Shown: piece after piece, positions 1 to 64,000 of the stretch
Layout: each line of letters begins with the position of its first letter
Position numbering within the stretch: the stretch's first letter is position 1
From: Longimicrobiales bacterium
GTDB lineage: Bacteria; Gemmatimonadota; Gemmatimonadetes; Longimicrobiales; Gaopeijiaceae
DNA length: 64,000 nucleotides
Direction of reading: 5' to 3'
Assembly (NCBI GenBank): GCA_965226375.1
Contig: CBDDCX010000008.1
Span: 672,001-736,000 of the forward strand
Position numbers and translations under genes: made by a program
Notes under the pieces: generated by a model
Databases searched by the model: none
Seen by the model: the letters and a program-made list of their open reading frames with translations, nothing else
What the model was told of the DNA's origin: nothing

Positions 1-653
1 GCCCACATGTTCGGGAAACAATCGATGACGCCGTCGGCACCGAGCTCTACGGCGGGGACCCCGTAGATCGAGGACGGCCCGCAAAAGACCCGGAGCCGTT
101 CGTGGACTTCCAAGAAGGTGGCGTAGTAATTGTTCCAGTCACCCGAGCTTTCCTTGATGGCCACCACGCGTTCCAGGTCTGCCAGCCTCCCCACCAAGGC
201 CGGACTCAGCTCGTTGACCGCGTTTCCCGGAATGTTGTACAGAAGGATTGGGATCCCTGCTGCGTCCGAGACGGCCGAATAGTGCGCGAAGATCTCGTCG
301 TCGGTCAGTTTGACGAAGTAAGGCGGCAGGATAAGGGCACCGTCGCAGCCCGTTTCCTCCGCTTCCCGGGTGAGAGCCACGGTCTCGTCTACGGTGACGG
401 CCCCCGTGCCAACGATGAGGGTCCCCCGGTCGCCGACCGCCTCCTTCGCCAGGCGGAACAGACGCTTGCGCTCCTCGTGGGTCAGCGCCCAGAACTCACC
501 GGTGCAGCCACCGGCGAGCACCCCGGTCGCTCCGCTCGCCAGCAGTCTCTCCGCGTTCAGCTGAAACGCCTTCTCATCGATGCCGCCGTCCGCATGAAAC
601 GGGGTCGTGAGAGCCGCCATCGGACCGGTCCAATCGACGCTCGTTCGATCCAT
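1..653 (-). CDS. Dihydrodipicolinate synthase (DapA/NanA) family lyase/deaminase; 3' end runs off the window
   Basis: Not in the ORF track. Manual translation from ATG at 653 gives MDRTSVDWTGPMAALTTPFHADGGIDEKAFQLNAERLLASGATGVLAGGCTGEFWALTHEERKRLF, with the typical TPF and GxTGE motifs. GGAG upstream. Confidence 0.85.
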   Translation of the reverse strand, partial: MDRTSVDWTGPMAALTTPFHADGGIDEKAFQLNAERLLASGATGVLAGGCTGEFWALTHEERKRLFRLAKEAVGDRGTLIVGTGAVTVDETVALTREAEETGCDGALILPPYFVKLTDDEIFAHYSAVSDAAGIPILLYNIPGNAVNELSPALVGRLADLERVVAIKESSGDWNNYYATFLEVHERLRVFCGPSSIYGVPAVELGADGVIDCFPNMW

Positions 654-694
654 GATGCGATACTCCGCTGGGTTCGTAGGAAGTGTCCCGATAC

Positions 695-752
695 CGTCCT
701 CGCGATCTGCGTTGAGCCGCCGGCCCGTCGCAGAATCGAAAAAGTGGAGTCG
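695..752. repeat. 58-bp direct repeat, copy 1 (duplicate of the ABC ATPase 3' end)
   Basis: 54/58 identical to 4337-4394 by manual alignment. Confidence 0.9.
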
Positions 753-877
753 GAGTCGGACTTTGGCTAGGCCGGGCAAGGGTGTGCCCATCTCGGCACT
801 GGCATTCCGTCCCACGGTACCGCAACTTCGCACCGCTTCCGAATCGCCCTACCTACGTCACCCGCCTGGGAGGACAC

Positions 878-2083
878 ATGAAGTTGAAGCGTATCGGCCT
901 AGGTCTCACCCTAGTCACCGTCGTGGCGGCGTCCGCCTGCGTGGGCGAGAGCGAGGCACCTGTTGGCAGGTTCGGGACCGCCAAGGGCGGCGACGACCGG
1001 AGCGGCCCGTATGACGTGATACCCGGATGGTGGAAGCCTGCACCGGACCATGACTCGATCTGGACTTGGGGGTCCGCGGCAGGCGTTTGGCCTGACACCC
1101 CGGACCGGATTCTGGTCGTGATGTGGGGGGATCAACGCAGGCAGCGTCAACAGGGGGAGGAGAACGAGCTCAGCCGAAACTTCCTCGTGGCCGTGGATCG
1201 CAACGGGAACATCACCGAGAACTGGGCGCAGTGGGACTCGCTCTTCAACCGTCCCCACCAGATCTACATCAACCCTTATGATCCCGAGCGTGCCGTCTGG
1301 GTGGACGAGAGAGGCGGGAACGGCGTGCATGAGGCCATCCTCAAGTTCAGCAACGACGGGAGTGAGTTGCTGCTGCGGATGGAAGACCCGAATCCGGTTT
1401 GGGGCGAGGGTGGACCGAACCCACGCGAGAACCCGGATCCCGGCCCGCTCGACTTCGGTCAGAACGCCGTGCTCACCTTCCTTCCCAACGGCGACTTTCT
1501 GTTGGGTGACGGCTATCAGAACGGTCGCATCGTTCGCTACAACGCGCAGGGGGAGTTGCTGTCGGAGTTCGGTTCGGTTGGAAGTGGCCCCGGACAGTTC
1601 GATCTGATCCACGGCGTCGCGGTCGATCGAGACCATCGTATCTACGTATCGGATCGGAGGAACCACCGGATCCAGATTTTCACTGAGGATGGTACGCTCC
1701 TGGACGAGTGGCCGGACGTTTGGGATCCGGTCGCGATCATGATCGACGTGAACGACTTCGTCTGGATCCTCGATGCCACGCTGAACCGGATCCTCAAGTA
1801 CAACATGGACGGTCAGTTGTTGGATTACTTCGGCACGTACGGCGAGGCGTCGTCACTCGGTCGACCCGGATGGACCTGCTCGGACGATGCGGCGGTCGCT
1901 GACGCAGGGCTCGATCCCGATCACACGGGAGCCTGCGGCGGATTCTCGCTTCCGCACCAGATGAGCGTGGACTCCGAGGGAAACCTCTACGTTGCTCAAT
2001 TCGGCGGTCCCTGGATCGACAAGTACGTACCGAAGCCGGGTGCAGATCCCTCTAGACTGATCGGGCAGCCGATAGGGCCCTGA
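878..2083 (+). CDS. NHL-repeat beta-propeller lipoprotein (peptidyl-alpha-hydroxyglycine lyase-like)
   Basis: GGAGGA RBS before ATG 878; signal peptide with lipobox AASAC; NHL motifs such as FGSVGSGPGQFDLIHGVAVD and YVSDRRNHRIQIF. Confidence 0.8.
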   Translation: MKLKRIGLGLTLVTVVAASACVGESEAPVGRFGTAKGGDDRSGPYDVIPGWWKPAPDHDSIWTWGSAAGVWPDTPDRILVVMWGDQRRQRQQGEENELSRNFLVAVDRNGNITENWAQWDSLFNRPHQIYINPYDPERAVWVDERGGNGVHEAILKFSNDGSELLLRMEDPNPVWGEGGPNPRENPDPGPLDFGQNAVLTFLPNGDFLLGDGYQNGRIVRYNAQGELLSEFGSVGSGPGQFDLIHGVAVDRDHRIYVSDRRNHRIQIFTEDGTLLDEWPDVWDPVAIMIDVNDFVWILDATLNRILKYNMDGQLLDYFGTYGEASSLGRPGWTCSDDAAVADAGLDPDHTGACGGFSLPHQMSVDSEGNLYVAQFGGPWIDKYVPKPGADPSRLIGQPIGP

Positions 2084-2627
2084 TCAAGGGCGACGGGGCG
2101 TGCAGAGCTCGTGAGTCTCAGTGTCTTGAAAGACCGTGCCTTTCACGTGTGTCTTGCTCAACCAACCCTCGCGCTCGTCGATCGGACTCCGAACTCGATA
2201 CCCCCGTTCGATCTCAGAGAGGATGAGCGGGCGTGAACCTGCCTTCATCTGGGTGACCACGCTGACTCCCTGGTCTTGTGCACTCGGTACCGAGACCCAG
2301 CTGATCAAGGGCTCGGGGGTAGATCCTGTCAAGCACCCTTTGATACTCTGGCCGCGACCCACGTCTCGGGCTCCTGCTGCCCGCCTTCGACCCACAGACG
2401 CGGGTTCCCGCGATCTCGGGGAGTGAGAGTAGCTCTACGTGTCTCACGCACCCTTTGAGGGGCTTACTGAACAGTGAGCCGATAACCAACAAGAGTCCGA
2501 TGAGCGTAAGGAAGGGGTGACGTCGTATCCAATTGCCCCCTGGCCTCCGCTCCCCGCAGCCAGGACAACGCGTCGAGCGAACGCTCGTCGCCTCGCCACA
2601 GACGCGGCAGTTCCACGACTTCGCCAT
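2084..2627 (-). pseudogene. Zinc-ribbon + TM + possible SH3-like small membrane protein, apparently frameshifted
   Basis: CxxC...CxxC followed by a TM helix in ORF 2214-2627; plausible continuation (YRVRSPIDEREGWLSKTHV) in a different frame, 2084-2395. Confidence 0.4.
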
Positions 2628-2784
2628 CTAGCCGCCGGAGAGTCGAGTCATCGGCCACCTCCGCTGCGAGCGAGTTCGCTCCCGACGCCCTCGCCGGGGA
2701 TCGTACTCAACATCCCATCGGCACGTCAGAAAGCGCAAGGACAGATACATTGACCAAAGCGTAGATCCATGGCATCGATGCAGG

Positions 2785-4077
2785 ATGGCAAGACTCGTCC
2801 CTTTCCTTAGCGTCCTCGGATTCTTTTCTGTCCTCGGAGCCGTCCTCCGTGGGATGCACCTTGCCATCCCCATGCGCTACGACGAATCGGCCACCTATCT
2901 GACATACGCATCGCAGGGTTGGGTACAGGCCCTCACCGGATACGCGACGCCCAACAATCATGTCTTCCACACTTTACTCGTGACTTGGGTGACCGCTTGG
3001 TGGGGGGACGCCCCCTACATCATCCGGCTTCCGGCCTTTCTGGCGGGGTGCGCGCTGATTCCCGCCTCAGCGTGGGTCGCCACCAAGCTGTTCGACCGAA
3101 ATGTCGCCGTCGTCACGGCCGCCCTCGTGGCCACATCGCCGATACTGATCGAGTACTCGACAAACGCTCGTGGCCACGCGCTGGTCGTCCTCTTCGCTGT
3201 AACCGCCGTGGGCGTTGCCCGCTCGCTTCTCGACCACGCTACCCTTGCCGACTGGCTCTTGTTGGCAATGCTGGGTATGGCCGGCATGTTCACGGTACCC
3301 ACCATGCTTCTGCCTTGGCTCGGCGTATCGCTCTGGCTGGCGACGACCCGGTTCCGCTCCGCGACTGGCCTGCGTGAACGGGCTGGTTCATTGGTGCCCC
3401 TGGTTCGAGTAAACGTGCTGGTGGTCGCGTACTTGGCGGTGCTCTACGGCGCAGTGGTTCGGGACAACGGTTGGGAGGCGCTCTTCAACAACCGCTTCGT
3501 TCAAGCGCTGGACTGGCCGGTGTTTGTGGCCTCCTTACCATCCGCGCTAGCAGACGTCGGCGAGCATTGGACCCGAGGGATCCCCCTGCCTCTGATCCTC
3601 GTGGCAGTGGCGGGGCTCGTGGCCGTCACACTGCGACCGCCTCCCGGCGACCGCGCTCCCCTGATCTATTCGTTGGTCATCGCCTCGGTCCTCGTGATGC
3701 TCCTGCGGAGAAACCTGGGCGAGGCCCGAGTGTGGCTCTGGGCGCTTCCCCTGGTGCTGATGTATGCTAGCGCAGGGCTCATCGGGCTGATGTGGGGAGT
3801 ACGCTCATACGCGGGTAAGGCCAACTCTTCCCGGTGGAACGAGGACTCTCTGGCTGCACCGTTCCTCGCCGTGTCCTGGGGCCTGATCATGAGTGCTGTT
3901 CTTCTACTGGCCAAGCCGGTCTGGAAGTCGGTGGAGACCGGCACTTTCCCCCAAGGTCCGGAGGTCGCTACGTATTTGGTCGAGAGAGCGCAAGCGGGGG
4001 ACAAAGTGTTGACCGACTTCATCACCGAACAACCCCTCCGATACTACCTGGACCGTCTCGGCTATATGACGCGATGA
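2785..4077 (+). CDS. GT-C fold (PMT/ArnT, GT39-like) membrane glycosyltransferase
   Basis: MRYDE, PNNHVFHTLL, IRLPAFLAG and EYSTNARG motifs; multiple TM segments. Confidence 0.75.
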   Translation: MARLVPFLSVLGFFSVLGAVLRGMHLAIPMRYDESATYLTYASQGWVQALTGYATPNNHVFHTLLVTWVTAWWGDAPYIIRLPAFLAGCALIPASAWVATKLFDRNVAVVTAALVATSPILIEYSTNARGHALVVLFAVTAVGVARSLLDHATLADWLLLAMLGMAGMFTVPTMLLPWLGVSLWLATTRFRSATGLRERAGSLVPLVRVNVLVVAYLAVLYGAVVRDNGWEALFNNRFVQALDWPVFVASLPSALADVGEHWTRGIPLPLILVAVAGLVAVTLRPPPGDRAPLIYSLVIASVLVMLLRRNLGEARVWLWALPLVLMYASAGLIGLMWGVRSYAGKANSSRWNEDSLAAPFLAVSWGLIMSAVLLLAKPVWKSVETGTFPQGPEVATYLVERAQAGDKVLTDFITEQPLRYYLDRLGYMTR

Positions 4078-4265
4078 CGGACACCCTCCAACCCCAGTCA
4101 GAACGGGTTTGGGTCGTCTTACATCGGGACGGTGGCCCGCGCGAAGAGCAGGTAACGGGCAAAGTGAGGAGGTTGGGCGCCCCACCGCTGAGCGGCAGCC
4201 CGGCCTTCGAGTCGGGGAGTACGGCAGTTTATCTGCTCGAGCGTGCCGAAGGGGAGGCAAATTAG
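4074..4265 (+). CDS. Short ORF, probably the frameshifted C-terminal periplasmic tail of the glycosyltransferase
   Basis: ATGA overlap with the GT stop; ERVWVV...AVYLL resembles GT-C C-terminal tails. Confidence 0.35.
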   Translation: MTDTLQPQSERVWVVLHRDGGPREEQVTGKVRRLGAPPLSGSPAFESGSTAVYLLERAEGEAN

Positions 4266-4325
4266 GGGGGCGGGGGTTCCTCGCCCAAGCTCCGTTCCCG
4301 AACCCCGAAAGGGCGTTTGTCTCGC

Positions 4326-5471
4326 CTATCCTTGATCGTCCTCGCGATCCGCGTTGAGCCGCCGGCCTGTGGCAGAATCGAAAAGGTGGAGTCGTTCGCC
4401 CCTGAGAGCAAAGTGGACCGTCTCACCCGCGTTGATGGGCGTGTCTCCGGGCGCTCGCGCGATCAGCGGAGTACCATCGGCGTCCAACTTGACGATGCTC
4501 TCATGGCCCGTCCGCTCGACGACCCTCACGGTCGCCGAATGCTCACCACTCCCCAGGAGGATATCCTCCGGTCGGATGCCGAGCGAGACCGGTCCCGGGG
4601 CGACCGAATCCCCGAGCAGCCCGGGCGAGAGAGGGACGTCGAGGGCCCCGCAGTGAACCCGGAACGGCGCGGCACCCGCGCGGTCGGCACCGCCGTGGTT
4701 CGCGGCACCGCCGCGGTCCCCGTCCGGGCCCGTCAGCTCACCAGAAACCAGTGACATGGCGGGGGAGCCGATGAATCCGGCGACGAACACGTTGGCCGGA
4801 CGGTGGAAGATATCCGCGGGAGTGGCGAATTGCTGGAGCACTCCAGCGTCCATGACGGCGATCCGAGTGGACATGGTCATCGCTTCGAGCTGGTCGTGGG
4901 TGACATAGATCATCGTGCGTCCGATGCGTCGATGCAGCTCGATGAGCTCGGTGCGCATGTGGGCTCGCAGCCGCGCATCGAGGTTGGACAGGGGTTCGTC
5001 CAGCAAAAACACCTGTGGCTCCCGCACCAGCGCGCGGCCGAGTGCTACACGTTGCTGCTGTCCACCCGACAGCTGCCGCGGTTTACGATCCAGCAGTGAC
5101 TCCAACTCCAAGAGACGCGCGGCCGCCCGGACTCGCTCGGAGCGCTCAGGGTCACGAACACCGCGTTTCTTCAATGGATAGGCGATGTTCTTCCCGACCG
5201 TCATGTGCGGATACAGCGCATAGGACTGGAAGACCATTGCGATATCGCGCTTGGAGGGCGGAACACCGTTCACCACGCGCTCGCCGATGCGGATGGTCCC
5301 CGCGGTGGGCTCTTCCAGACCCGCCAGCATCCGGAGCGTCGTGGTCTTGCCGCAGCCCGAGGGCCCGAGCACGCTGACGAACTCGCCCTCACCGATGGTG
5401 AGATCGAGACCGTCGACCGCGATCATGGAACCGAACGCCTTGCTGACCTTCTCGAAGACGACCTCAGCCAC
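4326..5471 (-). CDS. CUT1 ABC transporter ATP-binding protein (MalK/UgpC-like)
   Basis: Walker A GPSGCGKT, signature LSGGQQQR, LLDEPLSNLD, C-terminal TOBE region. Confidence 0.95.
   Translation of the reverse strand: MAEVVFEKVSKAFGSMIAVDGLDLTIGEGEFVSVLGPSGCGKTTTLRMLAGLEEPTAGTIRIGERVVNGVPPSKRDIAMVFQSYALYPHMTVGKNIAYPLKKRGVRDPERSERVRAAARLLELESLLDRKPRQLSGGQQQRVALGRALVREPQVFLLDEPLSNLDARLRAHMRTELIELHRRIGRTMIYVTHDQLEAMTMSTRIAVMDAGVLQQFATPADIFHRPANVFVAGFIGSPAMSLVSGELTGPDGDRGGAANHGGADRAGAAPFRVHCGALDVPLSPGLLGDSVAPGPVSLGIRPEDILLGSGEHSATVRVVERTGHESIVKLDADGTPLIARAPGDTPINAGETVHFALRGERLHLFDSATGRRLNADREDDQG
4337..4394. repeat. 58-bp direct repeat, copy 2 (within the ABC ATPase 3' end)
   Basis: 54/58 identical to 695-752. 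Confidence 0.9.
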
Positions 5472-5474
5472 GCG

Positions 5475-6308
5475 TCAGCCCTTCACCGCGCCGGCGCCGA
5501 ACCCCTTGGTGAGCGTGCCCTGGAGGAACGTGAAAATGATGATGAGCGGCAGGCTCATCATGACGGAGGCGGCCATCAGCAAGGACCAATCGATGTTGAA
5601 CGCCGTGATCAACATGTTCATGGTCCCTGCGGTCAACGGACGAACACGGTCGGAGTTCACGAGCACGAGCGCGAACAGGTACTCGTTCCAACAGAGAATG
5701 AACGTAAACAACGCCGTCGAGACGATGCCCGGCAGGGCCTGCGGGAGAATCACGTCGACGAAGGCTCCCATGCGGCTTGCGCCGTCCACCAGCGCCGCGG
5801 ATTCGAGATCCTCCGGGATGCCCGCCATGAACGAGCGCAACAACCACAGTGCATAGGGGAGCGCGAAGGTGGTGTAGGCGATCACGAGGCTCGCGAGGGT
5901 GTTAGCCAGTCCCAGCTCGACCATCATCAAATACAGCGGGATGATCAACACCACGGAGGGCATCAGGTAGGTGAACAGGACTAGCGTCGCGAGGGCCTCG
6001 CGGCCGCGGTAGCGGAAGTGCACCAGGCTGTAGGCCCCCAACGTTCCGAGCACGATGACCACGACGGTCGTCGTCACGGCCAGAACCATCGAATTGCGGA
6101 AGTACAGGAGGAACGGAGTCTCGGTCAACAGCCGCCAGTAGTGCTCGAACGTGATGGTCTCCGGCCCCAGAGTGGGTGGAATGCGGAAGAGCTCGGCCTG
6201 AGGCTTGACCGAGGTGAGGATCATCCAGATCAACGGAAAGACGACCACGAGCACAACCGTCCAGGTGACGACGCTCATCCAGATCGTTCTAGTCCGCGTG
6301 GCGCGCAT
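5475..6308 (-). CDS. CUT1 ABC transporter permease (MalG-like)
   Basis: EAA loop LESAALVDGAS; C-terminal GAVKG. Confidence 0.95.
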   Translation of the reverse strand: MRATRTRTIWMSVVTWTVVLVVVFPLIWMILTSVKPQAELFRIPPTLGPETITFEHYWRLLTETPFLLYFRNSMVLAVTTTVVVIVLGTLGAYSLVHFRYRGREALATLVLFTYLMPSVVLIIPLYLMMVELGLANTLASLVIAYTTFALPYALWLLRSFMAGIPEDLESAALVDGASRMGAFVDVILPQALPGIVSTALFTFILCWNEYLFALVLVNSDRVRPLTAGTMNMLITAFNIDWSLLMAASVMMSLPLIIIFTFLQGTLTKGFGAGAVKG

Positions 6309-7225
6309 TACCGCTCCTCAGCCGGCTTGTTGGTTTGGCGGAGGTAGAGCAGCGTGAACGCGAGCAGTACCAGCATCATGGCTACGGCGTAGCTGGACGC
6401 CATCCCCATGCGGTTCAGCCTGAACGCTTCCTGATATACGAGGAGCGACAGCGTCTGGGTCGCGTTGACGGGCCCGCCCCCGGTCATCAGGTAGATCAAG
6501 TCGAACTCCTTGAAATCCCAGATCGCGCGCAGGAGGATGATCACCACGAGTACGTCGCGCAGCTGCGGGAGCGTGATGTCGATAAACCGCTGAACAGGGC
6601 CGGCGCCATCGATAGTGGCGGCTTCGTACAGGTGCTCTGGAATCGACTGGAGGCGCGCTAAGACGGCAATAACGACGAACGGGAAATACTTCCAGGCTCC
6701 GACGAGAATGATCGAGATCATGGCGTTGGGCATCTCACCCAGCCAGTTGATCGGCGCATCGATCATTCCGGCGATCAGCAGCACGTGGTTCAGGATCCCG
6801 TAGAGGTCGTTGAAGAGCCAACGCCAGACGAGCACCGCCACGACCGTGGACAGAAAGTAAGGGAAGAGGATCAGACTGCGAGCCAGCGAGCGGAAGACGA
6901 TGGATTGGTTGAGCAAGAGCGCCACCGCCACCCCGAAGACGATCTGCAGCGTCAGGGTGCCGACCGTCCAGATCAGGGTGTTGAGGACAGCGTTCCAGAA
7001 CCGTCCGCCGGCGAGGAGCTCAGTGTAGTTGTCCACTCCCACCCACTCACCGGCCAGCGTGGGGGTGTAGATCGAGAAGAGGGAGAGGTAGATCGCCGAG
7101 ACGAGCGGATAGAGAATGACGGCGCAAAACACCAGCACCGTAGGCGCGATGAGCACAGCGCCGAGCATCGCATAGCGTTTTTCTAGCGAGGGCGGCGCGG
7201 TCACGGCGGTGGTCGCGGGCCTCAT
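6308..7225 (-). CDS. CUT1 ABC transporter permease (MalF-like)
   Basis: LYEAATIDGAG EAA loop; TGGGP motif; start placed at MRPATT. Confidence 0.93.
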   Translation of the reverse strand: MRPATTAVTAPPSLEKRYAMLGAVLIAPTVLVFCAVILYPLVSAIYLSLFSIYTPTLAGEWVGVDNYTELLAGGRFWNAVLNTLIWTVGTLTLQIVFGVAVALLLNQSIVFRSLARSLILFPYFLSTVVAVLVWRWLFNDLYGILNHVLLIAGMIDAPINWLGEMPNAMISIILVGAWKYFPFVVIAVLARLQSIPEHLYEAATIDGAGPVQRFIDITLPQLRDVLVVIILLRAIWDFKEFDLIYLMTGGGPVNATQTLSLLVYQEAFRLNRMGMASSYAVAMMLVLLAFTLLYLRQTNKPAEER

Positions 7226-7256
7226 CCGCTGCTCTTCCGATCGGGGTTCATCGAGA

Positions 7257-8609
7257 TCAGGTGCGCATGATTTCTTCGAGTCGCCTCGCGGTGTTGCCGA
7301 CGGCGACTTTGACATTCTCATCGTTCAAGACCACTCGCTGCACCATCTCGGCTATGGCGTTCGAGGCGATGATTTCGCCCGCCTTGGGGTTCGCCCGGTG
7401 GGCCGTCGTCTCGAATCCGAGGTTGTGCCCCTGAGCAGCCGCGGTGGCCATGAGGTCGATTTCTCGCGGATACTTCTGAATGATCGGGTTGTCTCGGTAC
7501 GCCGGGTCCTCCGCGACGGTCTCGAGTACGGGAAGCACGTGTCCCGGAGCGGCATGCAGTTGGGCGATGTATCCCGGAGGATCGAAGAGCGACGCCGCTA
7601 GCAGCTTGGCCTCCGCCTTGTTCGGAGCCGCGGAGGGCATGCACACAGCAGGGAAGTCGTTGTAGGTCCAGGCCGGTACGTCCAGCGAGATCCGCGGATA
7701 CAGCGTGCACGTGATCGAATCAGCGATCTGGGGGTTTTGCGCCGCGACGTTGGCCAGCACACGGCCGGCATAGATTCCCGTAGCCGTGGCACCGCTCACG
7801 AAAGCCGTGAGCATCTCGCCCCAAGAATACCCGGTGGCGCCCGGGGGGCAGAGCTCCCTCATCGATCGGTAGAACTCGAGAGCGTCGTAGGTCGCCTGCT
7901 GGTCCAGGGAGACCTGGAGATCGGGAGTGAACACCGCGCCGCCGGCGCGATGGATGAAGCCGATGAACGTCAGCGAGTTGGCCGAGTCCAAGCCATAGGG
8001 TAGAGGGGCACCGTAGATCCCTCCGCCCTGCATCGCTCGACACGCCGCGCGCAATTCGTCCCACGTTTCGGGGATCTTGTCGATCTGCGCTCTTTCCATC
8101 AGGTCGAGTCGAACCCACAACATGTCGGCTGCGGTGTTACCGATGCCGGTGCCGACGTACCTGCCGTCGGCGGCGCGGTAGACCTCGTTCGCTCCCGGGT
8201 AGTACTTTGCCGGTCCAATCGACTCGATGACGTCGTCGAACGGCTCGATCAGCCCGTGAGCGTAGTAGCCCTGGATGGCGAATGACGGCAGGTGCGTGAT
8301 GAGGTGCGGCACCTGGCCGGACGCAAAGGCCGCGGCGAGCTGGGTGGCGTAGCCCTCGTCCGACATGGCCTCGAAGAAAACTTCCACACCCGGGTGGGCC
8401 GCCTCGAACGTGGCGATCTGCGCTCGATATGCCGCCCGCTGAGCGGGGGCTGCCTGCGTCGACCACCACCGGAGTCTGACACTCGAAGCCCCCCTCGTGT
8501 CCGTCCCGCGGCAGGCCCCCGCCACGGCGGCGAGCCCGGCCACTCCGAGACGCTGCAGCGCGGCCCGCCGCGTCAGTGTCCGAACCTCGATGATCGGCTC
8601 CTCAGTCAT
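7257..8609 (-). CDS. ABC transporter substrate-binding lipoprotein (family 1) with Tat-like signal
   Basis: TRRAALQRLG...AGAC signal; PETWDEL motif; start placed at MTEEP. Confidence 0.9.
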   Translation of the reverse strand: MTEEPIIEVRTLTRRAALQRLGVAGLAAVAGACRGTDTRGASSVRLRWWSTQAAPAQRAAYRAQIATFEAAHPGVEVFFEAMSDEGYATQLAAAFASGQVPHLITHLPSFAIQGYYAHGLIEPFDDVIESIGPAKYYPGANEVYRAADGRYVGTGIGNTAADMLWVRLDLMERAQIDKIPETWDELRAACRAMQGGGIYGAPLPYGLDSANSLTFIGFIHRAGGAVFTPDLQVSLDQQATYDALEFYRSMRELCPPGATGYSWGEMLTAFVSGATATGIYAGRVLANVAAQNPQIADSITCTLYPRISLDVPAWTYNDFPAVCMPSAAPNKAEAKLLAASLFDPPGYIAQLHAAPGHVLPVLETVAEDPAYRDNPIIQKYPREIDLMATAAAQGHNLGFETTAHRANPKAGEIIASNAIAEMVQRVVLNDENVKVAVGNTARRLEEIMRT

Positions 8610-8638
8610 GGGCGATGTCTGACTCCCTCCGCCACGCG

Positions 8639-9799
8639 CTACTGAAATCGACTTGGCGAGAACGGCGCCAAATCCTCCGCGGGTCGCCGGCCGAGCACCG
8701 CGTCCGCGACGAGCCGTGCGGAGAGCGGGCCAAGAGTGTAGCCGGCATCCCCTGGAATCGCCACGAACGCACCGGGGATGCCGTCGATCGGGCCGAGTAT
8801 ACCGACGCCGTCGGTCGTGGTGTTGATGCCCGCCCAGGTGCGGATGATCCGAAGCGGACCGATTGCGGGCACGATGTGCCGCGCGAGCGAGGTATTGCCG
8901 ACGATGCTGGACAGTCGAACCGCAACGTAGTTCTCGGAGGGGGACAGCTCCGCCGGCCACCCGCCCCCGATCACGACATGACCGCTCGAGAGCTGCTTGA
9001 TCGTGACCATGCGATCGGCATGCTGAACGAGATGGCCGATGAACGGCTCCGTCGGCTCGGTGATGTTCACGTGTAGTGGCTCGGCCTCTACGGGTAGCCT
9101 GATGCCGAGTCCCTCCCCCAGAATCCGTGACCCGGCGCCCGCAGCGATGACGACGGCTGCTGCGCTGATGGTGCCGAGCGGCGTGTCGAGCCTGAAACGC
9201 CGGCCATCACGAGTGACCCGATCGACAGGCGTTTCGCCGATGAAGGTGACCCCGACCCCTCGAGCCCAAAGCCGCAGTGCCGTATTCGTCCGGAGCGGAT
9301 CGAGCCGGCCCTCGTTCGAGCACAGCTCGACGCCGACGACCGCCGGACCGAGGTAGGGAGCGATCTGTTCGAGGTCGGGCTGCTCGATGATCCTCGCGTC
9401 GATCCCAAGAGCCCGCTCGCGCTCGGCCTTTTGGGCAAGGAAGTCGAGCTGTTCACGGCTCTCCGCGACCATCAGCCCGCCGGAGATCTCGAGCTCGAAA
9501 TCGGCGCCCACATGACGCTGCAGTTCGAGCCAGAAGTCGATCGCCTTCGGGTACAGGTGGAGGCCCGATTCCAAGACCGGGACCTGATCGGGGTAGAGGC
9601 GCATGAACCGGCTCTGCATCTGCACGTGAAGACTGCCCGCGTTGGTGGTCGTGCCGTCAAGGCGGCCTGAATCGATGATGGCCACCTCGCGATCCTCCTC
9701 GGCGAGGAATCCGGCGACACACAGCCCAAGGATGCCACCGCCCACCACCACCGTTTCGATGTCGCGCGGGAGTGCGTTGTTCGGGGTGGGCGGAGGCAC
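8639..9799 (-). CDS. FAD-dependent oxidoreductase, DAO family (opine/D-hydroxyproline dehydrogenase beta-subunit-like, HcnC-like)
   Basis: VVVGGGILG, NAGSLH, RTWAG and GYTLGP motifs; GTG start overlaps the upstream stop. Confidence 0.85.
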   Translation of the reverse strand: MPPPTPNNALPRDIETVVVGGGILGLCVAGFLAEEDREVAIIDSGRLDGTTTNAGSLHVQMQSRFMRLYPDQVPVLESGLHLYPKAIDFWLELQRHVGADFELEISGGLMVAESREQLDFLAQKAERERALGIDARIIEQPDLEQIAPYLGPAVVGVELCSNEGRLDPLRTNTALRLWARGVGVTFIGETPVDRVTRDGRRFRLDTPLGTISAAAVVIAAGAGSRILGEGLGIRLPVEAEPLHVNITEPTEPFIGHLVQHADRMVTIKQLSSGHVVIGGGWPAELSPSENYVAVRLSSIVGNTSLARHIVPAIGPLRIIRTWAGINTTTDGVGILGPIDGIPGAFVAIPGDAGYTLGPLSARLVADAVLGRRPAEDLAPFSPSRFQ

Positions 9800-11472
9800 T
9801 AGTCGTCTAGGGGGTTGGCGAGATCTTCTATCGGAACCGGTTTCACTGGGATCCTGGGGGCGAAGCCTGAATACTCGTCTCGTGCGCGGCCGGTACGCTC
9901 GGCCAGGAAGTCCTCGAGCGCCGGCCCGCAGTACCGCGCCTGGCAACGCCCCATCCCGATCCGGGTCCGCTGCTTTATCTCACCCGGCGAGGTCGCTCCC
10001 TCGGCCAGTGCCGCTTCGACTTGGCCATACGATACCTCCTCGCAGCGGCAGATCACCGTGTCACCGGTGGGCTGCGGCTGCAGGGATTCCTCCATTCGAT
10101 ACATCCGCCAGAGCGCCTTCTGAAAGCGGCCGTGACGCGCGGCGTTCGTCTCGGCCTGCGCCTCCAGGCGAGCGGCCTCGGCCGAGAGCGGGCGGTCCAG
10201 GGCTCGGGCGGCGGCGAACCCCGCGAGGGTCCCCTCGGCCAGCCCGACCCGCGCCCCTCCGAGCCTGGTGCAGTCGCCGAGGGCCCAGACGCCGGCCACG
10301 CTGGTCGCGCCCTGTGCGGTGCGTACGGTTACGAGTCGGCGTTGCCCGGGATCGAACGCATGTGAACATCCGAGCGCCCGCAGTAGTTCATTCGAGGGAT
10401 GGAACCCGTAGCCGAGACATACGACATCCGACCTGAGCTCGGCGGCTTCGCGCCCCTCGATCGTCGCCAGCAGACCGCCCGAGTCGTGTCTGACCGACGT
10501 CAGAACCGATCCGTTCATCAACCGCACGCCGGCACGGCGGCACCTCGAGAGATAGCGCACTCCATCGGCCACTAGGCCGGGTGCATTCGCGAGCATGGTC
10601 GCGATCTCCTTCACCCGGCGTGGGCCCACACCCGGCGCCGCCTCGACCACGGCAACGACCTCGGCTCCGCCCGCGACGAGCTCCGCGGCGAGTTGGAGAT
10701 TGAGCGGCCCGTTGCCGGCGATCAGTACGCGTCTCCCGGGCAGGCGGCGAGCGGTACGCCACATGGTTTGCGCCGCCCCTGTTGTCATGACTCCGGGAAG
10801 GGTCCATCCAGGCACCGGCCAGCCTCGATCGTATGCACCGGTTGCGACGATCGCCGTGCGGGGCAGCACACGAACGGTGCTCCCACTGATCGTCGCCGCG
10901 AACTCCAACGGCGGGAAAGCTCCCCAGACCAACGCGTTCGATAGCACGGTCACACCGGAAGCGAGGACATCGTCGATCAGTTGCTGCCCCTCGCGATGTT
11001 GCGCGTCGGGCGGGACGACGTCGGCAGCGGAGCACTGCTTGAAGTACTGGCCGCCCGGCGCCGATCCCTCGTCGAGCAGGAGCACCTCGGCCCCGGCGAG
11101 CCGGGCGGCATAAGCGGCGGCGAGCCCTCCCGGTCCGGCGCCACCCACTAACACGTCCGGGCGCTTGATCGGGATCTCTTCGATCGTGATCGGGGGGCGA
11201 CCCTGAACCACGTCGACTGCGGGCGGGGCACGCCCACTCGCTTCGCGCCTGACCTTCATGGGTCGGTCGACCTTCAGCGTGCAGGCACGTTGGTTCGGCC
11301 GTCCGTCGACTTCGACCAAGCAATCCTGGCACACACCCATGCCGCAGAAAACACCGCGTTCGGCACCACCTTCGGTTGTGCGAAACGAACGGATGCCGTG
11401 AGCCGTGAGCGTTGCCGCGAGACTCTCGCCCGGGTGGGCCTCGAGGGTCTCACCCTCGAATTCGATCTTCAG
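9799..11472 (-). CDS. Fused 2Fe-2S + NAD(P)/FAD oxidoreductase + BFD-like domain (HcnA/HcnB- or opine-oxidase-like)
   Basis: [10 protein letters not shown]...RAC, GAGPGG, ATGAYDR, ICRCEEV and [10 protein letters not shown] motifs; frame extends upstream to a CTG after AAGGAG. Confidence 0.85.
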
Positions 11473-11573
11473 CGTCAGGTCTCCTTGCGCGCGATGATGG
11501 CCATCCGGAGATTCCGCAGGCCAAAGTCACCGTACGCCGGATAATCGGCAATATGAGCGCCAGGAGCTCGCCC

Positions 11574-12965
11574 ATGTCCTCCCTGTCGGAGCTGGATCGG
11601 CGGTACCTCTTCCACCCGATGACCGCGCTCGCCACCCACGAGCAGTGCGGGCCGGTTCCGGTCATCGTCAAGGGCGAGGGAGTGTGGCTGGAGGATGCCG
11701 AGGGGCGGCGATACCTCGATGCCATGGCGGGCCTCTGGTGCGTCAACGTCGGCTACGGGCGGAGGGAGATTGCCGAGGCGTTGGAGCATCAAGCGAGCAC
11801 GCTGTCGTACTGCCACACGTTCTCCGGCGTGTCGTCCGACCAGGCGATTCTGCTTGCCGAGCGGCTCATCGAGATGGCGCCCGTGCCCATGTCCAAGGTG
11901 TTCTTCGGCAACTCGGGCTCCGATGCCAACGACAGCGCGGTCAAGCTCGTCTGGTACTACCAGAATGTCCGCGACAAGCCGGAAAAGAAGAAGATCATCG
12001 CCCGCGAGCGCGGCTACCACGGCGTCACGATCGTGTCGGGGAGCCTGACCGGGCTGCACGCCCCGCACGCGGGGTTCGACCTTCCGCTGCCGTTCGTGAA
12101 ACACACCACCGCACCACGACCGCTGTGGGAGGGCGCGGGACTCACCGATGCGGAATTCGTCGGCAAGCTCGTGGATGATCTCGAGCAGCTCATTCGGGCG
12201 GAGGGTCCGGAAACGATCGCTGCCATGATCGTCGAGCCTGTGATGGGCGCGGGCGGAGTGATCGTACCCCCCGAGGGATATTATCCGGCTATCCAGGAGG
12301 TGCTCGCTCGCCACGACATTCTGCTGATCGCCGACGAGGTGATCACCGGATTCGGGCGCTTGGGCCGCCCCTTCGGGACGGAAGTGTGCGGCCTCGAGCC
12401 CGACCTGATCATCCTGGCCAAGGGCGTCACCTCTGGGTACACGCCGCTATCGGGCTGCATGGTATCGGAGACTCTCTGGCGAACGATCGTCGCGGGGGAG
12501 CAGCGATTCGGTGTGTTCGGTCACGGATTCACCTACACGGCGCATCCCGGTCCCGCGGCCGCCGCGCTCGCGAACCTGGACCTGATCGAGAGGGACCAGC
12601 TCGTCGCACAGGCTGCATCGCGCGGTGCCTATCAGCAAGAGCGCCTCGTGGACGCCTTCGGGGATCACCCGCTCGTGGGCGACATAAGGGGGGTGGGACT
12701 CATGAGCGGAGTGGAGTTCGTCGCGCGCCGCCAACCGGCCGTCGCGTTCGACCCGTCCTTGAAGGTGGCCGCGCGCATCGTCAAGGAAGCCTTTCAGCGG
12801 GGTGTCATCGGGCGGGCGCTGCCCCAGACCGACACGATCTCCTTCTCGCCGCCGTTCATCATCTCCGAAGAAGAGATCGACACGGCGGTGAAAGCTTTCC
12901 GTGAGGCGACCGACGTCGTGGCGCAGCAGCTCGTGGACGAGGGGACCTGGCGGCCCGAGGCGTGA
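11574..12965 (+). CDS. Class III PLP aminotransferase (omega-amine/putrescine type)
   Basis: [35 protein letters not shown] and HGFTY motifs; AGGAG RBS. Confidence 0.92.
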
Positions 12966-12966
12966 G

Positions 12967-13677
12967 GTGATCAACAAAGAGGTAGCCAGCGTAGAGGCGG
13001 CGGTCGCGGACGTCTTCAACGGTGCGACGGTAATGATCGGGGGCTTCGGCGAGGCGGGCAGCCCGGTCGAGCTCATCCATGCGCTCATCGACCAGGGGGC
13101 CACGGACCTGACCGTCGTAAACAACAACACCGGCAACGGCGAGGTCGGTCTGGCCGCCCTGATCAGAGCCGGGCGCGTATCGAAGATGATCTGTTCGCAC
13201 CCGCGCTCCACGAACTCGACGGTGTTCCCCGACCTGTACCGAAGTGGCCATACCGCGCTGGAACTGGTCCCGCAGGGCACGCTGGCCGAACGGATCAGGG
13301 CTGGTGGCGCCGGCATTCCGGCCTTCTACACGCCGACCGCCATGGGCACTCCCCTGGGGGAAGGAATGGAGCGCCGAAGCTTCCATGGTCGGGACTACCT
13401 GTTGGCGTACGGTTTGACGGCCGACTTCGCGCTGATCAAAGGACGGTCGGCGGATCGTCATGGCAACGTCGTCTACAACAAGACGGCCCGGAACTTCGGT
13501 CCCCTCATGGCCACGGCGGCGGCGATGACCATCGTGCAAGCGTCCTCGGTCGTTCCGGTCGGCGAACTCGACCCCGAGGCCATCATCACGCCGGGCATTT
13601 TCGTGAACCGTGTGGTCGCTGTCGCCGACCCCGCGCACGAGTCCGTCCTCGTCGCTGAAGGACTGTCGTACCCGTGA
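12967..13677 (+). CDS. pcaI: 3-oxoacid CoA-transferase subunit A
   Basis: MIGGFG, PQGTLAERIRAGGAG and ARNFGP motifs. Confidence 0.88.
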   Translation: MINKEVASVEAAVADVFNGATVMIGGFGEAGSPVELIHALIDQGATDLTVVNNNTGNGEVGLAALIRAGRVSKMICSHPRSTNSTVFPDLYRSGHTALELVPQGTLAERIRAGGAGIPAFYTPTAMGTPLGEGMERRSFHGRDYLLAYGLTADFALIKGRSADRHGNVVYNKTARNFGPLMATAAAMTIVQASSVVPVGELDPEAIITPGIFVNRVVAVADPAHESVLVAEGLSYP

Positions 13678-14336
13678 GTGAGCGAAGCGCTCGCGTTGGC
13701 CTCACACGAGATGAAATGGCGCAGCGCTGCGCTCTCGACATTCGCGACGCCTCGTACGTCAATCTCGGTATCGGCATCCCCGAGGGGGTCGCAGCGCACG
13801 TGCCGAAGGGTCGCGAGGTGATCTTCCACACCGAGAACGGACTGCTCGGAATGGGGCCTCCGCCGGATGCTGGTGCGGGCGACCCTGAGCTGATCAACGC
13901 GGGCAAGCGCCAGGTGACGGCCAATCCTGGGGCGGCGTATTTCCACCACGCGGACAGCTTCTCCATGATCCGCGGCGGACATCTCGACTTGTGTGTCCTC
14001 GGTGCGATGCAGGTCTCTGCATCAGGCGACCTGGCGAACTGGTCGACGGGTGTACCGGATGCCATTCCCGCCGTGGGAGGCGCGATGGACCTCGTGGCCG
14101 GTGTGGAGACGATCTACGTCATCACCCAGCACACCACCCGCGGCGGTGATGCCAAGCTCGTTGAATTATGCAGCTATCCGCTTACCGGAGTCGGCGTCGT
14201 CGATCGTATCTACACCGATCTTGCCGTCATCGACGTGGTCGAGGAGGGTTTTCGGATCGTCGAGCTGAGCCCCGGAGTGACCTTCGAGTACGTGCGGGAA
14301 CGAACAGCGGCGCCGCTGATTCCGGGGGGTGAATGA
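13674..14336 (+). CDS. pcaJ: 3-oxoacid CoA-transferase subunit B
   Basis: YVNLGIGIP, TENG (catalytic Glu), GDLANW and GGAMDL motifs. Confidence 0.88.
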   Translation: MSERSARVGLTRDEMAQRCALDIRDASYVNLGIGIPEGVAAHVPKGREVIFHTENGLLGMGPPPDAGAGDPELINAGKRQVTANPGAAYFHHADSFSMIRGGHLDLCVLGAMQVSASGDLANWSTGVPDAIPAVGGAMDLVAGVETIYVITQHTTRGGDAKLVELCSYPLTGVGVVDRIYTDLAVIDVVEEGFRIVELSPGVTFEYVRERTAAPLIPGGE

Positions 14337-15832
14337 AGCGGCCGGCAGGGGGCATCCTTTTCTTGTGGACTGCGGCGGCGATGCTCATGCTGACCGGAGC
14401 CACGCTGGCCGGTGGCGCGGACATCGCTCCGGGTGAAGCGTCCGCTGTTGCGCTAAGTGACGTAGGGACCACGTCCCCCCTACAGATTTCGGCGATCGGC
14501 CGGGATCTGAACACTCCGTTGGTGGACCGAGCTCGATCCCTGCTCGGTCTGCTCGTCCTCGGGCTCATCGCCTGGCTGCTCAGCAACGACCGTAGGTCCG
14601 TTCCGTGGCGGGTCGTGGCCTGGGGGATGGCGCTCCAGCTGCTCTTTGCCGTCTTCATTCTCAAGACCCCGGTCGGGGGCGTCGTTTTCGACGGCCTGAA
14701 CGCGGTCGTGATGGCCCTTCTCGGGTTCACCCTGGACGGGGCCCGCTTCATCTTCGGGAATCTGGTCTGGGACAACCTGCCGGTGGGAACGGGATCCACC
14801 GGCACGGTGGGACAGGGTGCGTTCCAGGCTGCCGATGGGCAGGTGGCAAACACCGGAGCACTCATCGCGTTCAACGTGCTCCCCACGATCATCTTCATCT
14901 CCTCGCTGATGACGGTGCTGTATCACCTGGGGATCATGCAGGTGGTCGTGAAGGGCTTCGCCTGGATCATGCAGCGGACCATGCGTACATCGGGAGCCGA
15001 AACGCTGTCGGCGGCCGGGAACATCTTCGTGGGGATGACCGAGGCGCCCCTTCTGATCAAACCGTTCATCGAACGGATGACTCAGTCGGAGATCATGGCG
15101 GTCATGACCGGGGGCTTCGCGACGGTGGCGGGTGGAGTGCTGGCCGCGTACGTGGGAATGCTGGTCGCGTTTTTCCCGGACATCGCGGGGCATCTCATGG
15201 CGGCGTCCGTCATGTCTGCCCCGGCGGCACTCATGGTGGCGAAGCTCATGCATCCGGAGACGGAAGAGCCCGAGACATCGGGCACTCTGGAGCTGAGGGT
15301 GGACCGTCCGGATCCGAACGTCATCGGAGCGGCCGCGAGGGGCGCGTCCGAAGGACTCCACCTCGCGTTGAACGTCGGTGCGATGCTCCTCGCCTTCGTG
15401 GCCCTCGTGTTCATGTTCGATGGTATTCTCGGGTGGCTCGGGGGATTGGTAGGACTGGGTGGTCTGTCTCTGCAGCTCGTTCTCGGATGGCTGTTCTCTC
15501 CGATCGCGTGGCTCATGGGCGTCGCGTGGGTGGATGCTGCGGAGGTCGGAGCTCTTCTAGGCATGCGCACCGCGCTGAACGAGTTCTTCGCCTACCTACA
15601 GCTCGCTGCCACGCTCGGACAGGGGTCCGACTTGCAGCCCCGATCGATCATCATCGCCACGTACGCGCTGTCCGGCTTCGCCAACTTCGCGTCCATCGCC
15701 ATCCAGATCGGCGGAATCGGGGGGATCGGTCCGTCTCGTAAAGACGATGTGGCCCGACTCGGGCTGCGCGCCATGATCGGGGGCACGATCGCCGCGTTCA
15801 TGACGGCGGCTGTGGTGGGGATGCTGCTGTGA
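14333..15832 (+). CDS. nupC: Concentrative nucleoside transporter (CNT/NupC)
   Basis: GNIFVGMTEAP, GFATVAG, NEFFAY and FANFASIAIQIGG motifs. Confidence 0.92.
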   Translation: MKRPAGGILFLWTAAAMLMLTGATLAGGADIAPGEASAVALSDVGTTSPLQISAIGRDLNTPLVDRARSLLGLLVLGLIAWLLSNDRRSVPWRVVAWGMALQLLFAVFILKTPVGGVVFDGLNAVVMALLGFTLDGARFIFGNLVWDNLPVGTGSTGTVGQGAFQAADGQVANTGALIAFNVLPTIIFISSLMTVLYHLGIMQVVVKGFAWIMQRTMRTSGAETLSAAGNIFVGMTEAPLLIKPFIERMTQSEIMAVMTGGFATVAGGVLAAYVGMLVAFFPDIAGHLMAASVMSAPAALMVAKLMHPETEEPETSGTLELRVDRPDPNVIGAAARGASEGLHLALNVGAMLLAFVALVFMFDGILGWLGGLVGLGGLSLQLVLGWLFSPIAWLMGVAWVDAAEVGALLGMRTALNEFFAYLQLAATLGQGSDLQPRSIIIATYALSGFANFASIAIQIGGIGGIGPSRKDDVARLGLRAMIGGTIAAFMTAAVVGMLL

Positions 15833-16668
15833 GTGGCGTTGGGGAATTCGGACCCGCCGCGGTGGAGCAGGCGGCAGAGGTGCTGCGCGAACGGATCCAG
15901 GGTGATCCCGAGGTGCTCGTGGTATTGGGCTCGGGGTTGGCCGGCCTTTCCGATCTCCTCGAGGAGCCGGTGACGGTAGAGTTCAGTGAGGTGTCCGGCT
16001 TTCCTGCCACGTCGGTGGCCGGGCACTCGGGCCGGTACGTATTCGGCCTCCTGGAAGGGAAGGGGACGCTGGTTCAGATCGGGCGCTTCCATGCCTACGA
16101 AGGTCATCCGATGGACGTGGTCGTGGCGCCCATCCGGGTTGCATCAGCGCTCGGGATCGACACGATGGTCGTCACCAACGCTACGGGGGGACTGCATCCC
16201 GAGCTGTCGCCCGGCACGCTGGTTCTTCTGGATGACCACATCAACCTGATGTATCGCAGTCCGCTGGCGGGGTCGGTCCGCGATGGCGAGGAGCGCTTTC
16301 CGGACATGAGCCGGCCGTTCGATCCCGCGCTGCAGGAGTTGGCCGTTGCCGCGGCGCTCGAGTTCGGCATCCCTCTTCCGCGTGGGACGTATGCAGGAAT
16401 GTTGGGGCCCAGCTATGAGACTCCCGCCGAGGTTCGCATGCTCGCGTCACTCGGAGCTGACGTGGTTGGGATGTCCACGGTTCCGGAGGTGATCACGGCA
16501 CGAGCGTTGGGGATACGGGTGCTGGGGTTCTCTGTGGTCACGAACCCGGGGGCCGGGGTGGTCGGGGGTGGAGAGACGCTGAGCCATGCCGAGGTGTTGG
16601 AGATGGGGGAGGGGGCGGCTGATCGGTTGGGGGGAATCTTGCGCGGTGTTTTTCGGGCGCTGGAGTGA
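15829..16668 (+). CDS. punA: Purine nucleoside phosphorylase (trimeric type)
   Basis: VLGSGL, GRFHAYEG, GPSYETPAE and VGMSTVPE motifs. Confidence 0.92.
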   Translation: MSGVGEFGPAAVEQAAEVLRERIQGDPEVLVVLGSGLAGLSDLLEEPVTVEFSEVSGFPATSVAGHSGRYVFGLLEGKGTLVQIGRFHAYEGHPMDVVVAPIRVASALGIDTMVVTNATGGLHPELSPGTLVLLDDHINLMYRSPLAGSVRDGEERFPDMSRPFDPALQELAVAAALEFGIPLPRGTYAGMLGPSYETPAEVRMLASLGADVVGMSTVPEVITARALGIRVLGFSVVTNPGAGVVGGGETLSHAEVLEMGEGAADRLGGILRGVFRALE

Positions 16669-16691
16669 TTGGATTCGGTCGGTGAGCCGCT

Positions 16692-17498
16692 TCAGTCCGT
16701 AGGTCGAGCCGGCACGAAGTGGTTGATCGGACCATGCCCGGCTCCCAGCCCCGGCGCTGCCTCAAGGGCGCGGACTACGTAGTCTATGGCTGCGTCGGTG
16801 GCGTCCATGAGCGGCAGCCCCAGGGCCAGCCCGGCGGCTAACGCGGCCGAGAGCGTACAGCCGGTACCATGGCCCGCCGTGGTATGGATCCGAGGGCGGG
16901 ACCAGACTTGATGACCTTCGGCGGTTACCAGAACGTCCACCACTTCATCCCCTTCCAGGTGCCCACCCTTGATGAGGGCGGCGCGGGCGCCCATTTCGAG
17001 CAGGTCCCGCCCTGCGGTCTCCAGGTCGTCGGGACTCTCGAGCGAGCGCCCGGTCAGGATGCGAGCTTCCTGCAGGTTGGGTGTCACAACGGTGGCCAGC
17101 GGGATCAGGTCGTCCCGGATCTCGTCCACCGCACCGTCGTCCAGAAGCCGATGCCCACTGGTGGACACCATCACCGGGTCGAGCACGTAGTTGTCCAGGC
17201 CGTGGCCGCGGATACGCTCAGCCACGGTCGCCACCAGGGCGGCCGTACCGAGCATGCCGGACTTCACGGCCACTGGTTCTAGATCGCCGACCACCGCGTC
17301 GATCTGGGCCCGTACCACGTCCGCCGGAATGCCGTGCACGGCCTCGACCCCGAGTGTGTTCTGGGCCGTGATGGCGGTGACGGCGCTACAGCCGAAGACA
17401 CCGAACGCATGGAAGGTCTTGAGGTCCGCCTGTATTCCGGCACCGCCACCGCTGTCACTTCCGGCGATTGTGAGGGCTACGACAGGTGGGTTATCCAT
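16692..17498 (-). CDS. thiD: Hydroxymethylpyrimidine/phosphomethylpyrimidine kinase
   Basis: [18 protein letters not shown] and HGTGCTLS motifs. Confidence 0.95.
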
Positions 17499-17556
17499 AG
17501 AGTCCAGGAAAGTGAGGGTCGCCCTTCGTTTCTGACACCCCTCCGAGGCCAATCTA

Positions 17557-18345
17557 GTGTCGCCCAGCAAGAACAAGATACTCCTCATCGAGCGCCTGAA
17601 GACTCGAAAGGGTCGTCCCCGAGAGGGGCTCGTCCTGGTCGAGGGCGTGCGGTGCGTGAGGGAGGCGCTCGCCGCTGGGGTGCCGGTCCGATTCGTGATT
17701 CGGTCCCGGAGGCTGCTCCAAACGGAGCCCGGCCGGGCCCTCGCGGCCGCTGTCTCGGAGCGGGGAGGGCCCGTGGACGAGGTGGACGACGCCGACCTGG
17801 ATGGCATGGCGGACACCGAGCATCCACAGGGAGTTCTTCTCGTTTGTGAGGAACCGAAGTGGGAACTCACGGCCCCTCCCACTCCGTCCGGTGGCCCCAT
17901 CTTGCTTCTCGATGCGATCCAGGATCCCGGCAACCTCGGCACGCTCATCCGGGCAGCCAGAGCGTTTGGGGTCTCGACCGTAGTGGCGCTCGACGGGTCG
18001 GTGGATCCCTGGAACGCCAAAGCCGTGAGGGCTTCGGCCGGAGCCTGCTTCCATCTGGACGTAGTGCGGTCTCCGTGGGCCGCAGTGGGCCCCTGGCTTG
18101 AAGGCCGGAAGGTGCGGCTTCTGGCCGCCGATCCCGGCGGAGGCGATGTTAGCGAGACAGAGCCGACCGCCCCATGGGCGTTGGCAGTCGGGAACGAAGG
18201 GGCCGGGCTTCGACCCGAGATCGTGGCGGCGGCTCAGGCCAAAATCGCCATCCCGATGGGGTCGGGTGCGGACTCGTTGAACGCCGGAGTGGCGGGCTCG
18301 ATTCTGCTCTACGTCCTCACAACACACGGAAGTGACGCTCCTTGA
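17557..18345 (+). CDS. TrmH/SpoU family RNA methyltransferase
   Basis: QDPGNLGT, GNEGAG and SLNAG motifs. Confidence 0.92.
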   Translation: MSPSKNKILLIERLKTRKGRPREGLVLVEGVRCVREALAAGVPVRFVIRSRRLLQTEPGRALAAAVSERGGPVDEVDDADLDGMADTEHPQGVLLVCEEPKWELTAPPTPSGGPILLLDAIQDPGNLGTLIRAARAFGVSTVVALDGSVDPWNAKAVRASAGACFHLDVVRSPWAAVGPWLEGRKVRLLAADPGGGDVSETEPTAPWALAVGNEGAGLRPEIVAAAQAKIAIPMGSGADSLNAGVAGSILLYVLTTHGSDAP

Positions 18346-19133
18346 TCGACATCTTGATCGACCCTTTGATCGTCGCAGTGATCGCCGGGGCCTTCGGGCT
18401 CACCATCGGATCGTTCTTGAACGTGTGCACCCTGCGTTGGCCCCAGGACGAATCCGTCGTCTTCCCGGGCTCGCACTGCACATCCTGCGGTGCCGACATC
18501 CATTGGTACGACAACGTTCCGGTCCTGAGCTACCTGATCCTGAGGGGCCGTTGTCGCGCGTGTAAGGAGCCTTATTCCATCCAGTACCCGCTGGTAGAGT
18601 TCGCCACGGGACTCGTCTGGGCCGGGGTCTTCGCTTATGGAGGACTCTCGGGCGAAGCGTTCCGCGGGGCCGTCTTCCTGACCATGCTCTTCGGGATCTC
18701 TCTGAGTGACGCTCGTTTCTACATCATTCCGGATCAGTTTTCACTGGGGGGGTTGGTCGTCGGCCTCACCCTCTCGTTCGTTCCGGGTGGGCTGACGTGG
18801 GTTGAGGCTGTGGTGGGTGCCGTAGTCGGCTTCGCCGTTCTGAAAGGTGTCGCGATCGCGGGCAAGTGGATGTTCAAAAAGGACGCCATGGGCGGTGGCG
18901 ACGTGAAGATGATGGCGATGATTGGTGCGTTCCTGGGGTGGCAGGGGGTGCTCCTGACCATCTTCCTGGGGTCGCTTCTGGGCTCGGTGATCTTCGGGCC
19001 CATCTCGTATAAGACAGGTAACCTGGTGCCGTTCGGGATTTTCCTGGCGGCGGGTGCCGCGGTGACCTACGGCTGGGGGAATGACATCATCGAGTGGTAC
19101 GTGACTACGGTGCTGGAGATGCCGGCGCGGTAG
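18342..19133 (+). CDS. pilD: Prepilin peptidase / N-methyltransferase
   Basis: GSFLNV, two CxxC, MGGGDVK and PFG motifs. Confidence 0.93.
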   Translation: MIDILIDPLIVAVIAGAFGLTIGSFLNVCTLRWPQDESVVFPGSHCTSCGADIHWYDNVPVLSYLILRGRCRACKEPYSIQYPLVEFATGLVWAGVFAYGGLSGEAFRGAVFLTMLFGISLSDARFYIIPDQFSLGGLVVGLTLSFVPGGLTWVEAVVGAVVGFAVLKGVAIAGKWMFKKDAMGGGDVKMMAMIGAFLGWQGVLLTIFLGSLLGSVIFGPISYKTGNLVPFGIFLAAGAAVTYGWGNDIIEWYVTTVLEMPAR

Positions 19134-19161
19134 GGGATGCGCCAGCCACGGACCTGACGGT

Positions 19162-21066
19162 CTAGTTGCCCACTCGCTCCTTCAACTCCTCGAACCAGTT
19201 CACCACAACGACAATTTCCGGGGCGACGACGGCGTTGTCCCCCACGGCCTGCTCCACCACCGCTCGCCCCGAGACCGGGTTCACATCCCATCCCGGGAGC
19301 AGACGCGGGAGCACGGCAACCACCTCGGGCGAGCTGCCCGCCGGTTGACCCGGTGCCATCGCAACAGCGAAGAGCGTGTCCCGTGACAGGCTCCAGTAGT
19401 ACACGGTCTGACCGTCGGGCGCCCAGCGGGGGGAGAGACCACCGGCTGCGGAGACGAGGCGCACTTCCCGCGCGTCGGGAAAGCTGCGTACGTAGATCTG
19501 CGGCCGGCCGGCTTCGTGAGACTCGTAAGCCGCAAGAGTCCCGTCTGGTGATACCGAGAGGTCCGTTTCGGTCCACTCAGCCGCCAGGTAGGGAGTGACG
19601 CGTTCCGGGTTGTTCGGGTTGACGATCAGAATATCCTGCGCGCCGGCCGCGTTTATCACGATGATGTCCTCGGATGGCCAGGCCAGCGCATGGTCATCAC
19701 TGGGAAGATTGAGGAGTCGGGTCGGCGGCGAGCTGCCATCGACAGGCGTGATGAAAAGGTCTTCCGCGATGGTGCCCGCCTGCTCCGAGGAGAACACCAT
19801 TCGGGTTCCGTCCGGAGACCAGGCCGCGGCGTGAGCGCCGCCGCCAAACGTAATCGGCGTCGTCGTTCCCGTGGCGAGGTCGTACGTAAAGACTGTCCGC
19901 TGCTCGATCCGGCCGGCCCCCGTGTTGAACGCGAGCCGCTCACCGTCTGGGGAAAACCGTGGCCAGTTGAAGACCCGGGGCGACAAGGGGATCGTGTCCA
20001 TGCCGCCACTCATTTCCAGCAGGAGGAGTTGTGACGCCTGTCCAACGTCCAGCGGGTTTGTGGCGTAGACTAGGGTACCCGTCCGGGAGATCGAATAGAA
20101 GGCGTTGTTTCCGACCAGATCTACGTCGTCCCTGACTGGAGCGGGACGTGCGCGTCTGCCCCAGCGGTCACACGCCATGACGGGCCGCCCTACGGTGCCG
20201 CTGCCGTTCCAGCGTGTATGGTCTGCCACGTGAAGGCCGGGTTCGTCAGGGCCTCCGCGAACCTCGCGGCGCTTTCGAACCGATCTGCAGGGAGCTTCTC
20301 CAGGGCTTTGCGTAGCGCGGCGTCGACATGCGGTGGGACCGCAGGCCGTTCTTCCGTGGCCGACACCGGTTTGCTAGAGATGATCTTGCCCAGCACCGCT
20401 TGAGCTGTCGCACCGGGATACGGTGGCTCGCCCACCAGCATCTCATACAGGACCGAACCTAAGGCATAGGTGTCGGTGGACGATCCCACGAACTGATCGC
20501 CCGTGGCTTGCTCCGGGCTCATGTAGAACGGAGTACCCAAGCTGAGGCCGGTCTCCGTCAGACGACCTCCACCAGCCGCACCTACGGCGAGCGCGATGCC
20601 GAAGTCTGCGATCAAGGGTCGCCCTCGTGCATCAGGATGTTGGCGGGCTTGATGTCTCGGTGGATCACCTTGTTGCGATGAGCGTAGTCGAGCGCCTCGG
20701 CCAGGTCGGTGGTGATCTTGACCGCCTCCTCCACGGGGAGCTGATGCTCACGGTCGAGTCTGTCCCTTAACGACTCGCCTTCTACGTAGGGCATCACGTA
20801 GAAGAGGAAGGCGTCAACCTCGCCCGAATCGAAGAGGGGGAGGATGTGGGGATGCTGCAGGTTGGCGGTGACCTTGATCTCGGCGAGGAAGCGCTCGGCA
20901 CCGACTACCGCGGCCAGTCGGGCTTGAGGACTTTGAGGGCGACCTTGCGCTCGTGCTTGAGGTCGTCGGCCAGGTAGACCGTGGCCATGCCGCCTTCGCC
21001 GAGTTCACGCTCGATGGTGTAGCGGCCGGCGAGGGCTGCGTTCAGGCGGGCGACGGGATCGGACAT
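19162..21066 (-). pseudogene. Ser/Thr protein kinase with C-terminal TolB/PD40 propeller; frameshifted and internally deleted
   Basis: MSDPVARLNAALAGRY..GEGGMATVY, HRDIKPANIL, ADFG and YMSPEQ split over frames (shifts near 20918, 20615, 20225); PD40 repeats; C-terminal VVVNWFEELK. Confidence 0.85.
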
Positions 21067-21072
21067 GCGGGC

Positions 21073-21102
21073 AAGATGCTGCTAGGGTGTGAACACCCAC
21101 AA
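21073..21102 (-). promoter_or_regulatory. Putative leaderless promoter TTGTGG-18-CATCTT-6-ATG
   Basis: Same spacing recurs at 24268-24297, 25568-25597 and 26959-26988. Confidence 0.55.
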
Positions 21103-21355
21103 GGCGGACAGGCTATACATGGGTTGTCCCATACAGCCATGGACGGATTCTGAGCCCCACGATTGGGGACGGTCGGAACAGGCTCGAAACTCCGGTGTCG
21201 GTGTCCCTGGCTGACCCCAGGACGCGCCCGGAGCAGGGGGTCGGACATCTCCTCGTGACCCCGCCTCAGCCCTCACAAGGCCTCCTGATAGGTCTCGAAA
21301 CACCCTCTTATATTTCATGTAACTTGTTGTCATTGTTAGATATGAGGGGGTTTCG

Positions 21356-23149
21356 ATGCGTCCCGCCAAGATCGCACTTCCTGAGGTATCCCACCTTCCT
21401 TCAGATGCCGCCGAGCGGCTCATCCAGCGTTCCGATGGCGAGCCCGAGCGTTCCGATGTCTCACCCGAGCGTGCCGATGTCTCAGCCCAGCGTGCCGATT
21501 GCGCACCCCAGCCGTCCGATGGTGCGCCCGATCAACACCGCGTCCCGACGCCCGGCGGGCCCAATCTCGCCACTTCCGTCTGTGTCGCGTCCGGTGCCGG
21601 GGCGTTGGGCCGGACCACATGCCTGTGTGAGGCCTGCCGGGCTGCCGCGGCAGCGGACGACTCGTTCGAGGTCCTCACCGAACTCGCCGATGAGATCACC
21701 ACCCTCGCAGCGAACATCCACGCGGCCGAATACCGGTTCATCACCCTGATTGCCGAGTTCGACCGGCTCGAGGGCTGGCAGCCTGAGGGCCACCGATCCT
21801 GCGCACACTGGCTCGCTTTTTATACAGGCATCCACCTGGGTGCAGCTCGCGAAAGGGTACGTGCCGCACGAGCCTTGGTGGGCCTCCCGCATATCAGCGC
21901 GTCGATGGAGAAGGGCGAGCTGTCCTTCGCCAAGGTGCGGGCGCTCACGCGTGTCGCCACGCCCGAGAGTGAAGGCGAGCTGATCGAGCTCGCCCGCGAC
22001 AGCACCGCGGCTCAGCTAGAGCGGACCGTCAGGGCTTGGCGTCGACTCAGCCGGTACGACGAGGCGGAGCTGGAGAGGATGCGGCATCGTTCTCGCTACC
22101 TCTCGGTCCTTCCCGACGAGGAGGGCATGTACCTCGTGCGCGGCCGGCTGGATCCTGAGGTGGGGGCGATGCTCATGCGAGCGCTCGAGGCCGCGGGCGA
22201 CGCTCTCTTTCGAAAGGAAACGGCCGAAGAGATCGAGCCTATGCACCGGCGAGCGGATGCCATGGGGCTCCTGGCCGAGCGCGCGCTGGCGGTGGGGTTC
22301 GGAGACGGGGCAGGGGCGGCAGGTGAGGAAGCGGAGGCTGCGGAGGCAGCGAAGGCAGTGGAGGATGTGGAGGATGTGGAGGATGTGGAGCCGGCGGAGG
22401 CAGCGGAGGATGTGGAGCCGGAGGCGGCGGATCGGGAGGAGGCGCGCCCCACCCCACTCTCCGGCAGCCGAGCCGAGCGCTATCAGGTGGTCCTGTACGT
22501 CGATCCTCCCACGCTCGAACGTGAGAAGCACACGAGGAGAGAAGGTGGTCCAAGAGGAAGCGGGCCAGGAGAACGCAGTCCAGGAAATAACAGCGAGCCG
22601 GGACGTTCGGAGCTGGAGGACGGCACACGCGTTTCCGCGGAAACGTCTCGGAGGCTCTCGTGCGATGCTAGTGTGGTCCGGATCACTGAGGCCCCGGACT
22701 TGTCAGCGCCTCGAGGAAGGCGGGTGCTCGATGTCGACGCCCCTCACGGAAGGGGGGTGCCCGACGTCGCCGCCCCCCACGGAAGACGGGTGCCCGACGT
22801 CGCCTCCCCTCACGGAAGGCGGGTGCTCGACGTCGGCCGGAAGGCGCGTACGATCCCGCCTTCGCTCAGACGGGCGCTCGAGTCCCGGGACCGCGGATGT
22901 CGCTTCCCGGGCTGTGGCCTGCGCTTCACCGACGCCCATCACATCGAGCACTGGGCGGACGGCGGCGAAACCAAGCTGCGGAACCTCGTTCTGCTGTGCC
23001 GATTCCATCACCGCCTGGTACACGAGGAGGGCTACACAGTCCATTTCCCTCACGGGGAGCGGTTCTACTTTCTCAATCCGAGGATGAGGTTGATCCCGGA
23101 TCGGCCACCGGCGACCGGTCCGGCATCTCCCGGACTCTCTCCTTGGTAG
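21356..23149 (+). CDS. DUF222 domain + HNH endonuclease (13E12-repeat-like)
   Basis: SCAHWL, GELSFAKVRALTR, CDA, RDRGCRFPGC...HHIEHWADGG...NLVLLCRFHH; true start uncertain. Confidence 0.85.
   Translation: MRPAKIALPEVSHLPSDAAERLIQRSDGEPERSDVSPERADVSAQRADCAPQPSDGAPDQHRVPTPGGPNLATSVCVASGAGALGRTTCLCEACRAAAAADDSFEVLTELADEITTLAANIHAAEYRFITLIAEFDRLEGWQPEGHRSCAHWLAFYTGIHLGAARERVRAARALVGLPHISASMEKGELSFAKVRALTRVATPESEGELIELARDSTAAQLERTVRAWRRLSRYDEAELERMRHRSRYLSVLPDEEGMYLVRGRLDPEVGAMLMRALEAAGDALFRKETAEEIEPMHRRADAMGLLAERALAVGFGDGAGAAGEEAEAAEAAKAVEDVEDVEDVEPAEAAEDVEPEAADREEARPTPLSGSRAERYQVVLYVDPPTLEREKHTRREGGPRGSGPGERSPGNNSEPGRSELEDGTRVSAETSRRLSCDASVVRITEAPDLSAPRGRRVLDVDAPHGRGVPDVAAPHGRRVPDVASPHGRRVLDVGRKARTIPPSLRRALESRDRGCRFPGCGLRFTDAHHIEHWADGGETKLRNLVLLCRFHHRLVHEEGYTVHFPHGERFYFLNPRMRLIPDRPPATGPASPGLSPW
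21425..21529 (+). repeat. Five degenerate 21-bp tandem repeats
   Basis: Units such as GAGCGTTCCGATGTCTCACCC and GAGCGTGCCGATGTCTCAGCC. Confidence 0.85.
22325..22430 (+). repeat. 9-bp tandem repeats (GAGGATGTG-like) encoding an acidic linker
   Basis: EAAEAAKAVEDVEDVEDVEPAEAAEDVE. Confidence 0.8.
22709..22835 (+). repeat. About four 33-bp tandem repeats encoding PHGRRV(L/P)DV
   Basis: Units starting at 22709, 22742, 22775 and 22808. Confidence 0.85.
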
Positions 23150-23171
23150 TCACGCGATCCACCACTTGTCG

Positions 23172-23732
23172 CTAAGAGCGAGCCCGGTCACGAGCCACGG
23201 CCCATTGCTCTCCGAGATCCAACTCTCCGACCCATCTCTCGATGCTGTCGATGTCCAAGGCGCTCCCCTGCACCCTCAGGATCTCAACTACATCTCTGAT
23301 CTGGCGATCCGAGTCGCTCAGCTTGGCCCACTCGAGCTTGGCCACGACCATGTCCTCAGCTCGTGCGATGGCGAGGTCCAAGCCTATGAACGTGATGGTC
23401 TGCCGAGCGTCGAACTCTTGGCGGCTAAAGTCCCTCTCCCTGCGTAGGATGAAGTCGATCTTCCAGCCTGACGCCGGGTCGATCGCGTTGAAGAGGCCCC
23501 GAGATACAACGGCCTCGTGTATCGCGGTCTCACTGACATACAGACCTTCGGCCTCCAGCTTCCCCGCCAACCGTATCAGAGCAGGGGCCTCGGCCTCGAC
23601 CACGAGGTCAACGTCTTGTGTGGCCCGAGGGGCTCCGTGGAAGGAACTGGCGAGGGACCCCGTGAGCATGTACGGAATCCCGATCTCATCGAGGGACCCG
23701 ACCACCAGACCCAAAAGCTGCTCGAGCTTCAA
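23172..23732 (-). CDS. Nucleotidyltransferase-fold protein (putative toxin)
   Basis: YMLTGSLA...PRATQDVDL (GS + DxD) and AEDMVVAKL motifs. Confidence 0.75.
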   Translation of the reverse strand: MKLEQLLGLVVGSLDEIGIPYMLTGSLASSFHGAPRATQDVDLVVEAEAPALIRLAGKLEAEGLYVSETAIHEAVVSRGLFNAIDPASGWKIDFILRRERDFSRQEFDARQTITFIGLDLAIARAEDMVVAKLEWAKLSDSDRQIRDVVEILRVQGSALDIDSIERWVGELDLGEQWAVARDRARS

Positions 23733-23944
23733 CGGTCCCCAGACCCACGGGAGGTTGAGGAATCCGGCGCGGGAGTCTCCTCGGCGTCGTTCGACCCTGC
23801 GGCGCGCGCGGCGGCCCCGGCGGCGCTGAAGTCAGCCACGAACTGACTGAGGTCCAGGGCTTGTTGGAGCCGTTCGGCACCGCTCAACCCAGCTAGAGCA
23901 TTGCGTCGGGCTTCAGCGGCGTCACGCGTCGTATCGAGAGTCAT
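23729..23944 (-). CDS. Small helical partner of the nucleotidyltransferase (putative antitoxin)
   Basis: MTLDT...LSGAERLQQALDLS; 4-bp overlap with the downstream gene. Confidence 0.55.
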   Translation of the reverse strand: MTLDTTRDAAEARRNALAGLSGAERLQQALDLSQFVADFSAAGAAARAAGSNDAEETPAPDSSTSRGSGDR

Positions 23945-23999
23945 GATTCAATCTATACGCCAGCTACCAACGGGGAATCTTGGTCACTCGGACGCGCCC

Positions 24000-24261
24000 C
24001 TAATTTCCCTCTCCCAACGCCGCGCGAAGCTCGGTGAACCAGTTCGTCACGATCAGGTGCGGTGGTCTCGATCTCGGCCAGGAATGGCTCAGCGCCTACA
24101 ACCGCCGCCAACTCGGGCTTCAGGACCTTGAGGGCGACGTTGCGGTTGTGCTTGAGGTCCTTGGCGAGAAAGACGGTGGCCATGCCGCCTTCGCCCAACT
24201 CGCGTACGATGGCGTAGCGGCCTTCAAGGGCCGCGTTCAGGCGGGTGGCTGGGTCGGACAT
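24000..24261 (-). pseudogene. Miniature Ser/Thr kinase relic (N-terminal ~68 codons joined to the extreme C-terminus)
   Basis: MSDPATRLNAALEGRY...FLAEIETTA followed, in another frame, by LIVTNWFTELRAALGEGN*. Confidence 0.8.
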
Positions 24262-24551
24262 GCCGGGAAAATGGGCCGTGCATAGGTCAGGTGACAAGCG
24301 TGACGGCTTCCGGTCGTACTTATCCCTCGCGGGATTCCAGGGAGTAGCCCTGACATGTGGATGCCTAGAGGGGCCTGAGACGTATGGGCCTCCCCGCTCC
24401 CCTTCGGCGCTTGGAGAGCCGCCAGCGGTTGGGCCGATCTGGGATTGGAGCAGCAGGCGGACCCGGCCTAGGAGGCTTTCAGACGCCGGTGGAGACGGGC
24501 TAGCGGCCGTGATGCGGTTTCCGCTCTTCCTCGGGTATCATTTCTGGCTCG

Positions 24552-24580
24552 TAGACATCATGATGTACTGATGCTATGAT
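24552..24580 (+). promoter_or_regulatory. sigma70 promoter TAGACA-17-(TGn)TATGAT with palindromic operator ACATCATGATGT
   Basis: -10 ends 5 nt before ATG 24586 (leaderless); perfect 12-bp palindrome at 24555-24566. Confidence 0.7.
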
Positions 24581-24585
24581 GCGTC

Positions 24586-24810
24586 ATGCGAACCACCCTG
24601 AATCTGGACGACGAATTGCTGCGCGCCGTGCGCTCCCTCGCCAAGGAGCGGGACGAAAGCCTCGGAGCCGTTGTTTCGTCGCTTCTCCGCCAGGCCCTCA
24701 GGCCCGAACGCGAGTTGGGCTACGAGCAGGATGTGCCGGTCTTCATGGTGAGGGAGAACGCGCCGCCGATCACCCCGGAAATGGTGGAGCAGGCGCTGGA
24801 GGATCTCTGA
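24586..24810 (+). CDS. vapB: VapB-type ribbon-helix-helix antitoxin
   Basis: MRTTLNLDDELL...SLGAVVS; ITPEMV. Confidence 0.85.
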   Translation: MRTTLNLDDELLRAVRSLAKERDESLGAVVSSLLRQALRPERELGYEQDVPVFMVRENAPPITPEMVEQALEDL

Positions 24811-25235
24811 CAGCCCTCTTGGACGTCAACGTGCTCGTGGCATTGGCCTGGCCGAACCACATTCACCACCGCCGTGCCGTTGCCTGGTTCGTTTCGGTCC
24901 GATCCGAAGGTTGGGCCACATGCCCCACCACCGAGTCCGGATTCGTCCGGGTGTCCTCGAATACACGTGCGATCCCCGATGCGCGCACGCCGAGCGAAGC
25001 GATTGGGCTCCTGACGCAGCTCAAGGGGTCAGGACAGCATCACTTCTGGGAGGACCCGGTAACGCTCACATCAGACCCCTTCGGCGTCTTCGCTCGCGTG
25101 GTGGGGCACCGGCAGGTGACGGATGCGCACCTGCTCACGCTCGCGCTCCATCACTGCGGATGCTTCGCGACATTCGATCGGGGGCTACAGGAGTTGGCGG
25201 GATCTCACCGGGAGAGTGTGGTGCTGATCGGCTGA
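24807..25235 (+). CDS. vapC: VapC PIN-domain toxin (CTG start)
   Basis: LLDVNVLVAL, TESGFVR, QVTDAHLL and ATFD motifs. Confidence 0.88.
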   Translation: MTALLDVNVLVALAWPNHIHHRRAVAWFVSVRSEGWATCPTTESGFVRVSSNTRAIPDARTPSEAIGLLTQLKGSGQHHFWEDPVTLTSDPFGVFARVVGHRQVTDAHLLTLALHHCGCFATFDRGLQELAGSHRESVVLIG

Positions 25236-25278
25236 CCAGTGGTCTTCGCGCAGCCCAGGCGGGTGACGAAATCAGACA

Positions 25279-25561
25279 TCAGTTCGGCACCAGGCGCTTC
25301 AACTCCTCAGAAAATTTGGTGACAACAATTAGCTGCTGTTGCTGGTCGCCGACATCCTGTCGGACCATGAGGAACCGCCCGTCGAGGGCTACGTCGTAGG
25401 ATTGATCGCCTGCTGGGTGGGTGACGAAGTCTCCCTCGAAGAGCATTTCCGGGCGCCCAACGGAAAAGGCGCCTTCGGTCGTCACCTCGACTGCCGAGCT
25501 CGCGCTCGATGGTGTAGCGGCCGGAAAGGGCGGCGTTCAGGCGGGTGACGGGATCGGACCT
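25279..25561 (-). pseudogene. Miniature Ser/Thr kinase-TolB relic (start mutated to AGG; N-terminus joined to C-terminus)
   Basis: SDPVTRLNAALSGRYTIERELG, then FSVGRPEMLF...YDVALDGRFLMV...LIVVTKFSEELKRLVPN*. Confidence 0.8.
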
Positions 25562-25683
25562 GGCCGCAAGATGCGGCTAGGGTGTGTTATGCCACAAGGA
25601 AGGCCCGGAGTGGTGATGCCATGCGTTGAAGCGCCGTCCGCCGTAAGACGCCTATTAGTCGGTAACCCGGACCGACGGTTCTC

Positions 25684-26904
25684 TCACCCGTCGCCCCCGT
25701 ACCAGATCCGGAAGATCCGCCCCCCCGCGTCGTCGGAGACCAGCAGTGATCCGTCCGCGGACTGAAGTACGTCGACCGGGCGACCCCACACCTCCTTGTC
25801 CTCCTCGTCGCTGACGATGAATCCGGTCAGAAAGTCCTCCGGGGGGCCGGTCGGCCGTCCATTCTCGAAGGGGATGCGCACGAGCGAATACCCTTTGAGA
25901 TCGAGGCGGTTGATGGACCCGTGCAGCGCCACGAACGCACTGTTTCGGTACGCTTCGGGAAACCGGTCGCCCGTGTAGAAGGCCAAGCCCATCGGAGCAG
26001 CGTGGGCGGGGAGGAGTACGTCGGGAACGATCGTCCGCTCGACCAGATCCATCCGCGCTCCGTTGAGGATCGGCTCGGGGTTTGGACCGATATAGGCATA
26101 CGGCCAGCCGTAGAAGCCGCCGTCCACGACCGAGGTGACGTAGTCGGGCGCGAGGTCGTCCCCGAGGTGGTCTCGCTCGTGCACTGCGGTCCACAGGGTT
26201 CCAGATCCCGGGTAAAGTGCCAAGGGCACTGGGTTACGCAGGCCTCCGGCGAACACCCGATGTCCCGATCCGTCCGCATTGTATTCGTTGATCGCGGCCC
26301 GCCGGGGGTCGGTGCCGGGCATGGCGTTCGTCGCGGAGCCGACCGCGACGTACATCTTTCGGCCGTCCGGGCCGAAGATCAGGTTGCGCGTCCAGTGGTT
26401 GAAGCCACGTGTCCTGGCTAGGTCGATGCCGAGGCGCTCGGCCGTGTCGGTATCGAGCGCGTCGCTGCTGACGGGGAGGTCGACGACGTGCTCGGGCGAT
26501 CCTTCCGCCCGCAGTTGACCCGGGACGTACTCGAAGCGCACGACGGCATCGTTGTTCCCGACGTACAGGTATCCGTCTCGGAACGCCAAGCCGAACGGTC
26601 GCTCCAGGTCCGTGGCGAATGTCTCGCGGAGGTCAGCTACGCCGTCGCCTTGTGCGTCTCGGAGGATCACGATCTCGCCGGAGCCGCTCGAGGCGACGAA
26701 GATGTCCCCGTTCGGGGCGAGCGCCATTCGGCGCGGGCTCGAAATCCCGTCGGCGAACACGTTCACCTCGAACCCTTCCGGAACGGACAACCGGACGCCG
26801 TCCGGCTGCTCGACAATCTGTGGAATGGCGCGGTTCCACGGGGTCTCGAAGGGCTCGGGCAGCTGCTGGGGGGCCAGGACCAACATCAACGCGATGGCAG
26901 ACAT
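25684..26904 (-). CDS. Glucose/L-sorbosone dehydrogenase family (PQQ-dependent beta-propeller)
   Basis: VPEGFEVNVFA, HWTR, GLRNP, GGFYGWPY and GRPVDV motifs; GAGGAG RBS. Confidence 0.88.
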   Translation of the reverse strand: MSAIALMLVLAPQQLPEPFETPWNRAIPQIVEQPDGVRLSVPEGFEVNVFADGISSPRRMALAPNGDIFVASSGSGEIVILRDAQGDGVADLRETFATDLERPFGLAFRDGYLYVGNNDAVVRFEYVPGQLRAEGSPEHVVDLPVSSDALDTDTAERLGIDLARTRGFNHWTRNLIFGPDGRKMYVAVGSATNAMPGTDPRRAAINEYNADGSGHRVFAGGLRNPVPLALYPGSGTLWTAVHERDHLGDDLAPDYVTSVVDGGFYGWPYAYIGPNPEPILNGARMDLVERTIVPDVLLPAHAAPMGLAFYTGDRFPEAYRNSAFVALHGSINRLDLKGYSLVRIPFENGRPTGPPEDFLTGFIVSDEEDKEVWGRPVDVLQSADGSLLVSDDAGGRIFRIWYGGDG

Positions 26905-27098
26905 GTGTCACGACTCCTCTCATGCCCCCCGCTGTTTCATCGGGAGGCCGCTGGCCGCAAAATGCGGCTAGGGTGCGCCCCCCCACAAGTCTGGTTCGCC
27001 ATTCCTGTGGCTGATGGACGCGCCTTGCCAGATATCGGTCTGGCCCCCGGCTTCCGTCGTCTGGCCCCGGGACGCCGAATCTCAGACGGGCCTATCGA

Positions 27099-28405
27099 TC
27101 ACTCCGCCTTCAGCGTCTCCAGCGGATCCGTTCTGGACGCCCTCACCGCGGGCACCCAGGAGGCGAGCACCGTCGTCCCCAGCAGGACCATGGCAGAAAC
27201 CCCAAGGGACACCGGATCCTGCGCGGTCACGCCGAACAGGAAACTCTCCAGAAGGCGACCCGCGCCCCAGGCGGCGAACCCTCCGACGCCAACCCCTAGT
27301 ACAGCCATTGTCAGGCCCCGGCGCACCACCTCGCGCTGGATACGGGCGCCTCCCGCACCTAGGGCCAGACGGATGCCGAGTTCTCGACGGCGCTCCCCGA
27401 CGGCGAAGAGGAGCGTGCCGTAGAGCCCGCCCGCGGCCAGAAGGAGCGCTATGACTCCGAACGCGGCGAGAGCGCCGAGCCGAACCGCCTCGTGGCTGAG
27501 GACTCGTCGACCCACTGCGTCATGAGCGCAACCTCCGGCACGGGCAACTCCGCTTCGACCGCCCAGACGGCTTCGCGAATCTGGCGCACCAGGCCCTCGG
27601 CATTGCCGGCGGTCCTCAGCCCGAACACGGCACGGTCGATGGGGAACGGCAATGCCTCCACCGGCATGTAGACTCCATTCTCGTGGGACTGGTCCAGGCC
27701 GTAGTACAGGGTGGGCTCGGCTACGCCCTGGATGAACCCGCTCACGCTTCCGTCCCCGAACTCCCTGCCCAGAGCCGCGTCGGCCGACCCGTGGATACGT
27801 ACGGCCAATTGTTCGCTGATCACTAGTGGTGTGGGCTCATTCGCAGCATCGAGCGAAGACCATCCGCTCCCGGCGACCAGCCGAGTCCCGTACGTCTCGA
27901 AGAATCCATCTGAGACCGGATGGACGGACGCCCGTACCATCTCGGTTTCCGCTTGGTGGAGTGCTACATCGGTGCTCCAACAGCACTGGTCTCCGCCGGT
28001 CCATTCGAAGGGCGCTTCGATTCCGTAGCTGACCGAGGTCACTCCCGGTATCAGCGCGAGGGAACGCTCGATGGCGTCCATTCGGCGTGAATAGTCCTCC
28101 GGGGTCTCGATTCCGGTGGGATTCAGTTGGAGGACCCATACATTTTCGGCTTCGAAACCCGAATCCTGGTTGGTGACTTCCATGAAGCTGCGCATGAGCA
28201 AGCCGGCGAGTGTCACCAATACCAGCGAGAGAGCCACTTCTCCGACGACCAGTCCGCCTCGGACCAGATTGAGTCCTCGTCCACTGGAACTCCTCGGACT
28301 CGCTTGGCGTAGCGTGTCGTTGATATCCCGACCGATACTTTTCAGCGCCGGGAGCAATCCGAACGCCAACGACGTGAGTGATGCGAGTGCGATGGCGAAC
28401 GCGGC
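27099..28405 (-). pseudogene. ADOP/FtsX-MacB-type ABC permease, C-terminal half; 5' truncated and frameshifted near 27470
   Basis: LVVGEVALSLVL, RRRELGIRLALGA and PAVRASRTDPLETLKAE motifs. Confidence 0.85.
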
Positions 28406-28765
28406 CACGCGGCCGCGTTTCTTCGACAGGGCCTTCAGCGACCCGCTATGCGCCGCCTTGCGCCACGTCGTCAGGTGCGACGAGTACAGGCCCTCTCGCC
28501 GCAGGACTTGACCCACCTCGCCGGGCTCGGTGCACCGGTCCGCTTCTTCGACGATCCGCAGCTTGTACGACGGACTGAACCGCCGCCGTAGCGGCCTATC
28601 TACTACCTCCGGGTCCGCAGGAGCTGCCGCGCTTCGCTTGGCCTCCCCGGTTCCAGGGGCACTACCATTCTCTGCCATTCTCTCTCGCAGTCCCAAAATG
28701 TTCGTTTTCTCTGCCTTCGCCCTACTCTAATTCTTTGCGTGCTCCGTGTCTCACGTACGTTGGCA
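28406..28765 (-). mobile_element. IS3-family left-end fragment (IRL + partial OrfA)
   Basis: RRRFSPSYKLRIVEEADRC...LRREGLYSSHLTTWR HTH; putative IRL TGCCAACGTACGTGAGACA at 28765-28747; no OrfB. Confidence 0.75.
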
Positions 28766-28870
28766 GAGAGGGGTGAGCCTCAAAACCGCCTACCAGCAAG
28801 CAGACGCCGAGACTATGTTACGCGTCGTGTTGGAGGCGGGTGAACTCCGGGAAGTCCGTTGACTAGGCCG

Positions 28871-28894
28871 AACGTGCACACCAACGTGCACACC
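28871..28894 (+). repeat. Perfect 12-bp tandem AACGTGCACACC x2 (integrase arm-site-like)
   Basis: Seen directly, ending 63 bp upstream of tRNA-Thr. Confidence 0.6.
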
Positions 28895-28957
28895 CGCCCG
28901 TTCCGTCAAAACGGAAGAAGCCAGAAATGGCTTAGCAAAAGGAAGAAAGTACGTCTC

Positions 28958-29030
28958 GCTGGCGTAGCTCAGTTGGTAGAGCAGCTGCCTTGTAAGCAGC
29001 AGGTCATCGGTTCGAGTCCGATCGCCAGCT
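28958..29030 (+). tRNA. tRNA-Thr (UGU)
   Basis: GCTGGCG/CGCCAGC acceptor stem, CTGC CTTGTAA GCAG anticodon arm, GGTTCGAGTCC T loop. Confidence 0.95.
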
Positions 29031-29232
29031 TGTGGTAATGGATGATCCGGTAGGCGTTTAGCCGCTGCCGTGGATCCGTCCCGCGAGCCCCCCCAGAACA
29101 CATTGCATCCCGATTGCAGGGGCTTCTGCTTGCGCCTACTGGATCGCTCTCGGATGTTGACCGCAGTCTGATCCCGGAGTACGGGTCGTTGCTATGGCCC
29201 TGGGATTCATCTTTCGGACAGGGAGGTGAGAG

Positions 29233-29859
29233 ATGTCGCTCCGACGACATGCTCGTGCTCTCATGCTGCTCGGCCAACTGGCCGCCGTCCCACTCGCGGG
29301 CCAGGTGCGATCCTCGTCTTCCGTCGATTTGCCGGAACTTACGGCTACAACCGAGGCAATGGCGGCCAGGGTCGTAGACCTCACGCAGCAACTGCAACAA
29401 TTTTTGGAGTTGCGCAGGGAGATCGCTACGAGTCGCCCAATCCATCCAGGCGAGAAGGCCTCGGACGATGAGTTGGCGGCCCTCCGGGAGGCCTACGACA
29501 CCTGGCGGTCGCGACTTGTACGTGTCGCTGAACGCATCGCGGATGTACGAGAGCGCCTGTCGCAGGCCGAGGGTGAAATGTACGAACTCTCGGCGAGGCT
29601 CGGATCTACTACGGCTCGAGACGCAAAACAGCAGGAGTACGTGGACGCGCTCAGTGCGTACACTTCTGAGCTCCAACAGAGTGCGAGCGCCCTGCTTCTG
29701 GAATTGGATCTCGCAACCGGGGCCTCGACTCCCGCCGCCGATGCATCCTCTGCAGGAGCTGGGGCCATCTCGGATGAGCTGCAGGAAGCCCTCAAAGGCC
29801 TGATGGTAACAGCAGCCCAGCCGCCGTCCGGAGTAGGGGGGCCGGGCGGACGCCGTTGA
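29233..29859 (+). CDS. Hypothetical secreted coiled-coil protein
   Basis: GGAGG RBS, signal-like N-terminus, heptad-rich helices. Confidence 0.55.
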   Translation: MSLRRHARALMLLGQLAAVPLAGQVRSSSSVDLPELTATTEAMAARVVDLTQQLQQFLELRREIATSRPIHPGEKASDDELAALREAYDTWRSRLVRVAERIADVRERLSQAEGEMYELSARLGSTTARDAKQQEYVDALSAYTSELQQSASALLLELDLATGASTPAADASSAGAGAISDELQEALKGLMVTAAQPPSGVGGPGGRR

Positions 29860-30076
29860 CCTCGCGGTGACCCGTCTAAGCTACGAGAGCTTTCTGGCCT
29901 ACCCTGGATGTCCCTGATGCGGTGTCGGGATATCCCAACCTTTGGCATCCCCAGTCCTCCATACCACTAGCTGGAGTCTGATAATCTCCGGGCCCCCAGA
30001 CGGCTTCTGCTTGCGCTTCCCGACCTGCGGATAGGATGTTGAGCGGGTCTGATCCTCCGATGCTGAGGAACGAGCT

Positions 30077-30124
30077 ATGTCCGATTCAGTCTCCCGCCTG
30101 AATGCCGCACTAGAAGGTCGCTAC
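30077..30124 (+). pseudogene. Kinase N-terminal stub MSDSVSRLNAALEGRY
   Basis: 41/48 identical to 33878-33925. Confidence 0.75.
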
Positions 30125-30362
30125 GCCAGGCGGCCAAACTGAGGACGAAGGAGCAGCGCATGAGACTCTCCAGCCAATGGGGCGTATCGGTCACTAATAC
30201 CCGTGCGGGGACCCGTTCACCAGAGGCGTTGGCGCATGGCTCCTAACCTCCGCGCCTCCTTGCCGCCCTGGGACGTGACACGCATAATCGATTACGCGAC
30301 GGCCCTTGGGCCATGAGGCCCTCCGCCTGCTTCGGCCGCCGCGTCAGGAGGAGGGTGAATTT

Positions 30363-30590
30363 ATGCCCACGGCGACCACGCGATTCACGAATGAGAAGGC
30401 CCCTTGCGGTCAGGTCGGAGACGGAGAGCGCTTCCGTGATTGGGACGACGAGTGCGTGCTCAGAGACGACTTGTTCTTCGACTGCGGCTGCCGGATTATC
30501 CGCCACGAGTATCACGACGGAAGCGTTTCCCGCAGTGTGGTCCGCCACGACGGTACAGTCCTGGAAGACGAGCTCATTGGCGCGCAATAA
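30363..30590 (+). CDS. Small Cys/His-containing hypothetical protein upstream of frdA
   Basis: AGGAG RBS; MPTATTRFTNEKAPCG...CGCRIIRHEYHDGS; 21 bp from frdA. Confidence 0.6.
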   Translation: MPTATTRFTNEKAPCGQVGDGERFRDWDDECVLRDDLFFDCGCRIIRHEYHDGSVSRSVVRHDGTVLEDELIGAQ

Positions 30591-30611
30591 GGCTCGATTC
30601 CGGGTCGCGTC

Positions 30612-32351
30612 GTGATCGCCTCTCATGACGTAGTACTGGTGGGGGGCGGCGGAGCGGGATTGCGAGCGGCCATCGCCATCGCGGAAACCAACCCAAACCT
30701 CAGCATCGCCGTCGTCTCCAAGGTTTATCCCATGCGCAGCCACACGGTGTCGGCGGAGGGGGGAGCTGCGGGGGTAGTGGCCGCGGACGACTCCCTCGAC
30801 GAGCACGCCTACGACACCATCTCCGGTGGCGATTGGATGTGCGATCAAGACGCCGTCGAAGCGTTCGTGAGAGAGGCGCCCGACGAGCTGCTCCGGTTGG
30901 AGCACTGGGGTTGTCCCTGGAGCCGCACGCCCGAGGGCACAGTTGCCGTGCGTCCGTTCGGCGGCATGAAGAACAAACGAACGTGGTACGCGGCCGACAA
31001 GACCGGCTTCCACATGCTCCACACGCTGTTCCAAACCTCACTCAAATACACGAGCGTCGTACGCTACGACGAGTGGTTCGTGACGAAGCTCCTGGTCGAT
31101 GATGGCCGGGTCCAAGGCGTCGTGGTGCTGGAGCTGATGTCTGGAAGGGTCGAGCCGATTCTGGCTAAGGCCGTCATTCTGTGCACGGGCGGGTGCGGCC
31201 GCGTGTTTCCGTTCACCACCAACGCGAGCATCAAGACCGGCGACGGCATGGCGTTGGCCTACACGGCCGGCGCCCCGCTAAAGGACATGGAGTTCGTCCA
31301 GTATCACCCGACGGGTCTCCCGTTCACCGGCATCCTGATCACCGAGGCCTCGCGGGCCGAGGGAGGCTGGCTGCTCAACAAAGACGGCTACCGCTACCTG
31401 CAGGACTACAACCTGGGCACACCGGAGCCGAAGCCGGTTCTAAAAAGCATGGAGTTGGGACCTCGGGACCGTCTGTCCCAAGCCTTCGTCAAAGAGGTGG
31501 AGAAGGGGCGGGCCGTCGACGGCCCCTACGGCGCGGTGGTCCACCTCGACCTGCGGCATTTGGGTAAGAAGGTCATCGACACGAAGATCCCGTTCGTGCG
31601 GGAGCTGTGTCGGAAATACCAGAATATCGATCCGGTCACGGAGTTGATTCCGGTGCGGCCGGTCATCCATTACATGATGGGGGGGGTCCACACCGACATC
31701 GAGGGTGCCACCCCTCTGGCCGGGCTGTACGCGGCCGGTGAGGTTGCGTGCGTGAACATCAACGGCGCAAACCGCCTGGGGTCCAACTCCCTGACGGAGC
31801 TGCTCGTGTTCGGCGCGCGCGCCGGCCGTGCAGCGGCGGAGTATGCGTCCACCCGGACAGATCCGAGCTCCATCCTTCTGGCGCAGGCAGAGGACGAAAA
31901 ACGGCGTTTGGAGCGTGACTTCCTGCACAAGACGGATGGCACGGAACGCTCCGCGACGATTCGCGAGGAGATGCAGGAGACCATGGAGCAGGCCGCGGGC
32001 ATCTATCGCTCGGGTGCGGGACTGACCCGGGCGGCCGACCGGCTGCGCGAGCTGCAGGAGCGCTTTCGTAACGTGGCCGTGCAGGATAGCAGCCGAACGT
32101 TCAACACGGAGCTGACCTCCGTCTTGGAGCTGTCCTCCATGCTCGACGTTGCCGAGTCGATGATCCACTCCGCGTTGTGGCGCGAAGAATCCCGGGGCGC
32201 ACACCAAAGGACCGATTTCACCGATCGTGACGACGAGCGTTTCCTGGCGCACTCGCTCACCTATCGTAATTCCGACGGCTCTTCCCGGGTCGAATCTCTG
32301 CCGGTGACGATCACCCGGTGGCCCCCTGCTGAGCGAGTTTACGGGAGGTAG
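30612..32351 (+). CDS. frdA: Fumarate reductase flavoprotein subunit
   Basis: [10 protein letters not shown] (covalent FAD His), [22 protein letters not shown] and ESRGAH motifs. Confidence 0.93.
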
Positions 32352-32356
32352 TAGCT

Positions 32357-33100
32357 GTGGATGACCGTATCACCATGCGGCTGGCGCGGTACCGTCCCGA
32401 GGAGGAAGCCGAGCCGACGTTCGAGGAATACGAGGTGCCGTGCCACAAAGATTGGGTGGTGCTCGACGCTCTGAACTACATCAAGGACCAGCTGGACGGC
32501 ACGCTGTCGTACCGTTGGTCGTGTCGCATGGGCATCTGCGGTAGTTGTGGCATGACCGTCAACGGAGAGCCGAAGCTGACCTGCGAGACGTTTCTCACCG
32601 ACTACGCGCCGGGCCCAGTGCGTCTCGAGCCGCTGCAAAATTTCCCCGTCATCCGGGACCTCATCGTCGAGATGACGGACTTCATGGAAAAGCTCACGAC
32701 GATCAAGCCCTGGATCGTCCGCGATGAGGAGCGGCCTCTAGCCGAAGGAGAGTACAGGCAGACGCCGGAGGAACTGAGCGAGTACAAGCAGTACAGCATG
32801 TGTATCAATTGCATGCTTTGCTACGCCGCCTGCCCGGTGTACGGCCTCGACCCACATTTCCTCGGGCCGGCCGTGATCGCACTGGCGCAGCGGTACAATC
32901 TCGACTCGCGCGACGAGGGATCCGCTGAGCGGCTGGACCTTCTCTCCCAGCACGAGGGAATCTGGGGGTGCACCTTCGTGGGCGAGTGTACGAAGGTCTG
33001 TCCGAAGAACGTCGATCCCGCCGGTGCCATTCAGCGCTACAAGCTGGATGCGGCGCTGACCACGCTCAAGGATTTGCTTTTGCCGTGGGGCGCCAAATGA
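32357..33100 (+). CDS. frdB: Fumarate reductase iron-sulfur subunit
   Basis: [21 protein letters not shown] and [12 protein letters not shown] motifs. Confidence 0.93.
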
Positions 33101-33519
33101 GCGAGCAACCGACATACACGCGTTTCCACCCACGCTGGTATCGTCCGCGGATTTCCACGTGGTGGTGGTTGAAGCGTCCGTCCTCGTTCGTGTTCATCTT
33201 GCGCGAGCTGAGCAGCATGTTCGTGGCATGGTTCGTCGTCTTCTTTCTGGTGCTGGTCGCTGCAGCGGGGCGCGGAGAGGCGGCTTACCAGGAGTTCATG
33301 CGTTGGACCGCGCACCCGGGCGTCGTACTCGTCAACCTCGTCAGCTTGTTCTTCGTCCTATTTCACGCCGTCACCTGGTTCAACCTGGCACCCCGGGCAA
33401 TGGTGCTGCGCCTGCGAGGCAAGCGAGTGCCGGGGACACTGATCGCCGCTTCCAACTACGGCGCGTGGGTGGTGACGTCTCTCCTGGTGGCGTGGATCAT
33501 CCTCGCCGGGTCGAGGTAG
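33097..33519 (+). CDS. frdC: Fumarate reductase subunit C
   Basis: TWWWLK...LRELSS and [11 protein letters not shown] motifs; ATGA overlap. Confidence 0.88.
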
Positions 33520-33521
33520 CG

Positions 33522-33875
33522 ATGGTAAGGCGAACGCTCGAGCCGATCTTGTGGATTCTCTTCAGCACCGGCGGTGTGGTGGCCGCTCTGGTGATCCCGG
33601 TCCTGCTGTTCCTGTTCGGCCTCGCCTTCCCCCTCGGCTGGCTCTCGCCCCCCAGCCATGCCCACTTGCTTGCGGTGTTGGGTCACCCGATTGGGCGTGC
33701 TACCATATTCGTCTCGTGCACGCTGTTATTGTTTCACTGGGCGCACCGCTTTCGCTACACACTGTACGACGGGTTGCAGACGAAGCACCTGAACGAGTTG
33801 ATCGCCCTGCTGTGTTACGGGGGCGTGCTCGTCGGTACCGTTTCTGCAGGGTATCTCGTCCTTCAGCTTCCGTAG
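33522..33875 (+). CDS. frdD: Fumarate reductase subunit D
   Basis: EPILWILFSTGG, FHWAHRFRY and CYG motifs. Confidence 0.88.
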   Translation: MVRRTLEPILWILFSTGGVVAALVIPVLLFLFGLAFPLGWLSPPSHAHLLAVLGHPIGRATIFVSCTLLLFHWAHRFRYTLYDGLQTKHLNELIALLCYGGVLVGTVSAGYLVLQLP

Positions 33876-33877
33876 CC

Positions 33878-33925
33878 ATGTCCGATCCCGTCTCCTGCCT
33901 GAACGCTGCCCTGGAAGGTCGCTAC
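33878..33925 (+). pseudogene. Kinase N-terminal stub MSDPVSCLNAALEGRY
   Basis: Starts 2 bp after the frdD stop; direct repeat of 30077-30124. Confidence 0.75.
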
Positions 33926-33944
33926 CGATGCAGCTAATGCAACG

Positions 33945-34292
33945 GGCGCGGACGCCAACCTGGAAGCACGGGTTCGGTCTGCGCTCTCGCTTGGCGCTCA
34001 GTATGATCTCACCTGCCGCCTGGTATCTGGGCTGAGGAGATTGGATGCCTCACAGGCCGGGATCGTGAGCCTGGTTGGGATCCAGAATCTCACAAGCCTG
34101 ACAGACCTCCGCCTTCGCGACAACTCGATCACTGACCTCAGCGCGTTGAGCGGGCTCACAGGCCTGACGAGCCTCCGCCTCGGCAACAATGCGTTCACAG
34201 ACATGAGGGCGTTGAGTGGGCTCACGAGCCTGACGTTTCTAGGCCTCGACGACAACTCATCCCCCTCGTCCATGATGTCAGGTTTGGCATAG
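33945..34292 (+). pseudogene. Internalin-like leucine-rich-repeat fragment
   Basis: DANLEARVRSAL cap, then 22-aa LRRs (LTSLTDLRLRDNSITDLSALSG); no start codon or signal peptide. Confidence 0.75.
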
Positions 34293-34323
34293 CTTTTGGG
34301 TGCGTGGGCCGAGCGCCCGTTGA

Positions 34324-36267
34324 TCAGGCCGGCTCGGGCTCACTCTTCGTCGGAGAGTTCAGGGTAAAGTAGAACGTGGCTCCCTCGCCCGGTTCGGCCT
34401 GGACCCATACACGTCCCCCATGGCGCTGTACGATGCGATCCACGGTGGCCAGGCCGATCCCAGCACCCGGAAATCCCTCCTGGGAATGCAGGCGCCGGAA
34501 GGGGGTGAATAGGCTGTCTGCGTAGGCCATGTCGAGGCCGACGCCGTTGTCTTCCACGAAGTAGGCCGTGGCTCCGTTCTCCTCCCGGGCTCCGACCCGA
34601 ATCCGCGCGTCCCGCGGTCGTTTGCTCGTGAACTTCCAGGCGTTTCCAAGGAGGTTCTCGAGCACGGAACGGATCAAGCGGGGGTCGGTGTGGGCAAGTA
34701 GGTTCGGTTCGATCTCCACGGAAGTGAGGCGGGACGGATCGCGTTCCATCAACGCGTCGACCACTGACTGGGCCAGTGCCGACAGATCGATTTCCTCGGT
34801 GGCCAGCGTTCCTCTCGTGGCCCGCGAGAGGCCCAGGAGACCGTCGATGAGGTGCCCCATGTCGAGGCCGGCGGCGTGGATGCGTTGCAGGTAGTCGATG
34901 CCGTCCTCGCTCAGGGTTTCCGTGTGGCGTTCCAAGAGTTCTTCGCTGAAGCCGACCATACTCTGCAAGGGCGCCCGGAGGTCGTGGGAGACCGAGTACG
35001 AGAACGTCTCCAGCTCGGCGATGGTGGCCTCCAGGTCGGCACTCCTCTGTTGGATCTCGGTCTCCGCTCGGACTCGCTCGGTCGCGTCGTGGATAATGCC
35101 CACGAACAGACGTCGCTCTCCCAGCAACATCTCACTCACGGCCAGGTCGATGGGAAATACCGTGCCGCCTCGTCGTTGTCCCTCGACCCGTCGACGTGAC
35201 CCGATGATGTGCTTTCGCCCGGTATTGACGTATGCATCGATGTATGCGTCATGCCGACCTCGGTCCGGCTCCGGCATGAGGAGCTTGATGTTGCGTCCGA
35301 TGGCCTCGGCGGCGGAGAGGTCGAACATGCCTTCGGCCGCGGGGTTGAACTCCCGAACGGTGCCCAACTCGTCGACCGTGACGATACCGTCGAGCGCGTT
35401 GTCGACCACGCTCCGGACGCGCGCCGGACTCTCCTCGGCCTGCCGAAACAGCGCGAGCATGCTGATGAGCAACCCCACCAGGACCAGGAGGTAGCTCACC
35501 TTCTTGAGGGTGTGGGCAATGTCGAACTCGATATCGAACAGTTGGTCCGAAAAGGACATGAAGACCGCCTGGCCCACCACGCCGACGATCAAGGAGAGAA
35601 CCAGCCAGTGCTCGAAGGTGTCGTGTCGCCAGGCGCCCTTCTTCAAGTAACCCGTGAGCGCGACGGCGAAGAACAGGGCGGGACCGAACTCCTCCGGGCG
35701 GTGGAAGAAGAGGTCCGGATAGTAGGCGTCCGGCAAAGGGACGAACGCAAAGAAAAGAAAAGCCGTCGCTGTCAGGAGTCCCGAGACCACATATACGGAA
35801 CGCTCCCCGATGAGTCCCCAGCGCCCCCGCCTTTGCTCATGGAGCCATGCCGCCCAACTCAGTGTGAGCATGATCGACAGAAACAGCCTCGAAGCGATCC
35901 AGCTCCAGGTGATGAGCGAGGGAAGGTCCGACGGGAGGTAGGCCGCGAAGAAGCTCGAGGTTACTACCGCGTGGTACCCATCGAGGAGGGCGGTGCCCAG
36001 GAAGCCCGCCCCGATGAAGAGGAAGGTGTTGTTCTTCTTGCTGTAGAAACGCACCAGCGCGATGACGCCCACCGCCAGGGCCAGAAGAGTGGCCGCGGTT
36101 TCCATGAGCGTATGGAGCTCCGTACTACCGAGCCAGGTGGCGTTCCGGGCGAACGGGTAACTGAGAGCGAGGGCCGTGCCGAGGATCCAATACGACTGGA
36201 TACGACGGTTGACGGCCGGGTTCACGAGCCCCTCGGGTGAGCTCGTGTCGAGGGTCAACGGATTCAT
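34324..36267 (-). CDS. Multi-TM sensor + FixL-like PAS histidine kinase
   Basis: About 7-8 TM N-terminal helices; PAS FNPAAEGMF..LMPEPDRGRHDAYI; SHDLRAPL H-box; NAWKF, DNGVG and GIGLA boxes. Confidence 0.9.
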   Translation of the reverse strand: MNPLTLDTSSPEGLVNPAVNRRIQSYWILGTALALSYPFARNATWLGSTELHTLMETAATLLALAVGVIALVRFYSKKNNTFLFIGAGFLGTALLDGYHAVVTSSFFAAYLPSDLPSLITWSWIASRLFLSIMLTLSWAAWLHEQRRGRWGLIGERSVYVVSGLLTATAFLFFAFVPLPDAYYPDLFFHRPEEFGPALFFAVALTGYLKKGAWRHDTFEHWLVLSLIVGVVGQAVFMSFSDQLFDIEFDIAHTLKKVSYLLVLVGLLISMLALFRQAEESPARVRSVVDNALDGIVTVDELGTVREFNPAAEGMFDLSAAEAIGRNIKLLMPEPDRGRHDAYIDAYVNTGRKHIIGSRRRVEGQRRGGTVFPIDLAVSEMLLGERRLFVGIIHDATERVRAETEIQQRSADLEATIAELETFSYSVSHDLRAPLQSMVGFSEELLERHTETLSEDGIDYLQRIHAAGLDMGHLIDGLLGLSRATRGTLATEEIDLSALAQSVVDALMERDPSRLTSVEIEPNLLAHTDPRLIRSVLENLLGNAWKFTSKRPRDARIRVGAREENGATAYFVEDNGVGLDMAYADSLFTPFRRLHSQEGFPGAGIGLATVDRIVQRHGGRVWVQAEPGEGATFYFTLNSPTKSEPEPA

Positions 36268-36458
36268 TACGGCTGGGGTCTCCCCGAACGCATGTTTAGG
36301 ATCGTGGTTAGTATGCCCCGCGACCGCGGGATTCGGAATTGGACTTTGGTCCTACGGCCCGAGTCTGGGCGGGTACGGTGGTCGGACCCCGAACCCCACC
36401 GTAGAATGGGGTGCCCTCCGCCGCACCGATCACATCTCAACTCCCTAGGAAACCAGCG

Positions 36459-38714
36459 ATGAAGAAGCTGCTCCTCACGTTCGCATTGATCACTCTGGCG
36501 TGCTCTTCGCAGCGCGAGTCCACCGACGAAGTCGCCCGTTGGGAGGCGCGCGCCGAGGGGATCACGATCATTCGGGACGATTGGGGCGTACCTCATATCT
36601 ATGGGCAGACGGACGCGGATGCGGTCTTCGGGCTCATGTATGCCCAGGCCGAAGACGACTGCAACCGCATCGAGGTCAACTTCCTGAACTCCCAGGGTCG
36701 CCTGGCTGAAGCCGAGGGCGAGGGTGAGGTCTGGCGGGACCTGCGGATGAAGCTCTTCATCGACCCCGCCGATATGCAGGAGATGTACGCCGACAGTCCG
36801 GAGTGGCTGCAGGCTCTCATGGACTCCTGGGCCGACGGCCTCAACTACTACCTGCATACCCACCCGGACGTCCGGCCGAGGGTTCTTGCCCGCTTCGAGC
36901 CCTGGATGGCGTTGAGCTTCAGTGAAGGCAGCATCGGTGGGGACATCGAGCGGGTGAATCTCGAGCGGCTCGAGGCCTTCTACGGAGACCCCGAGGGCCA
37001 GATGGCCGCCGTTATTCCGTCACAGGATTTGGCCGGGCCGTCGGGAGCGAGGATGGCCGTGGCCCGCACACCCAATCCCAGGGTCGCGAGCGCCCTGGTC
37101 GAGTCCGACCCCTATGCCGAGCCGGAGGGCTCCAACGGGTTCGCGATCGCTCCATCCAACACCGTGAACGGCAACGCGCTGCTCCTCATCAACCCACACA
37201 CGTCCTTCTTCTTCCGCCACGAGGCGCACGTGGTCAGTGAAGAGGGCCTGAACGCCTACGGCGCGCTCACGTGGGGACAGTTCTTCGTGTACCAGGGGTT
37301 CAACGAGACGACGGGCTGGATGCATACGTCGAGTGGAGTAGACAACATCGACGAGTACCTGGAGACGGTCGTCGAGCGAGACGGTCAGCTCGTTTACCTC
37401 TATGGGGACGAGGAGCGACAGGTCGATATGCGTACCGTCACGGTGTCGTACAAGACCGACACCGGCATGTCGGCACGGGAGTTCACGATCTACCGGACAC
37501 ATCACGGCCTGATCGTGCGGGCAGTCGACGGTCGGTGGGTGAGTGTGGCGCTCATGGAGGAGCCGATACGAGCTCTCATCCAGTCCTACTCCCGCACCAA
37601 GGCGGCCAACTACGACGAATTCGTCGAGACGATGTCGACGCACACGAACTCCTCGAACAACACGGTGTTCGCGGATGCCGAAGGCAACATCGCCTACTTC
37701 CACTCGAACTTCATTCCCGTTCGGGACACGCGCTTCAACTGGCTCGAGCCCGTGGACGGCAGCGATCCGGCCACTGATTGGCAGGGCGTGCACACGCTCG
37801 AAGAGACTCCGGGGTCTCACAATCCGTCCAACGGGTGGATTCAGAACACGAACAACTGGCCGTTCTCGGTGAGCGGTCCCACGAGTCCGAATCGGGAGGA
37901 CTTTCCGGTCTACGTACAGCGCAGTGGGGAGAACGCCCGCGGACTACATGCCATACGGGTGCTCGAGGGAAAGACGGACTTCACGGTTCAGGGATTGATC
38001 GACGCCGCGTTCGACAGCTACATGACGTGGTTCGAGCCGATGATCCCGGCTCTGCTGGGTGACTACGACGCGCTCCCGGGGTCCGACTCCCGGAAGAGTC
38101 GACTCGCCGACCAGATCTCGCTGCTGAGGGACTGGGATCTACGCTGGGGCGTCGAGTCCATCGAGACCTCGTTGGCGATCTTCTGGGCCGATGCCCTCAT
38201 GCGTCAGGCGGGTGACGCGGCCCAGAGCGCCGGAGTGTCGATCTCGGACTACATCGCCACGTCGGCGGCGGCCCGCCTTCGGCTGGAGGCTTTGGCCTCC
38301 GCAACGAATCGCTTGGCTGAGGACTTCGGTAGCTGGCGGACCCCTTGGGGGGAGATCAATCGATTCCAACGGCTCACCGGAGACATCGTCCAGCCGTTCA
38401 ACGACGATGGCCCGAGTGCCCCCGTGGGCTTCGCGTCATCCCGCTGGGGCTCCTTGGCCTCATTCGGTGCGCGGCCGTACGAAGACACTAAGAGGTGGTA
38501 CGGCACGAGCGGAAACAGCTTTGTGGCCGTAGTGGAATTCGGCGATCGCTTGCGGGCGCGGGCGGTCACGGCCGGTGGCCTGAACGACCAACCGTCATCG
38601 CCACACTTCAACGATCAGACGGAGCGCTACTCGACGGGAGATCTCCGAGAGGTCCGGTTCTACCGCGAGGACGTGGAAGCGAATGCCGAGCGGGAGTATC
38701 GGCCGGGAGGCTAG
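36459..38714 (+). CDS. Penicillin acylase family Ntn hydrolase (S45), lipoprotein
   Basis: RDDWGVPHI, YAQAED, GSNGFA (nucleophile Ser) and LLINPH motifs; lipobox LAC. Confidence 0.9.
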   Translation: MKKLLLTFALITLACSSQRESTDEVARWEARAEGITIIRDDWGVPHIYGQTDADAVFGLMYAQAEDDCNRIEVNFLNSQGRLAEAEGEGEVWRDLRMKLFIDPADMQEMYADSPEWLQALMDSWADGLNYYLHTHPDVRPRVLARFEPWMALSFSEGSIGGDIERVNLERLEAFYGDPEGQMAAVIPSQDLAGPSGARMAVARTPNPRVASALVESDPYAEPEGSNGFAIAPSNTVNGNALLLINPHTSFFFRHEAHVVSEEGLNAYGALTWGQFFVYQGFNETTGWMHTSSGVDNIDEYLETVVERDGQLVYLYGDEERQVDMRTVTVSYKTDTGMSAREFTIYRTHHGLIVRAVDGRWVSVALMEEPIRALIQSYSRTKAANYDEFVETMSTHTNSSNNTVFADAEGNIAYFHSNFIPVRDTRFNWLEPVDGSDPATDWQGVHTLEETPGSHNPSNGWIQNTNNWPFSVSGPTSPNREDFPVYVQRSGENARGLHAIRVLEGKTDFTVQGLIDAAFDSYMTWFEPMIPALLGDYDALPGSDSRKSRLADQISLLRDWDLRWGVESIETSLAIFWADALMRQAGDAAQSAGVSISDYIATSAAARLRLEALASATNRLAEDFGSWRTPWGEINRFQRLTGDIVQPFNDDGPSAPVGFASSRWGSLASFGARPYEDTKRWYGTSGNSFVAVVEFGDRLRARAVTAGGLNDQPSSPHFNDQTERYSTGDLREVRFYREDVEANAEREYRPGG

Positions 38715-38738
38715 GACCTCGAGCGAAGAGACCGCATG

Positions 38739-39143
38739 CTACCGCCGAAAGACGAAGATGGTATTGTCGGACCGGAGAGTTACCGCCGAGGCCGTTACGA
38801 GCCCCGTGTCGACGCTCCCGTTGGGGCAGCTCACCGTGATGGCTCCATAGCTGTACGTGTACTCGCACTCCAAGGAGTTGTCGACTGTGGTCTCCACTCC
38901 GTCCTCCGTCGTGAGCAGAGTCAGTGCGACCCGGCAACTCGTGCCCTCACGTAGGATCAGGCTCCCGGCCGTAACCTCGGTCCTTGCGGGGCCCAGGCTG
39001 AGCAGCCTCCACGGAAGAGCTGCCCCGTTTACCGATTCGAGCGTGTAGGCGCCCGTCACGTCGATCTCGGTCGGGCCTAGACCGTCGCCCCGACAGCCGA
39101 GCAGGGAGAGGGCCGACAGAGCAACCAGTATCGTGCGGTGCAT
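38739..39143 (-). CDS. Hypothetical lipoprotein (beta-barrel, lipocalin-like)
   Basis: LSLLGC lipobox; VTGAYTLESVNG. Confidence 0.6.
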   Translation of the reverse strand: MHRTILVALSALSLLGCRGDGLGPTEIDVTGAYTLESVNGAALPWRLLSLGPARTEVTAGSLILREGTSCRVALTLLTTEDGVETTVDNSLECEYTYSYGAITVSCPNGSVDTGLVTASAVTLRSDNTIFVFRR

Positions 39144-39311
39144 GGACTCCACTCTCATGGGTTCGCCCAGAGCGGACGGACGCTCTGCACGAGCGTAGGG
39201 GCCCCCAGGGGGGTTAGCAAGCCAGCGCGGGAACTCACCCACGCTCTGGTGAGTTCCTAGCGTGATGCCCAGGCAGGCGACCTGCTGGACCGAGGGACGG
39301 TGCGGACAATC

Positions 39312-40436
39312 ATGAGACAGAGCCCTGCCAAGACGACGTTTGGACTTGTCGCCCTCGTCCTGATGACGACGGCGTGTGGTGAGTCAGCCGTGGTCGACCG
39401 CTTCCCTAAGCTCCAACGCGAAGAAGACGGCACCTGTAGCATTCCCGAGAGCCAGATCATGTCGGGAGGCGTTCCGATCGACGGGATTCCAGCCTTGTCC
39501 GATCCCGAGCTCGTCGGCGCCGCCGACCCGAACGCCAGCTACGTGCGAACGTGGGATCGCGTCATCGGCCTTCAGATCGACGGTACCTACATCGCGATCC
39601 CCCACAGTGTCCTGTGGTGGCACGAGATCGTGAACTTCAGTGCCTTTGAGACGCCCCTGGCTGTGACGTACTGTCCGCTCACGGGATCGAGTATGGTCTT
39701 CGATCGCACGGCCGCGGGCGGAGCCGAGTTCGGGGTTTCCGGTCTGCTCTTCAACAACAACCTGATTCTGTACGATCGCTCGGAGGACCAATCCTTATGG
39801 CCCCAGATGTTGCGGGGAGCGCGCTGTGGACCTCGCGACGGCCAGATGTTGGATATGGTGCCATCCATCGAGATGCGATGGGACTCGTGGGTGGAGCTTC
39901 ATCCGGATACGAAGGTGATATCGATTGCCAGCTCGCTCAACCGCAACTACCAGCAGTACCCATATGGGGACTACGAGAGCCTGTATAACGACAGGACGCT
40001 GTTCCCGCAGGGTGACTTCGATGGACGTCGTCCGCCGAAGGAGCGCGTGCTGGGGATTCCCTATGCGGATGGAGGGGGCATGGCCTTCCCGTTCAACGCA
40101 CTGGACTCGGGCGGAGACCGGGCGGTGGTCCACTCTCGGGTCGAAGGCAGGGAGATCGTCGTGTTCTGGGACCATGACTCCAAAGCCGCGGTAGCCTTCG
40201 AGACCACGCTCGAGGGTCAGGCTCTGGTCTTCGAGCTCGTTGAAGGACGGTACGTGGATGGACAGACGGGCAGTGAGTGGACTCTGGACGGACGGGCGAT
40301 CTCAGGTGGCCTGGAAGGCCAGCAGCTGGTCCAGGTCACGAACGGTTATGTGGCGTTCTGGTTTGCGTGGGCCACCTTTATACCGACCACGGACCTGTGG
40401 CTGACCCAGCGGCCGGTGCCTGAACTTTCCGACTAG
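39312..40436 (+). CDS. DUF3179 domain lipoprotein
   Basis: GGVPIDGIPAL, HEIVN, TYCPLTGS, FGVSGLL and FWFAW motifs. Confidence 0.85.
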   Translation: MRQSPAKTTFGLVALVLMTTACGESAVVDRFPKLQREEDGTCSIPESQIMSGGVPIDGIPALSDPELVGAADPNASYVRTWDRVIGLQIDGTYIAIPHSVLWWHEIVNFSAFETPLAVTYCPLTGSSMVFDRTAAGGAEFGVSGLLFNNNLILYDRSEDQSLWPQMLRGARCGPRDGQMLDMVPSIEMRWDSWVELHPDTKVISIASSLNRNYQQYPYGDYESLYNDRTLFPQGDFDGRRPPKERVLGIPYADGGGMAFPFNALDSGGDRAVVHSRVEGREIVVFWDHDSKAAVAFETTLEGQALVFELVEGRYVDGQTGSEWTLDGRAISGGLEGQQLVQVTNGYVAFWFAWATFIPTTDLWLTQRPVPELSD

Positions 40437-40562
40437 CGGCCATCTCTGGCCGGCACCGGGGGTGGCGCCCGGTTCTCGATCGCAGCAGCTTACCGTCCAA
40501 GTCCGCCGAGTGGGATCGTCAGGTCCACCACCCCTTACCAGCTCCCATTTGAACTGGTACCA

Positions 40563-42623
40563 ATGCCCGTAGACGCCAATCCACTTCTCCTAGAACTCGA
40601 GCGCACGCCCTTCGACCGGATCGAGGCGTCGCATGTTGTACCGGGCGTCCGACAGATTCTGGACAGTGCGCGGGCGGCCATCGCAGAGCTCTGCTCGGGA
40701 CCCCTCCCTCCGACCTACGTCGACACGATCGAGCGTCTCGACGACGTCATGGAGCGAGTGAAGACTCGTGTCGGTCCGGTCACGCACCTCTTGTCGGTCG
40801 CGGAGACGCCGGAGCTGCGAGAAGCGTTCAACAAGGTCTTGCCGGAGATCACGGAGTTCTGGACTCGGATCACGTTGAATGAGGCCTTGTGGATCCGTCT
40901 GAAGTCGTTCGCGGAGACGGATGAGGGACTGGGGCTGAGTGGAATCCGGCAACGTCATCTCGACACCGTGCTGCGAGACTTCAGGAGGGCCGGAGCGGAC
41001 CTTTCCCCCGAGGGGAAGGACAGACTGAGCGCCATCCGCCTCGAGCTATCGCAGCTCCAGCGGAGATTTTCCGAAAACGTTCTCGACGCCACCAACGCGT
41101 ATACGCTGCTAGTCACCGACGAGACTCGCCTCGAAGGCGTTCCTGTCGCCGATCAGCAAGAGGCCCGGCGCAAGGCCACCGAGGCCGGCAAGGAGGGCTG
41201 GCTTCTCACCCTCGACTACCCCTCGTTCGAACCGGTCGTCAAGTACGCGACGGACGGAAGCCTGCGTAAAGAGCTGTTCGACGCTTATGTGTCACGATGC
41301 CGGGAGGGCGAGTTCTCCAACGTGGCGATCATCGGGCGCCTTCTGGAGCTCCGCAGGGACCTTGCCGACGTGCTCGGCTACTCCGACTTCTCCGACTTCC
41401 GCCTGGAGGATCATATGGCGAAGACGGGGCAGGGGGCGTTCGAGTTCGTCGAAGAGCTGACTGGCCGGACGCGCCCGTATTGGGAGCGCGATCTCATGGA
41501 ACTGCGTGTCCACGCGCGGGCTCTCGGCCTCGAGGATCTCTATCCTTGGGATGCGGCATTCGTGAGCGAGGACCTACGTCGTGAGCGATACGACATCGAC
41601 GACGAGGTCATACGACCGTACTTCCCGCTGGAACGCGTGATGGACGGCCTGTTCGAGGTGGCCAGGCGGGTGTTCGGTCTCGTCGTGCGCCGACGTCACA
41701 TCAAGGAAATATGGCACTCTGACGTGCTCTTCTACGACCTGTTGGACGCGGACGACGGCACTCACCTAGGATCGTTCTACGCGGACTGGCATCCTCGTCG
41801 GGAGAAGCGTCAGGGTGCCTGGATGAACGACCTGGCCACCGGCGGGCCCACGGGAGACGGATTCGAGCCGCACGTCGGGATCATCGCCGGGAACCTGACC
41901 CCGCCCAAGGGGGACCTCCCGTCGCTTCTCACGCATCGGGAGGTGGAGACGATCTTCCACGAGTTCGGGCACCTTCTTCATCATCTGACGTCTCGTGTGC
42001 CCATCGCCCCGATGGCAGGCATCAACGTGGCCTGGGACTTTGTCGAACTCCCCTCTCAGATCATGGAGAACTGGACGTGGGAGGCAGAGGCGCTACCCCT
42101 CTTCTCGGGCCACTATGAGACCGGAGAGCCGCTCCCCGAGGAGCTCTACGACCGGCTCCGGCGTGCGCGGCGTTTCATGGGTGGGTGGAGGCAGATGCGG
42201 CAACTGTCTTTCGGATTCCTCGACCTTCGGCTACACCGCGACGAGACGTCGCCGACAGAAGGAGAGGTCATGGCGCACATCGAAGGGCTTCTGGCGGGCT
42301 ACATGCCGTGCCCCGCCTTCGCGAGCGCCCACACGACGGCCTCGTTCACGCACATCTTCTCGGGCGGGTATGCAGCCGCATACTACTCGTACCTTTGGTC
42401 CGAGGTTCTGGAGGCCGATGCCTTTGGGCGGTTCAAACAAGAAGGGATCTTCAACCGGGAGGTCGGAAGGGCTTATCTGGACTGTATTCTGACCAGGGGC
42501 GACAGCGAAGAGCCCGAAATCCTCTTCCGTGACTTCATGGGTCGGGACCCCGATCAGCAGGCCCTGCTCGAGCGCAATCTTGGGCCACCTCTCGAGGAGG
42601 CTGCTCAAGGCTCGGCGTCGTAG
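40563..42623 (+). CDS. prlC: Oligopeptidase A (M3 metallopeptidase)
   Basis: HEFGH, WDFVELPSQ and GGYAAAYYSY motifs. Confidence 0.92.
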   Translation: MPVDANPLLLELERTPFDRIEASHVVPGVRQILDSARAAIAELCSGPLPPTYVDTIERLDDVMERVKTRVGPVTHLLSVAETPELREAFNKVLPEITEFWTRITLNEALWIRLKSFAETDEGLGLSGIRQRHLDTVLRDFRRAGADLSPEGKDRLSAIRLELSQLQRRFSENVLDATNAYTLLVTDETRLEGVPVADQQEARRKATEAGKEGWLLTLDYPSFEPVVKYATDGSLRKELFDAYVSRCREGEFSNVAIIGRLLELRRDLADVLGYSDFSDFRLEDHMAKTGQGAFEFVEELTGRTRPYWERDLMELRVHARALGLEDLYPWDAAFVSEDLRRERYDIDDEVIRPYFPLERVMDGLFEVARRVFGLVVRRRHIKEIWHSDVLFYDLLDADDGTHLGSFYADWHPRREKRQGAWMNDLATGGPTGDGFEPHVGIIAGNLTPPKGDLPSLLTHREVETIFHEFGHLLHHLTSRVPIAPMAGINVAWDFVELPSQIMENWTWEAEALPLFSGHYETGEPLPEELYDRLRRARRFMGGWRQMRQLSFGFLDLRLHRDETSPTEGEVMAHIEGLLAGYMPCPAFASAHTTASFTHIFSGGYAAAYYSYLWSEVLEADAFGRFKQEGIFNREVGRAYLDCILTRGDSEEPEILFRDFMGRDPDQQALLERNLGPPLEEAAQGSAS

Positions 42624-42646
42624 CCGGAACCCGTGCTTTTCGGGGC

Positions 42647-42675
42647 TTGATGACCTTTTATCTAGTCGTTAGCTT
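42647..42675 (+). promoter_or_regulatory. Putative sigma70 promoter TTGATG-17-TAGCTT of the tRNA-tuf operon
   Basis: Canonical spacing about 95 bp upstream of tRNA-Tyr. Confidence 0.5.
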
Positions 42676-42768
42676 ACCAAGCTCGCCTGGAAAAGGCCGC
42701 CTACGTCGGGCGGCTTGCTTTGTTCCGGGGTAACGAGGTCGCGGGGTAGAGGCCCCGGATCGGTATCT

Positions 42769-42850
42769 GGTGGGGTACCGAAGCGGTCAAACGGGGCAGA
42801 CTGTAAATCTGCTGGCTAAGCCTTCGTAGGTTCGAATCCTACCCCCACCA
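42769..42850 (+). tRNA. tRNA-Tyr (GUA)
   Basis: GGTGGGG/CCCCACC stem, GCAGA CTGTAAA TCTGC anticodon arm, long variable arm. Confidence 0.95.
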
Positions 42851-42875
42851 CTAGAGTCCCATGACGATAAGCTTT

Positions 42876-42949
42876 GCGGGAGTAGCTCAGTTGGCTAGAG
42901 CATCAGCCTTCCAAGCTGAGGGTCGCGGGTTCGAGTCCCGTCTCCCGCT
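42876..42949 (+). tRNA. tRNA-Gly (UCC)
   Basis: GCGGGAG/CTCCCGC stem, CTTCCAA anticodon loop. Confidence 0.95.
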
Positions 42950-43045
42950 CTTAATAGTAGGAAGCGAAGGGAGTGCGAGACGAGACGGGGTTCCCGTCTC
43001 CCGCTCGGTTGTAGAGCGCTCAGTAGGAGCGTTCCAGTGGGTGGC

Positions 43046-43117
43046 GCTCCGATAGCTCAGTGGTAGAGCGCCTCCTTGGTAAGGAGGAGGTCCCGGGTTC
43101 AAATCCCGGTCGGAGCT
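43046..43117 (+). tRNA. tRNA-Thr (GGU)
   Basis: GCTCCGA/TCGGAGC stem, CTTGGTAA anticodon region. Confidence 0.95.
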
Positions 43118-43181
43118 CTTTAGGAGCTCTTCAGGTGTTGCGGCACAATTAAGGGAGCGATCCAACCCAACGAGGGGAACC

Positions 43182-44368
<1,187 letters not shown>

Positions 44369-44372
<4 letters not shown>

Positions 44373-44581
44373 GTAGGGATTCGAATTTGATCGCGCCGCG
44401 ACTCGGAGCTGACGCTACTGCCGCTTCGCGGCAGACCCTCGCTGCGGCGCGATCAAATTCGAATCCTTCGGACATGCGTCACTCCGGTACTACGCCGGAC
44501 GGTCGCGCGGGCTTGGCGGGAAGGACGTCCGTTGCACGCCCACGCGGCGGCTTATTGAGGGCTTGGGCAGGTAGGTAGGGA
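44369..44581. repeat. Palindromic intergenic element with 23-bp perfect IR, flanked by 11-bp direct repeats
   Basis: IR 44377-44399 / 44444-44466; GTAGGTAGGGA at 44369 and 44571. Confidence 0.7.
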
Positions 44582-44772
44582 GGTACGAAGCAAAGAGCTA
44601 GATGGAACGAGAGGTGGGGTGCTGGTTGCCCCGAGGAACACACGGGTAGCGGCGGAGCGAAGTTTTCTTCCGCAGCGTCCCGTCACCACGGTGTAGCGGA
44701 GGAAGGAAGCTTCGCTCAAGCCGCGGTACACGAAGCAGCAGCGGGGCCAACACCCCGCGACGAGAGGAAGAC

Positions 44773-44925
44773 ATGGCTAGAGAGAAGATTATCCTCGCTT
44801 GTACAGACTGCGAGGAGCGGAACTACCACACTGCGAAGAACAAGCGCTTGCATCCGGAGCGGGTGGAGCAGCGTAAGTACTGCCCGCGGTGCAAGACGCA
44901 CACGGCTCACAAAGAGACCAAGTAG
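44773..44925 (+). CDS. rpmG: 50S ribosomal protein L33 (Zn-binding form)
   Basis: Below the ORF-track cutoff; [50 protein letters not shown]. Confidence 0.95.
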
Positions 44926-44927
44926 CT

Positions 44928-45140
44928 ATGGCTATCGGTGAGAAAATTGCGAGCACTCGGGACTTCGTCGAGGAGTGCTGGGAGGAGCTGGGCAAGGTAA
45001 CTTGGCCCGACTACGAGCAGCTCAGGAGTGCCACCCTTGTTGTCATCGGATTCGTGATCCTCATCGCGGCTATCCTCTGGATGATGGACGTGGTTTCGCG
45101 GACCGTAATCGGCTTCATCATGGGCCTCTTCGGGGCTTGA
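44928..45140 (+). CDS. secE: Preprotein translocase SecE
   Basis: ELGKVTWP motif and one TM helix. Confidence 0.93.
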   Translation: MAIGEKIASTRDFVEECWEELGKVTWPDYEQLRSATLVVIGFVILIAAILWMMDVVSRTVIGFIMGLFGA

Positions 45141-45703
45141 GTGACGCGCATATGATCATGGCTCACTCCAAGTGGTATGCGATCCAGACCTACTCAGGGC
45201 ATGAGAACAAGGTCCAGAAGCTGATTCAGCGTCGCATTGAAGAGGGGGGCGCTGAGGACGAGGACAAGGAGATCAGGGACGTCGTCGTCCCGACTCAGGA
45301 CGTGGTCGAGATTCGCAACGGAAAGCGGGTCACGGTCACGAAGCGGCTGTACCCCGGATACGTGTTGGTGAACATGGACCTGAACGAGAGGACCATGCAC
45401 ACCATCAACAACATCCAGGGTGTCATCAAGTTCGTCGGTGCTGGAAAGTCGCCGCAGCCTCTGCACGAAGAAGAGATCAACAAGATTCTCGGCATCGAAG
45501 TGGAAAGAGAAGACGACGGCACTCAGGAGGAGATCCCGTTCCACGTCGGGCAGGTGGTCGAGATCATGCAGGGTCCGTTCAGTGACTTCTCCGGCACGGT
45601 CCAGGAGATCTACGAGGAAAAGGGCAAGGTCAAGGTCGAGGTGTCGCTCTTCGGGCGGCCGACCTCGGTCGAATTGGATTACACGCAGCTGAAGGGGTTC
45701 TAA
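45137..45703 (+). CDS. nusG: Transcription termination/antitermination factor NusG
   Basis: WYAIQTYSGHE, YPGYVLV and KOW GPFSDF motifs; start may instead be ATG 45152 or 45158. Confidence 0.96.
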   Translation: MSDAHMIMAHSKWYAIQTYSGHENKVQKLIQRRIEEGGAEDEDKEIRDVVVPTQDVVEIRNGKRVTVTKRLYPGYVLVNMDLNERTMHTINNIQGVIKFVGAGKSPQPLHEEEINKILGIEVEREDDGTQEEIPFHVGQVVEIMQGPFSDFSGTVQEIYEEKGKVKVEVSLFGRPTSVELDYTQLKGF

Positions 45704-45735
45704 GAACCTTTTCGGCAACGTCTCGGGATTAGAAA

Positions 45736-46161
45736 ATGGCGAAGAAGGTCATCGGTCTTATCAAGCTCCACGTCTCGGGTGGTCAGGCGAACCCTGCTCC
45801 CCCAGTGGGCCCCGCGTTGGGCCAGCACGGCGTGAACATCATGGAGTTCTGCAAGCAGTTCAACTCCAAGACTCAGCAACAGCCCGGGGTGACGATTCCG
45901 GTGGAGATCACGGTCTATGCGGACCGCTCCTTCACCTTCATTACCAAGACCCCGCCCGCCTCCTTCCTTATCAAGAAGGCTGCGGGTCTGCAGAAGGCGT
46001 CGGGTGAGCCCAACCGCGAAAAGGTGGGCAAGGTCAGCAGGAAGCAGCTCGAGGAGATCGCCGAGACCAAGTGGGTCGATCTGAACACGCAGGACATGGA
46101 TGCCGCGGTCCGGATGCTTTCCGGCACAGCCCGCTCCATGGGCATCGAGGTAAGAGGATAA
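45736..46161 (+). CDS. rplK: 50S ribosomal protein L11
   Basis: [12 protein letters not shown] and GTARSMG motifs. Confidence 0.99.
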
Positions 46162-46345
46162 CGATAGCAAAAACGCCATGAATAACGCTCACGGGGTCGA
46201 TCGGGATTTTCCCACAGCGACCATCTGAGAGCGAAGCGAACAGCAGGGAGCGAGGAGATAATCCCGCTCGACCCCGCTGCCCAGTCCATTGACCACCTGG
46301 TGCGAGCCGCCACGGGTGGGAGGATGAACGAGCCGGCTCAGAGCT

Positions 46346-47047
46346 ATGCCAAAACACGGTAAGAGATTCCGTGACGCCAAGGCCAAGGTGCCTGTAGGCG
46401 TCCAGTTCAAGCCCGACGAAGCGGTCCAGATGGTCAAGGATCTGGCGTCGGCAAAATTCAACGAGACCGTCGAGGTCGCGACATGCTTGAACGTCGATCC
46501 CCGGAAGGCCGATCAGATCGTTCGAGGCACCGTCGTCCTGCCGCACGGCACAGGTAAGACCGTGCGAGTGCTGGTCATCGCACAGGGCGAGAAGGAGACC
46601 GAGGCGACCGAAGCGGGTGCGGACTTCGTGGGCGTGGAATACGTCGACAAGATCCAGCAAGGCTGGATCGACTTCGATGTGTGCGTCGCGACTCCGGATC
46701 TGATGGGAAAGGTGGGTCCCCTCGGTCGTATTCTCGGCCCCCGGGGACTCATGCCGACTCCCAAGGGTGGTACGGTGACCTTCGACGTAGGTCGCGCCGT
46801 CAAGGAGATCAAGGGCGGAAAGATCGAGTACCGCGTGGACAAGACCGGGAACGTGCACGTTCCCATCGGCCGTGTCTCATTCGAGCCCGATCAGCTGCAT
46901 GACAATCTGGGCGCCATCATGGATTCCATCGTTCGGGCCAAGCCGTCAGCGGCCAAGGGTACGTACGTGAAGAGCGTTACGATCTCGAGCACCATGGGGC
47001 CCGGCGTGGCAATCGATCCGAACCTGTTTCTTCGCCGGAGCAAATAG
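46346..47047 (+). CDS. rplA: 50S ribosomal protein L1
   Basis: [15 protein letters not shown] and STMGPG motifs. Confidence 0.99.
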
Positions 47048-47578
47048 ATGAACCGCACCCAAAAAGAAGCCTTCGTCGCGGACTTCCGCGACAAAGTCGG
47101 AAAGGCTCCGGTCATGTACCTGACCGATTTCTCCGGATTGGACGTGAAGTCCATGACGACCCTTCGGCAGAACCTCAAGGCTTCCGGGGCCGAGTACCTG
47201 GTGGTGAAGAATCGCCTGGTAAAGCGGGCCCTCGAAGATCTCGACCTGCCCGACATTACCGAGGCCCTGCTCGGCCCCACCGGGGTCGTCTTGGGCTACG
47301 GGGGAGTCGTCGAGCCCGCGAAGGTCATCAGTGACTTCGCCAAGGAACACGGCGACAAGCCGGTGTTCAAGCTCGGCGTGCTCGACAACAAAGTGGTTTC
47401 GGCCGACGAGATAAAACGCCTGGCCAAGCTGCCCCCCCGGGAGCAGCTGCTCGCCGAGTTGGCCGGAGCCTTCGAGGCGCCGATGGCCATGCTGGCGACC
47501 GCAATGGAGGGCAAGCTCCAGGAGATGTCTGGTCTCCTGGACGCTCTCAAGGATCAGAAGGAGGCCGAGGGGGAATAG
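47048..47578 (+). CDS. rplJ: 50S ribosomal protein L10
   Basis: VVKNRL and LAKLPPREQLL motifs. Confidence 0.97.
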   Translation: MNRTQKEAFVADFRDKVGKAPVMYLTDFSGLDVKSMTTLRQNLKASGAEYLVVKNRLVKRALEDLDLPDITEALLGPTGVVLGYGGVVEPAKVISDFAKEHGDKPVFKLGVLDNKVVSADEIKRLAKLPPREQLLAELAGAFEAPMAMLATAMEGKLQEMSGLLDALKDQKEAEGE

Positions 47579-47660
47579 CCTCCTGGCATATCAGGTAACA
47601 ACGGGAATTCACACCCAGCCCTGTGCAGAGACGGGGTGAACTGAGGAGAGAGCCACGACC

Positions 47661-48038
47661 ATGGCTACCAACCAAGAAGAGCTTCTCGAGACCATCGGCA
47701 ACATGACCGTCCTCGAGCTGTCGGAGTTCGTCGACGCGTTCAAGGACAAGTTCAACGTCACCGCAGTGGCCGCCCCTGTGGCCGTTACAGGCGGACCGGC
47801 TGCCGGCGCCGAGGTCGCTGAAGAACAAGACGAGTTCGACGTCGTGCTCGAAGGCGTGGGCGACAAGAAGATCCAGGTTATCAAGGTGGTCCGCGAGGTC
47901 ACTAGCCTGGGCCTGAAGGAAGCCAAAGAGGTCGTCGACAGTGCCCCGAGCACCGTCAAGGAGGCCGTCACGAAGGACGAGGCCGAGCAGATCAAAGCGA
48001 AGCTGGAGGACCAGGGCGCAACGGTAGCCCTGAAGTAG
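47661..48038 (+). CDS. rplL: 50S ribosomal protein L7/L12
   Basis: [11 protein letters not shown] and LGLKEAK motifs. Confidence 0.99.
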
Positions 48039-48242
48039 GTCACACCTGTGACGTCACCTCTCGGTTCGGCTGAGAGACGTCGGGTGAGCCCCGCCGGTGG
48101 TGGGGCTTATCACCGCAGGGCCAACTCGCGTCGGTCCCTGGAGACGTACGTGTACGTCCCCGGGTCCGTTCGCTTCTTCTGTTGTTGAACACGTGCTTGT
48201 TCGGCCTCCCTTCGGAGTCCGAGCCGCCAAAGGGGGCAACCC

Positions 48243-51200
48243 TTGGATATTAGGAAAGATGATCGTGCGGTAGTGAGCTTTGCGAAGCTCAAGCGGGTCA
48301 TGCCGATGCCCAATCTGTTGGACGTCCAACTCCGCTCATTCGAGAAGCTCGTGGAGCAGGACGTAGATCCCGCGGAGCAGTGGGACTTCGGCCTGGACCG
48401 GGTATTCGCAGAGATCTTCCCCATCTCCGACGTGAACGAGAACTTCACGCTCGAGTACGTCACGGCTTCTCTGGGTGAGCCGAAGTACTCGGTCGAGGAG
48501 TGTATCGAGCGGGACATGACGTATGCGGCGCCCCTCAAGGCGAAGCTGCGTTTGATCGTTTGGGAGCAGCTGGAAGACGGGGGCGAGAAATGCCCCGGCG
48601 ACATCATCGAGAAGGAGGTCTATCTCGGTGACCTGCCCCTCCTGACCGAGTTGGGCACCTTTATCATCAACGGTGCCGAGCGCGTCGTGGTGAGCCAGCT
48701 GCATCGCTCCCCGGGCGTGGTGTTCGAGGAGAACATCCACCCCAACGGATCGAAGCTGCACAGCGCCCGCATCATCCCCTTCCGGGGCTCGTGGGTCGAG
48801 TTCACCATCGATATCAACGACATCTGTTACGTCCACATCGACAAGAAGAAGAAGTTTCCGGCCACGGCGCTGCTCAGGGCGTTCGGCTACGGGACGGACG
48901 CTGACGTCTACCAGATCTTCTTCACCACGAAGAATGTGGACCCCCGCGCCGTCGACAAGCAGGGCACCAAGGAGTGTCTCGGCTCGATCATCGCCGAGGA
49001 GATCATCGATCTCGAGACCGGTGAGGTTCTGATCGAAGAGTCCACCGAGATCGACGAAGAGGTGGCAGAGCTTCTCGACCGGACCGGCCGTAAGAGGATC
49101 AAGATCTACGCCAGCGAGAAGGACACCGGTCGCGGCGAGAGCCCCATCATCAAGAATACGCTCCGCAAGGATCCCACGGACAGCGAAGAAGAGGCGCTCA
49201 ACGCCATCTACTCGCTCCTGCGGCCCGGCGACGCACCGAACATGGAGACGGCCCGGGCAGCGCTGGAGCGCGTCTTCTTCAACCCCAAGCGTTACGACCT
49301 CGGCCGCGTAGGCCGTTATAAGATCAACAAGCGCCTCGGCGTGGACGCGCCCGGGCACGAGACGGTCCTCACCAAAGAGGACTTCGTCGAGATCCTCCGG
49401 TACCTCATCGAGCTGAGCGAGGGCCGCGGAAGCACTGACGATATCGACCACCTCGGCAACCGCCGGGTCAGGACCGTGGGCGAGCTCATCGCGAACCAAT
49501 TCTCGGTGGGCTTATCCCGGATGGCACGGCTCGTCAAAGAGCGCATGTCCATCAACACGGATCCGGACAAGGTCAACATCGACGACTTGGTGAACGCCCG
49601 CACGGTCTCCGCGGTCATCCAGGCCTTCTTCGGCTCGTCTCAGCTCAGCCAGTTCATGGATCAGACGAATCCGCTTGCGGAGCTGACTCACAAGCGGCGC
49701 CTGTCTGCGCTGGGCCCCGGTGGCCTTACACGAGAGCGCGCCGGCTTCGAAGTCCGCGACGTGCACTACTCCCACTACGGCCGCATGTGTCCGATCGAGA
49801 CCCCTGAGGGTCCCAACATCGGGCTCATCACCTCCCTCACTACATACAGCCGAATCAACGAGCTGGGCTTCGTGGAGACTCCGTATCGGAAGGTGGTGAA
49901 GAACCGGGTCACCACCGACATCGAGTGGCTCTCGGCCAACGAAGAGGAGGAGGTCCGAATCGCGCAGGCCAACGCGCCGCTGGACGACAAGGGAAATTTC
50001 GTCAACGAATTCGTGCTCTGTCGTGAGCGGGGAGACTTTCCGCTGCTCCGCCCCGGGGACATCGACTACATGGACGTGGCGCCCGACCAGCTGGTATCCG
50101 TGGCTGCGGCGCTGATCCCGTTCCTGGAGCACGACGACGCTAACCGGGCCCTCATGGGCTCGAACATGCAGCGCCAGGCGGTGCCGCTCCTCTACACGGA
50201 TGCGCCGCTCGTGGGTACCGGCCTCGAATTCAAGGTGGCCAGAGACGCGGGTGCGGTGATCACGGCTCGCCGCGGAGGACGGATCGTGCACGTGACGGCC
50301 GACGAGATCGTCATCGACACCGGCACCGTCATGCCGGGCAAGACCGATCAGCCGCTGGCCAAACTTGCCCAGTACGATCGCTACCGTCTCAAGAAGTTTT
50401 GGCGTACCAACCAGGACACGGCGATCAACCAGCGACCGCTGGTGAAGGAGGGCGAACAGATCAACCCGGGCGACATCATCGCCGACGGGCCTTCGACCGA
50501 CAGCGGGGAGTTGGCGCTGGGTCGTAACGTCGTCGTCGCCTTCATGCCCTGGTACGGATACAACTACGAGGACGCCATCGTCATCAGCGAAAAGCTGGTG
50601 AAGGAGGACGTCTTCACGTCGATCCACATTCAGGAGCTCGAGCTCCACGTGCGGGATACCAAGCGCGGGATGGAGGAGATCACCCGCGAGATTCCGAACG
50701 TGGCCGAGGAGAGCCTGGTCGATCTGGATGAGCGTGGAATCGTCCGAGCCGGCGCGCGCCTTACCAGTGGCGACATCCTGGTGGGCAAGATCACGCCGAA
50801 AGGTGAGACCGAGCTCTCACCCGAGGAGAAGCTTCTGACCGCCATCTTCGGTGAGAAGGCCAAGGACGTGAAGGACTCGTCCCTGCGCGTGCCTCCGGGA
50901 ATGAGCGGCACCGTCATCGACGTAAAGATCTTCTCACGACGCATCGACGATCCGCTTCTGGAGAAGGAGCACGGAGCGCGCATCGGTGAGCTTCGCCAGC
51001 AGGAGCGCGAGGAGATCAATCGCATCAGCGCGGCTCGGGATGAGGAGCTCCGTGAGGTCCTCCACCTGAACACCGTGGCTCTGGCCCTCAAGAAGGGAAC
51101 GGTCGAACCGTTCTTCAAGGAGGGCTTCAAGCTCACCAAGGAGATTCTGGAAGAGCTGAAGTTCAACAAGCTCGATCTCAGCACCCTCAAGGTGAAGAGT

Positions 51201-52436
51201 AAGGACGCCAGTGGGCGCCTCCGGCGTGTGGTCGACGAGGCCCAGAACCGTATCGAGCGGGTGAAGGCGAAGACTGAAGAACAGATCGACAAGGTCTTCC
51301 AGCCCGACGAGCTCCCGCCTGGGGTGGTCCAACTCGCCAAGGTGTACATCGCCGAGAAGCGAAAGATCTCCGTGGGCGACAAGATGGCCGGACGGCACGG
51401 CAACAAGGGCATCATTGCGCGGATCGCTCCCGAGGAGGACATGCCGTTCCTTCCCGACGGGACACCCGTCGAGATCGTACTCAACCCTCTGGGCGTGCCC
51501 TCACGCATGAACGTAGGACAGGTCCTGGAAACGCACCTTGGATGGGCGGCGCATGTCCTCGGATTCGAGGCAAAGACGCCGGTCTTCCAGGGGGCTTCAG
51601 AGGATGAGGTTGGGCTCCTTCTCAAGGTTGCCGCGCTCCGGTGGGCCCACCAATGCTTGGACATCAAGGCGGAGATGCCGGCCCTCGACGCCGAGTCCAC
51701 GACCGGGCTCATCGACCTGGCTCACGACCTGCCTCCCAAGGAGGTGGGCGCCAGCAACGGGAACGGGGAAGACCTGTCCAAGAGCGGTATCGGACGGACC
51801 CTGGATGCGTACCTGAGCCTCAAGCTCTCCAAGCCTCAGGCCGCCTTCTTCGACGGGCTTCGGGACTACCTGGTCCAAGCGGGCAAGGAGCTGTCCGAGC
51901 GCAAGGACGGAACGTTCTCGGAAGAATTCCCGGCCGTCGCGCATCTGAATCGAAAGCAGAAGCTGGACGAAGGGCTCGACGCGGCCTCTCGTGAGATCAT
52001 GATGGCAGCGAGCATTTTGCCCAACGGAAAGGTCTACCTGAGGGACGGACGCAGCGGACGTCAATTCGACTTCCCCGTGACCGTCGGCATGATCTACATG
52101 CTCAAGCTCAGCCATTTGGTGGACGACAAGATCCATGCACGGAGCATCGGACCCTACTCCCTGGTTACGCAGCAGCCACTGGCCGGTAAGGCCCAGTTCG
52201 GTGGGCAGCGATTCGGGGAGATGGAGGTCTGGGCGCTCGAGGCGTACGGAGCCGCACACACGCTCCAGGAGATCCTCACGGTGAAGTCTGACGATGTAAC
52301 GGGCCGCTCCAAGGTCTATGAGGCCATCGTGAAGGGAGACAACCTTCCGCAACCCGGCATTCCGGAGTCATTCAACGTGCTTGTAAAAGAGCTGCAGGCC
52401 CTCGGCCTGAGCGTAACTCTCGGCCGGGAGGAATAG
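48243..52436 (+). CDS. rpoB: RNA polymerase beta subunit
   Basis: [20 protein letters not shown] and GQRFGEME motifs. Confidence 0.99.
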
Positions 52437-52439
52437 ACG

Positions 52440-55400
52440 ATGATCGATTTCCCAAGGTCCAGAGAGCAGCGCTCCGCGGACTTCGACTTCATCCAGATCA
52501 GGATCGCCTCTCCAGAGCAGATCCGCTCCTGGTCGTTCGGTGAGGTGACGAAGCCCGAGACCATCAACTACCGGTCCTTCAAGCCGGAGCGCGACGGGCT
52601 GTTCTGCGAGCGCATCTTCGGTCCGGTCAAGGACTGGGAGTGCCACTGCGGAAAGTTCAAGCGGATCCGATTCCGTGGACACGTCTGCGATCGCTGCGGA
52701 GTGGAGGTCACGCTCTCCAAGGTGCGCCGTGAGCGTATGGGCCACATCGAGTTGGCCGTGCCGATCTGCCACATCTGGTTCTTCAAGACGTTGCCCAGCC
52801 AGTTGGGATACCTGGTCGGGATGACGCTGCGGGACCTGGAGAAGGTGATCTACTACGCGTCGTACGTGGTGGTGCACCCCGGTAAGCAGGACGTCGAGTT
52901 CCTCGAGCTCCTCGACGAGGACGAGTATTACGACCTGCGCGTGAAGTCGCGCGATAAGGGAGACGAGCGCTTCAAGGCCGAGATCGGTGCCGAGGCGGTT
53001 CGCACGCTTCTGAAGATGCTCGACAGCCCCGAGCGCCGGATCAACGATCGCAACTCCGACGGCAAGGGCCTAGATCGCCTTGCGACCTGGTTACGTATCG
53101 AGATCGCTACGGAGACGTCACAACACCGCAAGAAGAAGAAGCTGAAGCGGCTTAAGGTCGTCGACGCCCTTCGTCACTCGGGGGACAGTGCGGACACACG
53201 GAACCGCCCCGAGTGGATGATCATGGATGTGGTTCCCGTGATTCCGCCCGACCTTCGGCCGCTGGTTCCGTTGGACGGTGGCCGGTTCGCCACCTCCGAC
53301 CTGAACGACCTGTACCGTCGGGTCATCAACCGGAACAACCGGCTCAAGAAGCTGATCGACATGCGTGCTCCGGAGGTCATCCTCCGCAACGAGAAGCGCA
53401 TGCTACAGGAGGCTGTCGACGCACTCTTCGACAACGGACGGCGCTCGAAGGCCATTCGCGGCAGGGGTAAGCGTCCGCTCAAGTCCCTGTCCGACATGCT
53501 CAAGGGCAAGCAGGGACGCTTCCGCCAGAATCTGCTCGGAAAGCGGGTCGACTACTCCGGCCGTTCGGTCATCGTGGTCGGTCCCGAGCTCAAGCTGCAT
53601 CAGTGCGGTCTACCCAAGGCCATGGCCGTGGAGCTCTTCAAGCCCTTCATCATTCATGAGTTGGAGAAACGCGGCGAGGCCGAGACCGTCAAGAGAGCCA
53701 AGAAGATCGTCGAGCGTGACGATCCCAAGGTCTACGAAGTCCTCGAGGACATCATCAAGGACCACCCGGTCCTGCTCAACCGGGCCCCGACGCTACACCG
53801 CTTGGGCATTCAGGCGTTCGAGCCCGTGCTCGTGGAGGGGAAGGCCATCCGGATTCATCCGCTCGTGTGCGCGGCGTTCAACGCCGACTTCGACGGGGAC
53901 CAGATGGCCGTTCACGTGCCTCTGTCGTTCGAGGCGCAGCTCGAGGCCCGAGTGCTCATGCTGTCGAGCAACAACATCCTTCTGCCGTCCAACGGCCGGC
54001 CGGTGGCAGCACCGTCGCAGGACATGGTCATCGGTGGTTACTACCTGACCAAGCCGGCCCTGGCCATCTCGGATCTGGAAGAAGTGGCGTACAACAGCAA
54101 GGCGCCCAAGAACGCCCGTACCGCGGCTGAAGAGGGCCTGAACGAGATCTTCGCCGAAGCGTCTCACTTCTCAACGTTCGGTGAGGTGGAAATGGGACTG
54201 GAGGGCGGTTGGCTCCAGTTCAACAGCCCGTGCTGGTACTGGGTGGACAAACACCCCGACGAGGAGGGGGACCACGACGGTAGCTGGCTCAAGACCACGG
54301 CCGGCCGCGTGATGTTCAACTCGATCATCCCGCCGGAGCTCGGTTTCTTCAACCAGACCTTCGGCAAGAAGGAGCTGGGAGATCTCATCTTCGAGTGTAC
54401 CTCGGTGGGGCTGAGCCGTACGACGGAGTTCCTCGACCAGCTGAAGGACTTCGGTTTCCGGTACGCCACCATGGGCGGCGTGAGCGTGGGGATCTCAGAT
54501 CTGGAGGTTCCTGAGGAGAAGCTGGAGATCCTGCAGGAGGCCAGTGAGCAGGTGGCCCGCTTCCAGAAGGCTTATTCCAGCGGGTACATCTCCAACGGTG
54601 AGCGGTACAACAAGGTCATCGACACCTGGACCCACGCCAACAACGACGTGGCCGACGCCATGGTCAGACGGTTGGAGCGCTCCCAAGAGGGCTTCAACCC
54701 CGTCTACATGATGATGACCTCCGGGGCGCGGGGTAACCGCGATCAGATGCGACAGCTTTCCGGAATGCGTGGCCTCATGGCCAAGCCCCAGAAGAAGCTG
54801 ACCGGTGGCATCGGTGAGATCATCGAGAGTCCGATCAAATCGAATTTCCGAGAGGGCCTGTCCGTGGTGGAGTACTTCATCTCCACCCACGGCGCGCGCA
54901 AGGGACTTGCCGACACGGCGCTGAAGACGGCTGATGCGGGTTACCTCACGCGCCGTCTCGTCGACGTCGCCCAGGACGTGACCATCATGCAGGACGACTG
55001 CGGCACCATCCTCGGCCTCGATATGACCGCCCTCAAGGAGGGTGAGGACATCATCGAGCCCCTCCCGGACAGAATCGTGGGCAACGTCGCTCTCGAGGAT
55101 GTCTATGATCCCATCGACGGGGAGCTTCTGGTCGAGGCCGGCCAGCTCATCGAAGAGGAGACCGCGGAGGATATTGAAGCTGCCGGGATTCAGCTCGTGA
55201 AGATCCGGTCGGTGTTGACATGTGAGTCCAAGCGGGGACTCTGCCACATGTGTTATGGCCGCAACCTGGCCACCATGAAGCTCGTGGACATCGGCGAGGC
55301 AGTAGGGATCTTGGCCGCCCAATCGATCGGTGAGCCGGGCACGCAACTCACGCTACGGACGTTCCACATCGGAGGAACGGCTGCCCGCATCGCGGCTCAG

Positions 55401-56735
55401 ACACAGCGTCGCTCGAAGATCGACGGTGTGGTGTCTCTGGAACGGGTCACGACGGTTATGACGCCGAACGACGAGCTGATCGTAACATCACGCGAGGGGC
55501 AGATCGTGCTCAAGACGGCTGAAGGCCAGATTCGCAGTCGCCTGAGCGTTCCGTACGGTGCGACCCTGGCTGCTGAAGAGGGACAGGTTATCGAGTCCGG
55601 CGACCAGCTCTTCAGCTGGGACCCGTACTCCGAGCCGATCGTGGCCGACTCCGGCGGAGTCGTGAACTTCCTAGACATCGTCGGTGATCAGACCATGCGG
55701 GAAGAGCTCGACGAGTCCACGGGTCGTCGCCAGATGACGATCATTGAAGACAGGAACAAGAAGCTCCACCCAACCATTCAGATCCGGAAAGACACGAAGA
55801 AGGCCGAGAAGCTCCGCGAGTTTATCATCCCCGTGGGAGCCCAGCTTACCGTTCGAGACGGTGAGAAGATCAACCCCGGCGACACGATCGCGAAGATCAG
55901 TCGCGAGGTCTACAAGACCAGGGACATCACCGGTGGCCTTCCCCGTATCGCGGAGCTTTTCGAGGCCCGCCGCCCGAAGGATCCTGCGGTCATCACGGAG
56001 ATCGATGGCACGGTGCGCTTCGGCGACATCAAGCGAGGCAAGCGAGAGGTCATCGTGACGCCTGAGACGGAAGAGGGAGAAGAGAGGGCCTATCCGGTGC
56101 CCGTCGGTAAGCACATGCGGGTGCACGAGGGTGACCGGGTGCGGGCGGGTGACCGTCTGTCCGAGGGTCCGATCAACCCGCATGACATCCTGAAGATCAG
56201 AGGCCCGCGGGCCGTGCAGGAGTACCTGCTCAACGAGATTCAGGAGGTCTACCGACTGCAGGGCGTAAAGATCAACGATAAGCACATCGGTGTGATCGTC
56301 CGGCAGATGCTCCAGAAAGTTCGCATCATCGATCCAGGTGAGACACAGCTGCTCGAGGGAGAGAACGTCGACCGCGTCGAGTTCCGCGAGGTCAACAGCA
56401 AGTCGATCAAGGATGGCAAGAAGCCGGCTCGTTCCGAGCCCTTACTGCTCGGGATCACCAAGGCCAGCCTCACCACCGAGTCGTTCATCTCGGCAGCTTC
56501 CTTCCAGGAGACGACCCGGGTGCTCACGGACGCAGCGGTCCGCGGTGCCAGGGACGACCTGAAGGGACTGAAGGAAAACATCATCATCGGTCACCTCATC
56601 CCGGCCGGTACCGGCATCCATCGTTATCAGGACGTGGAGTTCATGGTCGAGCAGTCGTTCTACGAAGAAGAGATCCTGCCGTTGGCGGATCCGAGTGAGC
56701 TCGTAGCCGGGTTGGAAGAGGTTACTGCGGACTGA
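52440..56735 (+). CDS. rpoC: RNA polymerase beta' subunit
   Basis: [12 protein letters not shown] catalytic motif and Zn fingers. Confidence 0.99.
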
Positions 56736-56737
56736 GT

Positions 56738-56839
56738 AATCGGGGAGAGGCTCGTCGCCTTCCGCTCCGCGCGGACGCTACGCTCTGCGGCGTTGCCGCA
56801 GACCCGCGCTTCGGGAAGGCGACGAGCCTCTCCCCGGTT
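56738..56839. repeat. Long hairpin after rpoC (REP-like element or terminator)
   Basis: CGGGGAGAGGCTCGTCGCCTTCC ... GGAAGGCGACGAGCCTCTCCCCG arms with an inner hairpin. Confidence 0.75.
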
Positions 56840-56931
56840 GACGGCTTGGGGGCGTCGGGCACCTCTACCGAGGTAGTACCGGCGCTCTCTCGGATCTTCC
56901 ACGTTGGCTTTTAGCGGGGGCGTATAGGTCC

Positions 56932-58134
56932 ATGAAGGGGGTCGATCCTGCGATCGATTTTGTTACCGAAGTTCTGGCGGGGCGTGCGCCGTTTGAACTT
57001 GGACCTGCCGGGCCTGATCGGGATCGGACTCTGGAGCTTCTGGCGTTTCATCGCTTGATCGGGCTCTGGTATGCGGAGGCCCGAGGGTCGGCATCCGATG
57101 AGGCCGGATCGTCTGAGCCTGGGGGCGAGGTGGACTCGGAGTGCCGGGCTCGCCTCAAGGACCAGTACCTTCGGACGGGACTCCACTCCACGCTCGTCCT
57201 CGAGTCTGCTCAACGGGCGGGTGCGGCTCTTTCCCGTGAGGGCATCCGCTCCATCGTGTTCAAGGGTGCGGCGCTCCTGCAGAATGGCACCTACGGGCAG
57301 CCGGCGGCGCGCAGCCTGGACGACACCGACCTGCTGATCCCCGAGGCTGCGGCAGGTGCTGCGGTTCGGGCTTTGCAAGCTGTGGGGTTCGAACCTTGGG
57401 TCGAGTGGGATGAAAACCGTATTGGGTGGCTGCCCGCTTTCACGTTCTCCGACGGTCAGGCGCCGAATGGCATGTCGATCAGCCTCGACCTGCACTGGCG
57501 CACCCCCTACACGTCGTTCCGCAGTGGCTCGGATGAGGAACCCGGGACTTTGTGGGAGGGGGCCGACCTCGAGGCGGGGCTGCCGGCCGAGGAGCCGCAC
57601 TTTCTGCTCCTGGTCGAGCACTTTTTGAAGCACCTGCGTGTCGTGGCGCATGTGAGGGCGCTGGGCGATCTGGTCCGGTCGCTGGATCGTATATCGAAGC
57701 CCGAGCTCCTGGCCGGTCTAGCCGATCGGCGTGGGAGCCTGCGTGGGTTGCGGGTCATGCTGGCCTTTCTCAGGGACGGGTTGCGGGTGCGTGTACCGGG
57801 GGAGGTTCTTTCCGCCGCTGGCGTGCCCGGGAAGATGCCTCGAGCGGCTTCGAAGTTGCTGGATCGATCGCGCCTCTTCGGCACGGAGCCGCCCGTGTCG
57901 GGCGGCCGAATCCACGGGCTGTGGCTCCAGTGGGCCTTCGCAGGATCGCCCTCGGTGATGGTACGTGATGCCTACGACGTGGTGTTGCCCCCCGCGTCCT
58001 GGCTGCGACATCGCTATCCGGAGGTCTCGACCGCATGGAGCCGCCGGCGCCTTCACCATATCAAGACCGTCGCGACCTGGCTGATGGGTCGGGGCGTGTC
58101 GCCCCTTTCTCCGAATCAGGAGTTCGAGGAGTGA
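56932..58134 (+). CDS. Nucleotidyltransferase family protein (NTP_transf_5-like)
   Basis: GIRSIVFKGAAL..YG..AARSLDDTDLLI, LDLHW and LGDL motifs. Confidence 0.82.
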   Translation: MKGVDPAIDFVTEVLAGRAPFELGPAGPDRDRTLELLAFHRLIGLWYAEARGSASDEAGSSEPGGEVDSECRARLKDQYLRTGLHSTLVLESAQRAGAALSREGIRSIVFKGAALLQNGTYGQPAARSLDDTDLLIPEAAAGAAVRALQAVGFEPWVEWDENRIGWLPAFTFSDGQAPNGMSISLDLHWRTPYTSFRSGSDEEPGTLWEGADLEAGLPAEEPHFLLLVEHFLKHLRVVAHVRALGDLVRSLDRISKPELLAGLADRRGSLRGLRVMLAFLRDGLRVRVPGEVLSAAGVPGKMPRAASKLLDRSRLFGTEPPVSGGRIHGLWLQWAFAGSPSVMVRDAYDVVLPPASWLRHRYPEVSTAWSRRRLHHIKTVATWLMGRGVSPLSPNQEFEE

Positions 58135-59015
58135 GGGTTCGCTTCTCGTTCGAGGGTGCCGAGACCGAGGTCGTTGTCTCGGATCCCGCGCTCGCTCCCT
58201 CAGTGGCGATGCTGTTCCCGGATGGTCGGGTAGAAGAGTTGGTGGAGTCTGGGCTCGGAGCCACGGTCATGCGTGTGACTGCGGGGCCCGCCGGGTACGA
58301 TTTTTTGTCCCACCAGGGTCGTTCGACGTTCGACTCCGTTCCCGATCTCCTCGCGGCAGTGGAGTTCGCTGTTGTGATGGACCTGCTTGCAAAAGATGGT
58401 CGGGGCACTCATCTGCATGCCGCCGCCGCCGTGACCCCGTACGGTGCCATGTTGGTCTCCGGTCCTTCCGGGGCGGGCAAGTCCAGTTTGGCGTTGGCAT
58501 GGTCCTTGGCGGGTTATCCCCTTCTTGGCGACGACGTGGTTCGCTTGGACGAGAATGGCCTCCTCGGGCCCTTCCCAAGGTTGCTCAAGGTCCGCCCAGA
58601 CCTCGTGACGGAACACGGGCTCGCGCTGGCGGCCACGCCGGCGTGGGACCCGGGGAGCGATGAGGCGTGGTTCGACCCGACGACCGCGGGGGGTTGGGCG
58701 TCCGCCGGTTGTCGCGCAGCGCTGGTCGCCCGCATAGAGTATGGTGCCGGAGATAGAGTGCACATCCGAGAGGAAGAGACAGGTGAGGGGCTACGCCTCC
58801 TTCTGGATGCCGTACAGACCACGGGCTTACGCAGGGAGCAGAGTATGGACCGCATCATCGCTCTGTTGGAGGGTGCACGGGTCTTCGCCGTCCGCTTCGG
58901 ATCGTCTTACGAGGCGGCCCGTGAACTGGCCGAGATGGTCGGGGGGGGTGGGTTGGCCGGGGAGGATGTGGTTCCGCCGGTTCGGGATGATCCCGCGTCT
59001 GGAATCGAACCGTGA
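58131..59015 (+). CDS. HPr kinase-related P-loop kinase
   Basis: HLHAAAAV, Walker A GPSGAGKS, YPLLGDD and PFPR motifs; GTGA overlap with the upstream gene. Confidence 0.82.
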   Translation: MRVRFSFEGAETEVVVSDPALAPSVAMLFPDGRVEELVESGLGATVMRVTAGPAGYDFLSHQGRSTFDSVPDLLAAVEFAVVMDLLAKDGRGTHLHAAAAVTPYGAMLVSGPSGAGKSSLALAWSLAGYPLLGDDVVRLDENGLLGPFPRLLKVRPDLVTEHGLALAATPAWDPGSDEAWFDPTTAGGWASAGCRAALVARIEYGAGDRVHIREEETGEGLRLLLDAVQTTGLRREQSMDRIIALLEGARVFAVRFGSSYEAARELAEMVGGGGLAGEDVVPPVRDDPASGIEP

Positions 59016-59302
59016 CGGAGTCCGCCGTCCCCCTCGAGGCCGATCACCCCAGAGCGAGGGAAGACGCTGTCTTCCGATCGCTCGGGAGGGAGTGGGTCAT
59101 CTACGATCCCCGTACCCGGCTCCTGCATGTGCTCAATACGACAGCTGCTCTGGTATGGTCTTTCTGCGACGGCACGAGGTCCCCGGAAGAGATTGCCCAT
59201 GAGCTGACCGGCGTGCTGACCGACCTCCCCTCCGAGAATCTCGTGGTCGACCAAGTGCGCGAAGCGCTCAACGGGTTCCGCGAGCAGGGGTTGCTCGTTT
59301 GA
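59012..59302 (+). CDS. PqqD-family / RiPP recognition element (RRE) protein
   Basis: VIYDP...LHVLNTTAALVWSFCDG.RS.EEI...DQVREAL..F...GLL; 96 aa. Confidence 0.88.
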   Translation: MTESAVPLEADHPRAREDAVFRSLGREWVIYDPRTRLLHVLNTTAALVWSFCDGTRSPEEIAHELTGVLTDLPSENLVVDQVREALNGFREQGLLV

Positions 59303-60255
59303 GCGTGCTCTACTACGCGGGCCTGCTGGGTTACTCGAATCGTATCGATGCGTTTCAGGGGGCGATCCAGGAGGGCGTGCGCCCCGGTGACCGGGTTCTC
59401 GATGTCAGGACCGGGCTCGGGACTTTCGCCTTTTTCGCCGCTCGGTCCGGGGCGCGCTCCGTGGCCGCCGTCGATTCGAGCCCCGTCGTTCACCTGGCGG
59501 AGGCCCTCGCTGCCGCCAACGGCCTGGCCGACCAAATGGAGTTCGTAAGGGGATCATTGCCCCAGGTCTCCCTCGAGGGCGAGTTCGACGTCATCATCTT
59601 CGAGGACTTTCCGACTCCGTTTCTCGATCGGCCCACCTTCGCACTGCTCGAGACCCTTCAGGAGGAGCATCTCTCCCACGGTGGACGGATGATCCCCCGC
59701 TCCGCCCGCATGCACCTGGCTCCCGTTCAGTCACGGTCCGTCCACGACGCGACCTTTCCGCTGGACGAGTTGGACCTCGATCGTTTCGACCTCGACTGGA
59801 GTGGCGTTCGACCGTTCCTGGCCAACACACCTCGGCGCGTAGACCTGAGACCCGAAGACATTCAGGGTGAGGCGGTGTGCGGAGCTCCGATGCCTTTGGA
59901 CCCCGTACCGATGGCGGCGGCGCTTCGAGTAGAGGGAAGCTGGAGCGCGGGGGAGCCGGGAGTCGTACATGGGCTGGCGCTGTGGTTCGATCTCGAGGTC
60001 CACGAAGGGGGTTGGATCTCCAATGCGCCAAAGGCGGAGCCGGAGCCCTGGGGGCAGTGGCTTCTGCCTGTCGATCCGCTGCTCGAGGTCGCCGCCGGCC
60101 AGACGCTTTATGCGTCGGTCTGGCGCGAGGCTCTGGAGGATGGCGGTCCCGGGTGGTTGGCATGGGAGTGCCGCGTGGAAGATGACATTCGAACGGGGCA
60201 CGAATTTGCGGGTAGGTTGGCAGGACCGGAGGATCTGGCGGGCTCCGGATCGTGA
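59299..60255 (+). CDS. SAM-dependent methyltransferase with PRMT-like architecture
   Basis: R..AF..AI...VRPGDRVLDVxTGLG..AFFAARSGA..V.AVD, FDVIIFE, L..GGRMIP, VHGLALWFD and WGQW motifs. Confidence 0.78.
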   Translation: MSVLYYAGLLGYSNRIDAFQGAIQEGVRPGDRVLDVRTGLGTFAFFAARSGARSVAAVDSSPVVHLAEALAAANGLADQMEFVRGSLPQVSLEGEFDVIIFEDFPTPFLDRPTFALLETLQEEHLSHGGRMIPRSARMHLAPVQSRSVHDATFPLDELDLDRFDLDWSGVRPFLANTPRRVDLRPEDIQGEAVCGAPMPLDPVPMAAALRVEGSWSAGEPGVVHGLALWFDLEVHEGGWISNAPKAEPEPWGQWLLPVDPLLEVAAGQTLYASVWREALEDGGPGWLAWECRVEDDIRTGHEFAGRLAGPEDLAGSGS

Positions 60256-60417
60256 GTTCGGCAGTCCGGCTGGATTTGCGATACCAAAGGCGCTGTCGAC
60301 TACGAAGTCACAGGAGTTGACATTCCATCGAGCGTTCGTAGACCTTTGTAGAGTAGGTGTGTCTGTGTTGGCCAATCACTCATTGGTGCACGCTTGAACC
60401 CCGCAAGGAGAGAGGCC

Positions 60418-60645
60418 GTGGAAGACAGACGCAATTTCTTGCTCAAAGTGGCCACGGGCGTTGCTTACTCTGCGCCGGTGATCCGGACGCTCGCATCGCC
60501 GCCCGCCCTCCTCGCCCAGGGGGGTGAGAGTGAAACGACCCAGAAAGGGGGCCAGGGCATGGAGATGGGCATGCTGGTCATTCAGAGCCCGGAGCCGCCG
60601 ACGACGACCAGTACCGCTCCCTGGGCCAAGAAGCCCGGAGGGTGA
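60418..60645 (+). CDS. Putative RiPP precursor peptide (75 aa)
   Basis: AAGGAG/GAGG RBS before GTG; DRRNFLLK and YSAPVI in the leader; Ser/Thr/Gly/Pro-rich C-terminal part; follows the RRE cassette. Confidence 0.7.
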   Translation: MEDRRNFLLKVATGVAYSAPVIRTLASPPALLAQGGESETTQKGGQGMEMGMLVIQSPEPPTTTSTAPWAKKPGG

Positions 60646-60802
60646 GACCCCACGAACGCCGTTCTGGAGCCCACGGGTAACAGCCCCTTCGCCGGCTCGC
60701 CCACAGGCTTCAGCCACCCTCCCTTCTTCTCCCGAACACCTGCAGCCCGCCCTACCCCATAAACCCTCCGGCTGAAGCGGGTTTTCAGGGTGCCCGACCC
60801 CG

Positions 60803-60831
60803 TTGACACCCCCTAGGGCCTCTTTTAACTT
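60803..60831 (+). promoter_or_regulatory. sigma70 promoter of the str operon, TTGACA-17-TAACTT
   Basis: Perfect -35 and 17-bp spacer. Confidence 0.7.
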
Positions 60832-60896
60832 TCCAAGTCTTTCCCGGAGATGCGCCGAAGCGTCGGTGACTCCGGCTCCGAAACCGCGCTAGAACC

Positions 60897-60935
60897 CGCG
60901 CCTTGAGGGTGCGTCATGAGGCGCGTTTTTTTTTT
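60897..60935 (+). terminator. Intrinsic-terminator-like hairpin + T tract in the rpsL leader
   Basis: CGCGCCT...AGGCGCG followed by a run of 10 T. Confidence 0.55.
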
Positions 60936-60957
60936 GACGACATGAACCTGGGCTGAC

Positions 60958-61329
60958 ATGCCTACGATCAACCAACTCGTTCGCAAGGGACGTCGCGAGC
61001 TTCAGAAGAAGAACAAGTCCCCTGCATTGCAGAAGAACCCTCAGAAGAGAGGGGTCTGCACCCGTGTGTATACCACCACTCCCAAGAAGCCGAATTCGGC
61101 TCTTCGGAAGGTGGCCAGGGTGCGGCTGACCAACGGGTATGAAGTGACGTCATACATCGGGGGCGAAGGACACAACCTCCAGGAGCACTCGATCGTGCTC
61201 ATTCGAGGTGGCCGGGTGAAGGACTTGCCTGGCGTGCGATACCATGTCGTCCGGGGAACCCTGGACGCATCCGGTGTCAGCGATCGGCGCCAGGGTCGGT
61301 CCAAGTACGGCGCCAAGAGACCTAAGTAG
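60958..61329 (+). CDS. rpsL: 30S ribosomal protein S12
   Basis: [10 protein letters not shown] and [10 protein letters not shown] motifs. Confidence 0.99.
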
Positions 61330-61339
61330 CGGATAGAGA

Positions 61340-61810
61340 ATGAGTCGTCGTTCAAGGGCAGTCCGCCGGGAGCTCATCCCGGATCCGAGGTACAATTCGA
61401 CCGAGGTGACCAAGTTCATCAACAACCTCATGGTCGCCGGGAAGAAGTCCCTGGCTGAGAAGATATTCTACGGAGCTCTGGAGATCTGCGAGGAGCGTTC
61501 GGGCCAACCCGCCCTGAACATCTTCACGCAGGCGCTCACCAACGCCAAGCCTGCTCTCGAGGTCAAGAGCCGGCGCGTCGGTGGCGCCACGTACCAGGTG
61601 CCCATCGAGGTTCGGCCCGAGCGCCGGACTGCACTTGCGAGCCGTTGGCTCATCAGCTTTTCCCGCAGTCGTGGGGAGAAGACGATGGCCGAGCGACTCG
61701 CGTACGAGTTCCTGGCTGCGAGCCGGGGTGAGGGCGCAACTATCAAGAAAAAGGACGACACGCATCGGATGGCGGAGGCGAACAAGGCGTTCGCCCACTA
61801 TCGCTGGTAG
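61340..61810 (+). CDS. rpsG: 30S ribosomal protein S7
   Basis: [12 protein letters not shown] and [12 protein letters not shown] motifs. Confidence 0.99.
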
Positions 61811-62097
61811 TCAAAATCCGCTTGAGCGCCGGTTGCCGCTGAACAAGGCCCGGTAGTAAAGCTCAACCCTGTTGTCTCGCGCATGGAGCGTCGAGGCACG
61901 AAGCGCGGAGGCTGCCGGTGCAAGGCTACGGCAGCCAAAAGGAAGGGCGCGCTTCTGCTTCGAATGGCCTGTGCGCGTTTTTGCGCCGACAGGCTGTGGT
62001 TCAAGGGTGTGGTCCAGGAAGGTCCACGAAGGACGGTTGGACAGCACGACGAACGGTTGGATAGACGGAATACAGTTCGACAGACGGAATAGAGAAG

Positions 62098-64000
<1,903 letters not shown>

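Follow-up and report, generated by a model that had tools for sequence, protein, structure and literature searches.

A conserved small precursor gene whose leader is most likely both an enzyme docking site and an export signal

The small gene at 60418–60645 on the forward strand of the window (the whole 64,000-nt stretch of DNA analysed here) is real and conserved. It encodes a precursor peptide of 75 aa, made up of a 33-aa leader and a predicted 42-aa core, and the leader is most likely an enzyme docking site and an ordinary export signal in one. The reading that we favour, with a probability of about 0.62, is that the locus makes a linear, phosphorylated and methylated peptide that would be exported by Tat and released by the housekeeping signal peptidase I. 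The nearest known system is not that of the lasso peptides; it is that of the linear polyphosphorylated peptides (LPP), described in 2026 for the lppA-K-B-S-D-N clusters of Bacillota (PMC13381572). The peptide gene is the last of a five-gene cassette in the order nucleotidyltransferase, HPrK-like kinase, PqqD-type RRE, PRMT-fold methyltransferase and peptide, in which the four enzyme genes are joined by overlaps of 4 bases.

The translation of the ORF is exactly that given in a preliminary description of this DNA, and the composition reported there for the 42-aa core is correct (3 Ser and 6 Thr, 3 Met, 3 Lys, no Arg). A Shine–Dalgarno sequence, AAGGAG/GAGG, precedes the GTG start. Searches with phmmer returned 12 homologues, and profile searches returned 51 and 109; four of the 109 were left out as long proteins that are probably chance matches or fusions. 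After long, fragmentary and near-identical sequences had been excluded, 133 homologues were aligned and 132 could be placed in register. The ORF's conservation, on which the preliminary description had made its proposal depend, is seen in more than 130 homologues and lies at the protein level, as each leader Arg position in 47 precursors draws on all six Arg codons. The pattern RRxF[LIVM]-x8-YxxP occurs three times when the genome is read in six frames (6.9 million residues); the two occurrences besides this one are no genes for small peptides, and no second copy of the leader was found there. The window peptide belongs to no Pfam or NCBIfam family; its ESM Atlas matches, all below 0.9, include some in TAT_signal clusters and serve as leads only. 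Eighteen of 301 genomes of the class carry the peptide (one unpublished genome, G029, is counted in this tally), and these 18 include every one of the 15 genomes whose RRE match is below E 1e-26. In G169 and G298, two genomes whose RRE is fairly close, the stretch examined shows no precursor; in one of them it ends at a contig end. A weak search of 8000 candidates gave no longer proteins with this leader, and a metagenome scan gave only three short loci. At L071:7171–7704, two precursor genes with different cores stand in tandem.

The TTGACA at 60317 had suggested that the peptide has its own promoter. The hexamer is present at 60317–60322, and the putative promoter that it would begin (TTGACA, 18 nt, GACCTT; 60317–60346, +) recurs as TTGAC, 18–19 bases and CTT in five of the six aligned upstream regions of the nearest relatives, and also at L048. 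It resembles the site before rpsL, TTGACA-17-TAACTT at 60803–60831; a sigma-70 consensus scan called no promoter in 56500–61100 and also misses the rpsL site. Of 46 other rows, about 28 have the peptide start, placed by a heuristic choice, overlapping the methyltransferase stop, so a separate promoter would be restricted to the sub-clade of the window. One metatranscriptome held a 205-nt contig identical to 60398–60602 and no contig over the four enzyme genes. Such contigs give neither expression ranking nor strand and may stem from DNA carry-over, and we take this one as a weak hint that the peptide region is transcribed. The view that the ORF is untranslated, or that its motifs arose by chance, is almost certainly wrong: it can point to an RNA record of one short contig, but it would have to account for a large set of homologues conserved as protein and for the roughly 28 loci in which the peptide start overlaps the preceding gene.

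In the alignment of 132 homologues, the twin-arginine motif DRRNFLLK (residues 3–10; 60424–60447, +) is conserved at 99% and 98% for the two Arg, 94% for Phe and 91% for Leu. The rest of the leader keeps a fixed register when counted from RR, with Y in 96% at +13, P in 99% at +16, I/V/M/L at +18, P in 96% at +24, L/A/V at +27, A/G in 95% at +29 and Q in 75% at +30. Among the 47 precursors that were found via the methyltransferase, RR is present in 46, RRxF[LIVM] in 44, and Y and P in all 47. DRRNFLLK had been described as close to the Tat consensus; RRxFL is indeed kept, but the Lys stands at +6 from the first Arg and not at the consensus +5. The family as a whole conforms to the class I Tat n-region S/T-R-R-x-F-L-K, with Asp at −1 in 54%, and Asp at this position also occurs in some predicted Tat substrates of this genome.

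By sequence, an AxA-like signal peptidase I site follows about 30 residues after RR (30 residues exactly from RR to the cut in 99 of 115), and about 30 residues is the usual length of a Tat signal (PMC6708511). In the window peptide the site is P28-x-x-L31-x-A33↓Q34 (60499–60519, +; arrow, predicted cut). The motif P..[LAV].[AG]Q is present in 88 of the 132 homologues, and a looser fixed-register form in 123. When we looked for the same motif in other proteins of the genome, 20 of 125 that are secreted-like had it and 0 of 131 that are cytoplasmic-like; the shorter [LAV].[AG]Q occurred in 54 of 125 and 4 of 131. ALLA-Q, which the preliminary description took for a signal peptidase I site, thus matches the signature of the genome's own secreted proteins and is a predicted site of this kind.

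The h-region is weaker than in our Tat controls, which were 41 predicted substrates of the genome (nine of 50 candidates had been dropped as non-signal or duplicate); these controls, like the 125 secreted-like ones, are motif-based predictions. An uncharged stretch of at least 13 residues, an approximate criterion, is found in 80 of 132 homologues and 36 of 41 controls, and the stretch in the window peptide is 12 residues long. Median hydrophobicity is 1.40 in the homologues and 1.61 in the controls, and on an h-region profile the family has a median score of 0.2 (the window peptide −4.5), between the Tat controls at 8.7 and internal RRxF sites at −13.3. TIGR01409, run on an alignment of 49 sequences, reached only E 0.035 for the best member, and TIGR02811 (formate dehydrogenase region TAT target) stayed below its curated cut-off; a Nitrospinota precursor (L123) clears the TIGR01409 Tat cut-off with 24.3 against 16.7 bits. 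A weak h-region would be expected if an RRE site is embedded in it, which is an argument and not an observation. The genome encodes TatC and two signal peptidase I enzymes, and TatC was present in all 15 carriers tested (one partial). Two Tat reviews describe short, unstructured, hydrophilic cargo as tolerated by Tat, and in one Tat review a short hydrophobic stretch can hinder transport of unfolded cargo; the core contains such a stretch, MLVI, which is a point against Tat.

We also considered that the RRxFL helix serves for enzyme docking, or is a substrate of the methyltransferase, with the modified peptide remaining cytoplasmic or at the inner membrane. This is suggested by the weak h-region, with Y, P and often R within it, by the sub-threshold scores of the Tat models, and by the fact that the PRMT-fold enzyme is the most constant neighbour of a precursor in which the leader pair are the only invariant Arg. 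We regard it as unlikely. It leaves unexplained why P-x-x-[LAV]-x-[AG]↓Q, the mark of secreted proteins here, is kept in a fixed register; related methyltransferases serve lasso precursors without RR, and the RR leader is also found at three loci that have no methyltransferase (L040, L131 and L132).

The other function of the leader is predicted from YSAPVI (Y17-x-x-P20-x-I22; 60466–60483, +), in which position +5 from the Tyr is always I/V/M/L among the 132 homologues. The preliminary description had identified it as a YxxP motif recognised by RREs, and the fixed register bears this out, with binding assigned by homology. Discrete RREs recognise [Y/W]xxPx[L/V/I/A/F/Y] (PMC13381572), and YxxP is absent from all 41 predicted Tat substrates of the genome. 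The cassette encodes a discrete PqqD-family RiPP recognition element (59012–59302, +; PF05402, 38 bits, above cut-off), whose profile has LppB (9x8z) and TfuB1 (6jx3) as best solved relatives. In LppB, an Asn and an Asp fix the leader Pro and Tyr (PMC13381572); the LppB-type Asn is kept in 39 of 39 RREs and the Asp in at least 90%, and the window RRE has Gln81 in place of this Asp. A predicted complex of the RRE with residues 1–45 of P0002, a peptide one residue off that of the window, had a score of 0.58, the best of three controls reaching 0.00, and was graded weak, with 95% agreement of contacts and a partner pLDDT of at least 62. The mark for this score is reached by 116 of 157 solved pairs and 2 of 215 mismatched pairs, and 18 of the solved and both of the mismatched pairs pass it with a score of 0.60 or less. 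The score may be explicable by likeness to solved RRE–leader complexes.

The first gene of the cassette encodes an NTP_transf_5 nucleotidyltransferase (56932–58134, +; PF14907, E 4e-20) and the second an HPrK-like kinase of 294 aa (58131–59015, +), which matches TIGR04352 at E 3e-7, far below the cut-off; the curated cut-offs of TIGR04352/04353 (HPr-rel-A system) are missed. The kinase start is likely the GTG that overlaps the transferase stop and not the ATG at 58035, and the 294-aa form is the one on record. The cassette lies at the rpoC–rpsL junction (window 56735–60958); L026 shares the order methyltransferase–peptide–rpsL, and the other loci are placed elsewhere. A second HPrK-like kinase and a second NTP_transf_5 protein are encoded in a polysaccharide locus of the same genome (G000:C8:485604–486776 and 497363–498721), where no RRE or precursor was found.

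The fourth gene (59299–60255, +) encodes a methyltransferase with the fold of eukaryotic PRMTs. Its nearest counterparts in both sequence and predicted fold are CARM1 and PRMT6 (phmmer, CARM1, E 7e-18; AlphaFold pLDDT 86; Foldseek TM 0.78 to CARM1). The double-Glu loop and the THW loop are catalytic features of PRMTs. In 46 sequences inspected by eye, the first Glu of the double-Glu loop is present in all 46, an acid (Asp/Glu) at the second position in 23 and the His of THW in none; this is a PRMT-fold enzyme with a changed active site. The window enzyme itself reads DVRTG in SAM motif I (G37R), where the other 79 sequences compared have Gly. The change stems from A/G at window position 59407 (codon 37); two of five cluster members have it, runs X4 and X8 carry Gly and run X3 Arg, and it is probably a real natural polymorphism. 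The window methyltransferase may be impaired, and the allele possibly inactivating, because the change falls in the SAM-binding motif. This change, like Gln81 of the window RRE, counts against the favoured reading. In 37 of the 46 Gemmatimonadota-type methyltransferases (e.g. L033:6806–7972), a C-terminal extension of ~80 aa, absent from the window enzyme, weakly resembles the helical half of the RRE (hhalign 67%).

In the core, every one of the 132 homologues has a Ser/Thr no more than 9 residues from the cut, and 96 have [ST]x?[KH], consistent with polyphosphorylation of the LPP type, modification here being assigned by analogy. In the window peptide the predicted phosphoacceptor region and candidate methyl acceptor are S38/T40/T41-x-K43 (60529–60546, +). 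The kinase of the LPP system, LppK, rejected Thr (PMC13381572), so the phosphoacceptor of the window peptide may be S38. Methylation of the Lys or His after the phosphoacceptor (K43 here), and not of a core Arg, is a tentative choice that we hold at somewhat below even odds; a Lys beside the phosphoacceptor is favoured because many related lasso-type cores end in K-T. Thirteen of 47 cores contain no Arg, and three contain neither Arg nor Lys, a point against Lys as the universal acceptor. Toward the C-terminus, STAPWAKKP (60610–60636, +) is invariant or nearly so in the 12 close homologues, and PW is present in 103 of 132 homologues and 25 of the 47 methyltransferase-found precursors. Across homologues the core is of low complexity (Gly 18%, Pro 16%, and Ser, Ala and Met ~8% each). 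The preliminary description had expected RRxFL and YxxP to be conserved and the core to vary; the first part is borne out, but the core is not wholly variable, as Ser/Thr near the cut and the C-terminal PW are kept.

Since the homologues had been collected by leader similarity, we ran the search in reverse and fetched 80 loci by the methyltransferase alone (the best 80 of 238). Among these, the 46 loci of the Gemmatimonadota type (45 labelled Gemmatimonadota and one without label) contain the peptide in 46, the RRE in 46, the kinase in 43 and the transferase in 28, and none of the 46 has B2, cyclase or ABC exporter within 6 kb. The other 34, from Acidobacteriota, Chloroflexota, Deinococcota, Nitrospinota and others, contain a cyclase in 25, B2 in 18 and an ABC exporter in 14, and in 21 of the 25 cyclase loci we recognised lasso-type precursors without RR by eye; some loci end at contig ends. 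With the LepB of the genome as query, no LepB-like peptidase was detected in 96 loci, a search that a distant archaeal-type enzyme could escape; 92 neighbours scanned include no member of the S24/S26 peptidase families, and the window cassette has no peptidase gene. The statement in the preliminary description that the cluster has neither peptidase nor transporter therefore holds for all 46 RR-type loci, whereas the lasso-type relatives have both. The contrast between the two types indicates that RR occurs where peptidase and pump are missing. Outside Gemmatimonadota, cyclase-free loci with RR...[YF]xxP precursors number three: L087 (Poribacteria), L099, and L123 (Nitrospinota). In a methyltransferase tree built by a quick method, with L114 left out as too short, the Gemmatimonadota sequences form one clade (support 94) that is sister to L087/L099, with Nitrospinota apart. 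As the Gemmatimonadota form one clade, the contrast rests on about two RR-type lineages and not on 46 independent cases.

These neighbourhoods also bear on whether the gene encodes a lasso precursor matured by a cyclase and B2 encoded elsewhere. The YxxPxI motif and the related tailoring enzymes present in lasso clusters speak for such a precursor, but we found no B2 in the genome of the window, where cyclase-like matches are limited to one weak match and a piece of Asn synthase that is fused to an SGNH-like stretch. A B2 gene is found elsewhere in the genome in four of 15 carriers and is absent in 11, and we judge this alternative highly improbable. Lasso precursors have Thr at −2 and Asp/Glu at core positions 7–9; here position −2 is L/A/S/V/M and core 7–9 in the window is T-T-Q, and lasso identity was set aside. 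Fourteen of the lasso clusters, in Acidobacteriota and other phyla, have a PRMT-fold methyltransferase with an SDLRG loop beside the kinase (L085, L091, L094, L098, L105, L108, L112, L113, L115, L116, L119, L122, L124 and L125). This enzyme possibly represents an undescribed lasso tailoring step, and many of the cores end in K-T.

Alternatively, the leader might be an export signal and RRE site that uses Sec, or that relies on an ABC exporter and a peptidase whose genes lie elsewhere, RR being a relic. Among 16 other loci, L031 alone has an ABC exporter directly downstream, bufferins go by Sec, and LPP uses its own pump and peptidase. Against this, RR, F and L are kept at 91–99% despite free synonymous change, the h-region, being weaker than in the Tat controls, is too polar for Sec, and an exporter was found in 0 of 46 loci. 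We consider this route decidedly unlikely and retain export by Tat. The proposal that Tat and signal peptidase I replace a dedicated peptidase and transporter is thus supported, at about the probability given above, by the register, the c-region and the gene context, from which it is inferred.

The comparison with LPP shows a common plan with different ends. In LPP, a Tyr lies at −16, Ser3 of the core is polyphosphorylated, and a dedicated peptidase and an ABC pump serve release and export (PMC13381572). Both systems have a discrete RRE together with an HPrK-like kinase and an NTP transferase, with no cyclase, and both have a YxxPx[V/I] leader with the Tyr 16–17 residues before the cut, a Ser/Thr just past it, and cleavage, predicted here, by an enzyme of the type I signal peptidase class. 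The SipW-like peptidase LppS and the MsbA-like ABC pump LppD belong to LPP, whereas the window family has neither, save for the exporter at L031. The LPP leader ends in FET, whereas the window family has RRxFL and a [LAV]x[AG]↓Q site, and instead of the LPP consensus YxxPxVLxHQxIxFETxxS it reads YxxPVIxTLxxPxxLxA↓Q. The family further has an added PRMT-fold methyltransferase, and its hosts are Gemmatimonadota, Nitrospinota and Poribacteria. The main text of the LPP paper has no mention of Tat, a methyltransferase or Gemmatimonadota (PMC13381572). The peptide family would work like LPP but fails three LPP-defining features. Phosphorylated lasso peptides of the paeninodin/Bsf type share the RRE, kinase, NTP transferase and YxxP leader, and the 25 loci of methyltransferase-bearing lasso clusters also have a related PRMT-fold enzyme. 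Unlike lasso precursors, the window family has RR and lacks cyclase, B2 and Thr at −2, and the methyltransferase loop reads FED[FY] in the RR-type family and SDLRG in most lasso loci.

Other systems resemble single parts of the proposed pathway. Bufferins are Sec-exported RiPPs whose signal peptide is removed by signal peptidase; MNIO enzymes heterocyclise their Cys, the signal is dispensable for modification on overexpression, and in the authors' speculation the signal stays masked by an RRE-containing partner until the modification has been completed (PMC11626156, PMC12452194). They share with the window family a RiPP precursor with a general export signal (predicted here), but they use Sec and MNIO and have no YxxP, whereas Tat is proposed here. 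Tat signals with REMP chaperones, such as TorA with TorD, are bound in the h/c-region by a dedicated cytoplasmic protein (PMC6708511). An RRxFL n-region, ~30 residues, a basic residue before the cut and a cytoplasmic binder (inferred here) are common to both; the differences are that the cargo here is a low-complexity peptide of 42 aa, the binder a PqqD-fold RRE and the h-region weaker. With CARM1 and PRMT6, the methyltransferase has in common the Rossmann and beta-barrel fold and the first Glu of the double-Glu pair; it differs in the second acid and the THW His, and the window core has no Arg. The literature searched, which left out most subscription papers, held nothing relevant on a Tat-exported RiPP or a PRMT-like RiPP enzyme.

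In the favoured reading, the discrete RRE would bind Y17-x-x-P20-x-I22 in the cytoplasm, a step for which homology argues strongly. By analogy with LPP, the HPrK-like kinase would (poly)phosphorylate a Ser/Thr just past the cut, most likely T40/T41 or S38, and the nucleotidyltransferase may decorate that phosphate. The PRMT-fold enzyme would add a methyl group, with K43 as best guess. YxxP falls within the stretch that would serve as h-region, and a bound RRE should therefore keep the precursor away from TatBC until modification is done, in the manner of redox-enzyme maturation chaperones on Tat substrates. The released precursor would then pass through Tat and be cut after A33 by the housekeeping signal peptidase I to give a Gly/Pro/Met-rich periplasmic peptide of 42 aa. 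Since the leader doubles as an export signal, the peptide could leave without a dedicated transporter and protease. The leading guess for the function of the mature peptide, a doubtful one, is soft-metal binding or a role in envelope stress.

A wider reading, to which we give a little less than an even chance, is that the RRxFL...YxxP...AQ leader is a general module for modifying first and then exporting by Tat, with the RRE as proofreading chaperone and different enzymes attached in different lineages (kinase, PRMT-fold methyltransferase, tubulin-tyrosine-ligase-like ATP-grasp, SdpB/HTTM-like). Its boldest form, in which the PRMT-fold enzyme methylates the twin arginines and so gates export, is very unlikely. 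If the module reading is true, the family would provide the first RiPP route with export by Tat and, among bacterial PRMT-fold enzymes, the first one whose peptide substrate is defined; RiPP export by a general pathway has been shown for Sec, in bufferins, and we found no Tat example in the literature searched. With a leader that serves as RRE ligand and Tat signal alike, one sequence would couple modification to export; such a leader would also explain a class of RRE–kinase–transferase clusters that look incomplete, and would offer a simple means of engineering the secretion of modified peptides that are bulky and charged. The peptide is also a candidate for the substrate of a bacterial enzyme that combines the eukaryotic arginine methyltransferase fold with a changed active site.

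Several loci differ from the cassette of the window. At L132:6838–8629 (G206), an RR...YxxP precursor adjoins an ATP-grasp protein of the tubulin-tyrosine-ligase family that carries a fused PqqD domain. L040:6028–9107 (G186) comprises an RRE, a kinase, an HTTM/SdpB-like membrane protein, a 237-aa protein and an RR precursor, with no methyltransferase. A second cassette at L131:6823–8395 (G252) has the order RRE, precursor, kinase, and its precursor has RR and YxxP closer together, a cut site that is a perfect AFA↓Q, and two core Cys. An ECF sigma factor gene diverges from the cassette at L029, L033, L034, L036 and L040, and at L033 it is followed by a Spy/CpxP-like heavy-metal-resistance gene. 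The cores of L029, L033, L034 and L036 contain HHH runs.
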